Position numbers and translations under genes: made by a program. A DNA stretch of 64,000 nucleotides from Terriglobales bacterium (lineage in GTDB: Bacteria > Acidobacteriota > Terriglobia > Terriglobales > Acidobacteriaceae). The notes below the pieces were generated by a model, which was not told where the DNA came from, ran no database searches, and worked only from the letters and a program-made list of their open reading frames with translations. Positions within the stretch are counted from its first letter, which is position 1; every line of letters starts with the position of its first letter. Of this stretch, positions 1 to 64,000 are shown piece after piece. Location of the stretch: positions 88,971 to 152,970 of the forward strand of contig CAWDJD010000003.1 of NCBI GenBank assembly GCA_963802555.1, read 5' to 3'.

Positions 1-72
1 ATGCTCCATGAGGTTGTTAAATTCGGTCAGCGAGTTCGGCTTCAGTCGGGCGGCAACCTTGCGGGCAAACAT
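1..72 (-). CDS. hypothetical protein, first 24 codons only (gene runs off the left edge)
   Basis: Minus-strand ATG at 70-72, with AGGAG (81-85, minus) 8 nt upstream. Reads MFARKVAARLKPNSLTEFNNLMEH with no stop to position 1. Confidence 0.4.
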   Translation of the reverse strand, partial: MFARKVAARLKPNSLTEFNNLMEH

Positions 73-297
73 AATCCAATCTCCTTCGATTCATCTCGAC
101 AGTCGCAGGGCTTTGCTACCGCGCGAATGCATCTGGCGCCACTTTGCGACAAAGAGGAGCGAAAGGCAAGAGAACTGAAAGGGAACTCAGGCTGACCCGC
201 TAAAACGCTGAGGGGAAGGTAGTTACGAAGATTTCTGACCTGGAAGTCTAAGGCTTTTCTGGGGGATTGAAAGAACGAGCTTGCAAGGTCCGTGGTA

Positions 298-368
298 CCC
301 ACCCTTCAAAACCCGAAGGGTGGGGCAGCCCTCATTTTATTTTGGGGAAAGGGAAAGGTGGGCCAGCC
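298..368 (+). repeat. REP-like element, copy 1 (hairpin cccacccttc..gaagggtggg, then ggcagccctcattttatttt ggggaaagggaaa ggtgggccagcc)
   Basis: Nearly identical copy at 445-517, 147 bp downstream. Intergenic. Confidence 0.8.
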
Positions 369-444
369 ACCGTCGATGTGACGGATGACCTGCCCGTTTC
401 TCGATTGCACGGTGAAAATCCAAGGCGGGCTAGAGTCGTGGAAT

Positions 445-517
445 CCCACCCTTCAAAACGCGAAGGGTGGGGCAGCCCTCATTTTATTTAGGGGAAAGGG
501 AAAAGGGTGGGCCAGCC
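445..517 (+). repeat. REP-like element, copy 2
   Basis: Direct repeat of 298-368 with a few substitutions or indels. A partial third trace (gggccagccctcc) lies at 545-556. Confidence 0.8.
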
Positions 518-694
518 CCCCTCGGTTGTGGTAGCGCGAAGAAGGGCCAGCCCTCCATCTCTCTGGATCCCGGGAGGGTTTGACCGTGCGCGGGGAAGCC
601 CTTAGACTGGCACAGTGATCCGCATGCGTCTGGCGAGCCTGTAGGAGGCTTTTTCCTGAATCATTGGCTACGAAGATCGTGGTATGCGGCCTGG

Positions 695-2167
695 TTGGGG
701 CTGATCGTACAGGTGTCGGCGGCGCAGCAGACTACCCAGGTCAGCCTTGATACCAACGAGACGTTGTTTACCGTGCTCACGGCCATGAATACCTGCGGGT
801 ACGACGCGGAACTGGACGCGTCCGATCCCTTGCGAAGCCAGGTGCGCGCCGAAGTCGCGAAGAACATTGAGGCTTCTGAGGATCTGAAGGCTTCGGTGGG
901 AGTGTTGTGCCAAGCCTACCAGGAGCATCAGCTGCCCGACGCGTCCCGCAACCTGGCGCAATTTGTTTCGCTGGCGCTCTTCCTGAATCCTCCTCCACTA
1001 CTGACTTTGAAGGTGAAGGAGGCGGACCTCGCGCCGGATGCGGCGGCGCTGCTGGGGATCGTGCCGCTGTTGCCGAAGTTTTACGCCGACGCCGGCTTAC
1101 ATTCGATCTGGCGGACTCATCTCCCTGAGTTCTCTGCCTTTACGGACCGCTATCACGTGCCCGTGGCCAAGATGTTGTTTGATACCGAAATCTATCTCAA
1201 GGTGCCGTCCTCGGGATACCTGGGACGCGGCTTTACGGTGTACCTGGATCCGATGGGCGCGCCGGGGGAGATCAACGCTCGCAATTACGGTTCCGACTAT
1301 TACGTGGTGATTTCTCCGGGGAAGAGCGCGGCACTCAAGATGGAGCAGATCCGGCACACCTACCTGCACTATCTGCTCGACCCGCTGTCGCTGAAATATC
1401 CGGAAGCGACCAAGCGTTTGACGCCATTGATGGACTCGGTGAAGACGGCCCCGATGGACGAAAGCTTCAAGCAGGAACCGAGCCTGCTGGCGACGGAATG
1501 CCTGATCCGGGCGATCGAGGCGCGCACGGGCGGACCCAGCAAGACGACCGAAGCGGAGCGGCAGCAGGCGGTGGATGCGTCCATGCAGCAAGGGTTCATT
1601 CTGACCCAGTATTTTTATGACGCGCTGATCGCCTTCGAGAAGGACTCGGCGGGCTTGCGGAATGTGTATGGCGGCATGCTGGCGGCGATTGACGTCCGCA
1701 AGGAGGAAAAGCGGGCGGCAGCGACCCAGTTTGCGGCCCAGGCGGACCCGGAAGTCCTGCATCTGGCGCGGCCTGCGCTCGAGGGTAAACTCTTGAGTAC
1801 AGCGGAGCAGCGGCTAGCGTCTGGCGATGTACCGGCGGCGCAGAAATTGGCGCAGCAGGCGCTGGATGAAAAGAGTGAAGATGCAGGACGGGCGCTGTTC
1901 ATTCTGGCGCAGGCGGCCGTCAAAAATAAAGATATGCCGGGGGCGCGCAACTATTTCGAGCAGGCCCTGGGAGTGGCGCACGAACCGAAAGTGGTTGCCT
2001 GGTCCCATATCTACCTGGGCAGGATTTTTGATTTGGAGGAGGAGCGCGACGCGGCCCTGGGCCACTATCGCGCGGCGCTCAACGCGGGGGAGCAATTGCC
2101 CGAGGCCAAAGCGGCGGCGGAACAGGGGTTGCAGCAACCCTACGAACCGCCCAGCCACGCCCAGTAG
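695..2167 (+). CDS. hypothetical secreted protein with C-terminal TPR-like repeats
   Basis: 490-codon ORF. The C-terminus (AQKLAQQALDE..GRALFILAQAAVKNKD..ARNYFEQAL..YLGRIFDLEEERDAALGHYRAAL) looks TPR-like. The annotated start is TTG. The in-frame upstream stretch NHWLRRSWYAAWLGLIVQVSAAQQ looks like a signal peptide and AGGAGG lies at 643-648, so the true start may be CTG at 656. Confidence 0.6.
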   Translation: MGLIVQVSAAQQTTQVSLDTNETLFTVLTAMNTCGYDAELDASDPLRSQVRAEVAKNIEASEDLKASVGVLCQAYQEHQLPDASRNLAQFVSLALFLNPPPLLTLKVKEADLAPDAAALLGIVPLLPKFYADAGLHSIWRTHLPEFSAFTDRYHVPVAKMLFDTEIYLKVPSSGYLGRGFTVYLDPMGAPGEINARNYGSDYYVVISPGKSAALKMEQIRHTYLHYLLDPLSLKYPEATKRLTPLMDSVKTAPMDESFKQEPSLLATECLIRAIEARTGGPSKTTEAERQQAVDASMQQGFILTQYFYDALIAFEKDSAGLRNVYGGMLAAIDVRKEEKRAAATQFAAQADPEVLHLARPALEGKLLSTAEQRLASGDVPAAQKLAQQALDEKSEDAGRALFILAQAAVKNKDMPGARNYFEQALGVAHEPKVVAWSHIYLGRIFDLEEERDAALGHYRAALNAGEQLPEAKAAAEQGLQQPYEPPSHAQ

Positions 2168-2230
2168 AAAGCGTAATGAGATGATGCAATGGCAGCAGGA
2201 ATTCCGAGTTCGCAGTTTCAAGGAGAACGC

Positions 2231-3076
2231 ATGAAGCGAGCAGCTATGTTCGTTGGGACGCTGGCCTTGATGGCATCCGTTGGTGCCGCCCAAACTCAGC
2301 CGGCAACAAAACCGGCCGCCCCGCAAGGCAGCACGACACCCGCCGCCCCGCCCGCGGGGAAGCGCCCTCCACAAGCCAAGACGCAGCCTGAATACGACGC
2401 CTACAAGGCGGCGATCGCCAACGTCAGCGATGCGGCAGCCATGGAAAAATCGGCCAACGATTTTGCCACGAAATTTCCCGACAGCGAATTAAAGGTTTTG
2501 CTCTATCGGGCCGCCATGAACAGCGCCCAGAACGCCAACAACGCCGATCTGATGATGGGCATGGGCGAGAAGGTATTGGCCCTGGACGCGGATGATCCCG
2601 AGGCCCTGGTGGGCGTGGCCCAGGTCCTGGCGGAGCGCACGCAGGATAGCGATCTCGACCGTGACCAGCGCTTCGACCAGGCCACCAAGTTAGCGCAGCA
2701 TTCACTGGAAACCGTGGATACGGACATCACGGTTCCAGCGGGAACTCCGCAGGAAAAAGTCGACAGCTACAAAGCCTATTTGCGCTCCACCGCCTATTCG
2801 ATTATTGGAACGTTGCAGTACAAACGCGACAAGTTTGCCGATGCGGAAGTTTCTCTGCGCAAGTCGATTGACGCCTATCCGGCTCAGCCGGATCCGGTGG
2901 CGGTACTGCGCCTGGCGCTGGCCCTGGACAAGCAGGAAAAGTATCCCGAGGCCCTGAAGGAAGCCAAGCAGGCGGTCGAACTTACGAAAGACAGCACTAC
3001 TGTGGGGAAGGCGGCGCGGGATGAACAGTCACGCCTGGTCCAGTTGGTCCCCGGCGCGCAAGCACCGGCCAAGTAA
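2231..3076 (+). CDS. secreted TPR-repeat protein
   Basis: ATG at 2231 preceded by AGGAG (2221-2225). Signal peptide MKRAAMFVGTLALMASVGAAQ, followed by helical repeat-like sequence. Confidence 0.65.
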   Translation: MKRAAMFVGTLALMASVGAAQTQPATKPAAPQGSTTPAAPPAGKRPPQAKTQPEYDAYKAAIANVSDAAAMEKSANDFATKFPDSELKVLLYRAAMNSAQNANNADLMMGMGEKVLALDADDPEALVGVAQVLAERTQDSDLDRDQRFDQATKLAQHSLETVDTDITVPAGTPQEKVDSYKAYLRSTAYSIIGTLQYKRDKFADAEVSLRKSIDAYPAQPDPVAVLRLALALDKQEKYPEALKEAKQAVELTKDSTTVGKAARDEQSRLVQLVPGAQAPAK

Positions 3077-3172
3077 TAGCTGTTCAGGAAGGAAACGGTA
3101 AGCGGTCAGGCGGTTCGCGAAAGGGATCGCGAACGTGCGGCCGTCCCGAGTGGTTCATCTTCCAGCTTTCCT

Positions 3173-3955
3173 GTGATGAAATCATCCGACATCGCGATGC
3201 TCGAGGGCGTCCTGGGCCACCGGTTTAGGCGTCCGGAGCTGCTGCGGCAGGCGCTGACGCACACCTCGCAAGCCCGGGAGCTCGAGGCTCTGACACCATC
3301 TGAGCCGACCCGCGTGGGGGACAATGAGCAGCTCGAATTTCTGGGAGACGCCGTCCTGGGGCTGATCACGACTGAGGAACTATTCCGGCGCTTTCCGGAC
3401 TTCCGCGAGGGCGAGCTTTCCAAGCTGCGCGCCCACCTGGTGAGTGAGAAGCATCTCATTAAGGTAGCCCAGCAACTGGAGTTGGGATCGTATCTGCGAT
3501 TGGGCCGGGGCGAAGAAAAGAGCGGCGGCCGAAATAAGACGGCCCTGCTTGTAGACGCGCTGGAAGCCGTTCTGGGGGCGCTTTACCTGGATGGTGGATT
3601 GGAGATTGCACGAAGCTTTGTTCTGCAGCTGATTGTCACTCCGGAGCTGGAGAGGAACGGCAATAGTTTGCCAGTCACCGATTACAAATCGGCTCTGCAG
3701 GAGAAATTGCAGGCCAAGGGAGGGCCGCAGCCAACTTACGTCTTGGTGAAGGAACACGGTCCGGACCACAGCAAGACTTTTACGGTTGAAGTCAGGCTGC
3801 GCGGCGCCGATCAAAATGGACGGGCCGCATTCGTGGGCCGGGCCGACGGTTCCACCAAGAAGAACGCTGAACAGGACGCGGCCCGGCAAGCGCTGGAATA
3901 TTTGGCGTCCGTACCCGAGGAAGCCAGTGCGCAGCTGCTGCGCAAGGGGCACTAG
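3173..3955 (+). CDS. rnc: ribonuclease III
   Basis: RNase III signature NEQLEFLGDAVLGL, plus a C-terminal dsRBD-like segment (DYKSALQE..GPDHSKTFTVEV..GSTKKNAEQDAARQAL). Confidence 0.95.
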   Translation: MMKSSDIAMLEGVLGHRFRRPELLRQALTHTSQARELEALTPSEPTRVGDNEQLEFLGDAVLGLITTEELFRRFPDFREGELSKLRAHLVSEKHLIKVAQQLELGSYLRLGRGEEKSGGRNKTALLVDALEAVLGALYLDGGLEIARSFVLQLIVTPELERNGNSLPVTDYKSALQEKLQAKGGPQPTYVLVKEHGPDHSKTFTVEVRLRGADQNGRAAFVGRADGSTKKNAEQDAARQALEYLASVPEEASAQLLRKGH

Positions 3956-3963
3956 AGAGCATC

Positions 3964-4713
3964 ATGGATGAGGCCGAGAAATCGTCGTTGAGCCACTGGC
4001 CGGGGTCGCTGCAATGGCTGCTGAACGCAGTGATCATCGCGACCTTCGTGATGACATTTATTGTGCAGGCCTTTCAAATTCCTTCCGAGTCCATGGAGAA
4101 CACTTTGCTGATTGGCGACTACCTGCTGGTGGACAAGTTTCGCTATGGCGGAGGCGGGTGGCTGGACGCGATTCTGCCCTACCGGCAGGTGCATCGCGGC
4201 GACGTTATCGTCTTCCATTATCCGATTGATCCGCGCCAGCATTTCGTGAAGCGGGTGGTCGGGATTCCCGGTGATCACCTGCGCCTCAAGAACCAGCAAG
4301 TCTATGTGAACGGCGAGTTGATGAATGAACCCTACGTTCACTACAGCACCGTCGGCCACAACCTGTATCGCGACGAATTCCCCCGCACCGACATTTTGGA
4401 TCCGGACGAGGATGGGGAGTGGTGGCTGCTGATGAAGAAATTGGTTGAGGACGGGCAGCTGATTGTTCCCGAAGGAAATTACTTCGCTCTGGGCGACCAT
4501 CGCGATGACAGCAAGGACAGCCGCTACTGGGGGTTTGTCCCCAGGGAAAACATCGTGGGAAGGCCTTTGCTCATCTATTGGTCAGTGAGAAATGGGGCGG
4601 AGGACCTGCCCGCATCGCCCACGGTGGGTGATAAACTTTTTCATTTCGCCTATGCCGTAACTCATTTGTTTCAACTCACTCGTTGGGACCGCACATTCCG
4701 GGTCGTTAGCTAG
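3964..4713 (+). CDS. lepB: signal peptidase I (paralogue 1)
   Basis: S26 motifs: IPSESMENTLLIGDYLLVDK, VKRVVGIPGD, GDHRDDSKDSRYWGFVP. Confidence 0.92.
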   Translation: MDEAEKSSLSHWPGSLQWLLNAVIIATFVMTFIVQAFQIPSESMENTLLIGDYLLVDKFRYGGGGWLDAILPYRQVHRGDVIVFHYPIDPRQHFVKRVVGIPGDHLRLKNQQVYVNGELMNEPYVHYSTVGHNLYRDEFPRTDILDPDEDGEWWLLMKKLVEDGQLIVPEGNYFALGDHRDDSKDSRYWGFVPRENIVGRPLLIYWSVRNGAEDLPASPTVGDKLFHFAYAVTHLFQLTRWDRTFRVVS

Positions 4714-4716
4714 GGC

Positions 4717-5517
4717 GTGACCCGCCCTGCAAGGGGATTGATTCTAGTGGCCAAGAAAGAAATCAAGAAGCAGGAAGAAAAACCGAAAGAGACAACGGTG
4801 GAGTTTCTGGCTTCGCTGGCAACCGTGCTAGTGACCGGCCTGTTCATCATCACGTTCATCATGCAGGCCTTCGAGATTCCTTCCAGCTCCATGGAGAACA
4901 CGCTGCTGATCGGGGACCATGTGTTCGTGAACCGGATGCAATTTGCACCGGCGACTCATTGGCTGGGCCCCATTCTTCCCTATCGCGCGATCCGGCATGG
5001 GGACATCGTGGTATTTCTACACCCTCGGCAACCGGGGCTTTATGTCGTGAAGCGAATCATCGGTATTCCCGGCGACCACATCCACCTGCGCGGCGGAGTG
5101 GTGTATCGCAACGGCGAGAAGTTGGACGAACCCTACCTGTACGAACACAACCCTTCGGACGTCAATTTTTACCGCGACGATTTTCCCTCGGTCCCGCCGC
5201 CGCCAGGTAACACTCCGTACCCAGACGGAGAATTGAGCCTTCAGCCTCACATTGAAGGCGGCGATTTGGTCGTTCCCCCGAACAGCTATTTCGGGATGGG
5301 CGACAATCGCGACGTGAGCCTGGACAGCCGCTTCTGGGGATTCATTCCGCAGGAGAACGTGATCGGGCGGCCCATGTTTATTTACTGGTCCTTCGAGACG
5401 CCGCGCGACCAATATGAAAAAACCGGGATTCTCGACCGATTGAGTTTCGTGGCGCAGGTGGTGATCCATTTCTTCGATGAGACCCGGTGGAATCGCACAT
5501 TGAGGGTGATCCGGTGA
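4717..5517 (+). CDS. lepB: signal peptidase I (paralogue 2)
   Basis: S26 motifs: IPSSSMENTLLIGDHVFVNR, VKRIIGIPGD, GDNRDVSLDSRFWGFIP. Lies 3 nt after paralogue 1. Confidence 0.9.
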   Translation: MTRPARGLILVAKKEIKKQEEKPKETTVEFLASLATVLVTGLFIITFIMQAFEIPSSSMENTLLIGDHVFVNRMQFAPATHWLGPILPYRAIRHGDIVVFLHPRQPGLYVVKRIIGIPGDHIHLRGGVVYRNGEKLDEPYLYEHNPSDVNFYRDDFPSVPPPPGNTPYPDGELSLQPHIEGGDLVVPPNSYFGMGDNRDVSLDSRFWGFIPQENVIGRPMFIYWSFETPRDQYEKTGILDRLSFVAQVVIHFFDETRWNRTLRVIR

Positions 5518-8009
5518 ATTTTTTTCGCTCCAAACGCGGCCTTCTGGCGCTTGGGGCGGTGCTCGTCCTGGTCTTGTTCCTCGTGCGGCCGGGAGCGGAC
5601 CGGCTGCGGACCAGGATTGTTCGCTCCATCAGTCTGGCGCTGGGGAGACAAGTGGATGTGGGCTCGGTGACACTTCAACTGCTGCCGCAGCCCGGCTTCG
5701 AATTGCAGAATTTTGTAGTTCACGATGATCCAGCCTTTAGCGCCGAGCCCATGCTGAGGGCCGACCAGGTTACCGCGTCTCTAAGAGTCAGTTCGCTATT
5801 TCGCGGCCGGATTGAGATCGCCCGCCTAAGCCTGACGGAACCAAGTCTGAATCTGGTACGCAATCGCGAGGGACACTGGAACCTGGAAGGCCTGCTCGAA
5901 CGCGCGGCCAACATCCCGATTGCGCCCACCAGCAAAGCCCGGACCGAGGTGCGCCCCGGCTTTCCCTATATTGAAGCGGATCGCGGCCGCATCAATTTCA
6001 AATTCGGGCAGGAAAAGAAACCGTACGCTCTGACCGATGCCGACTTTGGACTTTGGCAGGATTCGGAAAACGCATGGGGCATGCGTTTGAAGGCACAACC
6101 GGTGCGCACGGATTTTAACCTCAGCGATACCGGTCTTCTGACCGTCAACGGAACCTGGCAGAGAGCGACGGCGTTGCGCGCAACTCCTCTGCAGTTCAGT
6201 TTGCAGTGGGCAAAGGCGCAGCTCGGGCAGGCCTCCAAACTGGTTTACGGCAACGATCAGGGATGGAGAGGAACGATTCAATTCTCCGCTACCCTGACCG
6301 GAACCCCGGGTGATCTGCTGGTCAAGACGGCGGCGTCCGTAGAAGATTTTCGCCGCTTCGATATTCCCGAGGGAGGCGCTCTGCGGCTAGCGGCTGCGTG
6401 CAGCGGACACTACAGCACGGCGGACCAAATTCTTTCCCGACTCACTTGCCGCGCGCCGGTCGAGGATGGCGCGGTCACGTTGGATGGCAGCGTGGCGGGT
6501 CTGCCTGGTTCCCCAGCCTACGATTTGGCCCTGGTGGTCCAGCACGTACCCATACAGGCGCTGGTAGGGCTGGCTCGCCATGCGAAGAAAAATATTCCCG
6601 GCGATTTGTTGGCGGCTGGAACGCTGGAAGCAAATGCTAAGTATGTCGGGGTGGGGAATCGAGGTCCTGCCTGCTGGACGGGCGCGGGCGAGACTCTGGG
6701 ATTCCGCCTGGGCTCCAATTCTACCGACACTAAGTTGGCGCTCGATAAGATTCCGTTCGCGATTTCTGGGAATGGAACCAACCTTCCGGCGATTGGACCT
6801 CGCTTAAATATTGGGCCATTTAACCTCTCGCTCGGGAGACCTTCACCAGCAGTGACGCGAGGTTGGCTCACTTATTCGGGGTATGGCCTCATGCTCCAGG
6901 GAGACGCGCAGGTGCAACGGCTACTGCAAGTCGCGCGAACCATCGGGATTCCTGTCCCCGTGCTCGCTGCTGACGGAGTCGCAAAAGTAGCCCTGCAAGC
7001 CGCCGGCGACTGGGCAGGATTCAAGGCACCCATCACTACCGGCACCGTGCAACTGCATGCTATTCGCGCGCCGGTCGCGGGATTAAATGTGCCTCTGGAA
7101 ATTGCCTCTGCGGACTTGTCTTTGGAGCGGGAGGAAATCAAAGTGCAAAATCTGACGGCTTCGCTGGCAAAGAATACGTGGCGTGGCTCGCTGACCATAC
7201 CACGAGGCCCATGCGCCGCGCCGGGACATTGTCCAGTCCGCTTCGATCTGCACGCCGACGAGCTGGCCACCGACCAACTCGGCCAGCTTCTGGGCCCGCC
7301 GCCGCACGCACGAGCGTGGTACCAATTCTCGACTACCCCATCGCCCGGTGTTCCTTACCTGCGCACTCTGCACGCTGTGGGAACGCTGGCAGTGGATCGA
7401 TTGGTGATTCACAAGCTGGTGGCGACCGGACTTTCGGCCAATACCGAACTGGAAAATGGCAAACTCCGACTGTCGGAATTGCGCGGCAGCGTTCTCGGCG
7501 GACGGCATGACGGCGAGTGGAAAGCTGATTTCACCGTCAAGCCGCCGGCCTACGCGGGAGGCGGCACGCTGCAACATGTCGTCCTCGGCCAGCTTGCCGA
7601 CGCTATGCACGACGGCTGGATCAGCGGGACCGCGACGGCGAGTTATCAGGCGTCCACTTCCGGCTGGAGTGTTTCCGACCTGCTCACCTCCGCCAACGCA
7701 AGTTTGCAGGTCGACGCGCAGGACGCCCGGTTGCCGCATCTCGCTCTGGCCAACCCCGGTGGGCCTTTGCAAGTGCGCCGCTTCGGCGGGCGGTTCCTGA
7801 TTCGCAGCGGCAAGCTGGAAATCCAGGACGGCGAGTTCGAAACCACCAACGGCATATATCGGATGAGTGGCACCGCATCGTTCACTCGTAGTCTGGACAT
7901 GAAACTTTCCCGCGAAGGCAGTCGAGGATTTAGCATCACGGGCACGCTCACGGAACCCCACGTCTCGCCCCTCGCAACTCCGGAAACTCGGGCCGCTCTT
8001 AAACCATGA
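5514..8009 (+). CDS. AsmA-family outer-membrane biogenesis protein (large secreted or anchored protein)
   Basis: N-terminal anchor KRGLLALGAVLVLVLFLV followed by an AsmA-like start (VGSVTLQLLPQPGFELQNFVV). GTG at 5514 overlaps the lepB stop as GTGA. The ORF is open from 5487. Confidence 0.7.
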   Translation: MNFFRSKRGLLALGAVLVLVLFLVRPGADRLRTRIVRSISLALGRQVDVGSVTLQLLPQPGFELQNFVVHDDPAFSAEPMLRADQVTASLRVSSLFRGRIEIARLSLTEPSLNLVRNREGHWNLEGLLERAANIPIAPTSKARTEVRPGFPYIEADRGRINFKFGQEKKPYALTDADFGLWQDSENAWGMRLKAQPVRTDFNLSDTGLLTVNGTWQRATALRATPLQFSLQWAKAQLGQASKLVYGNDQGWRGTIQFSATLTGTPGDLLVKTAASVEDFRRFDIPEGGALRLAAACSGHYSTADQILSRLTCRAPVEDGAVTLDGSVAGLPGSPAYDLALVVQHVPIQALVGLARHAKKNIPGDLLAAGTLEANAKYVGVGNRGPACWTGAGETLGFRLGSNSTDTKLALDKIPFAISGNGTNLPAIGPRLNIGPFNLSLGRPSPAVTRGWLTYSGYGLMLQGDAQVQRLLQVARTIGIPVPVLAADGVAKVALQAAGDWAGFKAPITTGTVQLHAIRAPVAGLNVPLEIASADLSLEREEIKVQNLTASLAKNTWRGSLTIPRGPCAAPGHCPVRFDLHADELATDQLGQLLGPPPHARAWYQFSTTPSPGVPYLRTLHAVGTLAVDRLVIHKLVATGLSANTELENGKLRLSELRGSVLGGRHDGEWKADFTVKPPAYAGGGTLQHVVLGQLADAMHDGWISGTATASYQASTSGWSVSDLLTSANASLQVDAQDARLPHLALANPGGPLQVRRFGGRFLIRSGKLEIQDGEFETTNGIYRMSGTASFTRSLDMKLSREGSRGFSITGTLTEPHVSPLATPETRAALKP

Positions 8010-8599
8010 AGGCTCTCATACCCATGCTTCCGGGATTGATTTTTCTTGCTGCCGGCTTACTGAGTTCATCTCCGGGCCAAACCTCTTCCGCAAATCCTGC
8101 TGCCACAGCCACCATGGAGAAGAAGCTGCAATACGTGGTCAGCAACGGAAGGTTGGCACACCCAAATCCCTCGCCAACCGAATTTACGGATCAAGAGATT
8201 AACGCCTACTTTGCTGCAGGAAAGGTCAAGCTGCCGGCTGGAGTGCAGTCCGTAAATTTTCAGGCGCAACCAGGGATGATCGCGGGCACCGCGCAGGTGG
8301 ACTTTGATCAAATCAAGGCCGGACGCAATTCGAGCAATCCGCTGCTCTCAATTTTCAGCGGGATTCACACCGTGGTTGTCGTCGCGCACGCGCACGGCGA
8401 AGGCGGGCAAGGCTATGTGCATGTAGATTCGGTGATCCTTGACGACACCGAAATCCCGCCACTCATTCTGCAAATCTTCGTACAAAAGTTCATCCAGCCG
8501 AAATATCCAAACCTCGGAATGGATTCGCACTTCACCCTGCCAGCGCGCGTTGACACAGCAACCGTCGGACTGCAAAAGCTGACCATTACCCAGAAATAA
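8006..8599 (+). CDS. hypothetical secreted protein
   Basis: 197-codon ORF. Its ATG overlaps the previous stop (ATGA). Signal-like N-terminus MKALIPMLPGLIFLAAGLLSSS. Confidence 0.55.
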   Translation: MKALIPMLPGLIFLAAGLLSSSPGQTSSANPAATATMEKKLQYVVSNGRLAHPNPSPTEFTDQEINAYFAAGKVKLPAGVQSVNFQAQPGMIAGTAQVDFDQIKAGRNSSNPLLSIFSGIHTVVVVAHAHGEGGQGYVHVDSVILDDTEIPPLILQIFVQKFIQPKYPNLGMDSHFTLPARVDTATVGLQKLTITQK

Positions 8600-10315
8600 T
8601 TACGGTTCGTATCCCGGCCCACGCAATACTTTTCCTGGCTTCGCGCCGGTCATTTTCCCTTGATCAATCACGGGCACACCGTTCACCAGCACATACTCCA
8701 TCCCTTGCGATAGTTGGTTCGGATTCTCAAAAGTCGCTAGATCGCGAACGGTTGCCGGGTCGAAGATCACGACGTCTGCCCACATGCCGGCCTTCAACAC
8801 TCCGCGATCCGTGAGTCGCATGCGCTGCGCCGGCAAGGCGGAGAATTTCCGAATCGCGTCTTCCAGCGTGAGTTTGTGCTCCTCGCGAACGTACTTGCGC
8901 AAAATGCGCGGAAAAGTCCCGTAAGCCCTGGGATGCGGATGTTCCTGACCGAGGAGTCCTTCCGGCGACGTGCCGGAAGAATCGTTGTCAATCGAAACCC
9001 AGGGTTGTTGCAGGGCAAGCGCAACGTCGGGCTCTGACATGCCGAAGACCGCGACTTCCATGAGGGGATCTTCGATGAGCAAGTCACAGAGTGCGTCAAT
9101 CGGATCTTTGTTCCAAAGCTTCGCCACTTCGGCCAGGGTTTTGCCTTGCAAGGGAAGGATCTTTGGGTTCCGCACCACGCCAATCAGGATTGACTCAGGC
9201 CCGGGGATTTCCTGCCATTCGTTGTCCCAATTGTTTGATGGAGTCAACATCTCCATGCGAATACGGGCCCGCATCTCTGGATCTTTCAATCGCTCCACCA
9301 GCTTAGCGTCCCCGCCATCGTGCGCCCACTGCGGAACGAACGCCGAAAACGTGTTGAACCATGCGGTGTAGGCGTAGGTATTGGCACTGACGTCCATGCC
9401 TTCCGCGCGCGCGGCGTTGATTTTTGCCACCACTTCCGGCATGCGTCCCCAGTTCTTTTTGCCGGCAACCTTGAGGTGCCAAATTTCCACCGGAATGTGC
9501 GCCTCGCGGCCAATGCGCAGGGCTTCGTCGATGGCCGTCAAAACCGAATTGCTCTCGTCGCGCATGTGGGTCGCATAAATGCCACCGAATTTCGATGCTT
9601 CTCCCGCCAGCGCGATCAATTCTTCGGTTTTTGCATAGGGAGCAGGAGCGTATTCAAGAGCAGTAGAGACGCCAACCGCGCCGTCGCGCATGGCCTGGCG
9701 CACCAGTTCTTTCATCAGCTCGAGTTGTTCGGGCGTGGGTTGTTTGTCGTCGTCGCCCAGGACCATCCGGCGTACTTGCGTCGCGCCTACGTAACTGGCC
9801 AGATTGATTCCCATGCCTTGGCTTTCGAGTTTGGCAAAATACTGGCGGAAAGTCCGCCAGTCAGGAGAAAGGTGGTAGTGCTCGTAGTCAGCACGATCCG
9901 CTTGGAGGATGGCATCATTCAACGGCGCTGCCGAGCCGCCTTCGCCCGTAATCTCGGTCGTGATGCCCTGATAGATTTTCGAGGGCAGCCTCGGGTCGAC
10001 AAGAATGGTGAGATCGGATTGGCCAAGCATGTCGATGAATCCCGGGGCCACCACTTTGCCTTGCGCATCGACGGTCCGCGTCCGCGACGCGGCACTCAGA
10101 TTGCCAATCGCCGCTATCTTCCCACCACGGATGCCGATATCTCCGGAATACCAGGGCGAGCCGGTACCGTCGATGATGTGGCCGTTGACGATGACAATAT
10201 CGAAAGATTGCAATGCTGATGCCGCCGATTGCGGCCAGAGCAACTGAACTCCAGCCAGGAAAACCGTAGCGATCAGCAACAGGTTTCCAAGCATTCGCGA
10301 GACAGTGTTGTTCAT
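8600..10315 (-). CDS. D-aminoacylase-type amidohydrolase (N-acyl-D-amino-acid deacylase family)
   Basis: Motifs: IVNGHIIDGTGSPWYSGDIGIRGGKIAAIG, PGFIDMLGQS, GIYATHMRDE. ATG at 10315 is preceded by GAGGGG, and a signal peptide follows. Confidence 0.8.
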   Translation of the reverse strand: MNNTVSRMLGNLLLIATVFLAGVQLLWPQSAASALQSFDIVIVNGHIIDGTGSPWYSGDIGIRGGKIAAIGNLSAASRTRTVDAQGKVVAPGFIDMLGQSDLTILVDPRLPSKIYQGITTEITGEGGSAAPLNDAILQADRADYEHYHLSPDWRTFRQYFAKLESQGMGINLASYVGATQVRRMVLGDDDKQPTPEQLELMKELVRQAMRDGAVGVSTALEYAPAPYAKTEELIALAGEASKFGGIYATHMRDESNSVLTAIDEALRIGREAHIPVEIWHLKVAGKKNWGRMPEVVAKINAARAEGMDVSANTYAYTAWFNTFSAFVPQWAHDGGDAKLVERLKDPEMRARIRMEMLTPSNNWDNEWQEIPGPESILIGVVRNPKILPLQGKTLAEVAKLWNKDPIDALCDLLIEDPLMEVAVFGMSEPDVALALQQPWVSIDNDSSGTSPEGLLGQEHPHPRAYGTFPRILRKYVREEHKLTLEDAIRKFSALPAQRMRLTDRGVLKAGMWADVVIFDPATVRDLATFENPNQLSQGMEYVLVNGVPVIDQGKMTGAKPGKVLRGPGYEP

Positions 10316-10447
10316 TCTTTCCCCTCTGAATCTGTACAAAACAGAATTACCTTTGGCCTACGCAACCAAGCAGTCTACCCTCATCATCGGGTCCCGGCCA
10401 GCGGGTATGCTATGTTTAACGCGCCCTAATCAATCTACGAGGCGGCC

Positions 10448-11260
10448 ATGCCCCGATACGAATATCGTCCCATTAATCCGACGCCAGAAGCCCAAAGGAG
10501 CTTTCTGGAATGGATCGAACGTCTGGACCGCGAATTCAGCAATCGCGATCCCCAGCACCGCAATGACGTCGTCCGCGACACCTTGCACGAGCTTTATCTG
10601 GGACACCCCTACGCCGCGCCCGGCCCGACCGCGACCCTGGCGGAACAGACCCTGGTCCACAGCTTCGATCCGAGAAACGCTTCGCTCGAACCGGAATATT
10701 ATGGCGACGTCGATCCCGTGAAATATGCCGAGCGTAAGCCGCTCATCTGGCTCTGGATGATGTATGACCGCTCCCCGGTGGGGCTAAATCACTGGCTGGG
10801 CTTTCGTCTACGCGCCATGCTCGCACGCCACGTTCTCAAGCGCTGCGGCAAGAATGTCAAGATTTTTCACGGTGTGGAAATCTCGTTCGGCTACAACCTG
10901 ACCATTGAAGACAACTGCACCATCCACAAGTATGTACTGCTGGATGACCGCGGTGAACTCATCATCCATGAAGGCAGCTCGATTTCCGACTATGCGAACG
11001 TCTATACCCACGCGCATGATCTGAATGACGGCATGATCGTTTCTAACCACGTCACCGAGATCGGCCCCAAGGCACGCGTTACGTACCACGCTACGGTGAT
11101 GAGCGGAGTGAAAATCGGCGAGCATGGGATGGTGGGCTCGATGGGCGTGGCTTCCAAGGATGTCGCACCTTTCAACGTCGTGGCCGGCATTCCCGCGAAA
11201 CCGATCAAGGTAAAGCCCATCGCCCCCGAGGAACTGCGCAAAGAATTTGGGAAGCACTAG
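10448..11260 (+). CDS. left-handed beta-helix (hexapeptide-repeat) acyltransferase
   Basis: C-terminal hexapeptide repeats (IFHGVEISFGYNLTIEDNCTIHKYVLLDD..IGEHGMVGSMGVASKDVAPFNVVAGIPAK). The N-terminal roughly 120 aa are not recognisable. Confidence 0.7.
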   Translation: MPRYEYRPINPTPEAQRSFLEWIERLDREFSNRDPQHRNDVVRDTLHELYLGHPYAAPGPTATLAEQTLVHSFDPRNASLEPEYYGDVDPVKYAERKPLIWLWMMYDRSPVGLNHWLGFRLRAMLARHVLKRCGKNVKIFHGVEISFGYNLTIEDNCTIHKYVLLDDRGELIIHEGSSISDYANVYTHAHDLNDGMIVSNHVTEIGPKARVTYHATVMSGVKIGEHGMVGSMGVASKDVAPFNVVAGIPAKPIKVKPIAPEELRKEFGKH

Positions 11261-11386
11261 ACGAGCGGATGCCATACGCTTGGGCTCCGGGATGAAACCC
11301 CGGGACACCGCGCGGTACCCGCATCCACATGTTAATATCGAAGCCAATCTCGCGTCGGAATCTTCGTCAAGGCTCTGCAAAATTTG

Positions 11387-12415
11387 ATGTCTTCTAGTCC
11401 CTCAAATCAACGCAAACGCGTGCTCAGCGGCATGCGCTCTACCGGCAAACTGCATCTGGGCAATTTTGTCGGCGCACTGGATAACTGGGTCCGCATGCAG
11501 GACCAGTACGAGTGTTTTTTCTTCATCGCCGACTGGCACGCTCTGACCACCGATTACGCTGACACCTCGAAAGTAAAAGAAAACTCCATTGAGGTGATGC
11601 TGGATTTTCTGGCGGGCGGGCTGGATCCCGAACGCTGCACCATGTTTATTCAATCGCACGTGCCGCAGCATGCCGAACTGCATTTGCTCTTTTCCATGAT
11701 CACCCCGCTGGGATGGCTCGAGCGCGTCCCCACCTATAAGGAGCAGCAGGAAAACGTTGCCGGGAAAGATCTGAATACGTATGGTTTCCTGGGCTATCCC
11801 TTATTGCAATCGGCGGATATTTTGATCTACAAGGGTGACTTTGTCCCGGTGGGCGAAGACCAGGTGCCGCATGTGGAGCTGACCCGCGAAATCGCGCGGC
11901 GGTTTAACCAGTTCTACAACCTGCACGGAGCTCCGGTGTTCCCGGAGCCGAAGCCGCTGCTCACTCCTACGCCAAAATTGCCCGGCACCGATGGCCGCAA
12001 GATGTCGAAGTCGTATGGCAACACCATCATGCTCAGCGATCCCGAGCCGGTCGTGCGGCAAAAGTTGAAGACCATGGTCACCGACCCGGCTCGCGTTCGC
12101 CGCACCGACCCTGGCAATCCTGACGTTTGTCCGGTGGGCGACCTGCACAAGCTATTCAGCAGTAAGGACACTCTTGCCAAAGTGTACGAAGGCTGCCGTT
12201 CCGCGGGCATCGGTTGCATTGAGTGCAAAGGCTGGGCCGCGGATGCGCTCGTCCAGATTCTCGCTCCCATGCAGGAACGCCGCAAAAAATACGAGGACCA
12301 TCCCCGCCTCGTCTGGGATATTCTTGAGGCTGGCGCTGCCACGGCTGGCAAGGTTGCGTCCGCTACCATGAGCGAGGTTCGGGAAGCCATGGGGATGTCC
12401 CTGGAGTATGAGTAA
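11387..12415 (+). CDS. trpS: tryptophan--tRNA ligase
   Basis: Class I motifs GKLHLGNFVG (HIGH-like) and KMSKS. Length is typical. The ORF is open from TTG at 11384. Confidence 0.95.
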   Translation: MSSSPSNQRKRVLSGMRSTGKLHLGNFVGALDNWVRMQDQYECFFFIADWHALTTDYADTSKVKENSIEVMLDFLAGGLDPERCTMFIQSHVPQHAELHLLFSMITPLGWLERVPTYKEQQENVAGKDLNTYGFLGYPLLQSADILIYKGDFVPVGEDQVPHVELTREIARRFNQFYNLHGAPVFPEPKPLLTPTPKLPGTDGRKMSKSYGNTIMLSDPEPVVRQKLKTMVTDPARVRRTDPGNPDVCPVGDLHKLFSSKDTLAKVYEGCRSAGIGCIECKGWAADALVQILAPMQERRKKYEDHPRLVWDILEAGAATAGKVASATMSEVREAMGMSLEYE

Positions 12416-12418
12416 ACT

Positions 12419-13324
12419 ATGACCGCACTGAGCAGCAAATTAACGGCGGAAGAATTAAAGGCGGTCCGCGAGAGCTCTGCGGTCAACCCTGTCGACACCG
12501 CGCCGAGCCTGGCCGTGGTCACACAGAAATCGCCGCAGAAAAGAGAAGAAAGCGACTTCCCTTTCGCGGTCTCCGTTAGCGATGTTTATGAAGGCCCGCT
12601 CGATTTGCTGCTTGATCTTATCCGCAAGCAGGACATCGATATCTACGATATTCCGATCGCAAAAATCACCTCGCAATATCTGACCTACGTGGAAAAACTC
12701 CGCGAGTTGGACGTAAACGTCGCCGCCGACTTTATCTACATGGCCGCAGTGCTGATTCACATCAAGTCGAAAATGCTTTTGCCGCGAGATCCTGCCGCCG
12801 CTTCCGAGGAACAAGACGATCCTCGCGCCGAGCTGGTGAATCGTCTGATTGAGCACGAGAAATTCAAGTCGGCGGCGCAGATGCTGATGCAGAAGCAGCA
12901 AATCGAAGACGCGGTCTGGTCAAACCCGGCAATCAAAGAGTTCATGGATGCCGAGGGAACCGAGCCCGAAATCGCCGCCGACGTGATTGACCTGGTGAAA
13001 ACTTTCCAGCAGATTCTCGACCGCGCCCGCACCCGCCCCATGCTCCAGGTAGACGAGGAATCGGTCACCGTTGGACAAATGATCGACTACCTGCGGCGGC
13101 GCTTGTCGCTCGAAGACCGGCCCATCCGCCTGAAGCAGTTGTTGCGGAACATCGATTCGCGTCCCACGCTGGTCTGCATGTTTCTCGCGCTGCTGGAACT
13201 GGTTCGCCTGCAGGCAATCCAACTCCGGCAGGAACGCTCGTTCGGCGAAATTCTGCTTCGCAAACATACTGGCTTCGACGCCGTTATGGCGGAACAAGTC
13301 GCAGTAAAGGATGACTGGCGGTGA
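12419..13324 (+). CDS. scpA: segregation and condensation protein A
   Basis: YEGPLDLLLDLIRKQDIDIYDIPIAKITSQY is a typical ScpA N-terminus. scpB follows. Confidence 0.9.
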   Translation: MTALSSKLTAEELKAVRESSAVNPVDTAPSLAVVTQKSPQKREESDFPFAVSVSDVYEGPLDLLLDLIRKQDIDIYDIPIAKITSQYLTYVEKLRELDVNVAADFIYMAAVLIHIKSKMLLPRDPAAASEEQDDPRAELVNRLIEHEKFKSAAQMLMQKQQIEDAVWSNPAIKEFMDAEGTEPEIAADVIDLVKTFQQILDRARTRPMLQVDEESVTVGQMIDYLRRRLSLEDRPIRLKQLLRNIDSRPTLVCMFLALLELVRLQAIQLRQERSFGEILLRKHTGFDAVMAEQVAVKDDWR

Positions 13325-13409
13325 GGACACCGTCACTTACTAAGCCATTCGCCCCTACGGCCAAAGACTGCAAGGCCAACGACCAAAGACGAACGACCAA
13401 CGACTGATC

Positions 13410-14204
13410 ATGAGTCTTAAAGCCCAACTCGAAGCCATCATCTACGCTGCCGAAACGCCGGTCACGCTCGACAACCTGATCGAACTCGTCCGCGAATCCG
13501 TCTCGAACGGCGATGCCCCGGACAACGCCGCCATTAAATCGCAGGTCCGCCTGGCGCTGGAAGAATTGTCCAGCGATTACGCAAACGCGAACCATGGCAT
13601 TGAAATCCGCCAGGTCGCCAGCGGATATCGCATGTCCACCAAGCCCGAGCATCACGACGTGGTACGCGCCTTCGCCAAAAGCCTAAAGCCGCCCATCCGC
13701 CTGTCCATGCCTGCCTTGGAAACGCTTGCGGTCATCGCCTACAAACAGCCCGTAACCGTGCCTGAAATCAGCGAGATCCGCGGCGTGGATTCGAGCGGCG
13801 TGATTGCCACCCTGCTCGATCGCAAGTTGATCACCACCGCCGGCCGTAAGGCCGTCATCGGCCGCCCTATTCTTTACAAAAGCACCAAGGAATTCCTGCT
13901 ACGATTTGGGCTCAAAGACGTCAGCGAACTCCCCAGCATGGAAGAGTTCGAGAAATTGGTTGCAGAATCATTTCAAAGCGACTTGTTGCCGGTCACGGAC
14001 GGCGACCCAGGAGATGACACAATGGCGAACAGCAAATCACAAGGTTCGGTCAAGCCCGATGGCGTTCCGGGCAAGCATGGCAAGCCGTCCGGGAACGCTC
14101 CCCGGCCGAAGGATGGCGATACTTCGCCCGACGATCCACTCACCGGGAACACCGGCGATGGCGATGGAGTTGGCGGCCAGCACGGCAAACCCACCGGCAC
14201 CTAA
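13410..14204 (+). CDS. scpB: segregation and condensation protein B with a low-complexity C-terminal tail
   Basis: ScpB-like sequence: LEAIIYAAETPVTL..GYRMSTKPE..LETLAVIAYKQPVTVPEISEIRGV..LLDRKLI..GRPILY.T.EFL..FGL. Confidence 0.88.
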   Translation: MSLKAQLEAIIYAAETPVTLDNLIELVRESVSNGDAPDNAAIKSQVRLALEELSSDYANANHGIEIRQVASGYRMSTKPEHHDVVRAFAKSLKPPIRLSMPALETLAVIAYKQPVTVPEISEIRGVDSSGVIATLLDRKLITTAGRKAVIGRPILYKSTKEFLLRFGLKDVSELPSMEEFEKLVAESFQSDLLPVTDGDPGDDTMANSKSQGSVKPDGVPGKHGKPSGNAPRPKDGDTSPDDPLTGNTGDGDGVGGQHGKPTGT

Positions 14205-14283
14205 AGCCCTATAGACCAGCCCGGCGAAGGCCGGGAGCCAGACCCAAAGACGGTTACAATAGAAGTGACCCGACCGCCCACCT

Positions 14284-15645
14284 ATGCCGTCTGAACGTCT
14301 GCAAAAAATCATTGCCGCTGCCGGCATCGCCTCCCGCCGCAAAGCGGAACAGATCATCACCAGCGGACTCGTCTCCGTGAATGGCCAGGTCGTCACCGAA
14401 CTGGGCAGCAAGGCCGATCCCGACGTCGATCATATCCGCGTCAACGGCAAGCTTCTTCACGGGCCCGAGCGGCATGTTTATCTGCTGATGAACAAGCCCA
14501 AGGGCTACGTCACCACGCTGAGCGATCCCGAGCATCGCCCCACTGTCATGGACCTGCTCCACGGCGTGGGAGCGCGCGTCTATCCCGTGGGCCGCCTCGA
14601 TTACGCCAGCGAAGGCCTTCTCCTCCTTACCAATGACGGCGAATTCGCCAACCTCTTAATGAAGGCTGCTTCCCACGTCCCAAAAACTTACATGGTGAAA
14701 GTGGCGGGCAAGCCCAAGGACGATGGCCTCAGCAAGTTACGCGCAGGTCTATTCATCGGATCGGAAGATGGAAGGCGTGTGAAAACCGCACCCGCCCGAG
14801 TGAATCTGATTCGCGAAGCCAATAATCCCTGGTACGAGATTACGTTGACCGAAGGCAAGAATCGTCAGATTCGCCGCATGTTCGAGGAGATTGGACACCA
14901 CGTCGAGAAGATCAAACGCGTCCGCTACGGAAATCTTGAGTTGGATGTTCATCCCGGAAAATTCCGCAAGCTAACAACCGAAGAGGTCGACCGGCTCAAA
15001 TCGATGACGAAACCGGGAGCCGATCCGCGAAGATTCATGCCAATTTTCGACAAGCCGAAAGTTAGCTACGCTAAAACTAGCGCACCACCAGCCAAGCCGA
15101 AATTCATACCGCGCTCCGACTCACGCCCGGTATTGTCGGCGAAGCCCACCGCATCATTTGCCAGAGCCGGCGCCAGGGGCCCCAAACCCAGCTTCGGTCG
15201 AGGCCCGTCGGGCCCGCGTCCGTCTACGCCCGCGAAGTCCAACGGTTCATTCGCGAAAGGCTCGCAACCGAACCGGCCCAAGTTTTCTGCACGGCCTTCT
15301 GCTGAACACCCATCCAATACGAAACGCCCATCGAAGTTTGCCAAGCCCAACGCATTTGCGAAGCCGAATGCGTTCGCGAAATACGCCAAGAAGCCCGCCA
15401 GACCCAGCTTTGCTCGGCAGGCCGACGCCCAGGAATCCTCGCCGAGGAAGCCTGCCGCCTCATTCGCGCGAGCCGGCGAAAGGACGACCAAGCCCGCTTT
15501 CAATACAAGTTCATCTTCCCGGCGCCCGGCTACTCAACGCCCATCTTCTCAACGACCGTTTACTTCGCGCCCGGCTTCTGGACGCCCATCCTCGCCCGCC
15601 GGACCGCGCCGCAACAGCCAGCGTCGCCCGGATCGACACCGATAG
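14284..15645 (+). CDS. rluB: 23S rRNA pseudouridine synthase (RluB/RsuA family) with a long basic C-terminal tail
   Basis: S4 domain (RLQKIIAAAGIASRRKAEQII), catalytic region (GRLDYASEGLLLLTNDG) and KNRQIRRMFE. From about codon 260 the sequence is a basic, Pro/Ser/Ala-rich low-complexity tail. Confidence 0.88.
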   Translation: MPSERLQKIIAAAGIASRRKAEQIITSGLVSVNGQVVTELGSKADPDVDHIRVNGKLLHGPERHVYLLMNKPKGYVTTLSDPEHRPTVMDLLHGVGARVYPVGRLDYASEGLLLLTNDGEFANLLMKAASHVPKTYMVKVAGKPKDDGLSKLRAGLFIGSEDGRRVKTAPARVNLIREANNPWYEITLTEGKNRQIRRMFEEIGHHVEKIKRVRYGNLELDVHPGKFRKLTTEEVDRLKSMTKPGADPRRFMPIFDKPKVSYAKTSAPPAKPKFIPRSDSRPVLSAKPTASFARAGARGPKPSFGRGPSGPRPSTPAKSNGSFAKGSQPNRPKFSARPSAEHPSNTKRPSKFAKPNAFAKPNAFAKYAKKPARPSFARQADAQESSPRKPAASFARAGERTTKPAFNTSSSSRRPATQRPSSQRPFTSRPASGRPSSPAGPRRNSQRRPDRHR

Positions 15646-15762
15646 AAATAATCTTGTGATTTTCAGCCACCCGCATCAAATCACGTAGCGATAGCCCCCT
15701 TCGACCTCGCTCAGGGCAGGCTCTCGGCTGTCCAGCCAAGCGCAGTGAGAGCCGCGAATCCA

Positions 15763-16656
15763 CTATTTCTGACACTTCGCACAATAATGGCTGCTCCGCC
15801 CCGCAATCACAATCCTCTTGATCGGAGTCTTGCAAACCAGGCAAGCCTCATCTTCGCGCCCATACACCCGATGCTGCAACTGAAAAAATCCCTCTTCGCC
15901 ATCCGCATCCACATAATCAGAAACCGACGACCCGCCCAACGCAATCGCCTCTTTCAACACTTCCCGCACCGCCAGATAAAGCCTTCGCAGGTCTTCTCTT
16001 GTGAGTGACGACGCCCGTCGCCGCGGCCTGATCCCCGCCCGAAAAAGCGATTCATCGGCATAAATATTCCCCACACCGCTGAGCAGATTTTGATTCAGCA
16101 ACGCACTCTTGATCGGCGTCTTGCGTCCATGAAACAGTTCAACAAAGCGGTCCAATTCAACTTCCAGCGGCTCGGAACCGCTGGCTGCAAAGTCATGGGA
16201 AACACTAAGCCGTCCAAAACGCCGGGGATCGACAAAGCGCAATTCCCTCCCCGAAGCCAGCTTCGCCACAGCGTGCGTGTGCTTCTCGATCTCCGCGTCG
16301 CTTTCGCAAACCAGCATGCGCCCAGTCATCCCCAGATGCACAATCCACTGGGCTGTTGCTGGTGTAGATGTGGAGCGAGCGCCCCCGCCCGCTTTGGAGC
16401 TTATGACTGATTTTTTCTTCTCGGATTTGCTTTTCTTGAATTGCCGCCCAGCCCCACTCTCCAGATCAAACACAATATGCTTCCCCACCCGCCGCACATC
16501 CACAATCCGGCTGGATTCGAGCGTACCCGCAATCTCCGCCGCCGGCGATTTCAACGGCTCCGGCTTCGATCCCAGCCACACCGACTCGATCACATCCCCA
16601 TTGACCCGCTTGGCCAGTCCCCGGGCAATGGTTTCGACTTCAGGAAGTTCAGGCAT
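15763..16656 (-). CDS. mutM: formamidopyrimidine-DNA glycosylase
   Basis: N-terminal MPELPEVE and C-terminal zinc finger CLVCKTPIKRIVIAGRSSHYCAKCQ. Contains a Lys-rich insertion (KKSKSEKKKSVISSKAGGGARSTSTPATAQ). The ORF is open to 16686. Confidence 0.9.
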   Translation of the reverse strand: MPELPEVETIARGLAKRVNGDVIESVWLGSKPEPLKSPAAEIAGTLESSRIVDVRRVGKHIVFDLESGAGRQFKKSKSEKKKSVISSKAGGGARSTSTPATAQWIVHLGMTGRMLVCESDAEIEKHTHAVAKLASGRELRFVDPRRFGRLSVSHDFAASGSEPLEVELDRFVELFHGRKTPIKSALLNQNLLSGVGNIYADESLFRAGIRPRRRASSLTREDLRRLYLAVREVLKEAIALGGSSVSDYVDADGEEGFFQLQHRVYGREDEACLVCKTPIKRIVIAGRSSHYCAKCQK

Positions 16657-16722
16657 GAAAAATAGTTTACAGGCATCCGAATGCAAGCGTTAGCGCGCTC
16701 GTCCAGACGGAACTCAAGCCAA

Positions 16723-16756
16723 GATTCGTATCAGGGCATCGCCTTCAGGCGTACCG
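16723..16756 (+). repeat. REP-like hairpin element (ttcgtatcagggca.. family), left flank of the orphan pair
   Basis: Shares the 14-nt core ttcgtatcagggca, plus a similar downstream hairpin, with the reverse complement of 18572-18605. Confidence 0.6.
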
Positions 16757-16827
16757 TACATGGCTTGGATCCCGCAGGATCGAGGAGATTAGGTCGCCCG
16801 GTCTGGTTAGAGCTTCTGGCATTTCGA

Positions 16828-18051
16828 CTACTCCTCCACTGCCTTAGCGCGGGCCTTGGCTGCCTCGTCTAAGATGCGCCATGCCTTTTTGATTCGGTCG
16901 CGATGCACTGGTTCCAAATCTTCGATGAGGGTAGGCTTGTTAGAATTGGTCTGCTCGGTAACCGGGGGACGTACTATGCGATCAGGTCTTGTGGGTTGAA
17001 AATCACCCATCGGCAGGATGATGTATTTTTGCCAGACAGTGTGGATCGGCAACGATTGAAACTCATCCGGAAACCAAGGATACCGGCGCGCGGTTTTCTG
17101 CTCCTGTTCTCCATCCTGACGAATCCTTCCTACGCGCTGTTGCAGCTCGTGCTTCAAATCAGGCCCCCAGATGAACGTGTTCTCGCCTGCTGTCGCGGGC
17201 CACATCTCACGGTGAAACTTATCCGACGAGACGAAACACATACAGAACGGAGCATAAAACAGATACTGCAAGTCTAAATAGTGGCTGGGTCGCGGGCCGA
17301 TGAATCCTCTGCCAAGGCCGCCCATGAACGTTAGATAAAGTCGCAGAATCGACGCCGCATAAGGACAAAGGTCCTTCAACCTTGGCATCAAGCCGGAGCG
17401 AAAAAGCGCAGTCGCAATTCTCGCCGCAGGAATTGACACGTCAAGAAAGGCCATCAGCATCGTAAGCAGTGTTCCCTGAACATTTCGGTCGAAGTCGTCC
17501 ATCATTGCGTTGACAAGGGAGATCAAGTCGGAAAGGTTGCTGGCGTTTCCAAAATGTTCCTGTGCGAATTCTTTCCAGTCTTTGCTTAATAGATCTAGAT
17601 TGATGTTCGCTACTCCCTGTCGCCACATCGCCGCACTCGTCGCATCGTCGACCGTGAAGTTTCCATGTTCCCAACGCCGCCACATCTCCTGTTCGATCGT
17701 GGAGTCATAGATCACTCCTTGACCGTCGTCGGTGACGAAGACGTTGGCAGCGTGCGGGTCAACAGGCACTTGTCCAGACATTGGCACGTCGTACATACAA
17801 CAGAGACTTGCGATGCACAGCTTCCGAAAGTTCGCCGGTTGAAGACCATGAGCCTTTCCCATCTTCGACGCCAGTGCGCGAACAACCTGTTCCGGCAAAC
17901 TTCGCGCCATTGGCTTCTTCAAATCAGCAATGATCTCGGGGATCAGAAGTGGAGCACCTACGAACTTAAAGTACATGCTCAGTTCCGACACTTCGGACGG
18001 ATTGAGCATCTGCAGGAATGACTTGTCGAACATCAGCAACGGCCCGTTCAA
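16828..18051 (-). CDS. hypothetical protein, possible PIN-like nuclease with a large internal insertion
   Basis: 407-codon ORF. TTG start at 18051 is preceded by GGAG 5 nt upstream. PIN-like motif order: LLMFD(9)KSFLQML, APLLIPE(39)IIADL, then YLD(260)LQYLFYA..CFVSSD(277)KF. Matches no family I recognise. Confidence 0.6.
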   Translation of the reverse strand: MNGPLLMFDKSFLQMLNPSEVSELSMYFKFVGAPLLIPEIIADLKKPMARSLPEQVVRALASKMGKAHGLQPANFRKLCIASLCCMYDVPMSGQVPVDPHAANVFVTDDGQGVIYDSTIEQEMWRRWEHGNFTVDDATSAAMWRQGVANINLDLLSKDWKEFAQEHFGNASNLSDLISLVNAMMDDFDRNVQGTLLTMLMAFLDVSIPAARIATALFRSGLMPRLKDLCPYAASILRLYLTFMGGLGRGFIGPRPSHYLDLQYLFYAPFCMCFVSSDKFHREMWPATAGENTFIWGPDLKHELQQRVGRIRQDGEQEQKTARRYPWFPDEFQSLPIHTVWQKYIILPMGDFQPTRPDRIVRPPVTEQTNSNKPTLIEDLEPVHRDRIKKAWRILDEAAKARAKAVEE

Positions 18052-18100
18052 ATTTGCTCCACGTCGAACTTCCGCCGTACAATTATTGGATAAGGGTACT

Positions 18101-18478
18101 ATGGCTGATCAAGAAAAATGCGATGGATGTGGCACCGTGCTCGATCCGGCGATTCAGCCAGACCGTGCCCCGTGTCCGTTCTGTGGTTTGATGACGCGTG
18201 TGATTGAGGTTTCGATTAAAGACGGTATCGAACTCCACGACTCTGTTGGCTTCAAGCACAAACGAGATGGCCACAAGTTGCCCCTAGCGGAAGGAATGGC
18301 AGGTGACGATCTTTTTCGGACTGAACAGAGATGGGTTGGCAAGGAAAGGCTAATCGACAGAGAAAAGAATCGCTACCGGGAAAAGGTGACCGACCCGAGC
18401 ACTGGTAAAGTCATTCACCAGTGCGATGAACCGCTAGACCAACATCGCGGCCACGGCAGCGATAAAGCCAAAGCGTAA
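18101..18478 (+). CDS. hypothetical zinc-ribbon protein
   Basis: ATG at 18101 is preceded by AAGGG. N-terminal CDGC..x17..CPFC four-Cys ribbon, followed by a charged C-terminal region (RLIDREKNRYREKVTDPSTGKVIHQCDEPLDQHRGHGSDK). Confidence 0.55.
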   Translation: MADQEKCDGCGTVLDPAIQPDRAPCPFCGLMTRVIEVSIKDGIELHDSVGFKHKRDGHKLPLAEGMAGDDLFRTEQRWVGKERLIDREKNRYREKVTDPSTGKVIHQCDEPLDQHRGHGSDKAKA

Positions 18479-18571
18479 CAGTCCAACTCGCCCAACCCGA
18501 GCACCTTACTTTGCCCGAAGGAAAGCTGCCCGACTCAGCGGCTAAAGCCGGTGGTTCGACCTGACTCTTTT

Positions 18572-18605
18572 CGGCACGGCTGTGAAGCCGTGCCCTGATA
18601 CGAAG
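18572..18605 (-). repeat. REP-like hairpin element (same family as 16723-16756, opposite orientation)
   Basis: cggcacggctgtgaagccgtgccctgatacgaag. Hairpin cggcacggc/gccgtgcc. The reverse complement begins cttcgtatcagggca. Confidence 0.6.
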
Positions 18606-18800
18606 CTGGTAAACCCCACCATTGCCCCCGCCCCGCCCCGCAGGTTATGATTCTCGGTACACCTCTACTGCACCTTATCCCTGTAATTCAGTACATGCGC
18701 AGTTCGCTGGGGCAACGAGTGTGTGCGAACCCTGGAATGCGGTTGGGCTTTTCTCGCACGTCGTTGGAGCGGCCCCACGCTTCCGTTCACGGAGCTGGCA

Positions 18801-20142
18801 TTGAGCAAGGGTAAAACCGCGGTCATCGTAGGCGCCCAGTGGGGCGATGAGGGCAAGGGCAAGATCGTCGACGTCCTCTCCGAAGAGTTCTCCATCGTGG
18901 CGCGCTATGCCGGAGGACACAATGCCGGCCACACCGTCATCATCAATGGCAAGAAATTCATCTTGCAGCTGGTACCCTGCGGCGTGCTGCGCGCCGGATG
19001 CCGCAGCGTGATTGGCAATGGCGTCGTGCTCGATCCCATGGCCTTTCTCAAGGAAGTCGCGGCCCTGCGCGAAACCGGCGTAAAGGTCGATGGCAGCCTG
19101 TTCGTCAGCAATCGCGCGCACGTGATCCTGCCCTACCATCGCATGATCGAACTCGCTTCCGAAAATGCTCCCGGACGCGTAAAGATCGGCACCACTTCCC
19201 GCGGCATCGGCCCCGCCTACGAAGACAAAATGGGACGCCGCGGCCTGCGCGTGGCCGACCTGCTTGATCTCCAGCTGTTAAAAACGCACATCGAAAACGC
19301 CTGCCGCGAGAAAAATATGATCGCGCATGCGCTGTTCAACTCCGAGCCGCTCGATCCCGACAAGATGTACCACGAGTACGCCGAAGCCTCCGCCAAGATC
19401 GCGCCGTTTGTGACCGACACGGCGGTCATGCTCAACAACGCGATCAATCAGGGCGAATCGGTAATGTTCGAAGGCGCGCAGGGCACCATGCTCGACATCG
19501 ATCACGGCACTTATCCCTTCGTCACGTCGTCGAGCGCGACTTCGGGCGGCGCGGTCATCGGCACCGGCGTCGCACCCACCGCGATTGGCACCGTCATCGG
19601 CCTGACCAAAGCCTATTGCACCCGCGTAGGCGGCGGCCCGTTCCCCTCGGAACTTTTGGATTCGACCGGCGACCAACTTCGCGCCCGCGGCAATGAATAC
19701 GGCGCAGTCACGGGACGTCCCGCGCCGCTGCGGATGGCTGGACTTGCCGCTTTTGCGCTACGCTGGCATGATTAACGGCATCTCCTGGCTGGTGGTCACG
19801 AAGCTCGACGTGCTCGACGAAATGGCTGAAATCCCCGTCTGTGTCGGCTACAAAATCGGTGGCAAGACCACGACGGAAATCCCCGCGCACGCCAGCGGAT
19901 ACGATCCCATCGAGTGCGTTTATCAAACTCTGGCGGGATGGCGCACGCCGACGGTCGGTATCAGGCAATTCGAAAAATTGCCCAAAGCCGCCCGCGAATA
20001 CTTGGCTTTCATCGAGAAAGAAACCGGCGCCCGTGTTGGCATGGTTTCCACCGGGCCAGACCGTGAGCAAACCATATTTGTCGACGACTTTGCCGCCGAG
20101 ATGAAGTCGTTGACCGGAAAGAAAATCGAGACGCACGCATAA
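18801..20142 (+). pseudogene. purA: adenylosuccinate synthetase, reading frame broken by one extra base near 19719-19724
   Basis: Frame 0 reads GKTAVIVGAQWGDEGKGKIVD..GGHNAGHT.. up to GNEYGAVTGRP. The family sequence RRCGWLDLPLLRYA..VVTKLDVLD continues in the +1 frame (the 19693 ORF). Frame 0 stops at 19775. Confidence 0.9.
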
Positions 20143-20163
20143 ATTTAGGAGACGGAGCGATCA

Positions 20164-20451
20164 ATGGTAGTGCTGGCAGTAACGTGGATGGCAAAAGTGG
20201 GTCATGAAGCGGAAGTCGCCGCAATTTTCTCCAAGCTCACCGATGAGTCCCGCAAAGAACCCGGCTGCGTGGTCTATCAGGTCCACCGCCACAAGACCGA
20301 GCCGCGCCGCTTCTTCATCTACGAACAATACAAAGACGACGCCGCCCTCGAAGCCCACCGCGCCGCCCCGCATTTTCTCCAATACGCCAAGAAAGAATTG
20401 CCGAAATTTGCCGAGCGGGTTGAGGGAAATTTGTACGAACTGTTGGGATGA
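20164..20451 (+). CDS. antibiotic-biosynthesis-monooxygenase (ABM) domain protein
   Basis: 95 aa with ABM-like features: EPGCVVYQVHRHKTEPRRFFIYEQYKDDAALEAHRAAPHF. Confidence 0.75.
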   Translation: MVVLAVTWMAKVGHEAEVAAIFSKLTDESRKEPGCVVYQVHRHKTEPRRFFIYEQYKDDAALEAHRAAPHFLQYAKKELPKFAERVEGNLYELLG

Positions 20452-20466
20452 TGTGCGCAGGCCATT

Positions 20467-20667
20467 GTGATGACTGACATCATTTCGATTATGTTGGGGG
20501 TTGCAGCGCTCCTCGCTGCCTTCCTGAGCCCAAAATTTTATTGGATAAGAGGCCGCTACTCGAGTAGCAATAAAGAAGCCCCACAGTGGGCGGGGCGCCT
20601 GCTGTTCGGTCTTGGAGGTATTCTGTTTATTGTTTTCGGCGTCAGCCGGCTAATGCGCGGCATTTGA
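20467..20667 (+). CDS. small membrane protein (hypothetical)
   Basis: 66 codons with two hydrophobic segments (IISIMLGVAALLAAFL and LLFGLGGILFIVFGV). Confidence 0.4.
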   Translation: MMTDIISIMLGVAALLAAFLSPKFYWIRGRYSSSNKEAPQWAGRLLFGLGGILFIVFGVSRLMRGI

Positions 20668-20682
20668 GTCGGAGCTAAACCC

Positions 20683-20868
20683 CTACTTATCCACGATCAA
20701 CACCCCACCCGACGCATAACTTTCCTTCGACACTTCATGAAAAGCGATCGTAATCGCCTCACGCTTGGTCACAGCCTCTTCGACCAAAACGTCGGTAATC
20801 CGCTGCGCAATCTTGCGTTTCTGCTCCGCCGTCCGTCCGGATAGCATCGTGATCTGCACCATTGGCAT
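20683..20868 (-). CDS. 4-oxalocrotonate tautomerase family protein
   Basis: 61 aa starting MPMVQITM, with Pro at position 2. Length and pattern are typical of the family. Confidence 0.8.
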   Translation of the reverse strand: MPMVQITMLSGRTAEQKRKIAQRITDVLVEEAVTKREAITIAFHEVSKESYASGGVLIVDK

Positions 20869-20879
20869 GAGAATTCTCC

Positions 20880-21305
20880 TTACTGCGCCAGTTCGTAACC
20901 CGCAAAAAAATAACTCAGCTCAAACCGCGCCGTATCTTCCGCGTCGGACCCGTGGATGGCGTTGTACTCAATGCTCGAGGCCCACTTCTTGCGAATCGTC
21001 CCTTCCTCCGCATTCGCCGGATTGGTCGCGCCCATCAGCTTGCGCAGATCGGCAATCGCATTTTCTTTCTCCAGCGCCAGCACCACAATCGGCCCGCTGG
21101 ACATAAAGTCGGTCAACGAACCGTAGAAAGGACGGCTCGCATGCACCGCATAAAACTGCTCGGCCTGATGCTTGGAAATCTCCAGCATCTTCATGGCGAT
21201 AATGCGAAAGCCGTTTTTCTCAAACTGCTCAATAATGTCTCCGACTGCATTCTTCTTCACTGCGTCGGGCTTCACGATGGTAAAAGTACGTTGCAGAGTC
21301 TTCAT
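20880..21305 (-). CDS. ndk: nucleoside-diphosphate kinase
   Basis: Motifs: [27 protein letters not shown]. Confidence 0.95.
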
Positions 21306-21349
21306 AGATTTCAGTAATTCATCCTTTGCATTAAAACTCCATATTACTT

Positions 21350-21400
21350 GTCATTCCGAGAAGCGAAGCTTCGAGGAATCCGCTGTCAGCCAGCGGTGAG
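21350..21400 (+). repeat. REP element, gtcattccgagaagcg..gaggaatccgc variant
   Basis: Same family as 63379-63430 (cttgtcattccga.aagcg...cgaggaatccgct.tc.gcc.gcggt.agg). Intergenic between ndk and sucD. Confidence 0.7.
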
Positions 21401-21420
21401 GAAAATGCCGCCGCCCGCCA

Positions 21421-22305
21421 CTAAGCTTTGGCCGTCATGCCCAACGCCGCAACCAGTGTCTCCCCAATCGTCGCGGGCGATTTCGCCACCCGAATCCCGG
21501 CAGCTTCCATCGCTTTGATCTTCTCCTCGGCGGTTCCCTTCCCGCCCGAGATGATCGCCCCGGCATGCCCCATACGCCGTCCCGGTGGCGCGGTCTGCCC
21601 AGCAATAAATCCGACCACCGGCTTCTTCATGCGCGTCTTCACATACTCGGCTGCAGCTTCCTCGGCATTGCCGCCGATCTCGCCAATCATGATGACTGCC
21701 TCAGTCTGCGGATCCTTATTGAATAACTCCAAAGCGTCGAGGAAATTCGTGCCGATGATGGGATCGCCACCAATCCCAATCGCCGTCGATTGCCCGATCC
21801 CACGCGTGGTGAGTTGGTACACAGCTTCATAAGTCAGCGTCCCCGACCGCGAAACGATGCCAACATTCCCTTCTTTATGAATTCGCGCCGGCATAATCCC
21901 AATCTTGCATTTCCCGGGCGAAATAATGCCTGGACAATTCGGCCCAATCAGCCGCGAACGCCGCGTCTGCAAAAATTCCCAGGCTTTCACCATATCGAGC
22001 GTAGGAATGCCTTCAGTGATGCACACAATCAATTCAATCTCGGCATCCGCAGCTTCCATGATCGCGTCCGCAGCCGCCGGCGGAGGCACAAAAATCAGCG
22101 ATGTGTCCGCACCCGTCTTGTCCACCGCTTCCTGCATGGTGTTAAAAATGGGCCAGCCCTCATGCGTAGTCCCGCCCTTGCCCGGAGTCACTCCCCCGAC
22201 AATCTTGGTTCCATACTCCGCGCAGGCCTTGGCGTGAAACGTACCCTCGCGCCCAGTCAACCCCTGCACAATTACCTTCGTAGATTTATCAACCAGAATG
22301 CTCAT
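21421..22305 (-). CDS. sucD: succinate--CoA ligase subunit alpha
   Basis: Motifs: [37 protein letters not shown]. Confidence 0.97.
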
Positions 22306-22333
22306 AAAATATCTTCCCTACTCCAAAACCCTT

Positions 22334-22396
22334 GTCATCCTGAGCGCAACATTTCTTTCGTTTCACGAGAGAAATGCGGAGTCGAAGGACCCCTAC
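22334..22396 (+). repeat. half copy of the gtcatcctgagcg...gagtcgaaggaccccta element
   Basis: Carries the terminal motif gtcatcctgagcg, an internal hairpin and gagtcgaaggacccctac. Sits inside the 107-bp sucC-sucD spacer. Confidence 0.8.
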
Positions 22397-22412
22397 ACCC
22401 TCAACCGCCGCC

Positions 22413-23585
22413 TCACCCTCTCGCCGCCGCCACCACTTTCTCCGCTGCGTCCTTCATGGTCTCCGCCACAATAAAATTAAATCCCGACTCTTTCAAAATC
22501 TCTCGCCCCTGCTCCACATTCGTCCCCTCCAGCCGCAACACAATCGGCAACTGAATCTTGGTTTTCGTTGCCGCTTCAACCACGCCGCGAGCCAGCGTGT
22601 CCACTCGTAAAATCCCGCCAAAAATATTGATCAGCACAGCCTTCACGCTCTTATCGCTGAGAAGGATTTCAAACGCGTGCGTCACCTGCTCGGCATTGGC
22701 CCCGCCGCCCACATCCAAAAAGTTCGCAGGCATCCCACCGGCGTACTTGATGATGTCCATAGTCGCCATCGCCAGCCCAGCGCCATTCACCATGCAGCCA
22801 ACGCTGCCATCCAGCTTGATGTAGTTCAAGCTGTACTTCGAAGCCTCGACTTCCAGCGGATCTTCCTCAGTCACATCTCGCAATTCCTTGAGATCAGGAT
22901 GCCGGAAGAGTGCATTGTCATCGAACGCCACTTTCGCATCGAGCGCAAACAGCCGTCCGTCGGTGCAAGTGATAAACGGATTGATTTCGATCATCGACGA
23001 ATCCGTCTCTTCGAAGGCCTTATACAAGCCAGTCATGAAGCGCACGGCTTCGTTGATCTGCGCCGGCTTCAACCCCAGCTTGAACGCAAGCTTGCGCGCC
23101 TGGAACGCTCCCAATCCCAACTTCGGTTCGATGTACTCCCTAAGAATGGCATCCGGATTCTCCTCCGCCACTTGCTCAATCTCCATTCCGCCCGCCGCCG
23201 ACGCCATAAACACTGGCTTCGCTTCCGCACGATCGATCACAATTCCGAGATAAAGTTCTTTCTCAATCGGCAAAGTCTCTTCGATCAGCAACCGCTGCAC
23301 CAGCTTGCCTTCCGGCCCCGTCTGGTGCGTCACCAATGTCATCCCCAGAATTTTGGACGCCAGTTCCGCAGCTTCTTCCACCGACTTGGCGATCTTCACT
23401 CCGCCACCCTTGCCGCGGCCTCCGGCATGGATCTGGGCTTTCACTACCACCCCAGTCGCGCCTGAATTGAACAGATTCTTCGCCGCCGCTTCGGCTTGTT
23501 CGCGCGTAGTCGCCACCTCGCCGCGCGGCACCGCCACGCCATACTTTCTGAGAATCTGTTTGGCCTGGTACTCATGAATTTTCAT
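22413..23585 (-). CDS. sucC: succinate--CoA ligase subunit beta
   Basis: Starts [17 protein letters not shown] and is ATP-grasp-like throughout. The ORF is open to 23627. Confidence 0.97.
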
Positions 23586-23757
23586 AATGATTCCTGATGC
23601 AATCCGTTCCAACCTATATTGGATCAACTTAACTGGATCAACCTATGATGATCGGCAGGTCTCGCTTGCGGCTTAAGACTTCGGGCAGCAAACTATTGAT
23701 TCTATAGAAGGGCAGAGGAGTTGGGCAAACGCCAGCGCGTTGAAACCGGTAGACTTT

Positions 23758-23833
23758 GATTTTGGGTGGCGCAGCGCTTCCTAGCGCTGCGATAAAAGGT
23801 CTGTCTTCTGCACGCGCTTCAGCCCCTGAGGTT
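23758..23833 (+). repeat. REP element (gattttgggtggcgcagcgct..gcgataaa family)
   Basis: About 75 bp, with a second copy in the same orientation at 62415-62488. Each abuts the 3' end of a minus-strand gene. Confidence 0.75.
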
Positions 23834-25074
23834 TACCGAAGCTCGCTACCCTCTTCAACCTCCAGCCGATACCCCTTAATCTCCCGCCTCACCGTTTCCA
23901 GCGCCCCATACTTCCACAGATTCGCAGGCTCGATATCGTCGTGAGTATTGGCGTCGAATCCCTCATCCGGCGGGCCAAACTCATTGAACTGATGAATGAT
24001 TAGAAACATTGGTTGGAGCTCTCCTGCATACCTCATGAACGAATCAAACGTAACGTAGGACTTGTCTTCTCCGAAACGCAGCGCATCATCTGGACAATAG
24101 GGCAGTGCATCCGGGTTCGGGCAGCCCCATCCGTCCTGCCCCGCCGTCGCAATGGAAACGGTGAAATTCTCTACTCTGGACCCAACCTGGTTATACGACG
24201 GATAGTACGGGCACAGCGCCCCGGTGCAGTTGGTATTCAGCCGGTCCACCCAGCTCCAGAACCCGTACGCCGGATTGATCGCGATCGGCCCATTTGGCGT
24301 ACCCTGCATCGCCCACAGACCGGGCTGGCTGTCGAGATATCCGGCCACGAATTTGAAAGTGTATTTCCCGCTAATCTCGGGATGGCGTTGCAAAAACTGT
24401 TCCAGCCGGAACCATAAAGGACGGTCGGCAGAATCCGGGTCCTGCGCCGCGCCCAGAAAAATCAACATGAGCGGCTTGCCTTCATAAATCACGCCCAGAT
24501 TCGGATATCGCCGCAAGCGCGCGCCGAAATATTCGATCTCTTTTTCGAACGCAGTTTTGCCGTCGATATCTTTAATCAAGACACTATTATCGATGCCGCC
24601 GAGCATGGGAATTAATTTCAGGCGCGTCCCCAGCCCCGCCCACGCAGGATAAAGATTCCCGGTATTGTCGCGAATACTCTGGTTGTTCCTTCGAAACGAC
24701 GCTGTGCAGTTGTGGACATATTTCTTAACGAACCACTCGCTATTGAAAATACAGCTAACGTTATTCGTCACTTCGCTAATGGCCGCATCCACCCCCATGT
24801 ATTCCAACCAGGCGAAATGCTTCTTGATCACGCCCGGATCGGCGCTGTCATAACCACCTCCAACCGCCTGCATGTCTGCCGATTGCAGCAGCGGCAACGC
24901 CGAAAATCCCTGAAAGTTCAACGCTTTCGGCCCAAACCAGGCTTCATACTCCATCACCACCACATGGCTGTTCTCGTCGACGACCAACGGCCCGCGCGCA
25001 TCAGCGGACGATGCCGCCGCCAACACCGGCACCAGAACCAATAACAATCGCGCAGTGTGGAGAATCATTCTCAA
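23833..25074 (-). CDS. hypothetical secreted protein (weakly glycoside-hydrolase-like)
   Basis: 413-codon ORF with signal peptide MRMILHTARLLLVLVPVLAAASSA. The segment YDSADPGVIKKHFAWLEYMGVDAAI faintly recalls TIM-barrel glycosidases. The product call is weak. Confidence 0.5.
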   Translation of the reverse strand: MRMILHTARLLLVLVPVLAAASSADARGPLVVDENSHVVVMEYEAWFGPKALNFQGFSALPLLQSADMQAVGGGYDSADPGVIKKHFAWLEYMGVDAAISEVTNNVSCIFNSEWFVKKYVHNCTASFRRNNQSIRDNTGNLYPAWAGLGTRLKLIPMLGGIDNSVLIKDIDGKTAFEKEIEYFGARLRRYPNLGVIYEGKPLMLIFLGAAQDPDSADRPLWFRLEQFLQRHPEISGKYTFKFVAGYLDSQPGLWAMQGTPNGPIAINPAYGFWSWVDRLNTNCTGALCPYYPSYNQVGSRVENFTVSIATAGQDGWGCPNPDALPYCPDDALRFGEDKSYVTFDSFMRYAGELQPMFLIIHQFNEFGPPDEGFDANTHDDIEPANLWKYGALETVRREIKGYRLEVEEGSELR

Positions 25075-25253
25075 GAGTCCCCAATTCTAACCCGTGTGCG
25101 AGCACAAAGTTTCCGACAGGATGGGGAGCCCATTCAAGCCCGGGTTTGGCTTGAGTTCGGCTAGAAGCAATGATTTTCCCAAAATGGGAATTTGGGCTAA
25201 CTTCAACCATCCAAGCCACTTCCGCTATTTGTACGTACATTCCGGTAAGCACA

Positions 25254-25307
25254 AAATGTTCCCCGGGGAACATTTGTGCAAATCGACGTTGTGTTCCCCG
25301 GGGAACA
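25254..25307. promoter_or_regulatory. two copies of the palindrome TGTTCCCCGGGGAACA upstream of trpD (candidate operator pair)
   Basis: 25254-25275 is a perfect 22-nt palindrome (AAATGTTCCCCGGGGAACATTT). 25292-25307 is a perfect 16-nt palindrome with the same core. Centres are 35 bp apart, and the second ends 41 nt before the trpD ATG. Confidence 0.5.
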
Positions 25308-25347
25308 TTTCTCCATTTTGCAGACCAATGCTAACCTCATTACACCC

Positions 25348-26391
25348 ATGATTCTGGACGCCCTACACCGCATCGCCAATCATCGTGAGTCGCTTTCCCG
25401 CGATGAGGCCCGCGCCGTCATGGCGGAAGTCCTTTCCGGTCAGTGCACCGACTCGCAGATCGCAGCCCTGCTGGTCGCCCTGCACATGAAGGGCGAAACG
25501 GTCGAGGAGATCGTTGGCTTCGCGGAAGCCATCCGCGCCGCGGCGGCGCCCATGAATCTGCACTCCGGCCTCGACGTCAGCGGCACCGGGCGTGACGCTC
25601 TGGTCGACACCTGCGGCACCGGCGGCGACGCCAGCGGCACCTTCAACATTTCGACCGCGACAGCTTTCGTGGTCGCCGGCGCGGGCGTGCGCGTGGCCAA
25701 GCACGGCAATCGCAGCGTGACTTCGAAGTGCGGTTCGGCTGACGTCATGGAAGCTCTGGGCGTCAACCTCAGTCTTCCTCCGACGCGGCTCGCCGAATGC
25801 TTGCAGGAAGTTGGCATCGCCTTTCTGTTTGCGCCCGCCATGCATTCGGCGATGAAGCATGTGCAGGCCGCCCGTCGCGAGCTTCGCTTGCGCACCGTCT
25901 TCAATCTTCTGGGCCCGCTGACGAATCCCGCGGGCGCCTCGGCGCAGGTAGTCGGCGTCTATTCGGTCGAGCTGGTGGAAAAACTGGCGGAAGCTCTCAG
26001 CATGCTGGGACTGCATCGAGCGCTGGTGGTACATGGACTCGACGGCCTGGACGAAATCACCATCACCGGCCCCACCCGTGTTGCCGAGGTCCGCGAAGGC
26101 AACGTCCGCACCTACGAAGTCACGCCGGAGGAATTTGGGATGAAGCGCGCTCGCATCGAAGAGATCGCCGGCGGTGACGCCGCTGCTAACGCAGTCATCA
26201 TTCGTGAAGTTCTTGCGGGAAAGAAGTCGCCGCGCCGGGATGTCGTCCTGCTCAACGCGGCCGCCGCACTGGTGGCCGCAGGCAAAGCCGATCATCTGGC
26301 TGACGCTTTGCCGTTCGCGGTGAAGTCGATTGACGCAGGCGCGGCCGCTGGCAAACTGGAAGCGCTCGTCCGTTTTACCGCGCGCACGTAG
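25348..26391 (+). CDS. trpD: anthranilate phosphoribosyltransferase
   Basis: Motifs: [50 protein letters not shown]. The ORF is open from 25276. Confidence 0.95.
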
Positions 26392-26399
26392 CTGGATTG

Positions 26400-26876
26400 C
26401 TAGTGTGCTTTCTTCTTCTGCGCTTCGATCTGCTCCAGATGTTTTGCGCTATGCGTGTCGAGCTTCTCGACGATCTCGGCGAGTCGCCATTCCCGTTTGA
26501 GTTCAGGATGAAAAGCTGACTTCTCCAGGTCGGTCGCCTTGAGCCGCCGCAAAATTTGCAGGTTGGCGTGACGGTTCACTCCGTAGAGCGCAATCATCTC
26601 GGCGGGAGGCGTCTCCAGGTATCCAAGATTTTGTGCCCACGCATCCTGGTCCATGGGCACGATTGTTGATTTCGGATCGGCAAGTATTTGGCGGATGCGA
26701 TGACCGAACACTATTTCGACGTCCGCGAGGTGTCCCAGGATTTCCAGGATGCACCACTTGTCCGGCGCAGGTTTGTAGCGCAGCGTCTTGTCGGGCAGGC
26801 CGGCGACTGCCATCGCCGTTTGCTTGGGACTTTTCTCTGCAGCCTCAATGTGCTTTTTGAATTCGGATTCCGTCAT
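26400..26876 (-). CDS. DinB-family protein
   Basis: 158 aa, four-helix DinB-like (WCILEILGHLADVE..HANLQILRR..KLDTHSAKHLEQI). Confidence 0.7.
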   Translation of the reverse strand: MTESEFKKHIEAAEKSPKQTAMAVAGLPDKTLRYKPAPDKWCILEILGHLADVEIVFGHRIRQILADPKSTIVPMDQDAWAQNLGYLETPPAEMIALYGVNRHANLQILRRLKATDLEKSAFHPELKREWRLAEIVEKLDTHSAKHLEQIEAQKKKAH

Positions 26877-26894
26877 GCTGTCTCCTGATCAGTT

Positions 26895-28616
26895 TCACTT
26901 CACCGCGGCCGGAACTGCGATCTTGAAAGTGTTGTGACTCATGTCGCTTTCCGGGACGCTGCCATCGTTGACTACGACCTCCTGCGGAGTGGCCGCGCAG
27001 GGTATGCGGACCAAGGCTTTGGATTTGGCAGGGACCTCAAGTCGCTTGGTCACTTCGCCTCCATCCATTTTCACGATGACAGGCACCTCGGCTCCGGCCT
27101 CTCCCAGATTTTCTACCGAGAGTGTGGCCACATAGCCGTTCCCGGTGGCAGGTCGCGTGAAGGCAGACTCCACTCGAAAATCCGGCAGGCCGCGATCATG
27201 ATAAACCCAGCCATCGAAGAACCATTGCAAGTCCCGTTTAGCCTGGGCCTCGAACAGATGCTGCAGGTAAGCCGGATCTTTGTCCTGCTCAGGATGGTAG
27301 GCGGCGAGAGCTTTCTTGAAAGCGTCGTCGCCGACGGTATCGCGCAGCATCCACCATACGAACATCGCTTTGCTGCGATAGAACTCTTCGTTGCTGGTAT
27401 TGATCAGCGCGTCGTGCGCATCGTCCTTGTGATTCGCCGCCAGCGTTTTTTCGGTGTCCGCGATGGCGTTGCGATGCGATGCCATGAAATCGAGCGCCGC
27501 CTGCCGTCCCGCCGTTTGCTCCACCGCAAGCGCCTGCGCGAAATGGGCGAGGCCTTCGTAGATCCACAAGCGCGGCGATGGGAAAGCGGCGTGAACCAAC
27601 TGGTGGACTGCGTCAAGGCCGTACAGGCGGGAGTCGCTGGTATTGAGCGGAGTCAGCAGGAGAGTGCCGCTCTCGTAAGGCGAGGCGTCATGGTCGGCGA
27701 GTTCAATGACGCCAACTTTCTCGCGCGGCGCTCCGAACCATTCGGTGACCAGGGGGACCGCCAATTCCGCCGACAAAGCGTAGTTGTCCGCCGCGGACTG
27801 GTGTTCGAACAGATGGAAAATGCTGATCGCCTGGTGCTCGAGCACGGAGTATTCCCCGAGCGCAAAGGTTGGAACCTCGTTCCCCAGCGGAGCGTAGGAA
27901 CAATCCGCGGAAAGCTGGCGGGCTTTGTCCGTGACCGCGTACATGGGCGCGGGGCCCGGAGAGTTGCACAACAGGAACACGGGAGTCTCCGAGCCTTCCT
28001 CCGAGGAATCGAAATGGATTTTCATTCCGGCCTGCGCTTCTCTTTGGTTCCATTTTCCTATGGTCTCGAAAACGCTGTTACCCTCCGACAAATTCGCGAG
28101 GTCGGTGGCCACGGGATACCACGCCACGTATCCAATCCCGCGCACTGCCGTGAACGAGCTGCCAATCTGGTCCCAATCGGTGTGCTCTGCTACTTTTTTC
28201 GGCACTCCAATGCGGGTCAGCCGCGTGGCATCGAGCGGAATCACGCCTTCATAGCCAATCTCCAATTCGACCATGCCCTTGGGTGGAACCTCCTGCGGCA
28301 GCGTAATGATCGCCTCCGAAAGCTCGCCGGTGTGATCAATGTCGGAGGCGTAGGGCTGTGTGACGTACTGGACCGCCTTGTTCTCTATGTGAATCGAGCG
28401 CCAGTTAAGCGTGGACGAAATCTGCAGGCAGATGTTCTTTTGCGGGGACGCCGAATCATTGCGAAGAGTAATCTTGCCGCGGACCGCCAGCCGTTGCTGC
28501 TCAGGCTCGATACGCACATCCAAATCGTATTTCGTAAAAGTGAAAGCTTCGCGATCCAGGGCAAGACAGTTCGCGGCGGAAGCTACAAGAATACAAAGCA
28601 CGAAAAGAAACTTCAT
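26895..28616 (-). CDS. secreted M1 (aminopeptidase N-like) family homologue with HQxxH in place of HExxH
   Basis: Signal peptide. M1-like N-terminal domain (FTKYDLDVRIEPEQQRLAVRGKITLRN). Zinc-site region AVHQLVHAAF...WIYEGLAHFA. Confidence 0.65.
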   Translation of the reverse strand: MKFLFVLCILVASAANCLALDREAFTFTKYDLDVRIEPEQQRLAVRGKITLRNDSASPQKNICLQISSTLNWRSIHIENKAVQYVTQPYASDIDHTGELSEAIITLPQEVPPKGMVELEIGYEGVIPLDATRLTRIGVPKKVAEHTDWDQIGSSFTAVRGIGYVAWYPVATDLANLSEGNSVFETIGKWNQREAQAGMKIHFDSSEEGSETPVFLLCNSPGPAPMYAVTDKARQLSADCSYAPLGNEVPTFALGEYSVLEHQAISIFHLFEHQSAADNYALSAELAVPLVTEWFGAPREKVGVIELADHDASPYESGTLLLTPLNTSDSRLYGLDAVHQLVHAAFPSPRLWIYEGLAHFAQALAVEQTAGRQAALDFMASHRNAIADTEKTLAANHKDDAHDALINTSNEEFYRSKAMFVWWMLRDTVGDDAFKKALAAYHPEQDKDPAYLQHLFEAQAKRDLQWFFDGWVYHDRGLPDFRVESAFTRPATGNGYVATLSVENLGEAGAEVPVIVKMDGGEVTKRLEVPAKSKALVRIPCAATPQEVVVNDGSVPESDMSHNTFKIAVPAAVK

Positions 28617-29401
28617 TTTGATTCCGGGTGCCCCGTCCTTCCCGCGCTTTTTGCGGAAGGGCGGGGATTTTCCTGGTTACGTCGCTGGCGCACGATCTCG
28701 TACAGCATGACTCCGGCAGCGACCGATACATTCAACGACGACATTTTGCCAAGCATGGGGATAGAAACCAGAAAATCGCACTTCCTGGCCACAAGATCGT
28801 GCACGCCCTTGCCTTCTCTCCCCAGCACGATGGCGCAATCCATGTTGTAGTCCATCTCGTCATAAATTTGCGGTCCAGCTTCATCGAGGGCGACCGTCCA
28901 GATATTCTTTTCCTTCAGCTCCTCAATAGTGCGCGCGATGTTGGTCACTTTGGCGATGGGCAAGTGTTCACTCGCTCCCGCCGAGGCCTTGGTCACGGTC
29001 GCGGTCACACCCACGGCCCGCCGCTCGGGGATGACCACGCCATCGGCTCCGGCGGCATCAGCGGTGCGTAGAATCGCGCCCAGGTTGTGGGGATCTTCAA
29101 TGCCATCCAGCACCACGAGCAGCGAATATTTTCCGCGCTTGGCGGCGATGACGTCGTCAAGCTCGTTATATTGTCTTGCCGAGGTAACCGCGACTACGCC
29201 CTGATGTGCGTTGTTCCCAGCTAACTCGTCGAGTTCGGCGCGGCTGACGAAGCGCACCGCAATGCCCTGCTTGCGGGACTCGTCAATGACCTGTTTCAAG
29301 CGCAGGTCATTTCTTTCTTTGGCGACGCCCACCCAGGCGAAGGTGCGTCCTCGTGCCTTCAGCGCCTCGGCGACCGCGTTAATTCCATAGATGTAATTCA
29401 T
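28613..29401 (-). CDS. rlmB: 23S rRNA (guanosine-2'-O)-methyltransferase, SpoU/TrmH family
   Basis: Motifs: IYGINAVAEAL..HQGVVA, LVVLDGIEDPHNLGAILRTADAAG, SLNVSVAAGVMLYE. The stop overlaps the next ATG (ATGA on the minus strand). Confidence 0.88.
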   Translation of the reverse strand: MNYIYGINAVAEALKARGRTFAWVGVAKERNDLRLKQVIDESRKQGIAVRFVSRAELDELAGNNAHQGVVAVTSARQYNELDDVIAAKRGKYSLLVVLDGIEDPHNLGAILRTADAAGADGVVIPERRAVGVTATVTKASAGASEHLPIAKVTNIARTIEELKEKNIWTVALDEAGPQIYDEMDYNMDCAIVLGREGKGVHDLVARKCDFLVSIPMLGKMSSLNVSVAAGVMLYEIVRQRRNQENPRPSAKSAGRTGHPESK

Positions 29402-29493
29402 GAGAGGTCAGTTTACCGCCTGTGGGGATTTGGGGCGAGGGCAGGTAGATGGGCAGGGTCTCCCCGATGCTAGACTGGAAGTTCTGAATACCC

Positions 29494-30690
29494 ATGAACG
29501 ACGTCTATTTTCTCTCCGCTGTGCGTACGCCGATCGGCAAGTTTGGAGGCGCGCTGGCCTCGATGACCGCTGCCGATATGGGAGTGGTTGCAGCGAAAGC
29601 CGCGATCGAGCGTGCCGGCGTCCGCCCCGATCAGATTGAAGAAGCGATTTTTGGCAACGCTCGTCAGGCCGGAGGCGGCCCCAATCCCGCTCGCCAGATT
29701 TCCATTCGCAGCGGAATTCCCCAGGAAGTTCCGGCGTATACCGTGAATAAGGCCTGCGCATCGGGATTGAAATCCATCGCCCTGGGATATCAGGAAATTT
29801 TTACCGGCAATCTCGAGTGCGTACTCGCCGGCGGAACGGAATCCATGTCGCGGCTTCCTTATTATCTCGAGGGTGCGCGCTGGGGATACCGGTTGGGCAA
29901 TCAGGAACTGGTGGACGGCATGTATCGCGACGGATTTTTCTGTCCGCTGGCGAAAATGCTGATGGGCGAAACTGCTGAAGTGCTCGCAGAACAATACAAG
30001 ATCACGCGCGACGAGCAGGACGAATTTGCATTGACCTCACAAACCCGCGCTGCGTGCTGCTGTTCAAGCCGGACGCTTCGACAACGAACTGGTTCCCGTG
30101 ATTCTCGAAAGCAAGAAAGGTCCGCAGACTTTCGAGCAAGGACGAACATCTCTTTGCGGGAGCTACGCTGGAAAAATTGGCCAAGCTCGCGCCGGTGTTT
30201 TCAAAGACGGGCACCATCACGGCGGGAAATTCTTCGGGAATTACTGATGGCGCGGCTGCGGTGGTGATCGCCAGCGAAGACTTCGTGAAGAAGAACAATC
30301 TAAAACCACTCGCGAGAATCTGTGACCGTGACTTCAGTTGGCGTCGATCCTCGCATCATGGGCATCGGCCCAGTCCCGGCTCTACGTAAGCTCGAGCAGA
30401 AACATAAACTTCGTCTGGCCGATTTTGATCTGATCGAATTGAACGAAGCCTTCGCCGCCCAGGTACTCGCGTGTGACCGCGAGCTACATTTTGATCGCGA
30501 CAGGCTCAACGTCAATGGTGGCGCCATCGCGCTCGGACATCCCATCGGATGCACGGGCACGCGCATCACAGTTACGCTGCTACATGAGATGATCCGCCGG
30601 AAAGTGAAGCGTGGCGTGGCGACGCTGTGCGTGAGTGGTGGGATGGGGATGGCGCTGGCGTTGGAGAACGCAACGCTCTTCGGCGCTTGA
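29494..30690 (+). pseudogene. acetyl-CoA C-acetyltransferase (thiolase), frame broken three times (near 30055, 30140, 30321)
   Basis: Thiolase sequence runs through three frames in turn. The first reads ..NKACASGLKS..DEFALTSQTRA. The second reads AAVQAGRFDNELVPVILESKKGPQTFEQ. The third reads DEHLFAGATLEKLAKLAPVFSKTGTITAGNSSGITDGAAAVVIAS..LKPLARI. It then returns to the first frame with VTVTSVGVDPRIMGIGPVPA..NGGAIALGHPIGCTG..CVSGGMG. The original frame stops at 30267. Confidence 0.9.
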
Positions 30691-30716
30691 GGCAACATCT
30701 CCCGCGAGAATTCCCA

Positions 30717-30861
30717 GTCATCCTGAGCGGAGTGAAGACTTCGCGCAGCGGAGTCTTCATGCAGTCGAAGGACCCCTACCACGCACAGACTGCCGATACT
30801 AGGGGTCCTTCGACTCCGCATTCGTCCGCGTTTGCGGACGAACTGCTCCGCTCAGGATGAC
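30717..30861. repeat. full-length 145-bp palindromic MITE/REP-like element
   Basis: Termini gtcatcctgagcgg / ccgctcaggatgac. Inner inverted pair gagtcgaaggaccccta / taggggtccttcgactc. Two arm hairpins. Intergenic, after the thiolase gene. Confidence 0.85.
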
Positions 30862-31075
30862 ATGGGAATGTGGAGCGGTGAGGAGCGCGATGCTATGGGC
30901 AAAACATTTTGCGGCCTGAGCAAGACCTAGTGATCAACACCCAGGAGAATCTCCGGCTCCCTTCCTTATTTCGCCGCTAAGCCCCTGCATAGCTCCATTC
31001 GCCTCGAACCATTGCATCCCCAACCCTGAAAGTGACTATACTTCCCATAGCGTCGAACAGGCTCAAAAGGAACGA

Positions 31076-31855
31076 ATGTCCTTATCAACCGTGATCGTGG
31101 ACGACGAGCAGTTGGCCCGCGACGAGCTCGCCTTCCTCTTGAAAAATATCGAGGAAGTGGACGTCGTGGCCCAGGGCAAGAACGGACTGGAAGCCGTGAA
31201 CCTCATCCGCGAGCACAATCCCGACCTGGTTTTTCTTGATGTGCAGATGCCCGGGCTAGATGGGTTTGGCGTAATCAAAAAGCTGCTGGACCGGAAAGTC
31301 CCGCTGCCGAAAATTGTGTTCGCTACGGCCTTCGATCAATATGCGGTGAAAGCTTTCGAAGTGAACGCGGTTGACTATCTTTTGAAACCGTTCGACCGCA
31401 AGCGTGTGGCCCAGTCGGTGCAGAAAGCGAAAGCCAAGACTGAAACCAACGCCGTCTCGTCCGATAAATTAGAGACGCTGGTCCGCATGCTGGAGTCGCA
31501 GAAGCCGCAGACTTCCAAGATCCTGCTCAAAGCCGCCGGCCGCCTTTTCCTGGTCAATCAGAAAGACATTTGTTTCGCGTCCATCGAGGACGGCATTATC
31601 AGCGTGGTCACCACCGGAGTCAGCGGCATGGAGGGCCAGTCCAACTGTCGCACGCTGGAAGAACTGCTGGATAGCCTCGACCCCAATTTTTTCTGGCGCG
31701 CGCATCGTTCTTATCTGGTGAATATCAATCGCATCAAGGAAGTCGTGCCCTGGTTCAAGAGTTCCTACCAGCTGCGCATGGACGACAAGAAGCAGACCGA
31801 AATCCCCGTGAGCCGCGCCCAAACCAAACGCTTGCGCGAATTGTTCGGACTTTAA
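31076..31855 (+). CDS. LytTR-family response regulator
   Basis: Receiver domain (VIVDDEQLARDEL..DLVFLDVQMPGLDGF..AVDYLLKPF) plus a C-terminal LytTR domain (FWRAHRSYLVNINRIKEV). No adjacent histidine kinase. Confidence 0.88.
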   Translation: MSLSTVIVDDEQLARDELAFLLKNIEEVDVVAQGKNGLEAVNLIREHNPDLVFLDVQMPGLDGFGVIKKLLDRKVPLPKIVFATAFDQYAVKAFEVNAVDYLLKPFDRKRVAQSVQKAKAKTETNAVSSDKLETLVRMLESQKPQTSKILLKAAGRLFLVNQKDICFASIEDGIISVVTTGVSGMEGQSNCRTLEELLDSLDPNFFWRAHRSYLVNINRIKEVVPWFKSSYQLRMDDKKQTEIPVSRAQTKRLRELFGL

Positions 31856-31935
31856 AAACTCAAGGACAATGGCAACCAGTGTCTTGACGAACGCATCCCA
31901 TCGGGTAATCTATCGGTGTATTTGGGGCATTCGAT

Positions 31936-32370
31936 TTGATTGGAATTCTAGACAAGGCGCATAAAAGCTGGCCCATCAGGACTTTAGGTCTGGTCTGCGC
32001 TCTGCTTGTTGGGTTCAGCGGATTTGCCCAGGCTGTTCACGTCCATCCGGAAAACTCCAAGCTTCCCAGCCACGAGTGCTCGATTTGCTCGGTGGCTCAT
32101 GCGGGAGTGATCGCCCAGCGCCACCTATCAGCCCTCGCCGGTATTTATCCGGACTGTGTTGTTTATCGCTCCGGACGTCATCCATCAATCTTCTGGCTTC
32201 GTTTTTTCCCTCCGCATCCGTCCGCCTCCACAAGCCTAGGGTTCGAAAACATCTTAGCGGGACCGCGAGTGGTCCCATTCCCCAACCCTATTCATTTTCC
32301 TTGGAGGAATTCATGCTGGCTTCTTATAAGAAGTCGCTTCGTGCGGCTTTTGCAGTGCTTTTCGTTTTGA
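31936..32370 (+). CDS. small membrane-anchored protein with an HxCxxC motif (DUF2946-like, tentative)
   Basis: TTG start, hydrophobic segment LGLVCALLVGFSGFAQA, then VHVHPENSKLPSHECSICSVAH. The ORF tail overlaps the next gene start by 58 nt. Both ends are uncertain. Confidence 0.35.
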   Translation: MIGILDKAHKSWPIRTLGLVCALLVGFSGFAQAVHVHPENSKLPSHECSICSVAHAGVIAQRHLSALAGIYPDCVVYRSGRHPSIFWLRFFPPHPSASTSLGFENILAGPRVVPFPNPIHFPWRNSCWLLIRSRFVRLLQCFSF

Positions 32371-35144
32371 CTCTATCCCTGTGTGCGTACGCGCAATCCG
32401 GAAGTTCCACTACGGTCAACGGCACGGTTGTGGACCCCACCGGCGCAGTGGTGGCCAGCGCTACCGTGGAAATTCACAACCCGGTCAGCGCTTTTGACCG
32501 GTCTGAGACCTCGGACAGTTCGGGCAATTTCAGCTTCCCCAACGTTCCCTTCAACCCGTATCACCTGAGTGTCAGCGCCAAGGGGTTCGCGCCTTACGCC
32601 CAGGACATTGATGTCCGGTCCATTGTGCCCATTAAAGTCGGCATCACTCTCAAGGTTGCCGGATCGTCCGACACAGTAACGGTGGAAAGCGGCGGCGATT
32701 TGCTGGAGAACGATCCTACTTTTCACACCGATGTTGATCGCGGGCTCTTCGATAAAATTCCTTTGGAGAGTGCCTCGTCCTCGGTAAGTTCGCTCGTTAC
32801 CCAAGCCACTCCTGGCATTGCGGCCGATTCCAACGGACTCTTCCACGGTCTCGGCGACCACGCAGAGAATTCGTTTTCCGTTGATGGCCAGCCCATCACC
32901 GATCAGCAGAGCAAAGTGTTTTCGAATCAGATTCCCCTTGATTCGATCGACTCGATGGAAGTGATTTCGGGTGCGCCGCCTGCGGAATACGGAGGCAAGA
33001 CCAGCGTGGTCATTGTGGCGACAACCCGTTCCGGCCAGGGCATCACCACGCCCCACGGCAGCGTGACCACTTCCTATGGATCGTTTGGCACCTCCAACCT
33101 CGCCGCCAATCTCGCCTACGGAGGCGCAAAGTGGGGAAACTTTATTTCTGCCAGCGGCCTCAACAGCGGCCGGTTCCTTGACCCGCCGGAGTTCGTAGTA
33201 ATACACGACAAGGGCAATGAGGAAAATTTATTCGACCGGGTGGATTATCAATTCTCGGGTGCAGATTCCATTCACCTGAACCTGGGATTTACCCGTTCCT
33301 GGTTCCAAACCCCCAATCCCTACGACGCCGAATACGCAACTCCATGGAACGGAGTGGTGGTGGCCAATGGCGGCCTCGATCCTAACGGCAATGTCGTCGG
33401 CCCGGCTGACCAGCGTTCGCAGATCCAGACCTTCAACATCGCTCCTTCCTGGACGCGAGTGCTTAGTCCTACTACCGTTTTCACTCTGGGAGCTTTTGTC
33501 CGGCGCGATGGATACAACTATTATCCCAGCGCAAATCCTTTCGCGGACCTCGGTGCCCCCGGTCTTCAGGGCGAAACCGTAAGCCAGAGGCGCACGCTCA
33601 CCAACGCTGGGCTGCGTTCGGATCTCTCTTACGTAAAGGGAATTCATAACCTTAAGGTCGGGGCCACCTACGAGCAGACGTTTCTCGACGAAAAGGACCC
33701 TTTCGGCATAGTTGATCCCACGCTGAACGCGCCCTGTCAGGATGCGAATGGCGCGCCGGTATTTGTTGGCAACCCCGGAGTGAACGATCCGGGAAATTGC
33801 GCAACCGCCACGACCACCAACCAGGTTCTTTATCCCGCACCGTTTACCGCGAATGCCGGCTTCAACTCTTTGCTGGGTTGCTATGACCTGACCCGTCCGA
33901 CTCCAGCTCTCAGTGACGGCTGCACCGCATCCACCAGCGGCCTGTACACCTTCAACGGTCACACCGACGTGAAGGAACTGGCGCTCTATGTCCAGGACAC
34001 AATCACCAAAGGCAACTGGGCTCTAAACTTGGGACTGCGTGGCGATTTCTACAACGGCCTTACCACCCATCGGGAAGCCGAGCCTCGCCTTGGTGTCGCT
34101 TACAACATTAAGCAAACCAACACGATTCTTCGAGTTTCCTACGCGCGGACCATGGAAAGCCCCTTCAACGAAAACCTCGTGCTCTCCAACCTCGGCTGTG
34201 GCAACCCCGTCTTGAATCCGCTTCTTGCTTGCACCGGGTCAAGCATCAATCCATTTAGTCCGGGCTGGCGCAATGAATTCCACGCGGGTATTCAACAGGC
34301 TTTCGGGAGATATCTTGTCTTTTCTGGCGAGTACATCTGGAAGTACACACACAACGCCTATGACTTCAGCGTGCTCGGCACCACCCCGATCACCTTCCCG
34401 ATTGAATGGGACCGCTCCAAGATTCCAGGGTACGCGGCCCGCGTGAGCGTCCCGAACCTCCATGGATTCTCCGGACTGGTGGTCTTCTCCAGTGTGGCCG
34501 CCCGCTTTTTCAGTCCACAAATCGGTGGCGCGGGCGCGGTTCCCTCTGCTGCGGGACCGTTCCGTATTGACCACGATGAAAAGTTCAACCTCACGGGTCA
34601 TCTACAATACCAGCCGTGGAAGAAGGGCCCATGGATGGGTTTCAATTGGCGCTATGACAGCGGATTGGTGGCTGGGCCAGCACCCTGCGCCGGAGGCAAC
34701 TGTGCGAACGGCCCCTTGGGCACTGACTCAGTGGTGGACACATCTGGCCTGAGCGCGGACCAGGAGTTCCAAGCGGGACTATTTTGCGGTTCCGTTCACG
34801 CGGCGCCCCCTACGCCGGGAAATCCGCTGGGCACTTCGCTCAGTTCCAGTCTGGGTACGAACCTATGCCCCGCCGCACAATACGGGTCGTCGCTTCTGCA
34901 ACTACCAGCGGCCGGCACCGAGGATGACGACCACAACCCGCCACGCGTCGCGCCCCGGAACTTGTTTGACATCGCCGTGGGCCATGACAACCTCTTTCAC
35001 GGCGATCGATACAAATGGAGTGCGCGCTTAACTGCAGTCAATATAACCAACAAATACGCGCTCTATAACTTCCTGTCCACGTTCAGCGGCACGCATTACG
35101 TCACCCCGCGGGCGCTGACGGCAGAACTTGGGTTCCACTTCTAA
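32313..35144 (+). CDS. TonB-dependent-receptor-like outer-membrane protein with an N-terminal carboxypeptidase-regulatory-like domain
   Basis: ATG at 32313 preceded by GGAGG. Signal peptide ending CAYAQ. The TVNGTVVDPTGAVVASATVEIHN segment is CarbopepD_reg-like. Plug-like motifs (DGQPITD.., EVISGAPPAEYGG). Long beta-rich body ending ..LTAELGFHF. Confidence 0.8.
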   Translation: MLASYKKSLRAAFAVLFVLTLSLCAYAQSGSSTTVNGTVVDPTGAVVASATVEIHNPVSAFDRSETSDSSGNFSFPNVPFNPYHLSVSAKGFAPYAQDIDVRSIVPIKVGITLKVAGSSDTVTVESGGDLLENDPTFHTDVDRGLFDKIPLESASSSVSSLVTQATPGIAADSNGLFHGLGDHAENSFSVDGQPITDQQSKVFSNQIPLDSIDSMEVISGAPPAEYGGKTSVVIVATTRSGQGITTPHGSVTTSYGSFGTSNLAANLAYGGAKWGNFISASGLNSGRFLDPPEFVVIHDKGNEENLFDRVDYQFSGADSIHLNLGFTRSWFQTPNPYDAEYATPWNGVVVANGGLDPNGNVVGPADQRSQIQTFNIAPSWTRVLSPTTVFTLGAFVRRDGYNYYPSANPFADLGAPGLQGETVSQRRTLTNAGLRSDLSYVKGIHNLKVGATYEQTFLDEKDPFGIVDPTLNAPCQDANGAPVFVGNPGVNDPGNCATATTTNQVLYPAPFTANAGFNSLLGCYDLTRPTPALSDGCTASTSGLYTFNGHTDVKELALYVQDTITKGNWALNLGLRGDFYNGLTTHREAEPRLGVAYNIKQTNTILRVSYARTMESPFNENLVLSNLGCGNPVLNPLLACTGSSINPFSPGWRNEFHAGIQQAFGRYLVFSGEYIWKYTHNAYDFSVLGTTPITFPIEWDRSKIPGYAARVSVPNLHGFSGLVVFSSVAARFFSPQIGGAGAVPSAAGPFRIDHDEKFNLTGHLQYQPWKKGPWMGFNWRYDSGLVAGPAPCAGGNCANGPLGTDSVVDTSGLSADQEFQAGLFCGSVHAAPPTPGNPLGTSLSSSLGTNLCPAAQYGSSLLQLPAAGTEDDDHNPPRVAPRNLFDIAVGHDNLFHGDRYKWSARLTAVNITNKYALYNFLSTFSGTHYVTPRALTAELGFHF

Positions 35145-35159
35145 TCCCCGTCGCACAGC

Positions 35160-35193
35160 AAATAGGGAGGGGCAAAAATGCCCCTCCCTATTT
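35160..35193. terminator. perfect 14-bp stem hairpin between convergent genes (bidirectional terminator candidate)
   Basis: Stem aaatagggaggggc, loop aaaaat, stem gcccctccctattt. Lies 16 nt after the receptor stop and 21 nt after the Crp-family stop. Confidence 0.7.
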
Positions 35194-35213
35194 ACTTCAT
35201 CCAGAAATAGTTT

Positions 35214-35939
35214 TTACGCGGCAATCGCCTCCAACGCCGTCCGATTCCGGATCACCAGAGTCGTCCCGTCAATCCGTATGTATTCTTTTCTTTTCAGATC
35301 GCTGAGCAGGCGGGTCACAGTTTCGCGTGACGAACCAATCATCTGTGCCATCTCCTCGTGCGTAAGGGTGGGCCGGATGCGGATTTCGCTGGCCGCTGGG
35401 TCTCTTTCGCGGCCCGGGGTCCAGGAAAGCAGCAGCCTCGCCAACTTACCAGCCGAGGAACGCGCGAGCACCAGATCGTGAATGTCCCGGTACGCCGACT
35501 GGAACTCTTTGCTCAACGCCTGCGCCGAATGGAGTCCCAGCTCCCCGCTTTTTTCCATGAGCTGGATCAGGGGCTCGCGCTCCACAAAATTCACCTGGCA
35601 AGGCGACGCCGTCTCCGCCGTCACTTCGTAAGGCTCGCCGGAAATGACCGCGCTTAAGCCGAGCACTTCGCCGGCCTGGGCCATCTTCAGGATGAGAACT
35701 TTTCCATCCCGCGAAGTCGTCGAGAGCTTCACCTTGCCCGAGCAGAGCACGAAGGCCCCGCGCGGCAATTGCCCCTCGACGAACAGCAACGCGCCCCCTG
35801 GATAAGTGCTGAGATGGCTGGCCCCGCTGAAGGGCCGCAACACTTCCGATGACAGGTGACAGAACCAATGACTCTTCCGCAATTTGCAGGTCAGACAGCT
35901 CTCTATGATTTCCAACCCATACGGAGTGTTCATGGTCAT
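35214..35939 (-). CDS. Crp/Fnr-family transcriptional regulator with an N-terminal Cys motif
   Basis: cNMP-binding-like barrel (GGALLFVEGQLPRGAFVLCSGKVKL..DGKVLILKMAQAGEVLG) and C-terminal HTH (THEEMAQMIGSSRETVTRLLSDLKRK). CLTCKLRKSHWFC lies near the N-terminus. The ORF stays open upstream to 36383, so the start is uncertain. Confidence 0.8.
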   Translation of the reverse strand: MTMNTPYGLEIIESCLTCKLRKSHWFCHLSSEVLRPFSGASHLSTYPGGALLFVEGQLPRGAFVLCSGKVKLSTTSRDGKVLILKMAQAGEVLGLSAVISGEPYEVTAETASPCQVNFVEREPLIQLMEKSGELGLHSAQALSKEFQSAYRDIHDLVLARSSAGKLARLLLSWTPGRERDPAASEIRIRPTLTHEEMAQMIGSSRETVTRLLSDLKRKEYIRIDGTTLVIRNRTALEAIAA

Positions 35940-36603
35940 CACCTTGCCGGGACTTTGCCCTGTAGGTCTGAGTGCATATTCAGCCGCCATAACGTCGAGA
36001 CCGGATCGGGTGCGGCGCAAGTCGCGCACCAGCAATCGCGAGTTCTCAGTTTTCGCGAGCAAAGCGGCCGCGACTGCCCGGACGCCGCGGTCCCAAGACC
36101 TCAGTCCATGAATCAACTCCCAGCCGGCAGCGGTATCTCCGTTGCGGTGCCACTCTGAGCTACAAAAAAACAGGTAGAGAGGGTCGATGCCCTCTCCTTG
36201 GGTTCGTTTGTGAAGATCTCTGCGGGAACGGGGCCTGAGCCAATCCGGCATCCCGGAAACGGCTGCCAACGGCGCCGGAACGGGGGTAGTGTGGCCAATC
36301 GGACGAGCGGCGGCCCGCAGTCCCATCCTTTGCCCCAGACTCCAGCTCGGCCAGTTTTCCACTGAACCGTTGCCCACTCTCATAGTCTCTCCGCGACTGA
36401 GTTCGAAGCAGAATTTGACCGATCAAGGACTGTTCCATGGCAGCTTGAGTTCCAAAGTGGCATCGAACGTAAATGGCGGAGGACTAACGCACTATCGGTG
36501 TCCAGGAAGGTCGAAGGGCGGGGCTGGCTGACGATGGGGAGGCAGAATGCCGAAAATTCGGCGGTCGGCGAGATGCAATGCTTCCGGTCGAAAATCGAAT
36601 CGC

Positions 36604-38682
36604 TCAGCCTTTTTCGTATTCGTGGCGGGAAAGGCCCATCTTCAGCATTCTGGATTGCAGGGTGGTTCGTTTCAATCCCAGTCGGGCCGCAGCTCCTCGT
36701 GGCCCGGCGATTACGCCCCCGGTTTCACGCAGGACGCGGACGATCAGTTCCCGTTCCAGACTCTCGAGCGTGCCATCGTTTTGAACACGATCACGGTCGG
36801 AGGACCGCAGTTCCGCCAACGGAACGTTCAGGATGGAACCCTCCGAGAGGATCACCGACCGCTCGATGAAATTTTCCAGTTCCCTCACGTTGCCCGGCCA
36901 TTCCCAACTCGCCAATGCACTCATGGTCTCGGCGGGAATGGTCTCGATGCGCTTGTTCATGCGCCGGGAATATTTCTGGACGAAATAGCTGACCAGTAGC
37001 TGGACATCTTTGCCGCGCTCTCGCAGGGGCGGCATGCGAATGGGAAAAACATTCAAACGGTAGTAGAGATCGCTGCGGAATTCTCGTTCGGCGACACTCT
37101 TCGCCAAGTCCCGGTTGGTGGCCGCGACCAGGCGGACGTTGACGCGAATGGTGCGGTTGGATCCCAGTCGCTCGAACTCCTGGTCTTGCAGCACACGCAG
37201 CAGTTTCGGTTGCAATTCCAGGGGAATGTCGCCCACCTCGTCGAGGAAGAGGGTCCCTTTGTCCGCCAGTTCGAGGCGTCCGATTTTCTGGCTGACGGCG
37301 CCGGTGAAAGCGCCCTTCTCGTGGCCAAAGAGCTCACTTTCCAGCAGCCCGGTTGGAATGGCGGCACAATTCAGTTTGATGAAGCTCGCATCCTTCCGGG
37401 TACTCATGCGATGGATGGCGCGGGCAATCAGCTCTTTCCCGGTACCGGTGTCGCCCAGAATCAGGACGGTCGCATTGGTAGGGGCGGCGGTTTTTGCCTG
37501 CGCGAGTACCCGCTTCAGGGCCGGACTCTCGCCAACAATCTCTTCAAAATTCCGGTCGGAACGAATTTCGCCTTCCAAGTAGGATTTCTCGTGCGCCAGT
37601 TTGTCCTTGAATTTGGCGATTTCGCGGTAGGCGCGAGCGTTGTCCAAGGCCACCGCGACCTGCATTGTGACTTGCTTCAAGAAGCCGAAATCCTGGGAGA
37701 CAAAGGCATTGTCCTCGGTGCTGGCCAGGTTGAGTGTGCCGATCGCGCCTTTTCGAGTAATCAGAGGAATGCAGCACAAGGACTGGATGCCTTGTGCCAG
37801 CATGCGGTCCACAAAATTGGAATGGATCCCTCTTAGCTCTCCCAGGTTGTAAATTTTGGTTTCCTTTTCCAGGAAGGCCCTGCCGGCGGTCGACTCCTGC
37901 ACCGAGATAGTGGTGTCGGCGCCAATCAGCCCCTCGGCCAGCGAGGAGTCCAGGGCATACATGTGCAGGGACTGCGTGGGTTCATCATAGATGGCCACGC
38001 TGGCATAATCCTGGCGGACGACCTTGCGAATGAAGCCTGCGATCGCAGGAAAGAGCTGCTGGATGTCGAGGTTGGTGACCAGGGTATTGTTCACTTCCAG
38101 TAACATCTGGAGGCGCTGCCGTTCCAATTGGAGTGCGCCGAACATCAAGGAATTCTCCACCGCGAGCGCGACCAGTTCCGCAACGCGCTGCAACATCCGC
38201 AGGTCTTTTTCGCTGTAGAGGCCTTCCTGGGAGCTACCCAGACTGAGGGCGCCTAATCTCCTTTGCGTCGTGGTCAAGGGCAATGCGCAATAGGAGCGGA
38301 TGCCTTTCTGCCTCAATCCCGCCAAGGCGTCCGAGAAACGCTCCTCCACCGCCTGGTCTGGAACGACCAGTGGTTGCTGGTTTTGCCAAACCCAGCCGAT
38401 GGGCGAGTCTTCGACCGACACTTCGGCGGCCGAGGGAGCGAGATTGGAACCCTCCCAGACGTGCACACGCATCACATTTTTCGAGGAGTCATGCAGAGAG
38501 AAAGTGGCAAGTTCGAAGGCCGCGAATTCGCGCAGACGCTCGGCTAGCTCGCGAAACAGCTCTGCCAGACCACGATGGTGGACCACCAGGTCCGCCATGT
38601 GCAGCAAAGTTTCGTAACGGCGAAGTTCGCCGTCGGAATCGAGATGACGCTCAGGAACCATTTGCGCGAGCTCACTGTGCAT
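36604..38682 (-). CDS. sigma-54-dependent transcriptional activator (GAF-GAF-AAA+-Fis HTH)
   Basis: AAA+ region [15 protein letters not shown] and GAFTGA, followed by ..[15 protein letters not shown], then [11 protein letters not shown], then a C-terminal HTH ([20 protein letters not shown]). The N-terminal half is GAF-like. ATG at 38682 is preceded by GAGGGGG. The ORF is open to 38784. Confidence 0.88.
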
Positions 38683-38974
38683 CCCCCTCGAGCAACGTTT
38701 CCCAGAAAAACCGCAAACAACTATTGGCGAGGATGTTAACCCACTTTCCTTCGAAAGCAAGCATTTTATTTGTTTTTTCGTCACAATTCGTGACAGGCAT
38801 TTTTACTGAAGAGTCAAGCTTAGTGCCTTTGGGTTAGTTCCCAGCCCCGGGACAATGGCGAGGCTTCTCCTCATCTCAAGCGGCTTCCCAAAATATTCGC
38901 TCCAAATGGACCGCCGAGCATTCTCTGATCTCATCCCGGTGCCGAAGGACTGGAATGGAAGAGCCCGGCTAGAG

Positions 38975-39062
38975 TACCGTCCCTTCGGGACTCGTTTCGT
39001 TCCCCGGCTTACCCGGCACTACCGTGCCGGGCTTTCCTGTACCGTGCCTTCGGCGCCGAAGC
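38975..39062 (+). repeat. REP-like element with hairpin cccggcac taccg tgccggg
   Basis: Intergenic. Hairpin-rich sequence (ttacccggcactaccgtgccgggcttt; gtgccttcggcgccgaaggc-like). Only one copy seen in this window, so the repeat status is inferred from structure. Confidence 0.35.
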
Positions 39063-39196
39063 TGCCCCGGCAACAAGCTGACCAAGCAGGAGCCGTGGTA
39101 AGTGTTAGCTGAACCAGAGGTGCTGATCTGATTTCGCAGACCAAGCTCTGCCCCAGACGCCAGTCGTCTTCGTCCTTGTGCGGGTATACTTTCGGG

Positions 39197-39439
39197 ATGG
39201 CGCGAGGTTGGGAGAGCAAGTCGGTGGAGGAGCAGCAGGCGGAGGCAGTGTCCCCGGCGAACCGATCGAGACCGTACCTTACCCCCGAAGAAATAACGGC
39301 ACGGCGCGAGCGGGAAGGACTCCTCCTTAGCCGGAAGCGGGTGCTGCAGCAACTGGAAGCAGTGCAACATTCGCAACATCGAGAAATGCTCGAAAATGCT
39401 CTCTCCGAGCTTGATGCCAAGCTTGCCAAATTGGGCTAA
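39197..39439 (+). CDS. small conserved-looking hypothetical protein
   Basis: 80 codons starting MARGWESKSVEEQQAE. Charged and helical. Directly upstream of purS. Confidence 0.5.
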   Translation: MARGWESKSVEEQQAEAVSPANRSRPYLTPEEITARREREGLLLSRKRVLQQLEAVQHSQHREMLENALSELDAKLAKLG

Positions 39440-39494
39440 GTCACTGTTTAGACGTACTTTGGTCACCTCCTGACGTATAATATGCTTTACCCCC

Positions 39495-39740
39495 ATGAAA
39501 GCTTACGTGTACGTTTCTTTAAAGAAGAGTGTTCTGGATCCGCAGGGCAAGACCATCCAGGGCGCGCTTAAGAAAATGGGCTACAAGGGATTGGAAGAGG
39601 TCCGCCAGGGAAAATACTTCGAGCTCACGCTCGACGGCGGGCTGAATCGAGCCGAAGCCGAAACCGAGGTTGGACGCATCGCTCGGGAAGTATTGACCAA
39701 TCCGGTGATCGAAGAATTTCGCTTCTCCCTCGAAGACTAA
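39495..39740 (+). CDS. purS: phosphoribosylformylglycinamidine synthase subunit PurS
   Basis: 81 aa, VYVSLKKSVLDPQGKTIQGALKKMGY..V..GKYFELTLD is a typical PurS pattern. Confidence 0.88.
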   Translation: MKAYVYVSLKKSVLDPQGKTIQGALKKMGYKGLEEVRQGKYFELTLDGGLNRAEAETEVGRIAREVLTNPVIEEFRFSLED

Positions 39741-39809
39741 CCATCTCCCCGGTTCCCATTCCAAAGGAAAGTATTCGGTGCCATCCACCGGATCAGGAGT
39801 CATTTTTCA

Positions 39810-41681
39810 ATGTGCGGGATTGTCGGATACGTCGGTAAAAAGCGCGTAGTGCCGGTCATCATTGACGGGCTGCGCCGGCTGGAATATCGCGGCTACGATT
39901 CCGCAGGGATTGCAGTCTGCGGCAATGGCGAAGGGCTGCAGATTCGCCGCGCCGAAGGCAAGCTACGCAATCTGGAGGAAGTGATCCGCCTGAAGCCGCT
40001 CGATGGCACATACGGAATTGGCCACACCCGTTGGGCCACCCACGGACGTCCCAGCGAAGAGAACGCGCACCCGCACCGGGATTGCACGGGTCGCATTGTG
40101 GTCGTCCACAACGGAATCGTGGAGAACTACGTTTCGCTGAAGAAAAAGCTCATCGAAGAAGGCCACAAGTTCACCACCGAAACCGACACCGAAGTGATTG
40201 CCCACTTAGTCGAAAAGTTTTATGCGAAGCACAACGGCAGCCGTCCTTCGCTGGAAGAAGCCGTGCGTAAAACCGTGAAGTTGCTGACCGGTGTGTTTGC
40301 CTTGTCGGTGATTTCGGTGGACGAGCCGGACAAGATTGTGGCCGCCCGCAACGGACCGCCGGCTGTCATCGGCCTGGGCAAGGACGAATATTTCGTGGCT
40401 TCCGATGTACCCGCGATTCTTTATCACACTCGCGATCTGTTCTTTCTGGCCGATGGCGATATGGCCGTCCTTACCCCCGACGGCGTGCAGCTCACTGACT
40501 TCGACGGACAACCCGTCGTGCGCCAGGTGCAGCATGTTACCTGGGACCCGATCATGGCGGAAAAGGGCGGGTTCAAGCATTTCATGCTCAAAGAGATTTA
40601 CGAGCAGCCGCGCTCGGTGCGCGACACCACGCTGGGAAGAGTTTCGCAAGAAACCGGCCACGTCTTCCTAGATGAAATGGAGATTTCGGAAGCTGAGTTC
40701 AAGGCCTGTAAGAAAATCAATATCGAGGCCTGCGGCACAAGCTGGCATGCCGGGCAGGCGGGCAAGTTCATGATCGAGAGCCTGGCCCGCGTCCCCGTGG
40801 AAGTGGATTATGCCAGCGAGTGGCGCTATCGCGATCCCATCGTGGCGGCTGAGACCATCACGATCGTGATTTCGCAATCGGGCGAAACCGCCGACACCAT
40901 TGCCGCGCAGCGAGAAGCGAAAGCCAAGGGATCAAAGACGCTAGCCATTTGCAATGTGGTGGGTTCGATGATCACGCGTGAGGCTTCCGGAACCATCTAC
41001 ACCCATGCCGGTCCGGAAATTGGCGTGGCATCCACCAAGGCTTTCACCGCGCAGCTCACGGCTCTTTACCTGTTCGCTCTTTACCTGGCGCAATTGCGCG
41101 GCGCCATGACCGAAGAGCAGGCGAAAGCTGCGGTGTTCGAGCTCACCCGCATTCCGGGGAAACTCGAGCATCTGCTTACGCATGATGAAGATTGCGAAGA
41201 CCTGGCCAAGCAGTACGTCCGCTCGCAGGATTTTCTGTTTCTGGGACGTGGCATTCATTACCCCATCGCACTTGAGGGCGCGCTCAAGCTGAAAGAAGTT
41301 TCCTACATTCATGCCGAAGGCTATCCGGCCGGCGAGATGAAACATGGGCCCAACGCACTCATCGACGAAAATCTGCCGGTGGTGATTATTGCGACACGTG
41401 ATCCCAAGAACGAGCTCTCCATGGTGCGCTACGAAAAAACCATGTCGAACCTGAAAGAAGTGAAGGCCCGCTCGGGAAAAGTGATTGCCATCGCCACGGA
41501 AGGCGACGAGGAGATCAAAGAAGCCGCCGATCACGTTCTTTATGTTCCCGCAGCCCCGGAAGAGCTGGCGCCGATTCTGGAAATCGTGCCGCTGCAGTTG
41601 CTGGCTTATCACATCGCTGTACGACGCGGATGTGACGTGGACCAGCCGAGGAATTTGGCGAAGTCGGTGACGGTGGAGTAG
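39810..41681 (+). CDS. glmS: glutamine--fructose-6-phosphate aminotransferase (isomerizing)
   Basis: Starts MCGIVGYVG (N-terminal Cys amidotransferase). Two SIS domains. C-terminal ..[13 protein letters not shown]. Confidence 0.97.
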
Positions 41682-41692
41682 GAATCGGCCCT

Positions 41693-41836
41693 GTCATCCT
41701 GAGTGAAGTTGGCATCCGTGAAGCGGATGACAACGGAGTCGAAGGACCCCTACATCGCCACGGAACCGTGGAGCTATAGGGGTGCTTCGACTTCTTCGTC
41801 GTTCACTTCGTGAACGACTCACTCGCTCAGCATGAC
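41693..41836. repeat. full-length palindromic MITE/REP-like element
   Basis: gtcatcctgagtg ... gagtcgaaggaccccta ... taggggtgcttcgact ... gctcagcatgac. Lies directly after glmS. Confidence 0.85.
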
Positions 41837-41875
41837 AATGGTTCTAATTGCAGTGCGGTATCATCTAAAAACTAG

Positions 41876-42597
41876 ATGGCTTTCCAAACTCTCACTGCGC
41901 GTCTAACGCGATCTCTCGCGCTCTCCGCTTTCACCAAGCACCTGGAATTTGAAATGAATGGACAGGCACGCTTTGGCTTTGTTGCAGGGCAGTGGCTCTC
42001 GTTGAAACACAACCAAGCGGATGGCGAAGAAATCACCCGCGCCTATTCGATCGCTTCCCCGCCGGGAGAGAGCAATCAGTTTGCTCTTTGCCTGAACCGG
42101 GTGCAGGATGGTTTCATGTCGAACTTTCTCTGTGACATGAAAGAGGGTGACGAAATTTCCTGCCAGGGGCCGTTCGGGGATTTCATCTCTGCGTCCGCCC
42201 GCTGCGGGACACGGTCTTCATTGCGACTGGTACTGGGATCGCGCCGTTTCGTTCGATGCTTCATTGGCTGCTGGCCGATGCGTCGCGGCATCAGGGGAAA
42301 AATCTGTCACTGGTGTTTGGCAATCGCACCGAGCAGGACATCTACTATCACGAGGAATTCCTGCGTCTGGCGGCGGAGCATGCGAACTTTCATTATCTGC
42401 CGACGTTGAGCCGCGGCGCTGCGGAATGGCAGGGGCTGCGAGGATACGTACAGGAGCACGTGCCGTCCATCGCGCAGGGCAGGACAGATATGCATGCCTA
42501 CATCTGCGGGCTGGACAAGATGGTGAGGGCCAATCGCGAGCTGCTCAAGGGACTGGGCTGGGACCGGAAATCGATTCTGTATGAAAAGTACGACTAG
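41876..42597 (+). pseudogene. FNR-like FAD/NAD(P)-binding oxidoreductase, frame broken near 42188-42202
   Basis: The N-terminal FAD-binding part (GQWLSL..RAYSIASPP..GPFGDFI) is in one frame. The NAD-binding part (LRDTVFIATGTGIAPFRSMLHWLL..LVFGNRTEQDIYY..YICGLDKMV) is in another. LRPP appears in the third frame in between. Confidence 0.85.
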
Positions 42598-42705
42598 GCC
42601 GTCGCGGGTGTAAAATGGGGCCGCTCAACGGCCACCAAGTCTTTCCTCACCAGGCCGATCTTCTGAGGGGTGGCCGCCGAACAAATTCCACTCGGAGAGT
42701 GCCTA

Positions 42706-43497
42706 ATGAAAAAACTCTTGTTCTTCTCGCTTCTTGCTCCTCTGCTTTTCGTGTCAACGATGTCATTCGGCCAGAGTCCGTTCGACGGGACCTGGATGAC
42801 CAAACTGGACACAGCCAAGTTTCCCACCAAGCCCGACAAATACACGGTGAGTAACAACATGTATGAATGCCTGACCTGCGTTCCCAAAGTCGCGGTGAAA
42901 GCCGATGGGACCGATCAGAAGGTCACCGGACATCCCTACTATGACACCATTGCGGTGCACGTCGTGGATGCCAGTTCAATTGAGATCATCCGCAAGAAGG
43001 ACGGGAAGACGATGGTGACCGATACGCAGACGGTCTCGTCCGATGGAAATACCATGACCGATAAATTCACTGATGATACGGAAGCGAAGCCCGTTACCGG
43101 TGAGGTGACCGAAACCAGAGTGGGCAAGGCACCGGCGGGTGCTCACGCAGTGTCCGGGGAATGGCGGACGTCGAAAGTGAATAGCGTCTCGGACAATGGC
43201 CTCACCGTCACTTATCACGCCAGCGCGGATGGCCTGAAAATGGCGGACCCCAACGGCGAAAGTTATGACGCGAAGTTCGATGGCAAAGACTATCCCATCC
43301 AGGGAGACCCGGGACACACCATGGTTTCGCTGAAACGGATCAACGACCGAACCATCGAGGAGACCGACAAGCGCGACGGGAAAATCGTCGGGGTGTACCG
43401 CATGACGGTTTCACCGGATGGCAAATCAATCAATGCCGAGTACACCGATAAGGAGCACGGCACGACCACGAGCTTCACGATGGAGAAGCAGTCGTAA
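42706..43497 (+). CDS. hypothetical secreted beta-rich protein
   Basis: ATG at 42706 preceded by GGAGAG. Signal peptide MKKLLFFSLLAPLLFVSTMSFGQ. Two similar halves (..DGTW.., ..SGEW..). Confidence 0.6.
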   Translation: MKKLLFFSLLAPLLFVSTMSFGQSPFDGTWMTKLDTAKFPTKPDKYTVSNNMYECLTCVPKVAVKADGTDQKVTGHPYYDTIAVHVVDASSIEIIRKKDGKTMVTDTQTVSSDGNTMTDKFTDDTEAKPVTGEVTETRVGKAPAGAHAVSGEWRTSKVNSVSDNGLTVTYHASADGLKMADPNGESYDAKFDGKDYPIQGDPGHTMVSLKRINDRTIEETDKRDGKIVGVYRMTVSPDGKSINAEYTDKEHGTTTSFTMEKQS

Positions 43498-43591
43498 GAA
43501 ACGTAATTGCAGAGACGTGGGGAGGGCTGGGTGCAGTCCTTCCCTGCGTCTTGCTTTCCCTCGGAGTTGGGCGAGTAATCGCCCGAGACGA

Positions 43592-43984
43592 TCAGAACAG
43601 CTCGATCTCGACCGTGCGGCCGGAGGCGGAAGCGAGACGGGCGTCGCGGGTTACCAACGTCGCGCCGAGATTTTCGGCGAGCACTACGTAGGCTGCGTCA
43701 TAGGCGGACAGGTTGTGGCGAAGCTGCCAAATGCGGGACAGGAACACGAAATGGGGATAACGCGTTACCCGGAGATCCATCAGGTCCTGGATCGCTTCCT
43801 CCGCGCGGGGAGCTGAGATCACAGTTTCCCGGACCAGCCGCCGCAATACCTGCGCGACCTCGAGGTCCAGCAGGTGCGGGGCATGCAGAGATTCTTTGCG
43901 CGCGTAAATCCGTTCTTCGATCTGCCGTCCCGCGGAGGTCTGAAGCAGCCAGTCCACTGCGGCGGACGCGTCCACGACGATCAC
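43592..43984 (-). CDS. vapC: PIN-domain toxin (VapC family)
   Basis: PIN motif order: MIVVDASAAV.., LLDLEVAQVL, YDAAYVVLAE..ATLVTRDARL. Overlaps the upstream antitoxin gene by 4 nt. Confidence 0.88.
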   Translation of the reverse strand: MIVVDASAAVDWLLQTSAGRQIEERIYARKESLHAPHLLDLEVAQVLRRLVRETVISAPRAEEAIQDLMDLRVTRYPHFVFLSRIWQLRHNLSAYDAAYVVLAENLGATLVTRDARLASASGRTVEIELF

Positions 43985-44211
43985 CGGGCCTCGCGTTCTT
44001 CCTGCACCAGACGAGCGGTGTCGAGTTGGACTCTTACCGGCTTGCGGGTATGCAGACGATCGCGCAGCTCCGCCAGGGTGGGCCGCTCGGCAATCTCTTT
44101 GATTTCCGCCAGCAAGTAATCCGATAGCGACATCCCGGCCAGGGCGGCGCGGGCCTTCAGGCCACGATGTAGGGCATCCGGCACGTTGCGAAGCTGGATC
44201 ATCTTTGACAT
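43981..44211 (-). CDS. ribbon-helix-helix antitoxin (FitA/VapB-like)
   Basis: 76 aa. IQLRNVPDALHRGLKARAALAGMSLSDYLLAEI is a typical RHH antitoxin N-terminus. Translationally coupled to vapC. Confidence 0.8.
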   Translation of the reverse strand: MSKMIQLRNVPDALHRGLKARAALAGMSLSDYLLAEIKEIAERPTLAELRDRLHTRKPVRVQLDTARLVQEEREAR

Positions 44212-44244
44212 GTTAATAGCATACTTTCATGTGCGTAACATGTC
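44207..44244. promoter_or_regulatory. 9-bp inverted repeat GACATGTTA-N20-TAACATGTC at the antitoxin start (candidate operator)
   Basis: Perfect arms at 44207-44215 and 44236-44244. A third CATG-containing half-site lies in the spacer. The left arm covers the antitoxin ATG. Confidence 0.45.
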
Positions 44245-44321
44245 AAGATCGCGGGTGATCGGAAGTCGATTCTTTATGTGAGAAGTATGGCTAAGCTGTT
44301 ATCATCTGGATTGACCCCTGC

Positions 44322-44339
44322 GAACTAACTAATTAGTTC
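44322..44339. promoter_or_regulatory. inverted repeat GAACTA-N6-TAGTTC upstream of the Phd-family antitoxin (candidate operator)
   Basis: Perfect 6-bp arms ending 7 nt before the ATG at 44346. TTGACC lies at 44311-44316. Confidence 0.4.
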
Positions 44340-44345
44340 AGAATT

Positions 44346-44639
44346 ATGGCGACATCTCCCAACTCGATTCCGAAGGTCGTCTCGGCACTGGCGGCCCGAA
44401 CCCAATTCGGTCAGCTCATGCGCCGGGCGCGAAACAACCAGACACGTTTCGTGGTGGATAAGCGGGGAGAGCCGCAAGTTGTCATTATGAGCGTGAAAGA
44501 CTTTCTTAAGACCATTGCTCCGGAAAAGAAAGTTGTCTCCGCCATTCGTGCCGCAGCAGCGAAGCAGGGAAAGAACAAACTATCCATGCGCGAGATCGAC
44601 AACGAAATTCGTGCCTACCGCCGCGAGCGCGCTCTCTAG
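44346..44639 (+). CDS. Phd/YefM-family antitoxin
   Basis: ARTQFGQLMRRARNNQTRFVVDKRGEPQVVIMSVKDF is a typical Phd/YefM fold signature. Immediately upstream of a PIN gene. Confidence 0.8.
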   Translation: MATSPNSIPKVVSALAARTQFGQLMRRARNNQTRFVVDKRGEPQVVIMSVKDFLKTIAPEKKVVSAIRAAAAKQGKNKLSMREIDNEIRAYRRERAL

Positions 44640-44645
44640 GATTCC

Positions 44646-45068
44646 ATGCGAAAAATCAGGATTGTGCTGGATACGAACGTAATCGTATCCGCTCACCTCA
44701 ATTCTGAAGGCCACGAACGGCATGTGCTGGATCTGGTGCTCGCCGGAAAATTGCAGCTCTTTGTGTCGGAGACGATCCTGGCCGAATATGACAGGGTCCT
44801 GCGGCGGCCGAAATTTGGGATCGATGCAAGGTCGGTCACTCGATCCATGCGTATGTTGAAAACTGTCTCTCGCCTGGTTCGAATTCAGCGCAAACTGGTA
44901 GTTGCCTCTGATCCCGACGACAATCGTTTTGTCGAATGCGCCGAAGTATCGAAGGCCGATTACTTAGTGACCGGCAACAAGCGCCACTTCCCCGCGCGCT
45001 GGCGGCGCACACAAGTTGTGAATTCGAGGGAATTGCTGGAATGGGTGATTCCGGAGTTACAACGATAA
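44646..45068 (+). CDS. PIN-domain toxin (second TA module)
   Basis: Motifs: IRIVLDTNVIVSA, ILAEYDRVLRRPKF, DPDDNRFVECA..ADYLVTGNKRHF. Confidence 0.85.
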   Translation: MRKIRIVLDTNVIVSAHLNSEGHERHVLDLVLAGKLQLFVSETILAEYDRVLRRPKFGIDARSVTRSMRMLKTVSRLVRIQRKLVVASDPDDNRFVECAEVSKADYLVTGNKRHFPARWRRTQVVNSRELLEWVIPELQR

Positions 45069-45109
45069 ACAGGGGACTCCGTGACTCTCACTCTACGTCT
45101 CCTCTCGCA

Positions 45110-46099
45110 TTAATTCTTAACCTCTTCTGCAATCAATTGGAACTTATCCTTTGCAATGCGCATTCGCGAAAGTGGTATCTCCTTCTCTTTGCAGACGCTC
45201 ACAACATCAGTACCTTTCGAGGTTTCAAAACGCGCGCCGATGAAAATTCTCGAAGGTACTGGCGATTCCTTCTTTCCGTCGTCTACGATGTCTGGCTTCT
45301 CTTGAAAGAGACGCCATTCCTTTTCATACGCCCAGCCCTCAAACTTGGTGAGCATGGCCAACAGAGGAAGCATAGGCTGAAAGTCTGAACGGGTCTCAGG
45401 ACCACCGCCCAGCCCGTCTACAAAAGGGCCCAAATCATAGAAGTCGTGCGAATACAAGACTGGGTACAGGTTCCTGAGGAAGAAGTGGTTCGGGTCAACC
45501 AAGGACTCAAGATTGTACTCGATGCAAAATCCTCTGTGGTGGTCCGCGTAATGACTCCACATCAGCAACGAATCGGATGCTTCGCTGAAGGAACAGATTT
45601 TTGCAAACTTACGCCACTCGGCGATTGTGTCCGTAGCAGCGTTTGCTAAGCCCGATACGGTAGCTGAAAAAAGTGCGGCTTCATTACTCCAGTTGCGACC
45701 CTGTTGAGCACGGGGCAGCGTCGGAAAATATCCGACAATCGCTTTGAGCGGTTCAGGACTAGTGAGTGCATCGTTGACTTGCTCGGCGCGGAGATAATCT
45801 TGGAGTTTGTGGGCTTTGATTACCTTTTTCACAAGCCGCACCTCAAGCAGCCTTTTCAGTTGCTCACTCGGCAACATGATCGAACAGTCGTAGGGATCGT
45901 TGTACGAATCGGGGGACGCCATCCACACGCTATCCGTTTTCAAACAATCGAGTGACTCAGGGCAATCCTTGCGGTACTTATAGATCCGCTTCGGCAAATG
46001 CTGCTGTTTGAAAACGATAGCCTCCTCGAACCGCGACCGCCCAAGCGTGGATGCTTCGAGAATCCTCTTCAATTCTTCTTGCCAGCCTTGGTGGAGCAT
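45110..46099 (-). CDS. DUF2971-like protein
   Basis: RIYKYRKDCPESLDCLKTDSVWMASPDSYNDPYDC and later LMWSHYADHHRGFCIEY match what I recall of the DUF2971 pattern. ATG at 46099 preceded by GGGAG. The ORF is open to TTG at 46111. About 48% GC on one sampled line. Confidence 0.65.
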   Translation of the reverse strand: MLHQGWQEELKRILEASTLGRSRFEEAIVFKQQHLPKRIYKYRKDCPESLDCLKTDSVWMASPDSYNDPYDCSIMLPSEQLKRLLEVRLVKKVIKAHKLQDYLRAEQVNDALTSPEPLKAIVGYFPTLPRAQQGRNWSNEAALFSATVSGLANAATDTIAEWRKFAKICSFSEASDSLLMWSHYADHHRGFCIEYNLESLVDPNHFFLRNLYPVLYSHDFYDLGPFVDGLGGGPETRSDFQPMLPLLAMLTKFEGWAYEKEWRLFQEKPDIVDDGKKESPVPSRIFIGARFETSKGTDVVSVCKEKEIPLSRMRIAKDKFQLIAEEVKN

Positions 46100-46207
46100 C
46101 ACGGCTCCCAATGTGGCGAACTGCCACCGCTCGATCTCATGGTGCTCTTCGAAAAGTTAAAACCTTCGAATGGCTGCATCCCGCTACGATATCACCGCAT
46201 CTAAACA

Positions 46208-46236
46208 TTGACAACGATCCACTCAGGTCTTATGAT
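46208..46236 (+). promoter_or_regulatory. sigma-70-type promoter for dnaK (TTGACA-N17-TATGAT)
   Basis: TTGACA at 46208-46213 and TATGAT at 46231-46236 with 17-nt spacing. Lies 67 nt upstream of the dnaK ATG, which has an AGGAGG Shine-Dalgarno. Confidence 0.6.
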
Positions 46237-46269
46237 GGCATCGTTTCCCGGCATAATCAGATTGATTAG

Positions 46270-48232
<1,963 letters not shown>

Positions 48233-48381
48233 GCTGTTAGCTAGTAGCTACTAGCTTGAAACGAATCGACCAGCAAGGCGTGGCCACGGATTTACGTGGA
48301 TTAACACGGATCAGTTCTTAGGACAATCCGCGAAGATCAGCGAGAATCCGTGGCCTGGTTTTTCAGTGAGGGGGAAACAAA

Positions 48382-48558
48382 GTGCAATTCGAAGTGAATG
48401 GTCAGGAATATTTCTTAAATCTTGTGGAGGATGAATCGCGCTGGTATGTTTTTGTGCCATCCCTCACGGGACTGCAGAAGATCCCGGTGTATGTGGATGG
48501 GCCGAAGTATGAACGCATTGGTGTGTTGTCGGCGGGACGGCATAAGATCCAGAACTAG
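48382..48558 (+). CDS. possible small protein (58 aa) between dnaK and dnaJ
   Basis: GTG at 48382 with GAGGGGG 7 nt upstream. Reads VQFEVNGQEYFLNLVEDESRWYVFVPSLTGLQKIPVYVDGPKYERIGVLSAGRHKIQN. Too short for the supplied ORF track. Confidence 0.35.
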   Translation: MQFEVNGQEYFLNLVEDESRWYVFVPSLTGLQKIPVYVDGPKYERIGVLSAGRHKIQN

Positions 48559-48587
48559 CATCGGAATCGGGGCGGAGGTCAGGAAGG

Positions 48588-48647
48588 TCGAGGTCCTTCG
48601 ACTCCGGTGTTGTCTGCTTCGCAGGCGACAACTTCGCTCAGGATGAC
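48588..48647 (-). repeat. half copy of the gtcatcctgagcg element (reverse orientation)
   Basis: gaggtccttcgactcc ... hairpin ... cgctcaggatgac. Lies just upstream of dnaJ. Confidence 0.75.
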
Positions 48648-48673
48648 ATAAGGTTTGCAGTAAGCTTCTACTC

Positions 48674-49894
48674 ATGGCGACCACCACCCAAAAAGACTAT
48701 TACGAACTGCTCGGTATAAAGAAGTCAGCGTCGGCGGACGACATCCGCAAGGCGTTCCGCAAACTTGCGCGCAAGTATCATCCCGACGTCAATCCTGGGG
48801 ACAAGGGCGCGGAAGAGAAGTTCAAGACGATGTCGGAGGCAAACGACGTCCTGAGTGATCCCAAGAAGCGCAAAATTTACGATCAGCTCGGCTTCTACTC
48901 CGACAATATTGATCCAGCCACGGCTGAGGCTTATGCCAACGCAGGTGCCGGTGGTGGTGGCGGCGGCGGTTACGCACCGCGCCAGCCGAGTGCGGCAGCG
49001 GGCTTTCAGGGCTCGAACTTTGATTTTGGCGGCTTCGACTTCTCCGACATGGCCGAAGGCGGGCATGGACGCAGCGCCGGCAGCGGCAGCTTCCGCGACA
49101 TCTTCTCTGGCATTTTCGGCGGGCGGGGTGCGGCTGCGCAGGAAGGGCCCGAGCCGGGACACGATCTCGAATATCAGGTCAATGTTCCCTTCTGGACGGC
49201 CATTCGCGGCGGCGTGATGCGCCTGAACATCACCCGGCGCGACACCTGCGCGACCTGCCATGGACAGGGAACCATAGAGGCTCCCGGCAAGTGTCCGGAA
49301 TGCGGCGGTACGGGCCAGGTGACACAAACCGGCGGACGCATGAAGTTCAATACCACCTGCGCGCGCTGCCATGGCACGGGAAAGAATGTTTCCACCTGCG
49401 CGGCTTGCCATGGTGAAGGCAGCGTCGAGCGTACGGAACCGTTGGAAGTTCGCATCAAGGCCGGTACGCGCGACGGGCAGCGCATCCGTGTTCCCAGCAA
49501 AGGCAACGCCGGATCGCGGGGCGGGCCTGCGGGCGACCTTTATGCGATTATCCGGACGGAGCCACATCCGATTTTCCAGCGCGATGGCGATGACATCCGG
49601 CTCACGGTGCCGGTAAGCGCGACCGAAGCGGCTTTAGGGGCCAAAGTTGAAGTTCCGACCATCGATGGCCGGGCCATGCTCAAGATTCCTCCTGGGACCC
49701 AATCCGGACAGAAACTCCGTCTGCGGGAAAAAGGGGTGCCCTCGGCCACGAAAGATGGCGTGCGCGGTGATGAGATTGTTGAAATTAAACTGACCGTTCC
49801 CATGCCTCGGGACGAACGGTCCAAGGAAATTCTGCGGGAGCTGGCGAAGTTGAATCCGGAAGATCCGCGAGAAGAGCTTTGGAAGAATGTCTGA
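48674..49894 (+). CDS. dnaJ: chaperone DnaJ
   Basis: J domain ([36 protein letters not shown]), a G-rich linker and four CxxCxGxG zinc motifs. Confidence 0.96.
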
Positions 49895-49934
49895 CCGCCG
49901 AGATGCCTTCCTATCGTTTCCAAACGCAACATTT

Positions 49935-50081
49935 GTCATGCTGAGCGAGTGAGCGGTTCACGAAGTGAGCGGCGAGGGAGTCGAAGCACCTCTATAGCGG
50001 CACACTGCCGTGGAGCTTGTAGGGGTCCTTCGACTGCGTGGCTGCTTCGCTTCGCGAAGCAGCCACTCCGCTCAGGGTGAC
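49935..50081. repeat. full-length palindromic MITE/REP-like element
   Basis: gtcatgctgagcg ... gagtcgaagcacctcta ... taggggtccttcgact ... gctcagggtgac. Lies after dnaJ. Confidence 0.85.
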
Positions 50082-50105
50082 AGATGTGCAATGTTGTGGT
50101 GAACC

Positions 50106-50570
50106 TTACTTCGCCTTGCTGGGATCGTCCGCAGGGTTGATGTAGTCCACCCTTACCGGCGACATCCCGTGAATCTGGATAATGGTCGGACCGCTGGCCA
50201 TCGCATAGTGGTGCATCTCGGGATCGAGATAAGCGAAGCTGCCGGCGGGAAAGCTCATCATGTGGGCGGCGTCGAACTTGTCTCCCATGCCGACTTTCAG
50301 TGTCCCCGAAATTACCGTCACATTCTCGCGAGCAGGATGCGTGTGGGGGGCGATCTTGTATCCGGCGGGCATCTTGAGGCGAATCGTATAGTCTCCCGAT
50401 GACGCCATGGGATCACCTTCCAGTACCGCCAGTTTCGCGCCGGGCCGCAAGAATGACGGCACCGGCCCAAACTTCACCTGGGCGGGAGTAAAAGCGTTTT
50501 GCGGTGCTCCGGATTGCGAGAATGACGCTGCCACGAGCAGTAAAAAAACAAAGACGGAAATCTTCTTCAT
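50106..50570 (-). CDS. secreted cupin-domain protein
   Basis: Signal peptide MKKISVFVFLLLVAASFS. Cupin motifs: KIAPHTHPARENVTVISGTL and PAGSFAYLDPEMHHY. Confidence 0.75.
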   Translation of the reverse strand: MKKISVFVFLLLVAASFSQSGAPQNAFTPAQVKFGPVPSFLRPGAKLAVLEGDPMASSGDYTIRLKMPAGYKIAPHTHPARENVTVISGTLKVGMGDKFDAAHMMSFPAGSFAYLDPEMHHYAMASGPTIIQIHGMSPVRVDYINPADDPSKAK

Positions 50571-50920
50571 GTCGTTTGTCTCCTAAAAGAAACGGTAGAT
50601 TGCAATGCCGATAGGTATAGCACTTTTTGCACCGCCGAGCACGCAGAGAGCACCGAGAAAAATCCAAGACATGATCTCTCAGCGCTCTCCGCGAACTCGG
50701 CGGTGGAAGCACTCCGGGGTCCATTACCTCGGTACCGCCCGCGCTGACAAAATTTTTCAAATATTTTCTTGCATCTGTGGAAATTTCCCGTAATCTCATG
50801 AATGCGAACTAACTCAAGCGCAGCTTCTGGAATCTCTCCCCACCGGAAGACCCGGAGCGCGTGCAGCACGCGTGAAGGCGTGGCTGAGAGTGAGTCGCCC
50901 AAGGTAGGGACACATCGAAA

Positions 50921-52324
50921 TTGGCAACAGCTAGCGCGCCGCGTCAACAAATCCAGCCACCCACCGTCATCCCCAGCCGGAAAAAATCAGTCCGCCTAAC
51001 CCTCTGGCCCCTGGTCGCCGCCACCTTCTTTATGGTGTCGGGCGGCACTTATGGCACTGAAGACATCGTGCATGGCGCCGGCTACGGGCGGGCGATCCTC
51101 ATTCTGTTGCTGACTCCCATTCTCTGGAGCCTGCCCACTGCGTTGATGATTGGCGAACTCTCCAGCGCACTGCCTGCCGAAGGCGGCTACTACGCCTGGG
51201 TGCGCCGCGCCATGGGCGATTTCTGGGGGTTCCAGGAAGCCTGGCTGTCGCTGGTTGCGTCGATCTTCGACATGGCCATCTATCCGACCTTGTTTGTGCT
51301 TTATCTCACTCGCATGCTCCCCTGGTTTGCTCAGGGATATCGGGGAGTGATTGTGGGACTGGCGGTAGTGATCGCTTGTGCGTTGCTGAATATTGCCGGA
51401 GTTAAAGTGGTGTCGACCACTTCTCTGTGGCTGTTCTTCGCTTTGTCGGCCCCGTTCGTGGCGATGGTAATTTTGGCGCCCTTTAAATATGGAGCTTTGT
51501 TGCACGCCGTGACCACGCCCACCACTTCCAAGGTAGACATGATCGGCGGCCTGCTGATCGCCATGTGGAACTACATGGGCTGGGACAACGCGTCCACGAT
51601 TGCCGTGGAAGTCGAAAAACCGCAGCGGACTTATCCGCGGGCGATGCTGGCGGCGGTTGGCATTGTTGGCCTGAGCTACATTCTGCCCACAGCGGCAGTG
51701 TGGATGACCGGCCTCTCGCCGAGCGCATGGGAAACCGGGTCCTGGGCGGAAATCGCCGGACTGCTGGGCGGGCCGTTTCTCCGGATCGCCCTGGTTCTCG
51801 GCGGCATGATCAGCGCCTTCGGGATGTTCAACGCCCTGGTGATGAGCTATTCGCGCCTGCCTTTGGCGATGGCCCAGGACGGCATGTTACCGAGCGTGTT
51901 TGGCAAACTGCATTCCAAGACGCGAGCACCGTGGGTGGCGATCTCGGTCTGTGCGGTGGGTTGGGCTCTGTGCCTCGGGTTGGGATTCGCCCGGCTGGTT
52001 ACGATTGACATCCTTCTCTACGGCTGTAGTTTGGGGTTGGAGTTCGTTGCACTGATCGCCCTGCGCGTCCGCGAGCCCAATCTGCCGCGTGCCTTCCGCG
52101 TTCCCGGCGGCATGTTCGGCGCGGCAGCGATTGGGATCGCTCCCATGCTGCTGCTGGGCCTAGCTATTTTCCGCAGCGAGACCGAGCAGGTGCTGGGGAT
52201 GAGTTCCTTTGCATTTGGAATGATTCTCATCGGCGCTGGCGTAGTGGCCTACGGCCTAAATCATGCGCTGAAGCCCCAAGGATGGGCCTCGGTGGCAGCC
52301 CAGAAACCAGAAACTGCCGCCTAA
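50921..52324 (+). CDS. APC-family amino acid permease
   Basis: About 12 hydrophobic segments. N-terminal FFMVSGGTYGTEDIV and ELSSALPAEGGYYAWV are typical APC motifs. The TTG start is uncertain. Confidence 0.85.
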   Translation: MATASAPRQQIQPPTVIPSRKKSVRLTLWPLVAATFFMVSGGTYGTEDIVHGAGYGRAILILLLTPILWSLPTALMIGELSSALPAEGGYYAWVRRAMGDFWGFQEAWLSLVASIFDMAIYPTLFVLYLTRMLPWFAQGYRGVIVGLAVVIACALLNIAGVKVVSTTSLWLFFALSAPFVAMVILAPFKYGALLHAVTTPTTSKVDMIGGLLIAMWNYMGWDNASTIAVEVEKPQRTYPRAMLAAVGIVGLSYILPTAAVWMTGLSPSAWETGSWAEIAGLLGGPFLRIALVLGGMISAFGMFNALVMSYSRLPLAMAQDGMLPSVFGKLHSKTRAPWVAISVCAVGWALCLGLGFARLVTIDILLYGCSLGLEFVALIALRVREPNLPRAFRVPGGMFGAAAIGIAPMLLLGLAIFRSETEQVLGMSSFAFGMILIGAGVVAYGLNHALKPQGWASVAAQKPETAA

Positions 52325-52368
52325 ACTCCTTCCCAACTGGAATGGTTTCGAGACACCCTCTCACCCTT

Positions 52369-52452
52369 GTCATTCCGAGAAGCGTAGCGACGAGCAATCG
52401 CCTGTCTGCCGGGTGTTTGGGGAAGCAGACTTCTCGCTTCGCTCGAAATGGC
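52369..52452. repeat. REP variant (gtcattccgagaagcg ... cgcttcgctcgaaatggc)
   Basis: Imperfect terminal inverted repeats related to the gtcat(c/t)c(c/t)gag termini of the other elements. Intergenic. Confidence 0.55.
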
Positions 52453-52532
52453 AATGGATTGTGCATTGAGCTGAGAGACGCAGTTTGCTGCGTCGCTTTG
52501 GCTTTTTAGGGTAGTATTTGTCGCAGGCAGCC

Positions 52533-52934
52533 ATGACCAAGCGTAAATCCAAAGGAGCGTACATGATCTCGGCGGTCGCCGAGATGTATGGCATCCATCC
52601 GCAGACGCTGCGGCTTTACGAACGCGAGGGCCTGCTCAAACCTTCGCGCACCGAGGGCAATACTCGCCTCTATACTGACGAAGACCTACAGCGCCTGGAA
52701 TTCATTCTGTCGCTGGCTCGCGATCTGGGCGTAAACATCAGCGGCATGGCCATCATCCTGCAAATGCGTGAACGCATGGAAGAAATGCAGCGCCAGATAC
52801 AGGATTTCGTGAAATACATTCAGGAAGAAGTGCTGTTGCGCGCTAGCGCCGCCGCTGATCCGTCGAAAGGCGCGATTGTGCCGATCAGGAGACCCTTCGT
52901 TACTCCTGCCCCAACACAAAGCAGAAAAAAATAA
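52533..52934 (+). CDS. MerR-family regulator, HspR-like
   Basis: YMISAVAEMYGIHPQTLRLYEREGLLKPSRTEGNTRLYTDEDLQRLEFI resembles the heat-shock repressor HspR. The ORF is open from TTG at 52518. Confidence 0.8.
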   Translation: MTKRKSKGAYMISAVAEMYGIHPQTLRLYEREGLLKPSRTEGNTRLYTDEDLQRLEFILSLARDLGVNISGMAIILQMRERMEEMQRQIQDFVKYIQEEVLLRASAAADPSKGAIVPIRRPFVTPAPTQSRKK

Positions 52935-52945
52935 CTTTTACTCTT

Positions 52946-53091
52946 GTCATCTTGAGCGGCGTAACTGTTTCGCGAAGCGAAGCAGTTGCGGAGTCGAAAG
53001 ACCCCTATGGCCCCACTTCATCTTCGCGCTAGGGGTCCTTCGACTCCGTGGTTGCTTCGCTTCGCGCAGCAACCACTGCGCTCAGGATGAC
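52946..53091. repeat. full-length palindromic MITE/REP-like element
   Basis: gtcatcttgagcgg ... gagtcgaaagaccccta ... taggggtccttcgactc ... gcgctcaggatgac. Confidence 0.85.
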
Positions 53092-53122
53092 AGGGGGTGA
53101 GAGTTATGATGGATGATTCAAC

Positions 53123-54106
53123 ATGCTTCCTTTCAAGCTCATCTATAGCGACGATTATTTCCTTCCCATCGGCCAGCATGTGTTCCCGGCGGAAAAATAC
53201 CGCCGCATTCATGACCGGTTGATCGAAGCCGGTGTGGCTGATTCGTCGGATTTCCTAACGCCGCAGCCCGCATCTGATCGGGACATCCTGCTCGTCCACA
53301 CGCCAGCGTACGTCCACAAACTTAAGACAGGTACTCTTTCTCCACGCGAAGAAGCCGAGATGGAGATTCCCTTCTCGCCGGAACTAGTGCGGGCCTTCTG
53401 GCTGGCTGCTGGGGGGTCCATTCTGGCTGCCGAGAATGCGTTGAAAGATCGCGTCGCTTTCAACATTGGTGGCGGATTCCATCACGCCTTCCCCGATCAC
53501 GGCGAAGGCTTCTGCATGATTCACGATGTGGCGGTCGCCATCCGCTACATGCAGCATTCCAATAAGATCACGCGGGCGATGACCGTGGACTGCGATGTTC
53601 ACCAGGGGAACGGGACTGCGGCAATCTTTGCTGGGGTGCGAGTTCCCAGCGATCCTCTGCCATCGACCGGAGCGGCAACCCTGCAGCCGGCAAAAATACG
53701 CACCGCCCACGCTGGTGACGTTTTCACCATTTCGCTGCATCAAGAGAACAACTACCCGGCCAGGAAACCGCCATCATCAATCGATGTGGACTTGCCCGAC
53801 GGCATCGGCGACGACGATTATCTCGCCTGGCTCGACAACGCCCTGAGTTCCGGCCTGCGCCAGTTCGAACCGGATTTAATTTGCTACATCGCGGGGGCGG
53901 ACCCGTATCGCGAAGACCAACTCGGCGCGCTGAATCTCACTATCGAAGGCCTGAAGCGGCGCGATGAACTGGTCTTCCGCGTGGCGAGGACGCGCAATAT
54001 TCCGGTGATGGTGACCTACGCCGGGGGCTACGCCCGGCACGTCGAGGATACGGTGATCATTCATTGCAATACGGTGATTGCGGCGAAGAAGATCTTCGTG
54101 GGTTAG
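53123..54106 (+). CDS. histone-deacetylase-family (arginase/deacetylase fold) protein
   Basis: Motifs: GGFHHAFPDHGEGFCMIHDV, DCDVHQGNGTA, YAGGY. Contains a roughly 30-aa insert (VRVPSDPLPSTGAATLQPAKIRTAHAGDV). Confidence 0.85.
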   Translation: MLPFKLIYSDDYFLPIGQHVFPAEKYRRIHDRLIEAGVADSSDFLTPQPASDRDILLVHTPAYVHKLKTGTLSPREEAEMEIPFSPELVRAFWLAAGGSILAAENALKDRVAFNIGGGFHHAFPDHGEGFCMIHDVAVAIRYMQHSNKITRAMTVDCDVHQGNGTAAIFAGVRVPSDPLPSTGAATLQPAKIRTAHAGDVFTISLHQENNYPARKPPSSIDVDLPDGIGDDDYLAWLDNALSSGLRQFEPDLICYIAGADPYREDQLGALNLTIEGLKRRDELVFRVARTRNIPVMVTYAGGYARHVEDTVIIHCNTVIAAKKIFVG

Positions 54107-54141
54107 ATCTGTTAGGAGCCACGCCCGACCTCAACTTCATC

Positions 54142-54217
54142 GTGGAAGAGCGGCCCTTTCAGGGCCGCGTGTTGTGATCTGCACGACTACGCGGCGCTGA
54201 AGGCGCCGCTCTTCCAC
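54142..54217. repeat. REP-like long hairpin (gtggaagagcggc ... gccgctcttccac)
   Basis: 13-bp perfect terminal arms with internal sub-hairpins (gcggccctttcagggccgcg; gcggcgctgaaggcgccgc). Lies between the HDAC-like gene and ffh. Confidence 0.6.
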
Positions 54218-54256
54218 GTCACTCAAAGGCAACTGCTAAAATGGTTTCGCACCCAT

Positions 54257-55615
54257 ATGTTTGAGAATCTTTCAGAAAAGCTGCAACGCGCGTTTAAGAC
54301 CCTCCGCGGCGAAGCTGTCCTCAATGAAGAGAACATCGGCGCGGCGCTCCGCGAGATCCGGCTGGCGCTGCTGGAAGCGGACGTCAACTTCAAAGTTGTC
54401 AAACAGCTGATTGAGCACATTCAGGAGAAGGCTGTCGGCCAGCAAGTGGCGACTGCACTCTCGCCGGGCGAGCAGGTCATCAAGATTCTGCGCGACGAAT
54501 TGATCGCGACCCTCGGCAGCGATACTGCCAAGGTAAAGTTCGCCTCGCAACCGCCGACTGTCATTCTGATGGCCGGCCTGCAGGGTTCCGGTAAGACGAC
54601 CACGTCGGGCAAGCTGGCCAACTGGTTGAAGCTTGGCGGGCACCGGCCGCTGCTGGTTTCAGTGGACGTTTACCGGCCCGCCGCTCGCGAGCAACTCAAA
54701 GTAGTTGCTCAGGCGATCAAAGCCAACATCTATGAAGGCCAGGTGGGCGAGGCCAATACTGCGACTGTCGAACGCCTCGCGAAAGAAGCCCGTAAAGAAG
54801 CCATCATCAGTGGTTCCGATGTGCTCATCGTTGACACCGCCGGACGCCTACACATCGACGATCAGCTCATGGAGGAAATGCAGTCGCTCAAGCGGATTCT
54901 GAATCCGCAGGAAATTCTGTTCGTGGCCGACGCCATGACCGGCCAGGACGCGGTAAACTCCGCCGACGAGTTCCACAAGAAGCTCGCGCTCACCGGCGTG
55001 GTGCTGACAAAAATGGACGGCGACGCCCGCGGCGGCGCGGCGCTTTCCATTCGTCAGGTCACTGGACAGCCTATAAAGTTCATTGGCGTCGGTGAAAAAT
55101 ATGATGCGCTTGAGCCATTCCACCCCGACCGCATTGTTTCCCGCATTCTCGGCATGGGGGACATTCTCTCGCTGATCGAAAAGGCCGAGCAGAATGTCGA
55201 CAAGAAAAAAGCCGAAGAGATGGCCACCAAGGCGCTCTCTGGCGACGGCTTTTCTTTGGAGGATTTTCGCGATCAGTTGCGCCAGGTCAAGAAAATGGGC
55301 TCGATCAAGAGTCTGATGGGAATGCTGCCCAGCGTCGGGCCGTTTTCAGGGCTGCAAAAGGCCGCCGATAACGTGGATGAGAAGCAGATTGACCGGGTCG
55401 AAGCCATCATCAATTCGATGACTTCACACGAACGCCTGCATCATGAGGTGATCAACGGCAGCCGCCGCAAACGCATCTCCCGCGGCTCCGGAACCAGTGT
55501 GCAGGAAGTCAACAATCTGCTCCGCCAGTATGTGCAAATGAAGAAGATGTTCAAGCAGATTGGGAAACCCAGCTTCGCCCGACGGCTGGCCGGAATGAAG
55601 ATGCCGGGCGCGTAA
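54257..55615 (+). CDS. ffh: signal recognition particle protein
   Basis: N, G and M domains are recognisable: GLQGSGKTTTSGKLA, DTAGRLH, TKMDGDARGGAALS, and a Met-rich M domain. Confidence 0.97.
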   Translation: MFENLSEKLQRAFKTLRGEAVLNEENIGAALREIRLALLEADVNFKVVKQLIEHIQEKAVGQQVATALSPGEQVIKILRDELIATLGSDTAKVKFASQPPTVILMAGLQGSGKTTTSGKLANWLKLGGHRPLLVSVDVYRPAAREQLKVVAQAIKANIYEGQVGEANTATVERLAKEARKEAIISGSDVLIVDTAGRLHIDDQLMEEMQSLKRILNPQEILFVADAMTGQDAVNSADEFHKKLALTGVVLTKMDGDARGGAALSIRQVTGQPIKFIGVGEKYDALEPFHPDRIVSRILGMGDILSLIEKAEQNVDKKKAEEMATKALSGDGFSLEDFRDQLRQVKKMGSIKSLMGMLPSVGPFSGLQKAADNVDEKQIDRVEAIINSMTSHERLHHEVINGSRRKRISRGSGTSVQEVNNLLRQYVQMKKMFKQIGKPSFARRLAGMKMPGA

Positions 55616-55686
55616 AAGCTGCTTCGGAAAGACTCGTTGGAGTCGAGAGATTTTGCTGATAGCTGGAAGCTGACGGCTGACTCTAT

Positions 55687-56374
55687 GAAATGGCGCTCCC
55701 TCGAGGAATCTGGCCCGTCGACTGACATCCGTCCGCTGCGTGAAATTTTCGCCGAGCGGAAAGAACTCATCGCCAAATATGTCTCGCGGGAGACTCAGGC
55801 CATCCATACCCGCGCCATTGCAGAGCTCCAACAATCCGACATTTCGGAGCGTGTTCTATCCGTTGGCGTGAAGGCTCCAGCGTTCGAGCTCAAAGATCAC
55901 AATGGCAAATCAGTTTCTTCGATTGATCTGCTGAGTAAAGGCCGCCTGGTGATCTGCTTTTTTCGTGGACGCTGGTGTCCATTCTGCGTAGGGCAGCTTG
56001 AGGCAATGAATCTGATTCTGCCCGAGATCAAAGATGCTGGTGCATCGCTGGTGGCGATTTCTCCCCAGACTGTTCAGCAATCTTTCTTCATGGCCGACCA
56101 GCACAAGCTGCGTTTTCCATTGCTCAGCGACGCCAACAATGAGGTCGCGCAACAATTCGGGCTCGCCTATCGCGTCCCCGATTATCAACAGTCTGTTTAC
56201 CGGCGGGCGATGATTAATTTGCCATTCGCCAATGGGGACGACAGTTGGCGACTGCCCATGCCAGCGACTTTTATTCTCGATCGCGATGGCAACGTCCTCT
56301 ACGCTTCGGCCAATCCGGACTACACTGAGCGCGCGGAACCGACGGAAATCCTGCAAAAACTCGCGCCGCTTTAG
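55687..56374 (+). CDS. peroxiredoxin-like (AhpC/TSA, thioredoxin-fold) protein
   Basis: APAFELKDHNGKSVSSIDLL..GRLVICFFRGRWCPFCVGQL. The start is uncertain and the ORF is open from TTG at 55637. Confidence 0.75.
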
Positions 56375-56419
56375 CTCCAGCCCGCAATCTCGAACCGAAA
56401 GACAGATCTTTGCATTAGT

Positions 56420-59212
<2,793 letters not shown>

Positions 59213-59234
59213 TGGTTCCCACGAAATGAGAGAC

Positions 59235-59268
59235 AGGCGGCGCTTCCGGTGCGCGGGAAGCGCTGCCT
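59235..59268. terminator. hairpin between convergent ppc and a small gene (terminator candidate)
   Basis: aggcggcgcttcc - ggtgcgc - gggaagcgctgcct. A 13-14 bp stem with one mismatch. Confidence 0.55.
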
Positions 59269-59287
59269 ATCCGATCGATTCCGAATC

Positions 59288-59521
59288 CTAGTCAGCTTCC
59301 ATGCAAATACGCAATTGGCGGTCGGCTTCGTCGATCGCACGGATTGCGTCAATGCGATGTCCATGGAAGTCGTGCGCCGCATGTTGCAGGTGTTCTTTGG
59401 CATTGTGCAGCGCATCAATAGCTGCGCGGATTTCTGGATGGCGCTCGAATGCCGGTGAAGTTGGAGTGAAAGCCATCATTAAGGCCATCACCGTTAAAAT
59501 GCCGATTGTTTTCCTCTTCAT
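59288..59521 (-). CDS. small secreted His-rich helical protein (hypothetical)
   Basis: 77 codons. Signal peptide MKRKTIGILTVMALMMAFT, followed by helical HPEIRAAIDALHNAKEHLQHAAHDFHGH. Confidence 0.5.
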   Translation of the reverse strand: MKRKTIGILTVMALMMAFTPTSPAFERHPEIRAAIDALHNAKEHLQHAAHDFHGHRIDAIRAIDEADRQLRICMEAD

Positions 59522-59762
59522 TGATTTCTCCTCTGTGCTCGGTCCGACTTAAGGCTCGGACTGCCGTCTGGTGCTTTTCGCTAAAATGTCGCTCCCGGGC
59601 ACGCGAGACCCGGCCAACGCGTCCCGCCCAAGCAAGCTGGAGCCTTTTCGGCAGATTTTACTACTACGCTGCAGGATTGAAACCGGCTGTACATGTTGAG
59701 TCAACAATCAAACGACGGTTGCGAATGGCGTAAAACTGCCCTTAGCAGGCGACTTTTCCACC

Positions 59763-59791
59763 TTGCCATCTCGCCTAAGTTACGGCATAAT
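59763..59791 (+). promoter_or_regulatory. sigma-70-type promoter for the rpsP operon (TTGCCA-N17-CATAAT)
   Basis: TTGCCA at 59763-59768 and CATAAT at 59786-59791 with 17-nt spacing. About 55 nt upstream of rpsP. Confidence 0.5.
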
Positions 59792-59848
59792 AATGGTTTG
59801 TCTCATCCCTGCCGGGTGGACTAGGAAAGGAAACAAAGCTCTGTGTTA

Positions 59849-60100
59849 ATGATTCGTCTATCGCGCACGGGTGCGCGCAAGCAACCGCATTATCGGGTGG
59901 TCGTGATCGAAAAGGAACGCGCCCGCAACGGACGGCCGGTCGAGGTCGTGGGTACGTACAATCCTCGCACCGAACCTGCCAGCATCGAACTCAAGCGTGA
60001 GCGCATTACCTACTGGATTTCCAAAGGCGCCCAGATGTCGGACCGGGTCAGCAAGATCGTGTCCAAGCCAGTTCCGGTTGCTGCCGGTTCGGTTGCCTAA
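59849..60100 (+). CDS. rpsP: 30S ribosomal protein S16
   Basis: MIRLSRTGARKQPHYRVVV..GTYNP. The ORF is open from GTG at 59843. Confidence 0.95.
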   Translation: MIRLSRTGARKQPHYRVVVIEKERARNGRPVEVVGTYNPRTEPASIELKRERITYWISKGAQMSDRVSKIVSKPVPVAAGSVA

Positions 60101-60149
60101 ATCCCAGTGTTTGTCCCGAAAAGCCTAACCAGCCCGTCAGGAGCCCGTT

Positions 60150-60416
60150 TTGACTGAGCCGACAATCAGCGCGCCAAGTGCAAACGTGCGAACGATGATC
60201 GAGAAGGTCGCGAAGGCGCTGGTCGAAGCCCCGGACGCTGTCTCCGTCTCACAGGTTGATGAAGGACCGGAAACAGTCCTCGAACTCACCGTGGCGGAAA
60301 GCGACATGGGCAGAGTCATCGGCAAACAGGGACGGACAGTGCGGGCCATGCGGAATTTAGTGGGTGCGGCTGGTGTGAAGGCCAACAAGCGCTACGTGCT
60401 GGAAATCCTCGAATAG
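60150..60416 (+). CDS. KH-domain RNA-binding protein (UPF0109 family)
   Basis: LELTVAESDMGRVIGKQGRTVRAMRNLV contains the GxxG KH motif. It sits in the conserved position between rpsP and rimM. Confidence 0.85.
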   Translation: MTEPTISAPSANVRTMIEKVAKALVEAPDAVSVSQVDEGPETVLELTVAESDMGRVIGKQGRTVRAMRNLVGAAGVKANKRYVLEILE

Positions 60417-60443
60417 TGGGTTCTGGAATTGGCGGAGTCGGCC

Positions 60444-61004
60444 ATGTCTGACGACTTCATCACGCTCGCCTGGGTCCGCAAGACGCAGGGACGCATTGGA
60501 GAAGTGGCCGTCGAGCCGCAAACCGGCGTCCCGGATCGATTCCACGAGGACATGCGTCTGTGGGCACTGGCTGAAGACGGTAAGAGGCGGGAATTGTTAC
60601 TGGAAGGATTCTGGCCGCACAAGGGCCAATTGGTTTTCAAATTTGCCGGCGTGGATTCGATTTCCGACGCCGAGACGCTTCTGAAATGCGAGTTGCAGGT
60701 TCCCCGGTCGGAACGGGCGCAGTTGGAGTCTGGCTGGACTTACGTCAGTGATCTGGTTGGGTGTGTAGTCTTCGACGGAGATCGTGAGATCGGCGAAGTG
60801 AAGGATTTGCAGTTTGGAGCCGGTGAAGCGCCGCTGCTGATCGTACGATCGGGAACGAAAGAATACGAGATCCCTTACGCGGAAGCTTATTTGCGAAAGC
60901 TGGATTTGAACGGCAAGAAGATTTTCATGCAACTGCCCGAAGGCCTGCTCGAAGTAAACGGGCCGCTAACGGCAGAGGAAAAGCAGGAGCAGCAAAAGCA
61001 ATAA
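60444..61004 (+). CDS. rimM: ribosome maturation factor RimM
   Basis: RimM-like N-terminal barrel (ITLAWVRKTQGRIGEVAV) and PRC barrel (DLVGCVVFDGDREIGEVKDL). Position in the rpsP-trmD operon is conserved. Confidence 0.88.
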   Translation: MSDDFITLAWVRKTQGRIGEVAVEPQTGVPDRFHEDMRLWALAEDGKRRELLLEGFWPHKGQLVFKFAGVDSISDAETLLKCELQVPRSERAQLESGWTYVSDLVGCVVFDGDREIGEVKDLQFGAGEAPLLIVRSGTKEYEIPYAEAYLRKLDLNGKKIFMQLPEGLLEVNGPLTAEEKQEQQKQ

Positions 61005-61010
61005 GTTCTT

Positions 61011-61130
61011 GTCATCCTGAGCGGAGTGACTGCTTCGCGAAGCGAAGCAGTCACGGAGTCGAAGGACCCCTATAGCTGAGAGTCTGCCGGGTCTTGGGGG
61101 TGCTTCGAATCCCTCGTCGTTCAGCATGAC
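61011..61130. repeat. palindromic MITE/REP-like element (about 120 bp) inside the rimM-trmD spacer
   Basis: gtcatcctgagcggag ... gagtcgaaggaccccta ... ggggtgcttcgaatc ... gttcagcatgac. Fills most of the 138-bp spacer. Confidence 0.85.
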
Positions 61131-61142
61131 AAGGGGTTTTTA

Positions 61143-61955
61143 ATGAAGATCGATATCTTAACGATCTTTCCCGATTTCTTTCGTGGGCCGCTGGACCATG
61201 GCATCGTCCGCCGGGCGCAGGAAACGGGCTTGGCGACGATAGAGATACACGATCTGCGTACGTTTACGCATGATCGCCACAAGACTGTAGACGACCGCCC
61301 ATTCGGCGGCGGCGAAGGCATGGTGCTGAAGCCGGAACCGATCTTTGAATGTATTGAGACCCTCGGCGTCGCTTCTCGCAAAGTGCGGGTCGAAGGCAGC
61401 GCTAAAGAAAGCTTGGTGCTCCTTTCCGCGCAAGGCAAGCGCTTCGATCAGGCTGTTGCCACCGAACTCGCCAGCCTGGAACGAATCGTCTTGATCTGCG
61501 GACGCTACGAAGGCGTAGATGAGCGTGTCGGCGAACATTTAGCCGATCGCGAGTTGTCCATCGGCGACTACGTGTTAAGCGGCGGCGAGTTGGGCGCGGC
61601 AGTCATTGTGGACGCGGTTACCCGGCTCATCCCCGGAGCCTTGGGGAACGAAGCTTCTTCGCAACAGGAATCGTTCACTACGCAAACCGAGCCACGGGCA
61701 GGAAACGGTGCGAACTCTACCTGTGGGTCGGGTGGTTTGCTGGATTATCCGCATTACACGCGTCCGGCGGACTTTCGTGGCATGGTAATTCCTGAAGTGC
61801 TGGTTTCAGGCAACCACGAAGAAATTCGACGCTGGAGGCGCCGCACCGCGCTGGAAAAAACGCTGCGCAACCGTCCCGAGCTTCTGGAAGGGGCAGCGCT
61901 CAGCGAGGAAGACAAGAAATTGCTGGCCCAGATTACGGGCAACAAGATTCAGTAA
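61143..61955 (+). CDS. trmD: tRNA (guanine37-N1)-methyltransferase
   Basis: Motifs: [57 protein letters not shown]. Confidence 0.96.
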
Positions 61956-61993
61956 CGAGATTAGAATTTATTCTGAAATTAGGGGAAACGATC

Positions 61994-62383
61994 ATGTCGA
62001 ACTTGATAATCGAAAAACTTCTGGCCAAAGCCAAACGCACCGACATCCCAGATTTCGTTCCGGGCGACACCGTCCGCGTGCATGTCAAGATCAAGGAAGG
62101 TGACAAGGAACGTCTGCAAGCTTTTGAAGGCGTCGTCATCTCTCTGAGCCGGGGCCCGCAAGCCAGCTTCACCGTCCGCAAGATGAGCTTCGGTCAAGGC
62201 GTCGAACGCATTTTCCCCATGAACGCCAAGGTGATCGACAGAGTGGAACTGGTGCGCTCCTCGAAAGTGCGCCGCGCCAAGCTGTATTATCTGCGCGGAC
62301 TCCGCGGCAAGGCTGCCCGCCTAAAGGACGTCGAGCGTGAGCACCTCGCGGCTGTCATTCCTCGCGAAGAAACAACCTCATAA
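61994..62383 (+). CDS. rplS: 50S ribosomal protein L19
   Basis: [47 protein letters not shown]. Confidence 0.96.
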
Positions 62384-62414
62384 TCGAGGCTTAGAAGAGA
62401 GCGGCGGGGGCGCT

Positions 62415-62488
62415 GATTTTGGGTGGCGCAGCGCTTATAGCACTGCGATAAAGACTCGCTACGTGTGTCGGGCTTTAGCCCGAAGGTT
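62415..62488 (+). repeat. REP element (gattttgggtggcgcagcgct..gcgataaa family), second copy
   Basis: Matches 23758-23833 over the first 40 nt or so, and has a similar 3' hairpin. Confidence 0.75.
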
Positions 62489-62498
62489 CCAGCGCCGT

Positions 62499-63296
62499 CT
62501 ACCTCCGAGGTTGGAGCTCCAGCTCAAAGGATTCTTCCAGTTTCTGCTCCGCCAGTTTGCGCAGCAGAAATTGCAGCATCTGGCGGTCGCCCTTGCGGAT
62601 CTCCCGAAATTCGATCCCCAGTCCCTGCACGGCGTGCTTGACTTGCCCTTTCACGCTTAAATCATAGTTGGCGACCGTCAGCACCACCTTCAGGTCGGTA
62701 CCTGGAGAAAAAGCATGCTCGCCCGTGATCAGGCAACCGCTCTCGGACAAGTCCTTCAACACAACCTCCGTCGGGGCGGCACTTAGACTTTGATTCTGCA
62801 ATTCTGCGGTCCCATCAACAATGAGAAAACGCGATTGGCGACGCCGATTACGGTCCCCGACGGCCGAATTCAACCGCCCGAATTCAGTTTCCGGGAGAAT
62901 GGGATCGTAGACTTCCTCCATATCCCGCAGTTCCGTATCCCACATCAGCCGTTCGCTCTCCACGCACTGGATTCCCACCTGCCCCCGCTGCTCGGAATTC
63001 GGATCACCCACCCAGATTACCCGGCAGAATGTCTTATGATTTCGAGTCCGTTCCACCGCAATAATTTCCCCGGCCTGCTGCACCGATCGCAGGCCGGTAA
63101 TCCGCGCGCCGCGGGGAGAAATGTCGTAGGTACAGGCCATGTCAGGACACGGTTTGTGATCGCCGTCCCAATAGGTCACGCGCAGCGGCAAGGCCACCCG
63201 GATGCGCTTGTCCAGGCGTTCAGGAACGGATTTCTCGGAAAGTTGATTGGGGTGTGGTTCGCTCACAGCGGGCCTAAAGGAGGGCACTCCTTGCAC
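62499..63296 (-). CDS. tandem PilZ-domain protein
   Basis: Two RxxxR ... D/NxSxxG pairs: KRIRVALPL..YDISPRGARI and RRRQSRFLI..KDLSESGCLI. The GTG start is uncertain. Confidence 0.7.
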   Translation of the reverse strand: MQGVPSFRPAVSEPHPNQLSEKSVPERLDKRIRVALPLRVTYWDGDHKPCPDMACTYDISPRGARITGLRSVQQAGEIIAVERTRNHKTFCRVIWVGDPNSEQRGQVGIQCVESERLMWDTELRDMEEVYDPILPETEFGRLNSAVGDRNRRRQSRFLIVDGTAELQNQSLSAAPTEVVLKDLSESGCLITGEHAFSPGTDLKVVLTVANYDLSVKGQVKHAVQGLGIEFREIRKGDRQMLQFLLRKLAEQKLEESFELELQPRR

Positions 63297-63378
63297 TCGA
63301 AAGTAACAACCGCTGGAGTGATGGTCAATTTACCTGCGTAACCCGGCTGAGGTTACTGACGAATACGCCGCCAAACTT

Positions 63379-63430
63379 GTCATTCCGAAGCGCGGAGCGC
63401 CGAGGAATCCGCTTTCTGCCGGCGGTAAGG
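63379..63430 (+). repeat. REP element, gtcattccgaagcg..gaggaatccgc variant (second copy)
   Basis: Same family and orientation as 21350-21400. Confidence 0.7.
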
Positions 63431-63540
63431 AAACACTAGACTTCCCGACCGAAATAACAGGCCGTTACGGATTGAAATACACTTTTCCTTCTTGCTCCAC
63501 AGCCCCACTCTCAGCGAAGATGCTCCTATCTCCCGGTTAA

Positions 63541-64000
63541 GTGTCTTCTAATCTAAAACTCGCGCCCGACAAACCAGTCTCCGCCTCCGCCGCCAAACTT
63601 CGCCTACTGAAGCGGCTGCGCTGCACCCTCAAATTCGAAAAGAAGGCATGGGACTCGGGCGCCCGCATGGTTGCAGGCGTGGACGAAGTGGGACGCGGTT
63701 CCCTGTTCGGATGTGTCGTAGCGGCCGCTGTCATTCTCGATCCCGAATACCGGCTCCGTGGCCTGCGCGATTCCAAGCTCTTGTTGCCGGAACGCCGCGA
63801 AGTCCTGGCGGAACGCATCCGCGAACATGCCATCGCCTGGTCGGTAGCCGCTGTCGACGTCGCCGTGATCGACCAGATCAACATCTATCAAGCTTCGCGC
63901 GTGGCCATGCGGGAAGCAGTCTCGCGCCTCACACCCGGCCCCGATCACTTGCTGGTGGACGCCGTCCGCCTCGACTCCGACCTGCCACAAAACCCCATCA
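63541..64000 (+). CDS. rnhB: ribonuclease HII (3' end beyond the window)
   Basis: Found by hand translation: ..ARMVAGVDEVGRGSLFGCVVAAAVIL..LRDSKLL..INIYQASRVAMREAV. GTG at 63541 directly follows an in-frame TAA. Open to position 64000. Absent from the supplied ORF track. Confidence 0.85.
   Translation, partial: MSSNLKLAPDKPVSASAAKLRLLKRLRCTLKFEKKAWDSGARMVAGVDEVGRGSLFGCVVAAAVILDPEYRLRGLRDSKLLLPERREVLAERIREHAIAWSVAAVDVAVIDQINIYQASRVAMREAVSRLTPGPDHLLVDAVRLDSDLPQNPI

Follow-up and report, generated by a model that had tools for sequence, protein, structure and literature searches.

The mutM–purA intergenic region and its two divergent genes

In the stretch of DNA that was analysed (64 kb, hereafter the window), the region between mutM and purA holds two open reading frames arranged head-to-head, with a REP-like hairpin on either side. 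ORF A (16828–18051, minus strand) encodes a protein of 407 aa from a TTG start and was defined from the ORF list, its Shine-Dalgarno sequence, its homologues and an AF2 model. ORF B (18101–18478, plus strand) encodes a protein of 125 aa which, judging from homologues, conserved columns and an AF2 model, combines an N-terminal zinc ribbon with a conserved all-beta C-terminal part. The divergent spacer (18052–18100) is 49 bp long and contains the ribosome-binding site of each gene (GGAG, ORF A; AAGGG, ORF B). An earlier note on this DNA had placed the two ORFs and the spacer at these positions, and they are confirmed here. Both ORFs are also genuine genes, since both encode conserved proteins, with 19 homologues for ORF B and at least 120 (a lower bound) for ORF A.

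Public gene callers start ORF A at the ATG at 18033, which yields a protein of 401 aa. We prefer the TTG because GGAG lies 5 nt upstream of it and because the extra residues that it adds include a GP(L)L motif that is kept in at least 90% of the homologues. The earlier note had concluded that both promoters necessarily lie inside the opposite gene. This is not forced for ORF B, as a candidate promoter read from the sequence, TTGCTC-N18-TACAAT, fits within the spacer; a consensus scan of the 49 bp returned no sigma-70-type promoter. An Rfam search of the region matched no RNA family.

The zinc ribbon of ORF B has the form C7xxC10-x14-C25xxC28 (18119–18184). A CxxC...CxxC ribbon had already been noticed at the start of the protein, and only its linker, given as x17, needed correction to x14. 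With its N-terminal CxxC...CPxCG, ORF B resembles generic zinc-ribbon proteins (RpoP/RPABC4, S27ae, Lar-like), where its weak best matches are found; unlike in these proteins, the ribbon is followed by an all-beta C-terminal domain that matches nothing known. This domain is conserved among the homologues (GFKHKR...KERLIDR...YRE...DEPL..H.GHGS). The AF2 model of ORF B has a pLDDT of 84.7, and the protein found no match in the PDB by fold (Foldseek, none below E 0.2) or by sequence. Homologues of ORF B belong to prophages or integrative elements and have capsid, baseplate, integrase and primase-helicase genes as neighbours, and ORF B is a typical cargo gene of such elements.

mutM and purA are divergent and adjacent in five relatives (L092, L094, L096, L101 and L104), in which the gap between them is ~110–520 bp, compared with 2,144 bp here, and in which no match to ORF A or ORF B lies between them. 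Because the two housekeeping genes adjoin each other in these relatives without either ORF, we regard the segment as an insertion. When the intergenic region of L092, the closest relative, is aligned with the flanks of the window, the DNA that is extra here spans ~16673–18626 and takes in the two genes as well as the two repeat copies. GC content is 52.4% across 16828–18478 and 57.3% in the entire window, which puts the segment in the 2nd percentile of equal-sized windows, ~2.5 standard deviations low; the two ORFs have nearly equal values (52.5% and 52.6%). The low GC and the insertion had both been proposed before, and the composition together with the synteny in the five relatives bears them out. 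The locus thus has the two marks of an islet, emptiness in relatives and deviant composition, and consists of ~1.95 kb of acquired DNA with two accessory genes in the mutM–purA intergenic region.

Flanking repeats and the relation between the two genes

The left REP-like hairpin (16722–16760, plus strand) follows the stop codon of ORF A and precedes the start of mutM, and its predicted folding energy in the sense of the ORF A mRNA is -19.4 kcal/mol (z -3.35). The right one (18574–18607, minus strand) is inverted with respect to it and lies downstream of the ORF B stop and upstream of purA, with -20.9 kcal/mol (z -3.9) in the ORF B mRNA sense. Both are copies of the TTCGTATCAGGGCA repeat, alike over ~40 nt, and their inverted-repeat arms (16722–16738 and 18591–18607) are 17 nt long and 94% complementary, so that the oppositely oriented copies described in the earlier note are indeed there. 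The 14-mer core occurs three times in the window against an expectation of 0.01; the third copy, unlike the two that flank the islet, does not fold. The copies resemble REP and REPIN sequences: they are short hairpins, rich in GC and with a conserved tail, and lie inverted in intergenic DNA at the 3' ends of genes. They differ from REPINs with an associated RAYT in that 1.85 kb and two genes separate them, and in that the window has no RAYT gene.

The repeats might be the ends of a mobile cassette (REPIN- or transposon-like) carried by a RAYT/Y1 transposase with the two genes as cargo, a reading that fits with the extra DNA relative to L092 starting and stopping near both copies and with two of the three copies in the 64 kb flanking the islet. 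It also draws on an ORF A homologue (79% identity) whose neighbour is a Y1_Tnp gene set between 38-nt inverted repeats; the homologue is itself bracketed by short repeats of its own genome. However, none of the 180 related loci, among them every locus of ORF A or ORF B, contains the repeat, which rejects the idea that it travels with either gene. At the corresponding intergenic position relatives have palindromic repeats of their own that differ from it, as one would expect of host REPs. We saw neither a Y1 transposase gene in the window nor a target-site duplication. In known REPINs the spacer measures tens of bases rather than 1.85 kb, which also counts against a cassette. We consider such a cassette very improbable, and the proposal that the repeats form part of a mobile module is not upheld. 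The flanking copies behave like host REP-like hairpins, not like element ends, and, placed at the 3' end of each gene, they would probably serve as transcript-end or insulator elements.

A further possibility is that the two genes form a functional module, either a toxin with its antitoxin or regulator or a two-component defence system, in which the shared 49-bp region would let ORF B regulate ORF A. The head-to-head arrangement, the same GC of the two genes and their presence within one inserted segment all speak for it, as does an independent short assembly that carries the same pair, and binding to DNA or RNA is conceivable for a zinc-ribbon protein. Set against this is the distribution of the two genes, which never occur together elsewhere: ORF B was found at none of 92 ORF A loci, including those of homologues with 66–79% identity to ORF A, and ORF A was found at none of the ORF B loci, including those of homologues with 64–66% identity to ORF B. 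The close neighbours of the ORF A homologues differ or are missing, and the canonical PIN toxin-antitoxin modules of the window are unlike this pair, being co-directional, with a small overlapping antitoxin and a toxin of 130–140 aa. A relationship or fusion of ORF B to the tails of ORF A proteins was also considered and rejected, as the sequences showed no similarity. We found no evidence for a two-gene system; the toxin-antitoxin or two-gene module suggested earlier is improbable, and already largely refuted by distribution. Two unrelated accessory genes would rather have been acquired in the islet and be neighbours here by chance.

Conserved residues and predicted architecture of ORF A

ORF A belongs, as a stand-alone gene, to a large protein family that has been neither curated nor named. 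At E ≤ 1e-3 the family comprises 2,027 representative clusters (~2,000 clusters at 50% identity), and almost all members are 380–430 aa long and match end to end. Homologues were located at 199 loci in species-representative genomes, in bacterial phyla, archaea and CPR. Neither ORF A nor ORF B matched a family in Pfam, NCBIfam, PADLOC or PHROG (in PADLOC-DB 2.0, neither at E ≤ 1), and a literature search found no account of the ORF A family. About 10 of 260 family members have a C-terminal zinc motif, which is the SEC-C motif and is unrelated to ORF B. We rejected the idea that ORF A is a gene of phages or plasmids, as the family is nearly missing from both sets (one IMG/VR contig, one weak plasmid match and no match in GenBank phages); it is not obviously mobile by itself.

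The earlier note had pointed out four motifs of PIN nucleases in ORF A, D9, E39, D260 and S275-x-D277, all of which are present. Their conservation is high: D9, K10, E39, D260 and D277 (D3, K4, E33, D254 and D271 in the 401-aa numbering) are 100% conserved across 161 diverse family sequences, so the acids proposed as catalytic are invariant. S11 is conserved in 98% and S275 in 99% of these sequences, and Y263, Y266, H280 and S275 fall in the range of 96–99%. Identity to the query is mostly only 21–35% among 120 sampled members. Thirty residues separate D9 from E39, and 17 separate D260 from D277, as in the window's own VapC, YDAAYVVLAENLGATLVTRD (43592–43984).

The AF2 model of ORF A (pLDDT 88.5, pTM 0.85; 86–98 for the N-terminal block and the block 241–300) is ~75% helical. 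In the 401-aa numbering its secondary structure consists of a strand at 2 and a helix at 30–38, and later of a helix at 249–258, a strand at 266–269, a helix at 272–280, a strand at 286–289 and a helix at 290–307. The N-terminal half of the proposed active site is encoded at 17935–18027 (minus strand), with the codons for D9-K10-S11 (18019–18027) after the short first strand and the codon for E39 (17935–17937) in the next helix (30–38 in the 401-aa numbering, where this residue is E33). The C-terminal half, D260-x2-Y263-x2-Y266...S275-x-D277...H280 (17212–17274, minus strand), is predicted as helix-strand-helix, with D260 in the helix at 249–258 and D277 after the strand at 266–269 (both ranges in the 401-aa numbering). 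Between the two halves, from the Glu helix to the third motif, the model has an insert of ~200 residues (~46–244 in the 407-aa numbering; 17320–17916, minus strand) made of helices and one hairpin, in which W127, F132, W143 and R144 are invariant. A tail of 125 residues follows the motifs. DSSP assigned three short core strands (2, 266–269 and 286–289 in the 401-aa numbering), compared with five in the canonical PIN sheet, and called the expected strands 2 and 3 coil.

Possible relatives and role of ORF A

The residues of ORF A follow the same order as those of VapC-type PIN toxins (PF01850): a D behind strand 1, an E in the helix that comes after strand 2, a D-x2-Y/h-x3-A motif within a helix and then hh(S/T)xD, with the last two Asp again 17 residues apart. 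The order, spacing and predicted secondary-structure positions of the four acids fit a VapC-type PIN active site that accommodates a helical insert of ~200 residues. Unlike VapC (~130 aa), ORF A has 407 aa, with the insert and the tail, and has no adjacent antitoxin or conserved partner. It is also missed by all PIN models, which do detect the real PIN toxins of the window.

Pfam found no PIN family in full-length ORF A, in 120 members of its family or in 31 constructs lacking the insert, and profile searches against PDB sequences, including one with an insert-deleted construct, returned nothing relevant. Mini, N-terminal, C-terminal and full-length ORF A profiles were compared by hhalign with a narrow VapC profile (homologues of the window's VapC, two PDB PINs and one locus PIN; attempts to widen it with ORFs from the loci yielded two PINs only). 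The best probability was 11% (P 0.003) and concerned the N-terminal part only; the alignments pair the D of ORF A with the D of VapC and E with E at a probability of just 1–11%. Foldseek with the full ORF A model found no match below E 0.2 in the PDB or BFVD, a silence that is weak evidence because Foldseek cannot bridge a 200-residue insert. Of the PIN fold proposed in the earlier note, the motif order and the residue invariance hold up, but Pfam, PDB profiles, hhalign and Foldseek gave no significant link, and PIN membership of ORF A is unproven.

The acids may instead serve another metal chemistry, as in a phosphatase, nucleotidyltransferase or other hydrolase, or belong to a new fold that has come to the PIN order by chance. 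Every profile and structure search ended without a PIN, the model is largely helical with few and short core strands, and K10, Y263, Y266 and H280 are invariant yet atypical of VapC. On the other hand, the D–E spacing of 30, the D–D spacing of 17 and the S/T-x-D at a strand end closely match a VapC-type PIN, as do the secondary-structure positions, and the hhalign pairing of D with D and E with E, not significant in itself, and the weakness of the Foldseek silence also speak against a non-PIN enzyme, which we regard as rather unlikely. Most likely ORF A is a nuclease that depends on Mg2+/Mn2+ and has a PIN-like active site of the VapC type; from the sequence and the model we infer both the fold and the metal-dependent chemistry, the latter expected by analogy with VapC. 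The active site would be formed by D9 past the first strand, E39 on the next helix, D260 on a later helix and S275-x-D277 at the end of the next strand.

The insert also invites comparison with FEN and XRN nucleases. The FEN arch and the XRN tower are inserted at the S2-H3 site, the same topological place as the VapC Glu helix, and there the helical element selects and threads the substrate beside the active site (PMC5499597). ORF A similarly has a large helical insert after strand 2 and before helix 3, beside the active site. FEN-like enzymes differ from ORF A by a larger number of acidic residues and by an H3TH/H2TH domain at the C-terminus, and the Glu of ORF A on the post-S2 helix is a VapC-like rather than a FEN-like trait (PMC5499597). 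Searches found no sequence or structure match of ORF A to FEN/XRN-type nucleases. Because it occupies the position of the FEN/XRN arch or tower, the ~200-residue helical domain after the Glu helix probably gates or selects substrate.

BLAST clustering of the neighbours at 80 ORF A loci found none that recurs, and the 150 nearest neighbours belong to 123 Pfam families, each represented in at most three of them. A conserved partner was rejected, since none emerged from the clustering, from the ORFs surveyed upstream of ORF A or from scanning the 150 neighbours in bulk with Pfam and PADLOC; a conserved toxin-antitoxin pairing of the VapBC type is likewise absent, with no recurrent partner upstream or downstream of ORF A. 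As ORF A has no accompanying antitoxin, substrate specificity or self-inhibition would have to keep its activity in check.

Many of the neighbours are housekeeping genes. Others are conflict genes (TIR_2, RES toxin, MazE, HEPN ApeA, HEPN Swt1, AbiTii, Schlafen, XcyI and HsdS) or genes of mobile elements (integrases, IS21 and Mu transposases), and the accessory character attributed to the segment agrees with these variable contexts of the ORF A homologues, often with defence, toxin-antitoxin or mobile-element genes. ORF A is like single-gene defence and abortive-infection nucleases (HEPN ApeA, AbiTii) in that it is solo, patchy across phyla and often located beside such genes, and unlike known defence nucleases in its lack of PADLOC homology and in its many housekeeping neighbours. 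From the character of the neighbour genes we infer a candidate role of ORF A in conflict or defence, for which the case is weak.

The best explanation of the locus as a whole, to which we give a probability of roughly 0.6, is an acquired islet of two unrelated accessory genes, with ORF A as a probable PIN-like nuclease, ORF B as element cargo and host REP-like repeats at the flanks. More tentatively, and with the odds somewhat against it, the ORF A family may be one of undescribed stand-alone PIN-like nucleases with an arch-like helical domain of 200 residues set in a VapC-type site, which would act as antitoxin-free single-gene effectors of immunity or conflict and whose insert would sense or gate the substrate.

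The islet illustrates that a tight divergent gene pair within acquired DNA is not necessarily a functional pair. If ORF A is PIN-like, the superfamily would gain a widespread architecture that no annotation library covers, one that would join VapC-type catalytic residues to a giant FEN-like insert, with no antitoxin, and a testable function would be at hand for thousands of genes that currently carry the label ‘hypothetical protein’. The TIR, HEPN, Abi, restriction-modification and toxin-antitoxin neighbours make the ORF A family a candidate single-gene defence or conflict effector.

Insertion between mutM and purA

Two head-to-head ORFs separated by a spacer of 49 bp lie between mutM and purA, as described in the earlier note: ORF A (16828–18051, minus strand), encoding 407 amino acids from a TTG start, and ORF B (18101–18478, plus strand), encoding 125 amino acids. 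In public gene calls, ORF A begins at the ATG at 18033 and encodes 401 aa. The TTG would be the better start, since GGAG lies 5 nt upstream of it and the added residues encode a GP(L)L motif that is kept in at least 90% of ORF A homologues. The low GC content attributed to this islet was also recovered (52.4% vs 57.3% for the window as a whole, which puts it in the 2nd percentile among windows of equal size).

Relatives were sought by scanning metagenome contigs for homologues of the window's MutM. In four contigs (L094, L096, L101 and L104; MutM identity 48–69%), purA and mutM are divergent neighbours separated by about 110–520 bp, and no match to ORF A or ORF B was found; the gap in the window is 2,144 bp. 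The contig of the closest relative (L092, 78%) stops at the purA start, about 235 bp from mutM. Its homology to the window's flanks is lost just past the mutM start (~16672) and regained beyond the right repeat (~18627), so the extra DNA spans both genes and both repeat copies. Synteny thus confirms the proposal that the segment is an insertion. L092 has a palindromic repeat of its own, of the GTCGTCAGTC type (~150–230, reverse strand), exactly where the window has the islet, which suggests a hot spot for repeats or insertions at this intergenic position.

In the window, purA is read as two overlapping ORFs (18723–19775 and 19693–20142; overlap 19693–19775). One C fewer in a CCC run (~19718–19720) gives the canonical GRPRRCGWLD, and the split probably reflects an assembly or homopolymer error, not a pseudogene. 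Downstream of mutM, a pseudouridine synthase (RluB-like) gene (14284–15645) encodes a low-complexity, Pro/Ser/Ala/Lys-rich C-terminal tail of about 200 residues with KPNAFAK repeats.

Repeats flanking the islet

The pair is indeed flanked by oppositely oriented copies of one REP-like repeat, with 17 nt arms (16722–16738 and 18591–18607) that are 94% complementary. The two copies are alike over about 40 nt, and three copies of their 14 nt core are present in the window vs 0.01 expected. Each lies 70–100 nt downstream of one gene's stop codon and, in the mRNA sense of the adjoining gene, folds into a stable hairpin (z −3.9 and −3.35), after which comes CUGAUACGAA. The most fitting interpretation is that these copies are host REP-like elements that mark transcript ends. 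The third core copy (10445–10462) is degenerate, with one mismatch, and unlike the flanking pair has no stable hairpin.

Extra DNA bounded by repeat copies could also be a mobile cassette, and a 79%-identical ORF A homologue adjoins a RAYT-like gene with 38 nt inverted repeats. However, none of the 180 related loci contains the core, different palindromes occupy this intergenic position in relatives and no Y1 transposase is found within the window; we give the cassette a low probability and prefer host elements at transcript ends. At the locus of that homologue (L008, 6001–7924, on a contig shared with L004), the Y1_Tnp (RAYT-like) gene is flanked by inverted repeats of 97%, and the homologue itself is frameshifted (298 + 123 aa) and bracketed by short copies of its own genome's repeat.

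ORF B and the neighbours of ORF A

The N-terminal zinc ribbon predicted for ORF B is present, but its spacing is x14 and not x17 (C7xxC10-x14-C25xxC28). ORF B is a conserved protein with 19 homologues, and its C-terminal part is likewise conserved, basic and all-beta. Fold and sequence searches gave ORF B no identity; RpoP or S27ae ribbons show a weak likeness, to its ribbon only. Homologues of 64–66% identity reside in elements with capsid and integrase, or primase-helicase and integrase, genes, and more distant relatives in three IMG/VR contigs (one adjoining a baseplate gene), a faecal phage and a Thermomicrobium megaplasmid. This distribution marks ORF B as mobile-element cargo. At locus L180 (4715–5429), from the Thermomicrobium roseum megaplasmid NC_011961.1, the distant homologue (36% identity) follows a small co-directional AbrB/MazE/SpoVT-family gene at a distance of about 180 bp.

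The reading as a toxin/antitoxin or other two-gene module was not supported. By tblastn, ORF B is absent from all 92 ORF A homologue loci, including the closest at 66–79% identity, and ORF A is absent from the elements carrying the 64–66% identical ORF B homologues. When the neighbours from 80 loci were clustered by BLAST, no recurrent ORF A partner emerged. Close homologues variously adjoin a different 260 aa divergent gene (in a region with resolvase, IS21 and Mu-transposase genes); TIR_2 and Y1 transposase genes; a RES toxin; MazE, between guaA and proline dehydrogenase; HEPN ApeA, HEPN Swt1 and DUF5343; or an HSDR_N-like gene. More distant members come after Schlafen/AlbA_2, XcyI, integrase, AbiTii or HsdS genes. 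When the 150 nearest neighbours were scanned in bulk, they matched 123 Pfam families, each present in at most three of them; scattered defence and mobile-element matches appeared, and so did housekeeping genes. The family often lies in conflict-gene neighbourhoods. Phage and plasmid collections contain almost no ORF A.

The window's two canonical PIN toxin-antitoxin modules, immediately recognised by Pfam, have a co-directional small antitoxin, whereas ORF A has none. They comprise a FitA-like RHH antitoxin (43981–44211) with VapC (PF01850, 43592–43984), both on the minus strand, and a Phd/YefM antitoxin (44346–44639) with a PIN_3 toxin (44646–45068), both on the plus strand. Placed back to back (43592–45068), they border the window's lowest-GC stretch (~44.0–46.8 kb).

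ORF A as a predicted PIN-like nuclease

ORF A had no match in Pfam, NCBIfam, PADLOC or PHROGs, yet it is by no means an orphan. A word-indexed search found at least 120 homologues, none with a precomputed Pfam domain among the matches listed. With a full HMMER profile search across 1.84 billion representatives, 2,027 clusters were retrieved at E ≤ 1e-3, of which 819 reached E ≤ 1e-30; almost all of the clusters are 380–430 aa long and match end to end. Scanning one genome per species located 199 loci, in Acidobacteriota, Proteobacteria, Planctomycetota, Bacteroidota, Chloroflexota, Patescibacteria, Methanobacterium and others. About 10 of 260 members end in a C-terminal SEC-C zinc motif (DPCPCGSGKKFKDCH) and one is fused to DUF5677; the proteins concerned are P0188, P0189, P0190, P0223, P0237, P0247, P0250, P0256, P0262 and P0163. 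Two further members, P0176 (529 aa) and P0233 (863 aa), have long unannotated C-terminal extensions.

Conservation was assessed in 161 non-identical members, 120 of them from the representative search and most of these only 21–35% identical to the query. D9, K10, E39, D260 and D277 (407 aa numbering) are present in 100% of the sequences covering each position, and S11, Y263, Y266, S275 and H280 in 96–99%. The four acidic residues singled out in the earlier note are thus strikingly confirmed at the level of conservation. S275 is the serine of the S/T-x-D motif, also kept in PIN domains.

In an AlphaFold2 model built from 42 sequences (pLDDT 88.5, pTM 0.85; N-terminal and 241–300 blocks at 86–98), D9 comes immediately after a short strand at the N terminus, E39 occupies the first turn of the long helix that comes next, D260 lies within a helix, and S275-x-D277 ends the strand after it, followed by helix, strand and helix. 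This order is that of VapC-type PIN domains, and the last two aspartates are 17 residues apart, as in the window's own VapC (YDAAYVVLAENLGATLVTRD). Between the Glu helix and the third motif lies a stretch of about 200 residues, mostly helical. The catalytic Glu of VapC-like proteins is on a helical insert after strand 2, the site of the FEN helical arch and XRN tower (PMC5499597). There is thus precedent for a large insertion here.

Searches recovered no PIN domain that would confirm the fold. Foldseek, run with the full model, returned no significant match in PDB or BFVD (best E 0.2–0.35), and a profile of insert-deleted constructs (residues 1–46 + 240–308, from 31 members) found no PIN among PDB sequences or Pfam. 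With hhalign, D aligned on D and E on E at only 1–11% probability, against a VapC profile that was narrow because its homologue search yielded close relatives only (≥78% identity). DSSP assigned three core strands to the model, not five. A PIN fold is therefore plausible but not demonstrated, and membership of the PIN superfamily is unproven; ORF A would very probably work like a PIN-type metal-dependent nuclease. Its family, the most interesting product of this analysis, is large, phylogenetically scattered and unannotated, and is probably a new architectural variant of PIN-like nucleases.
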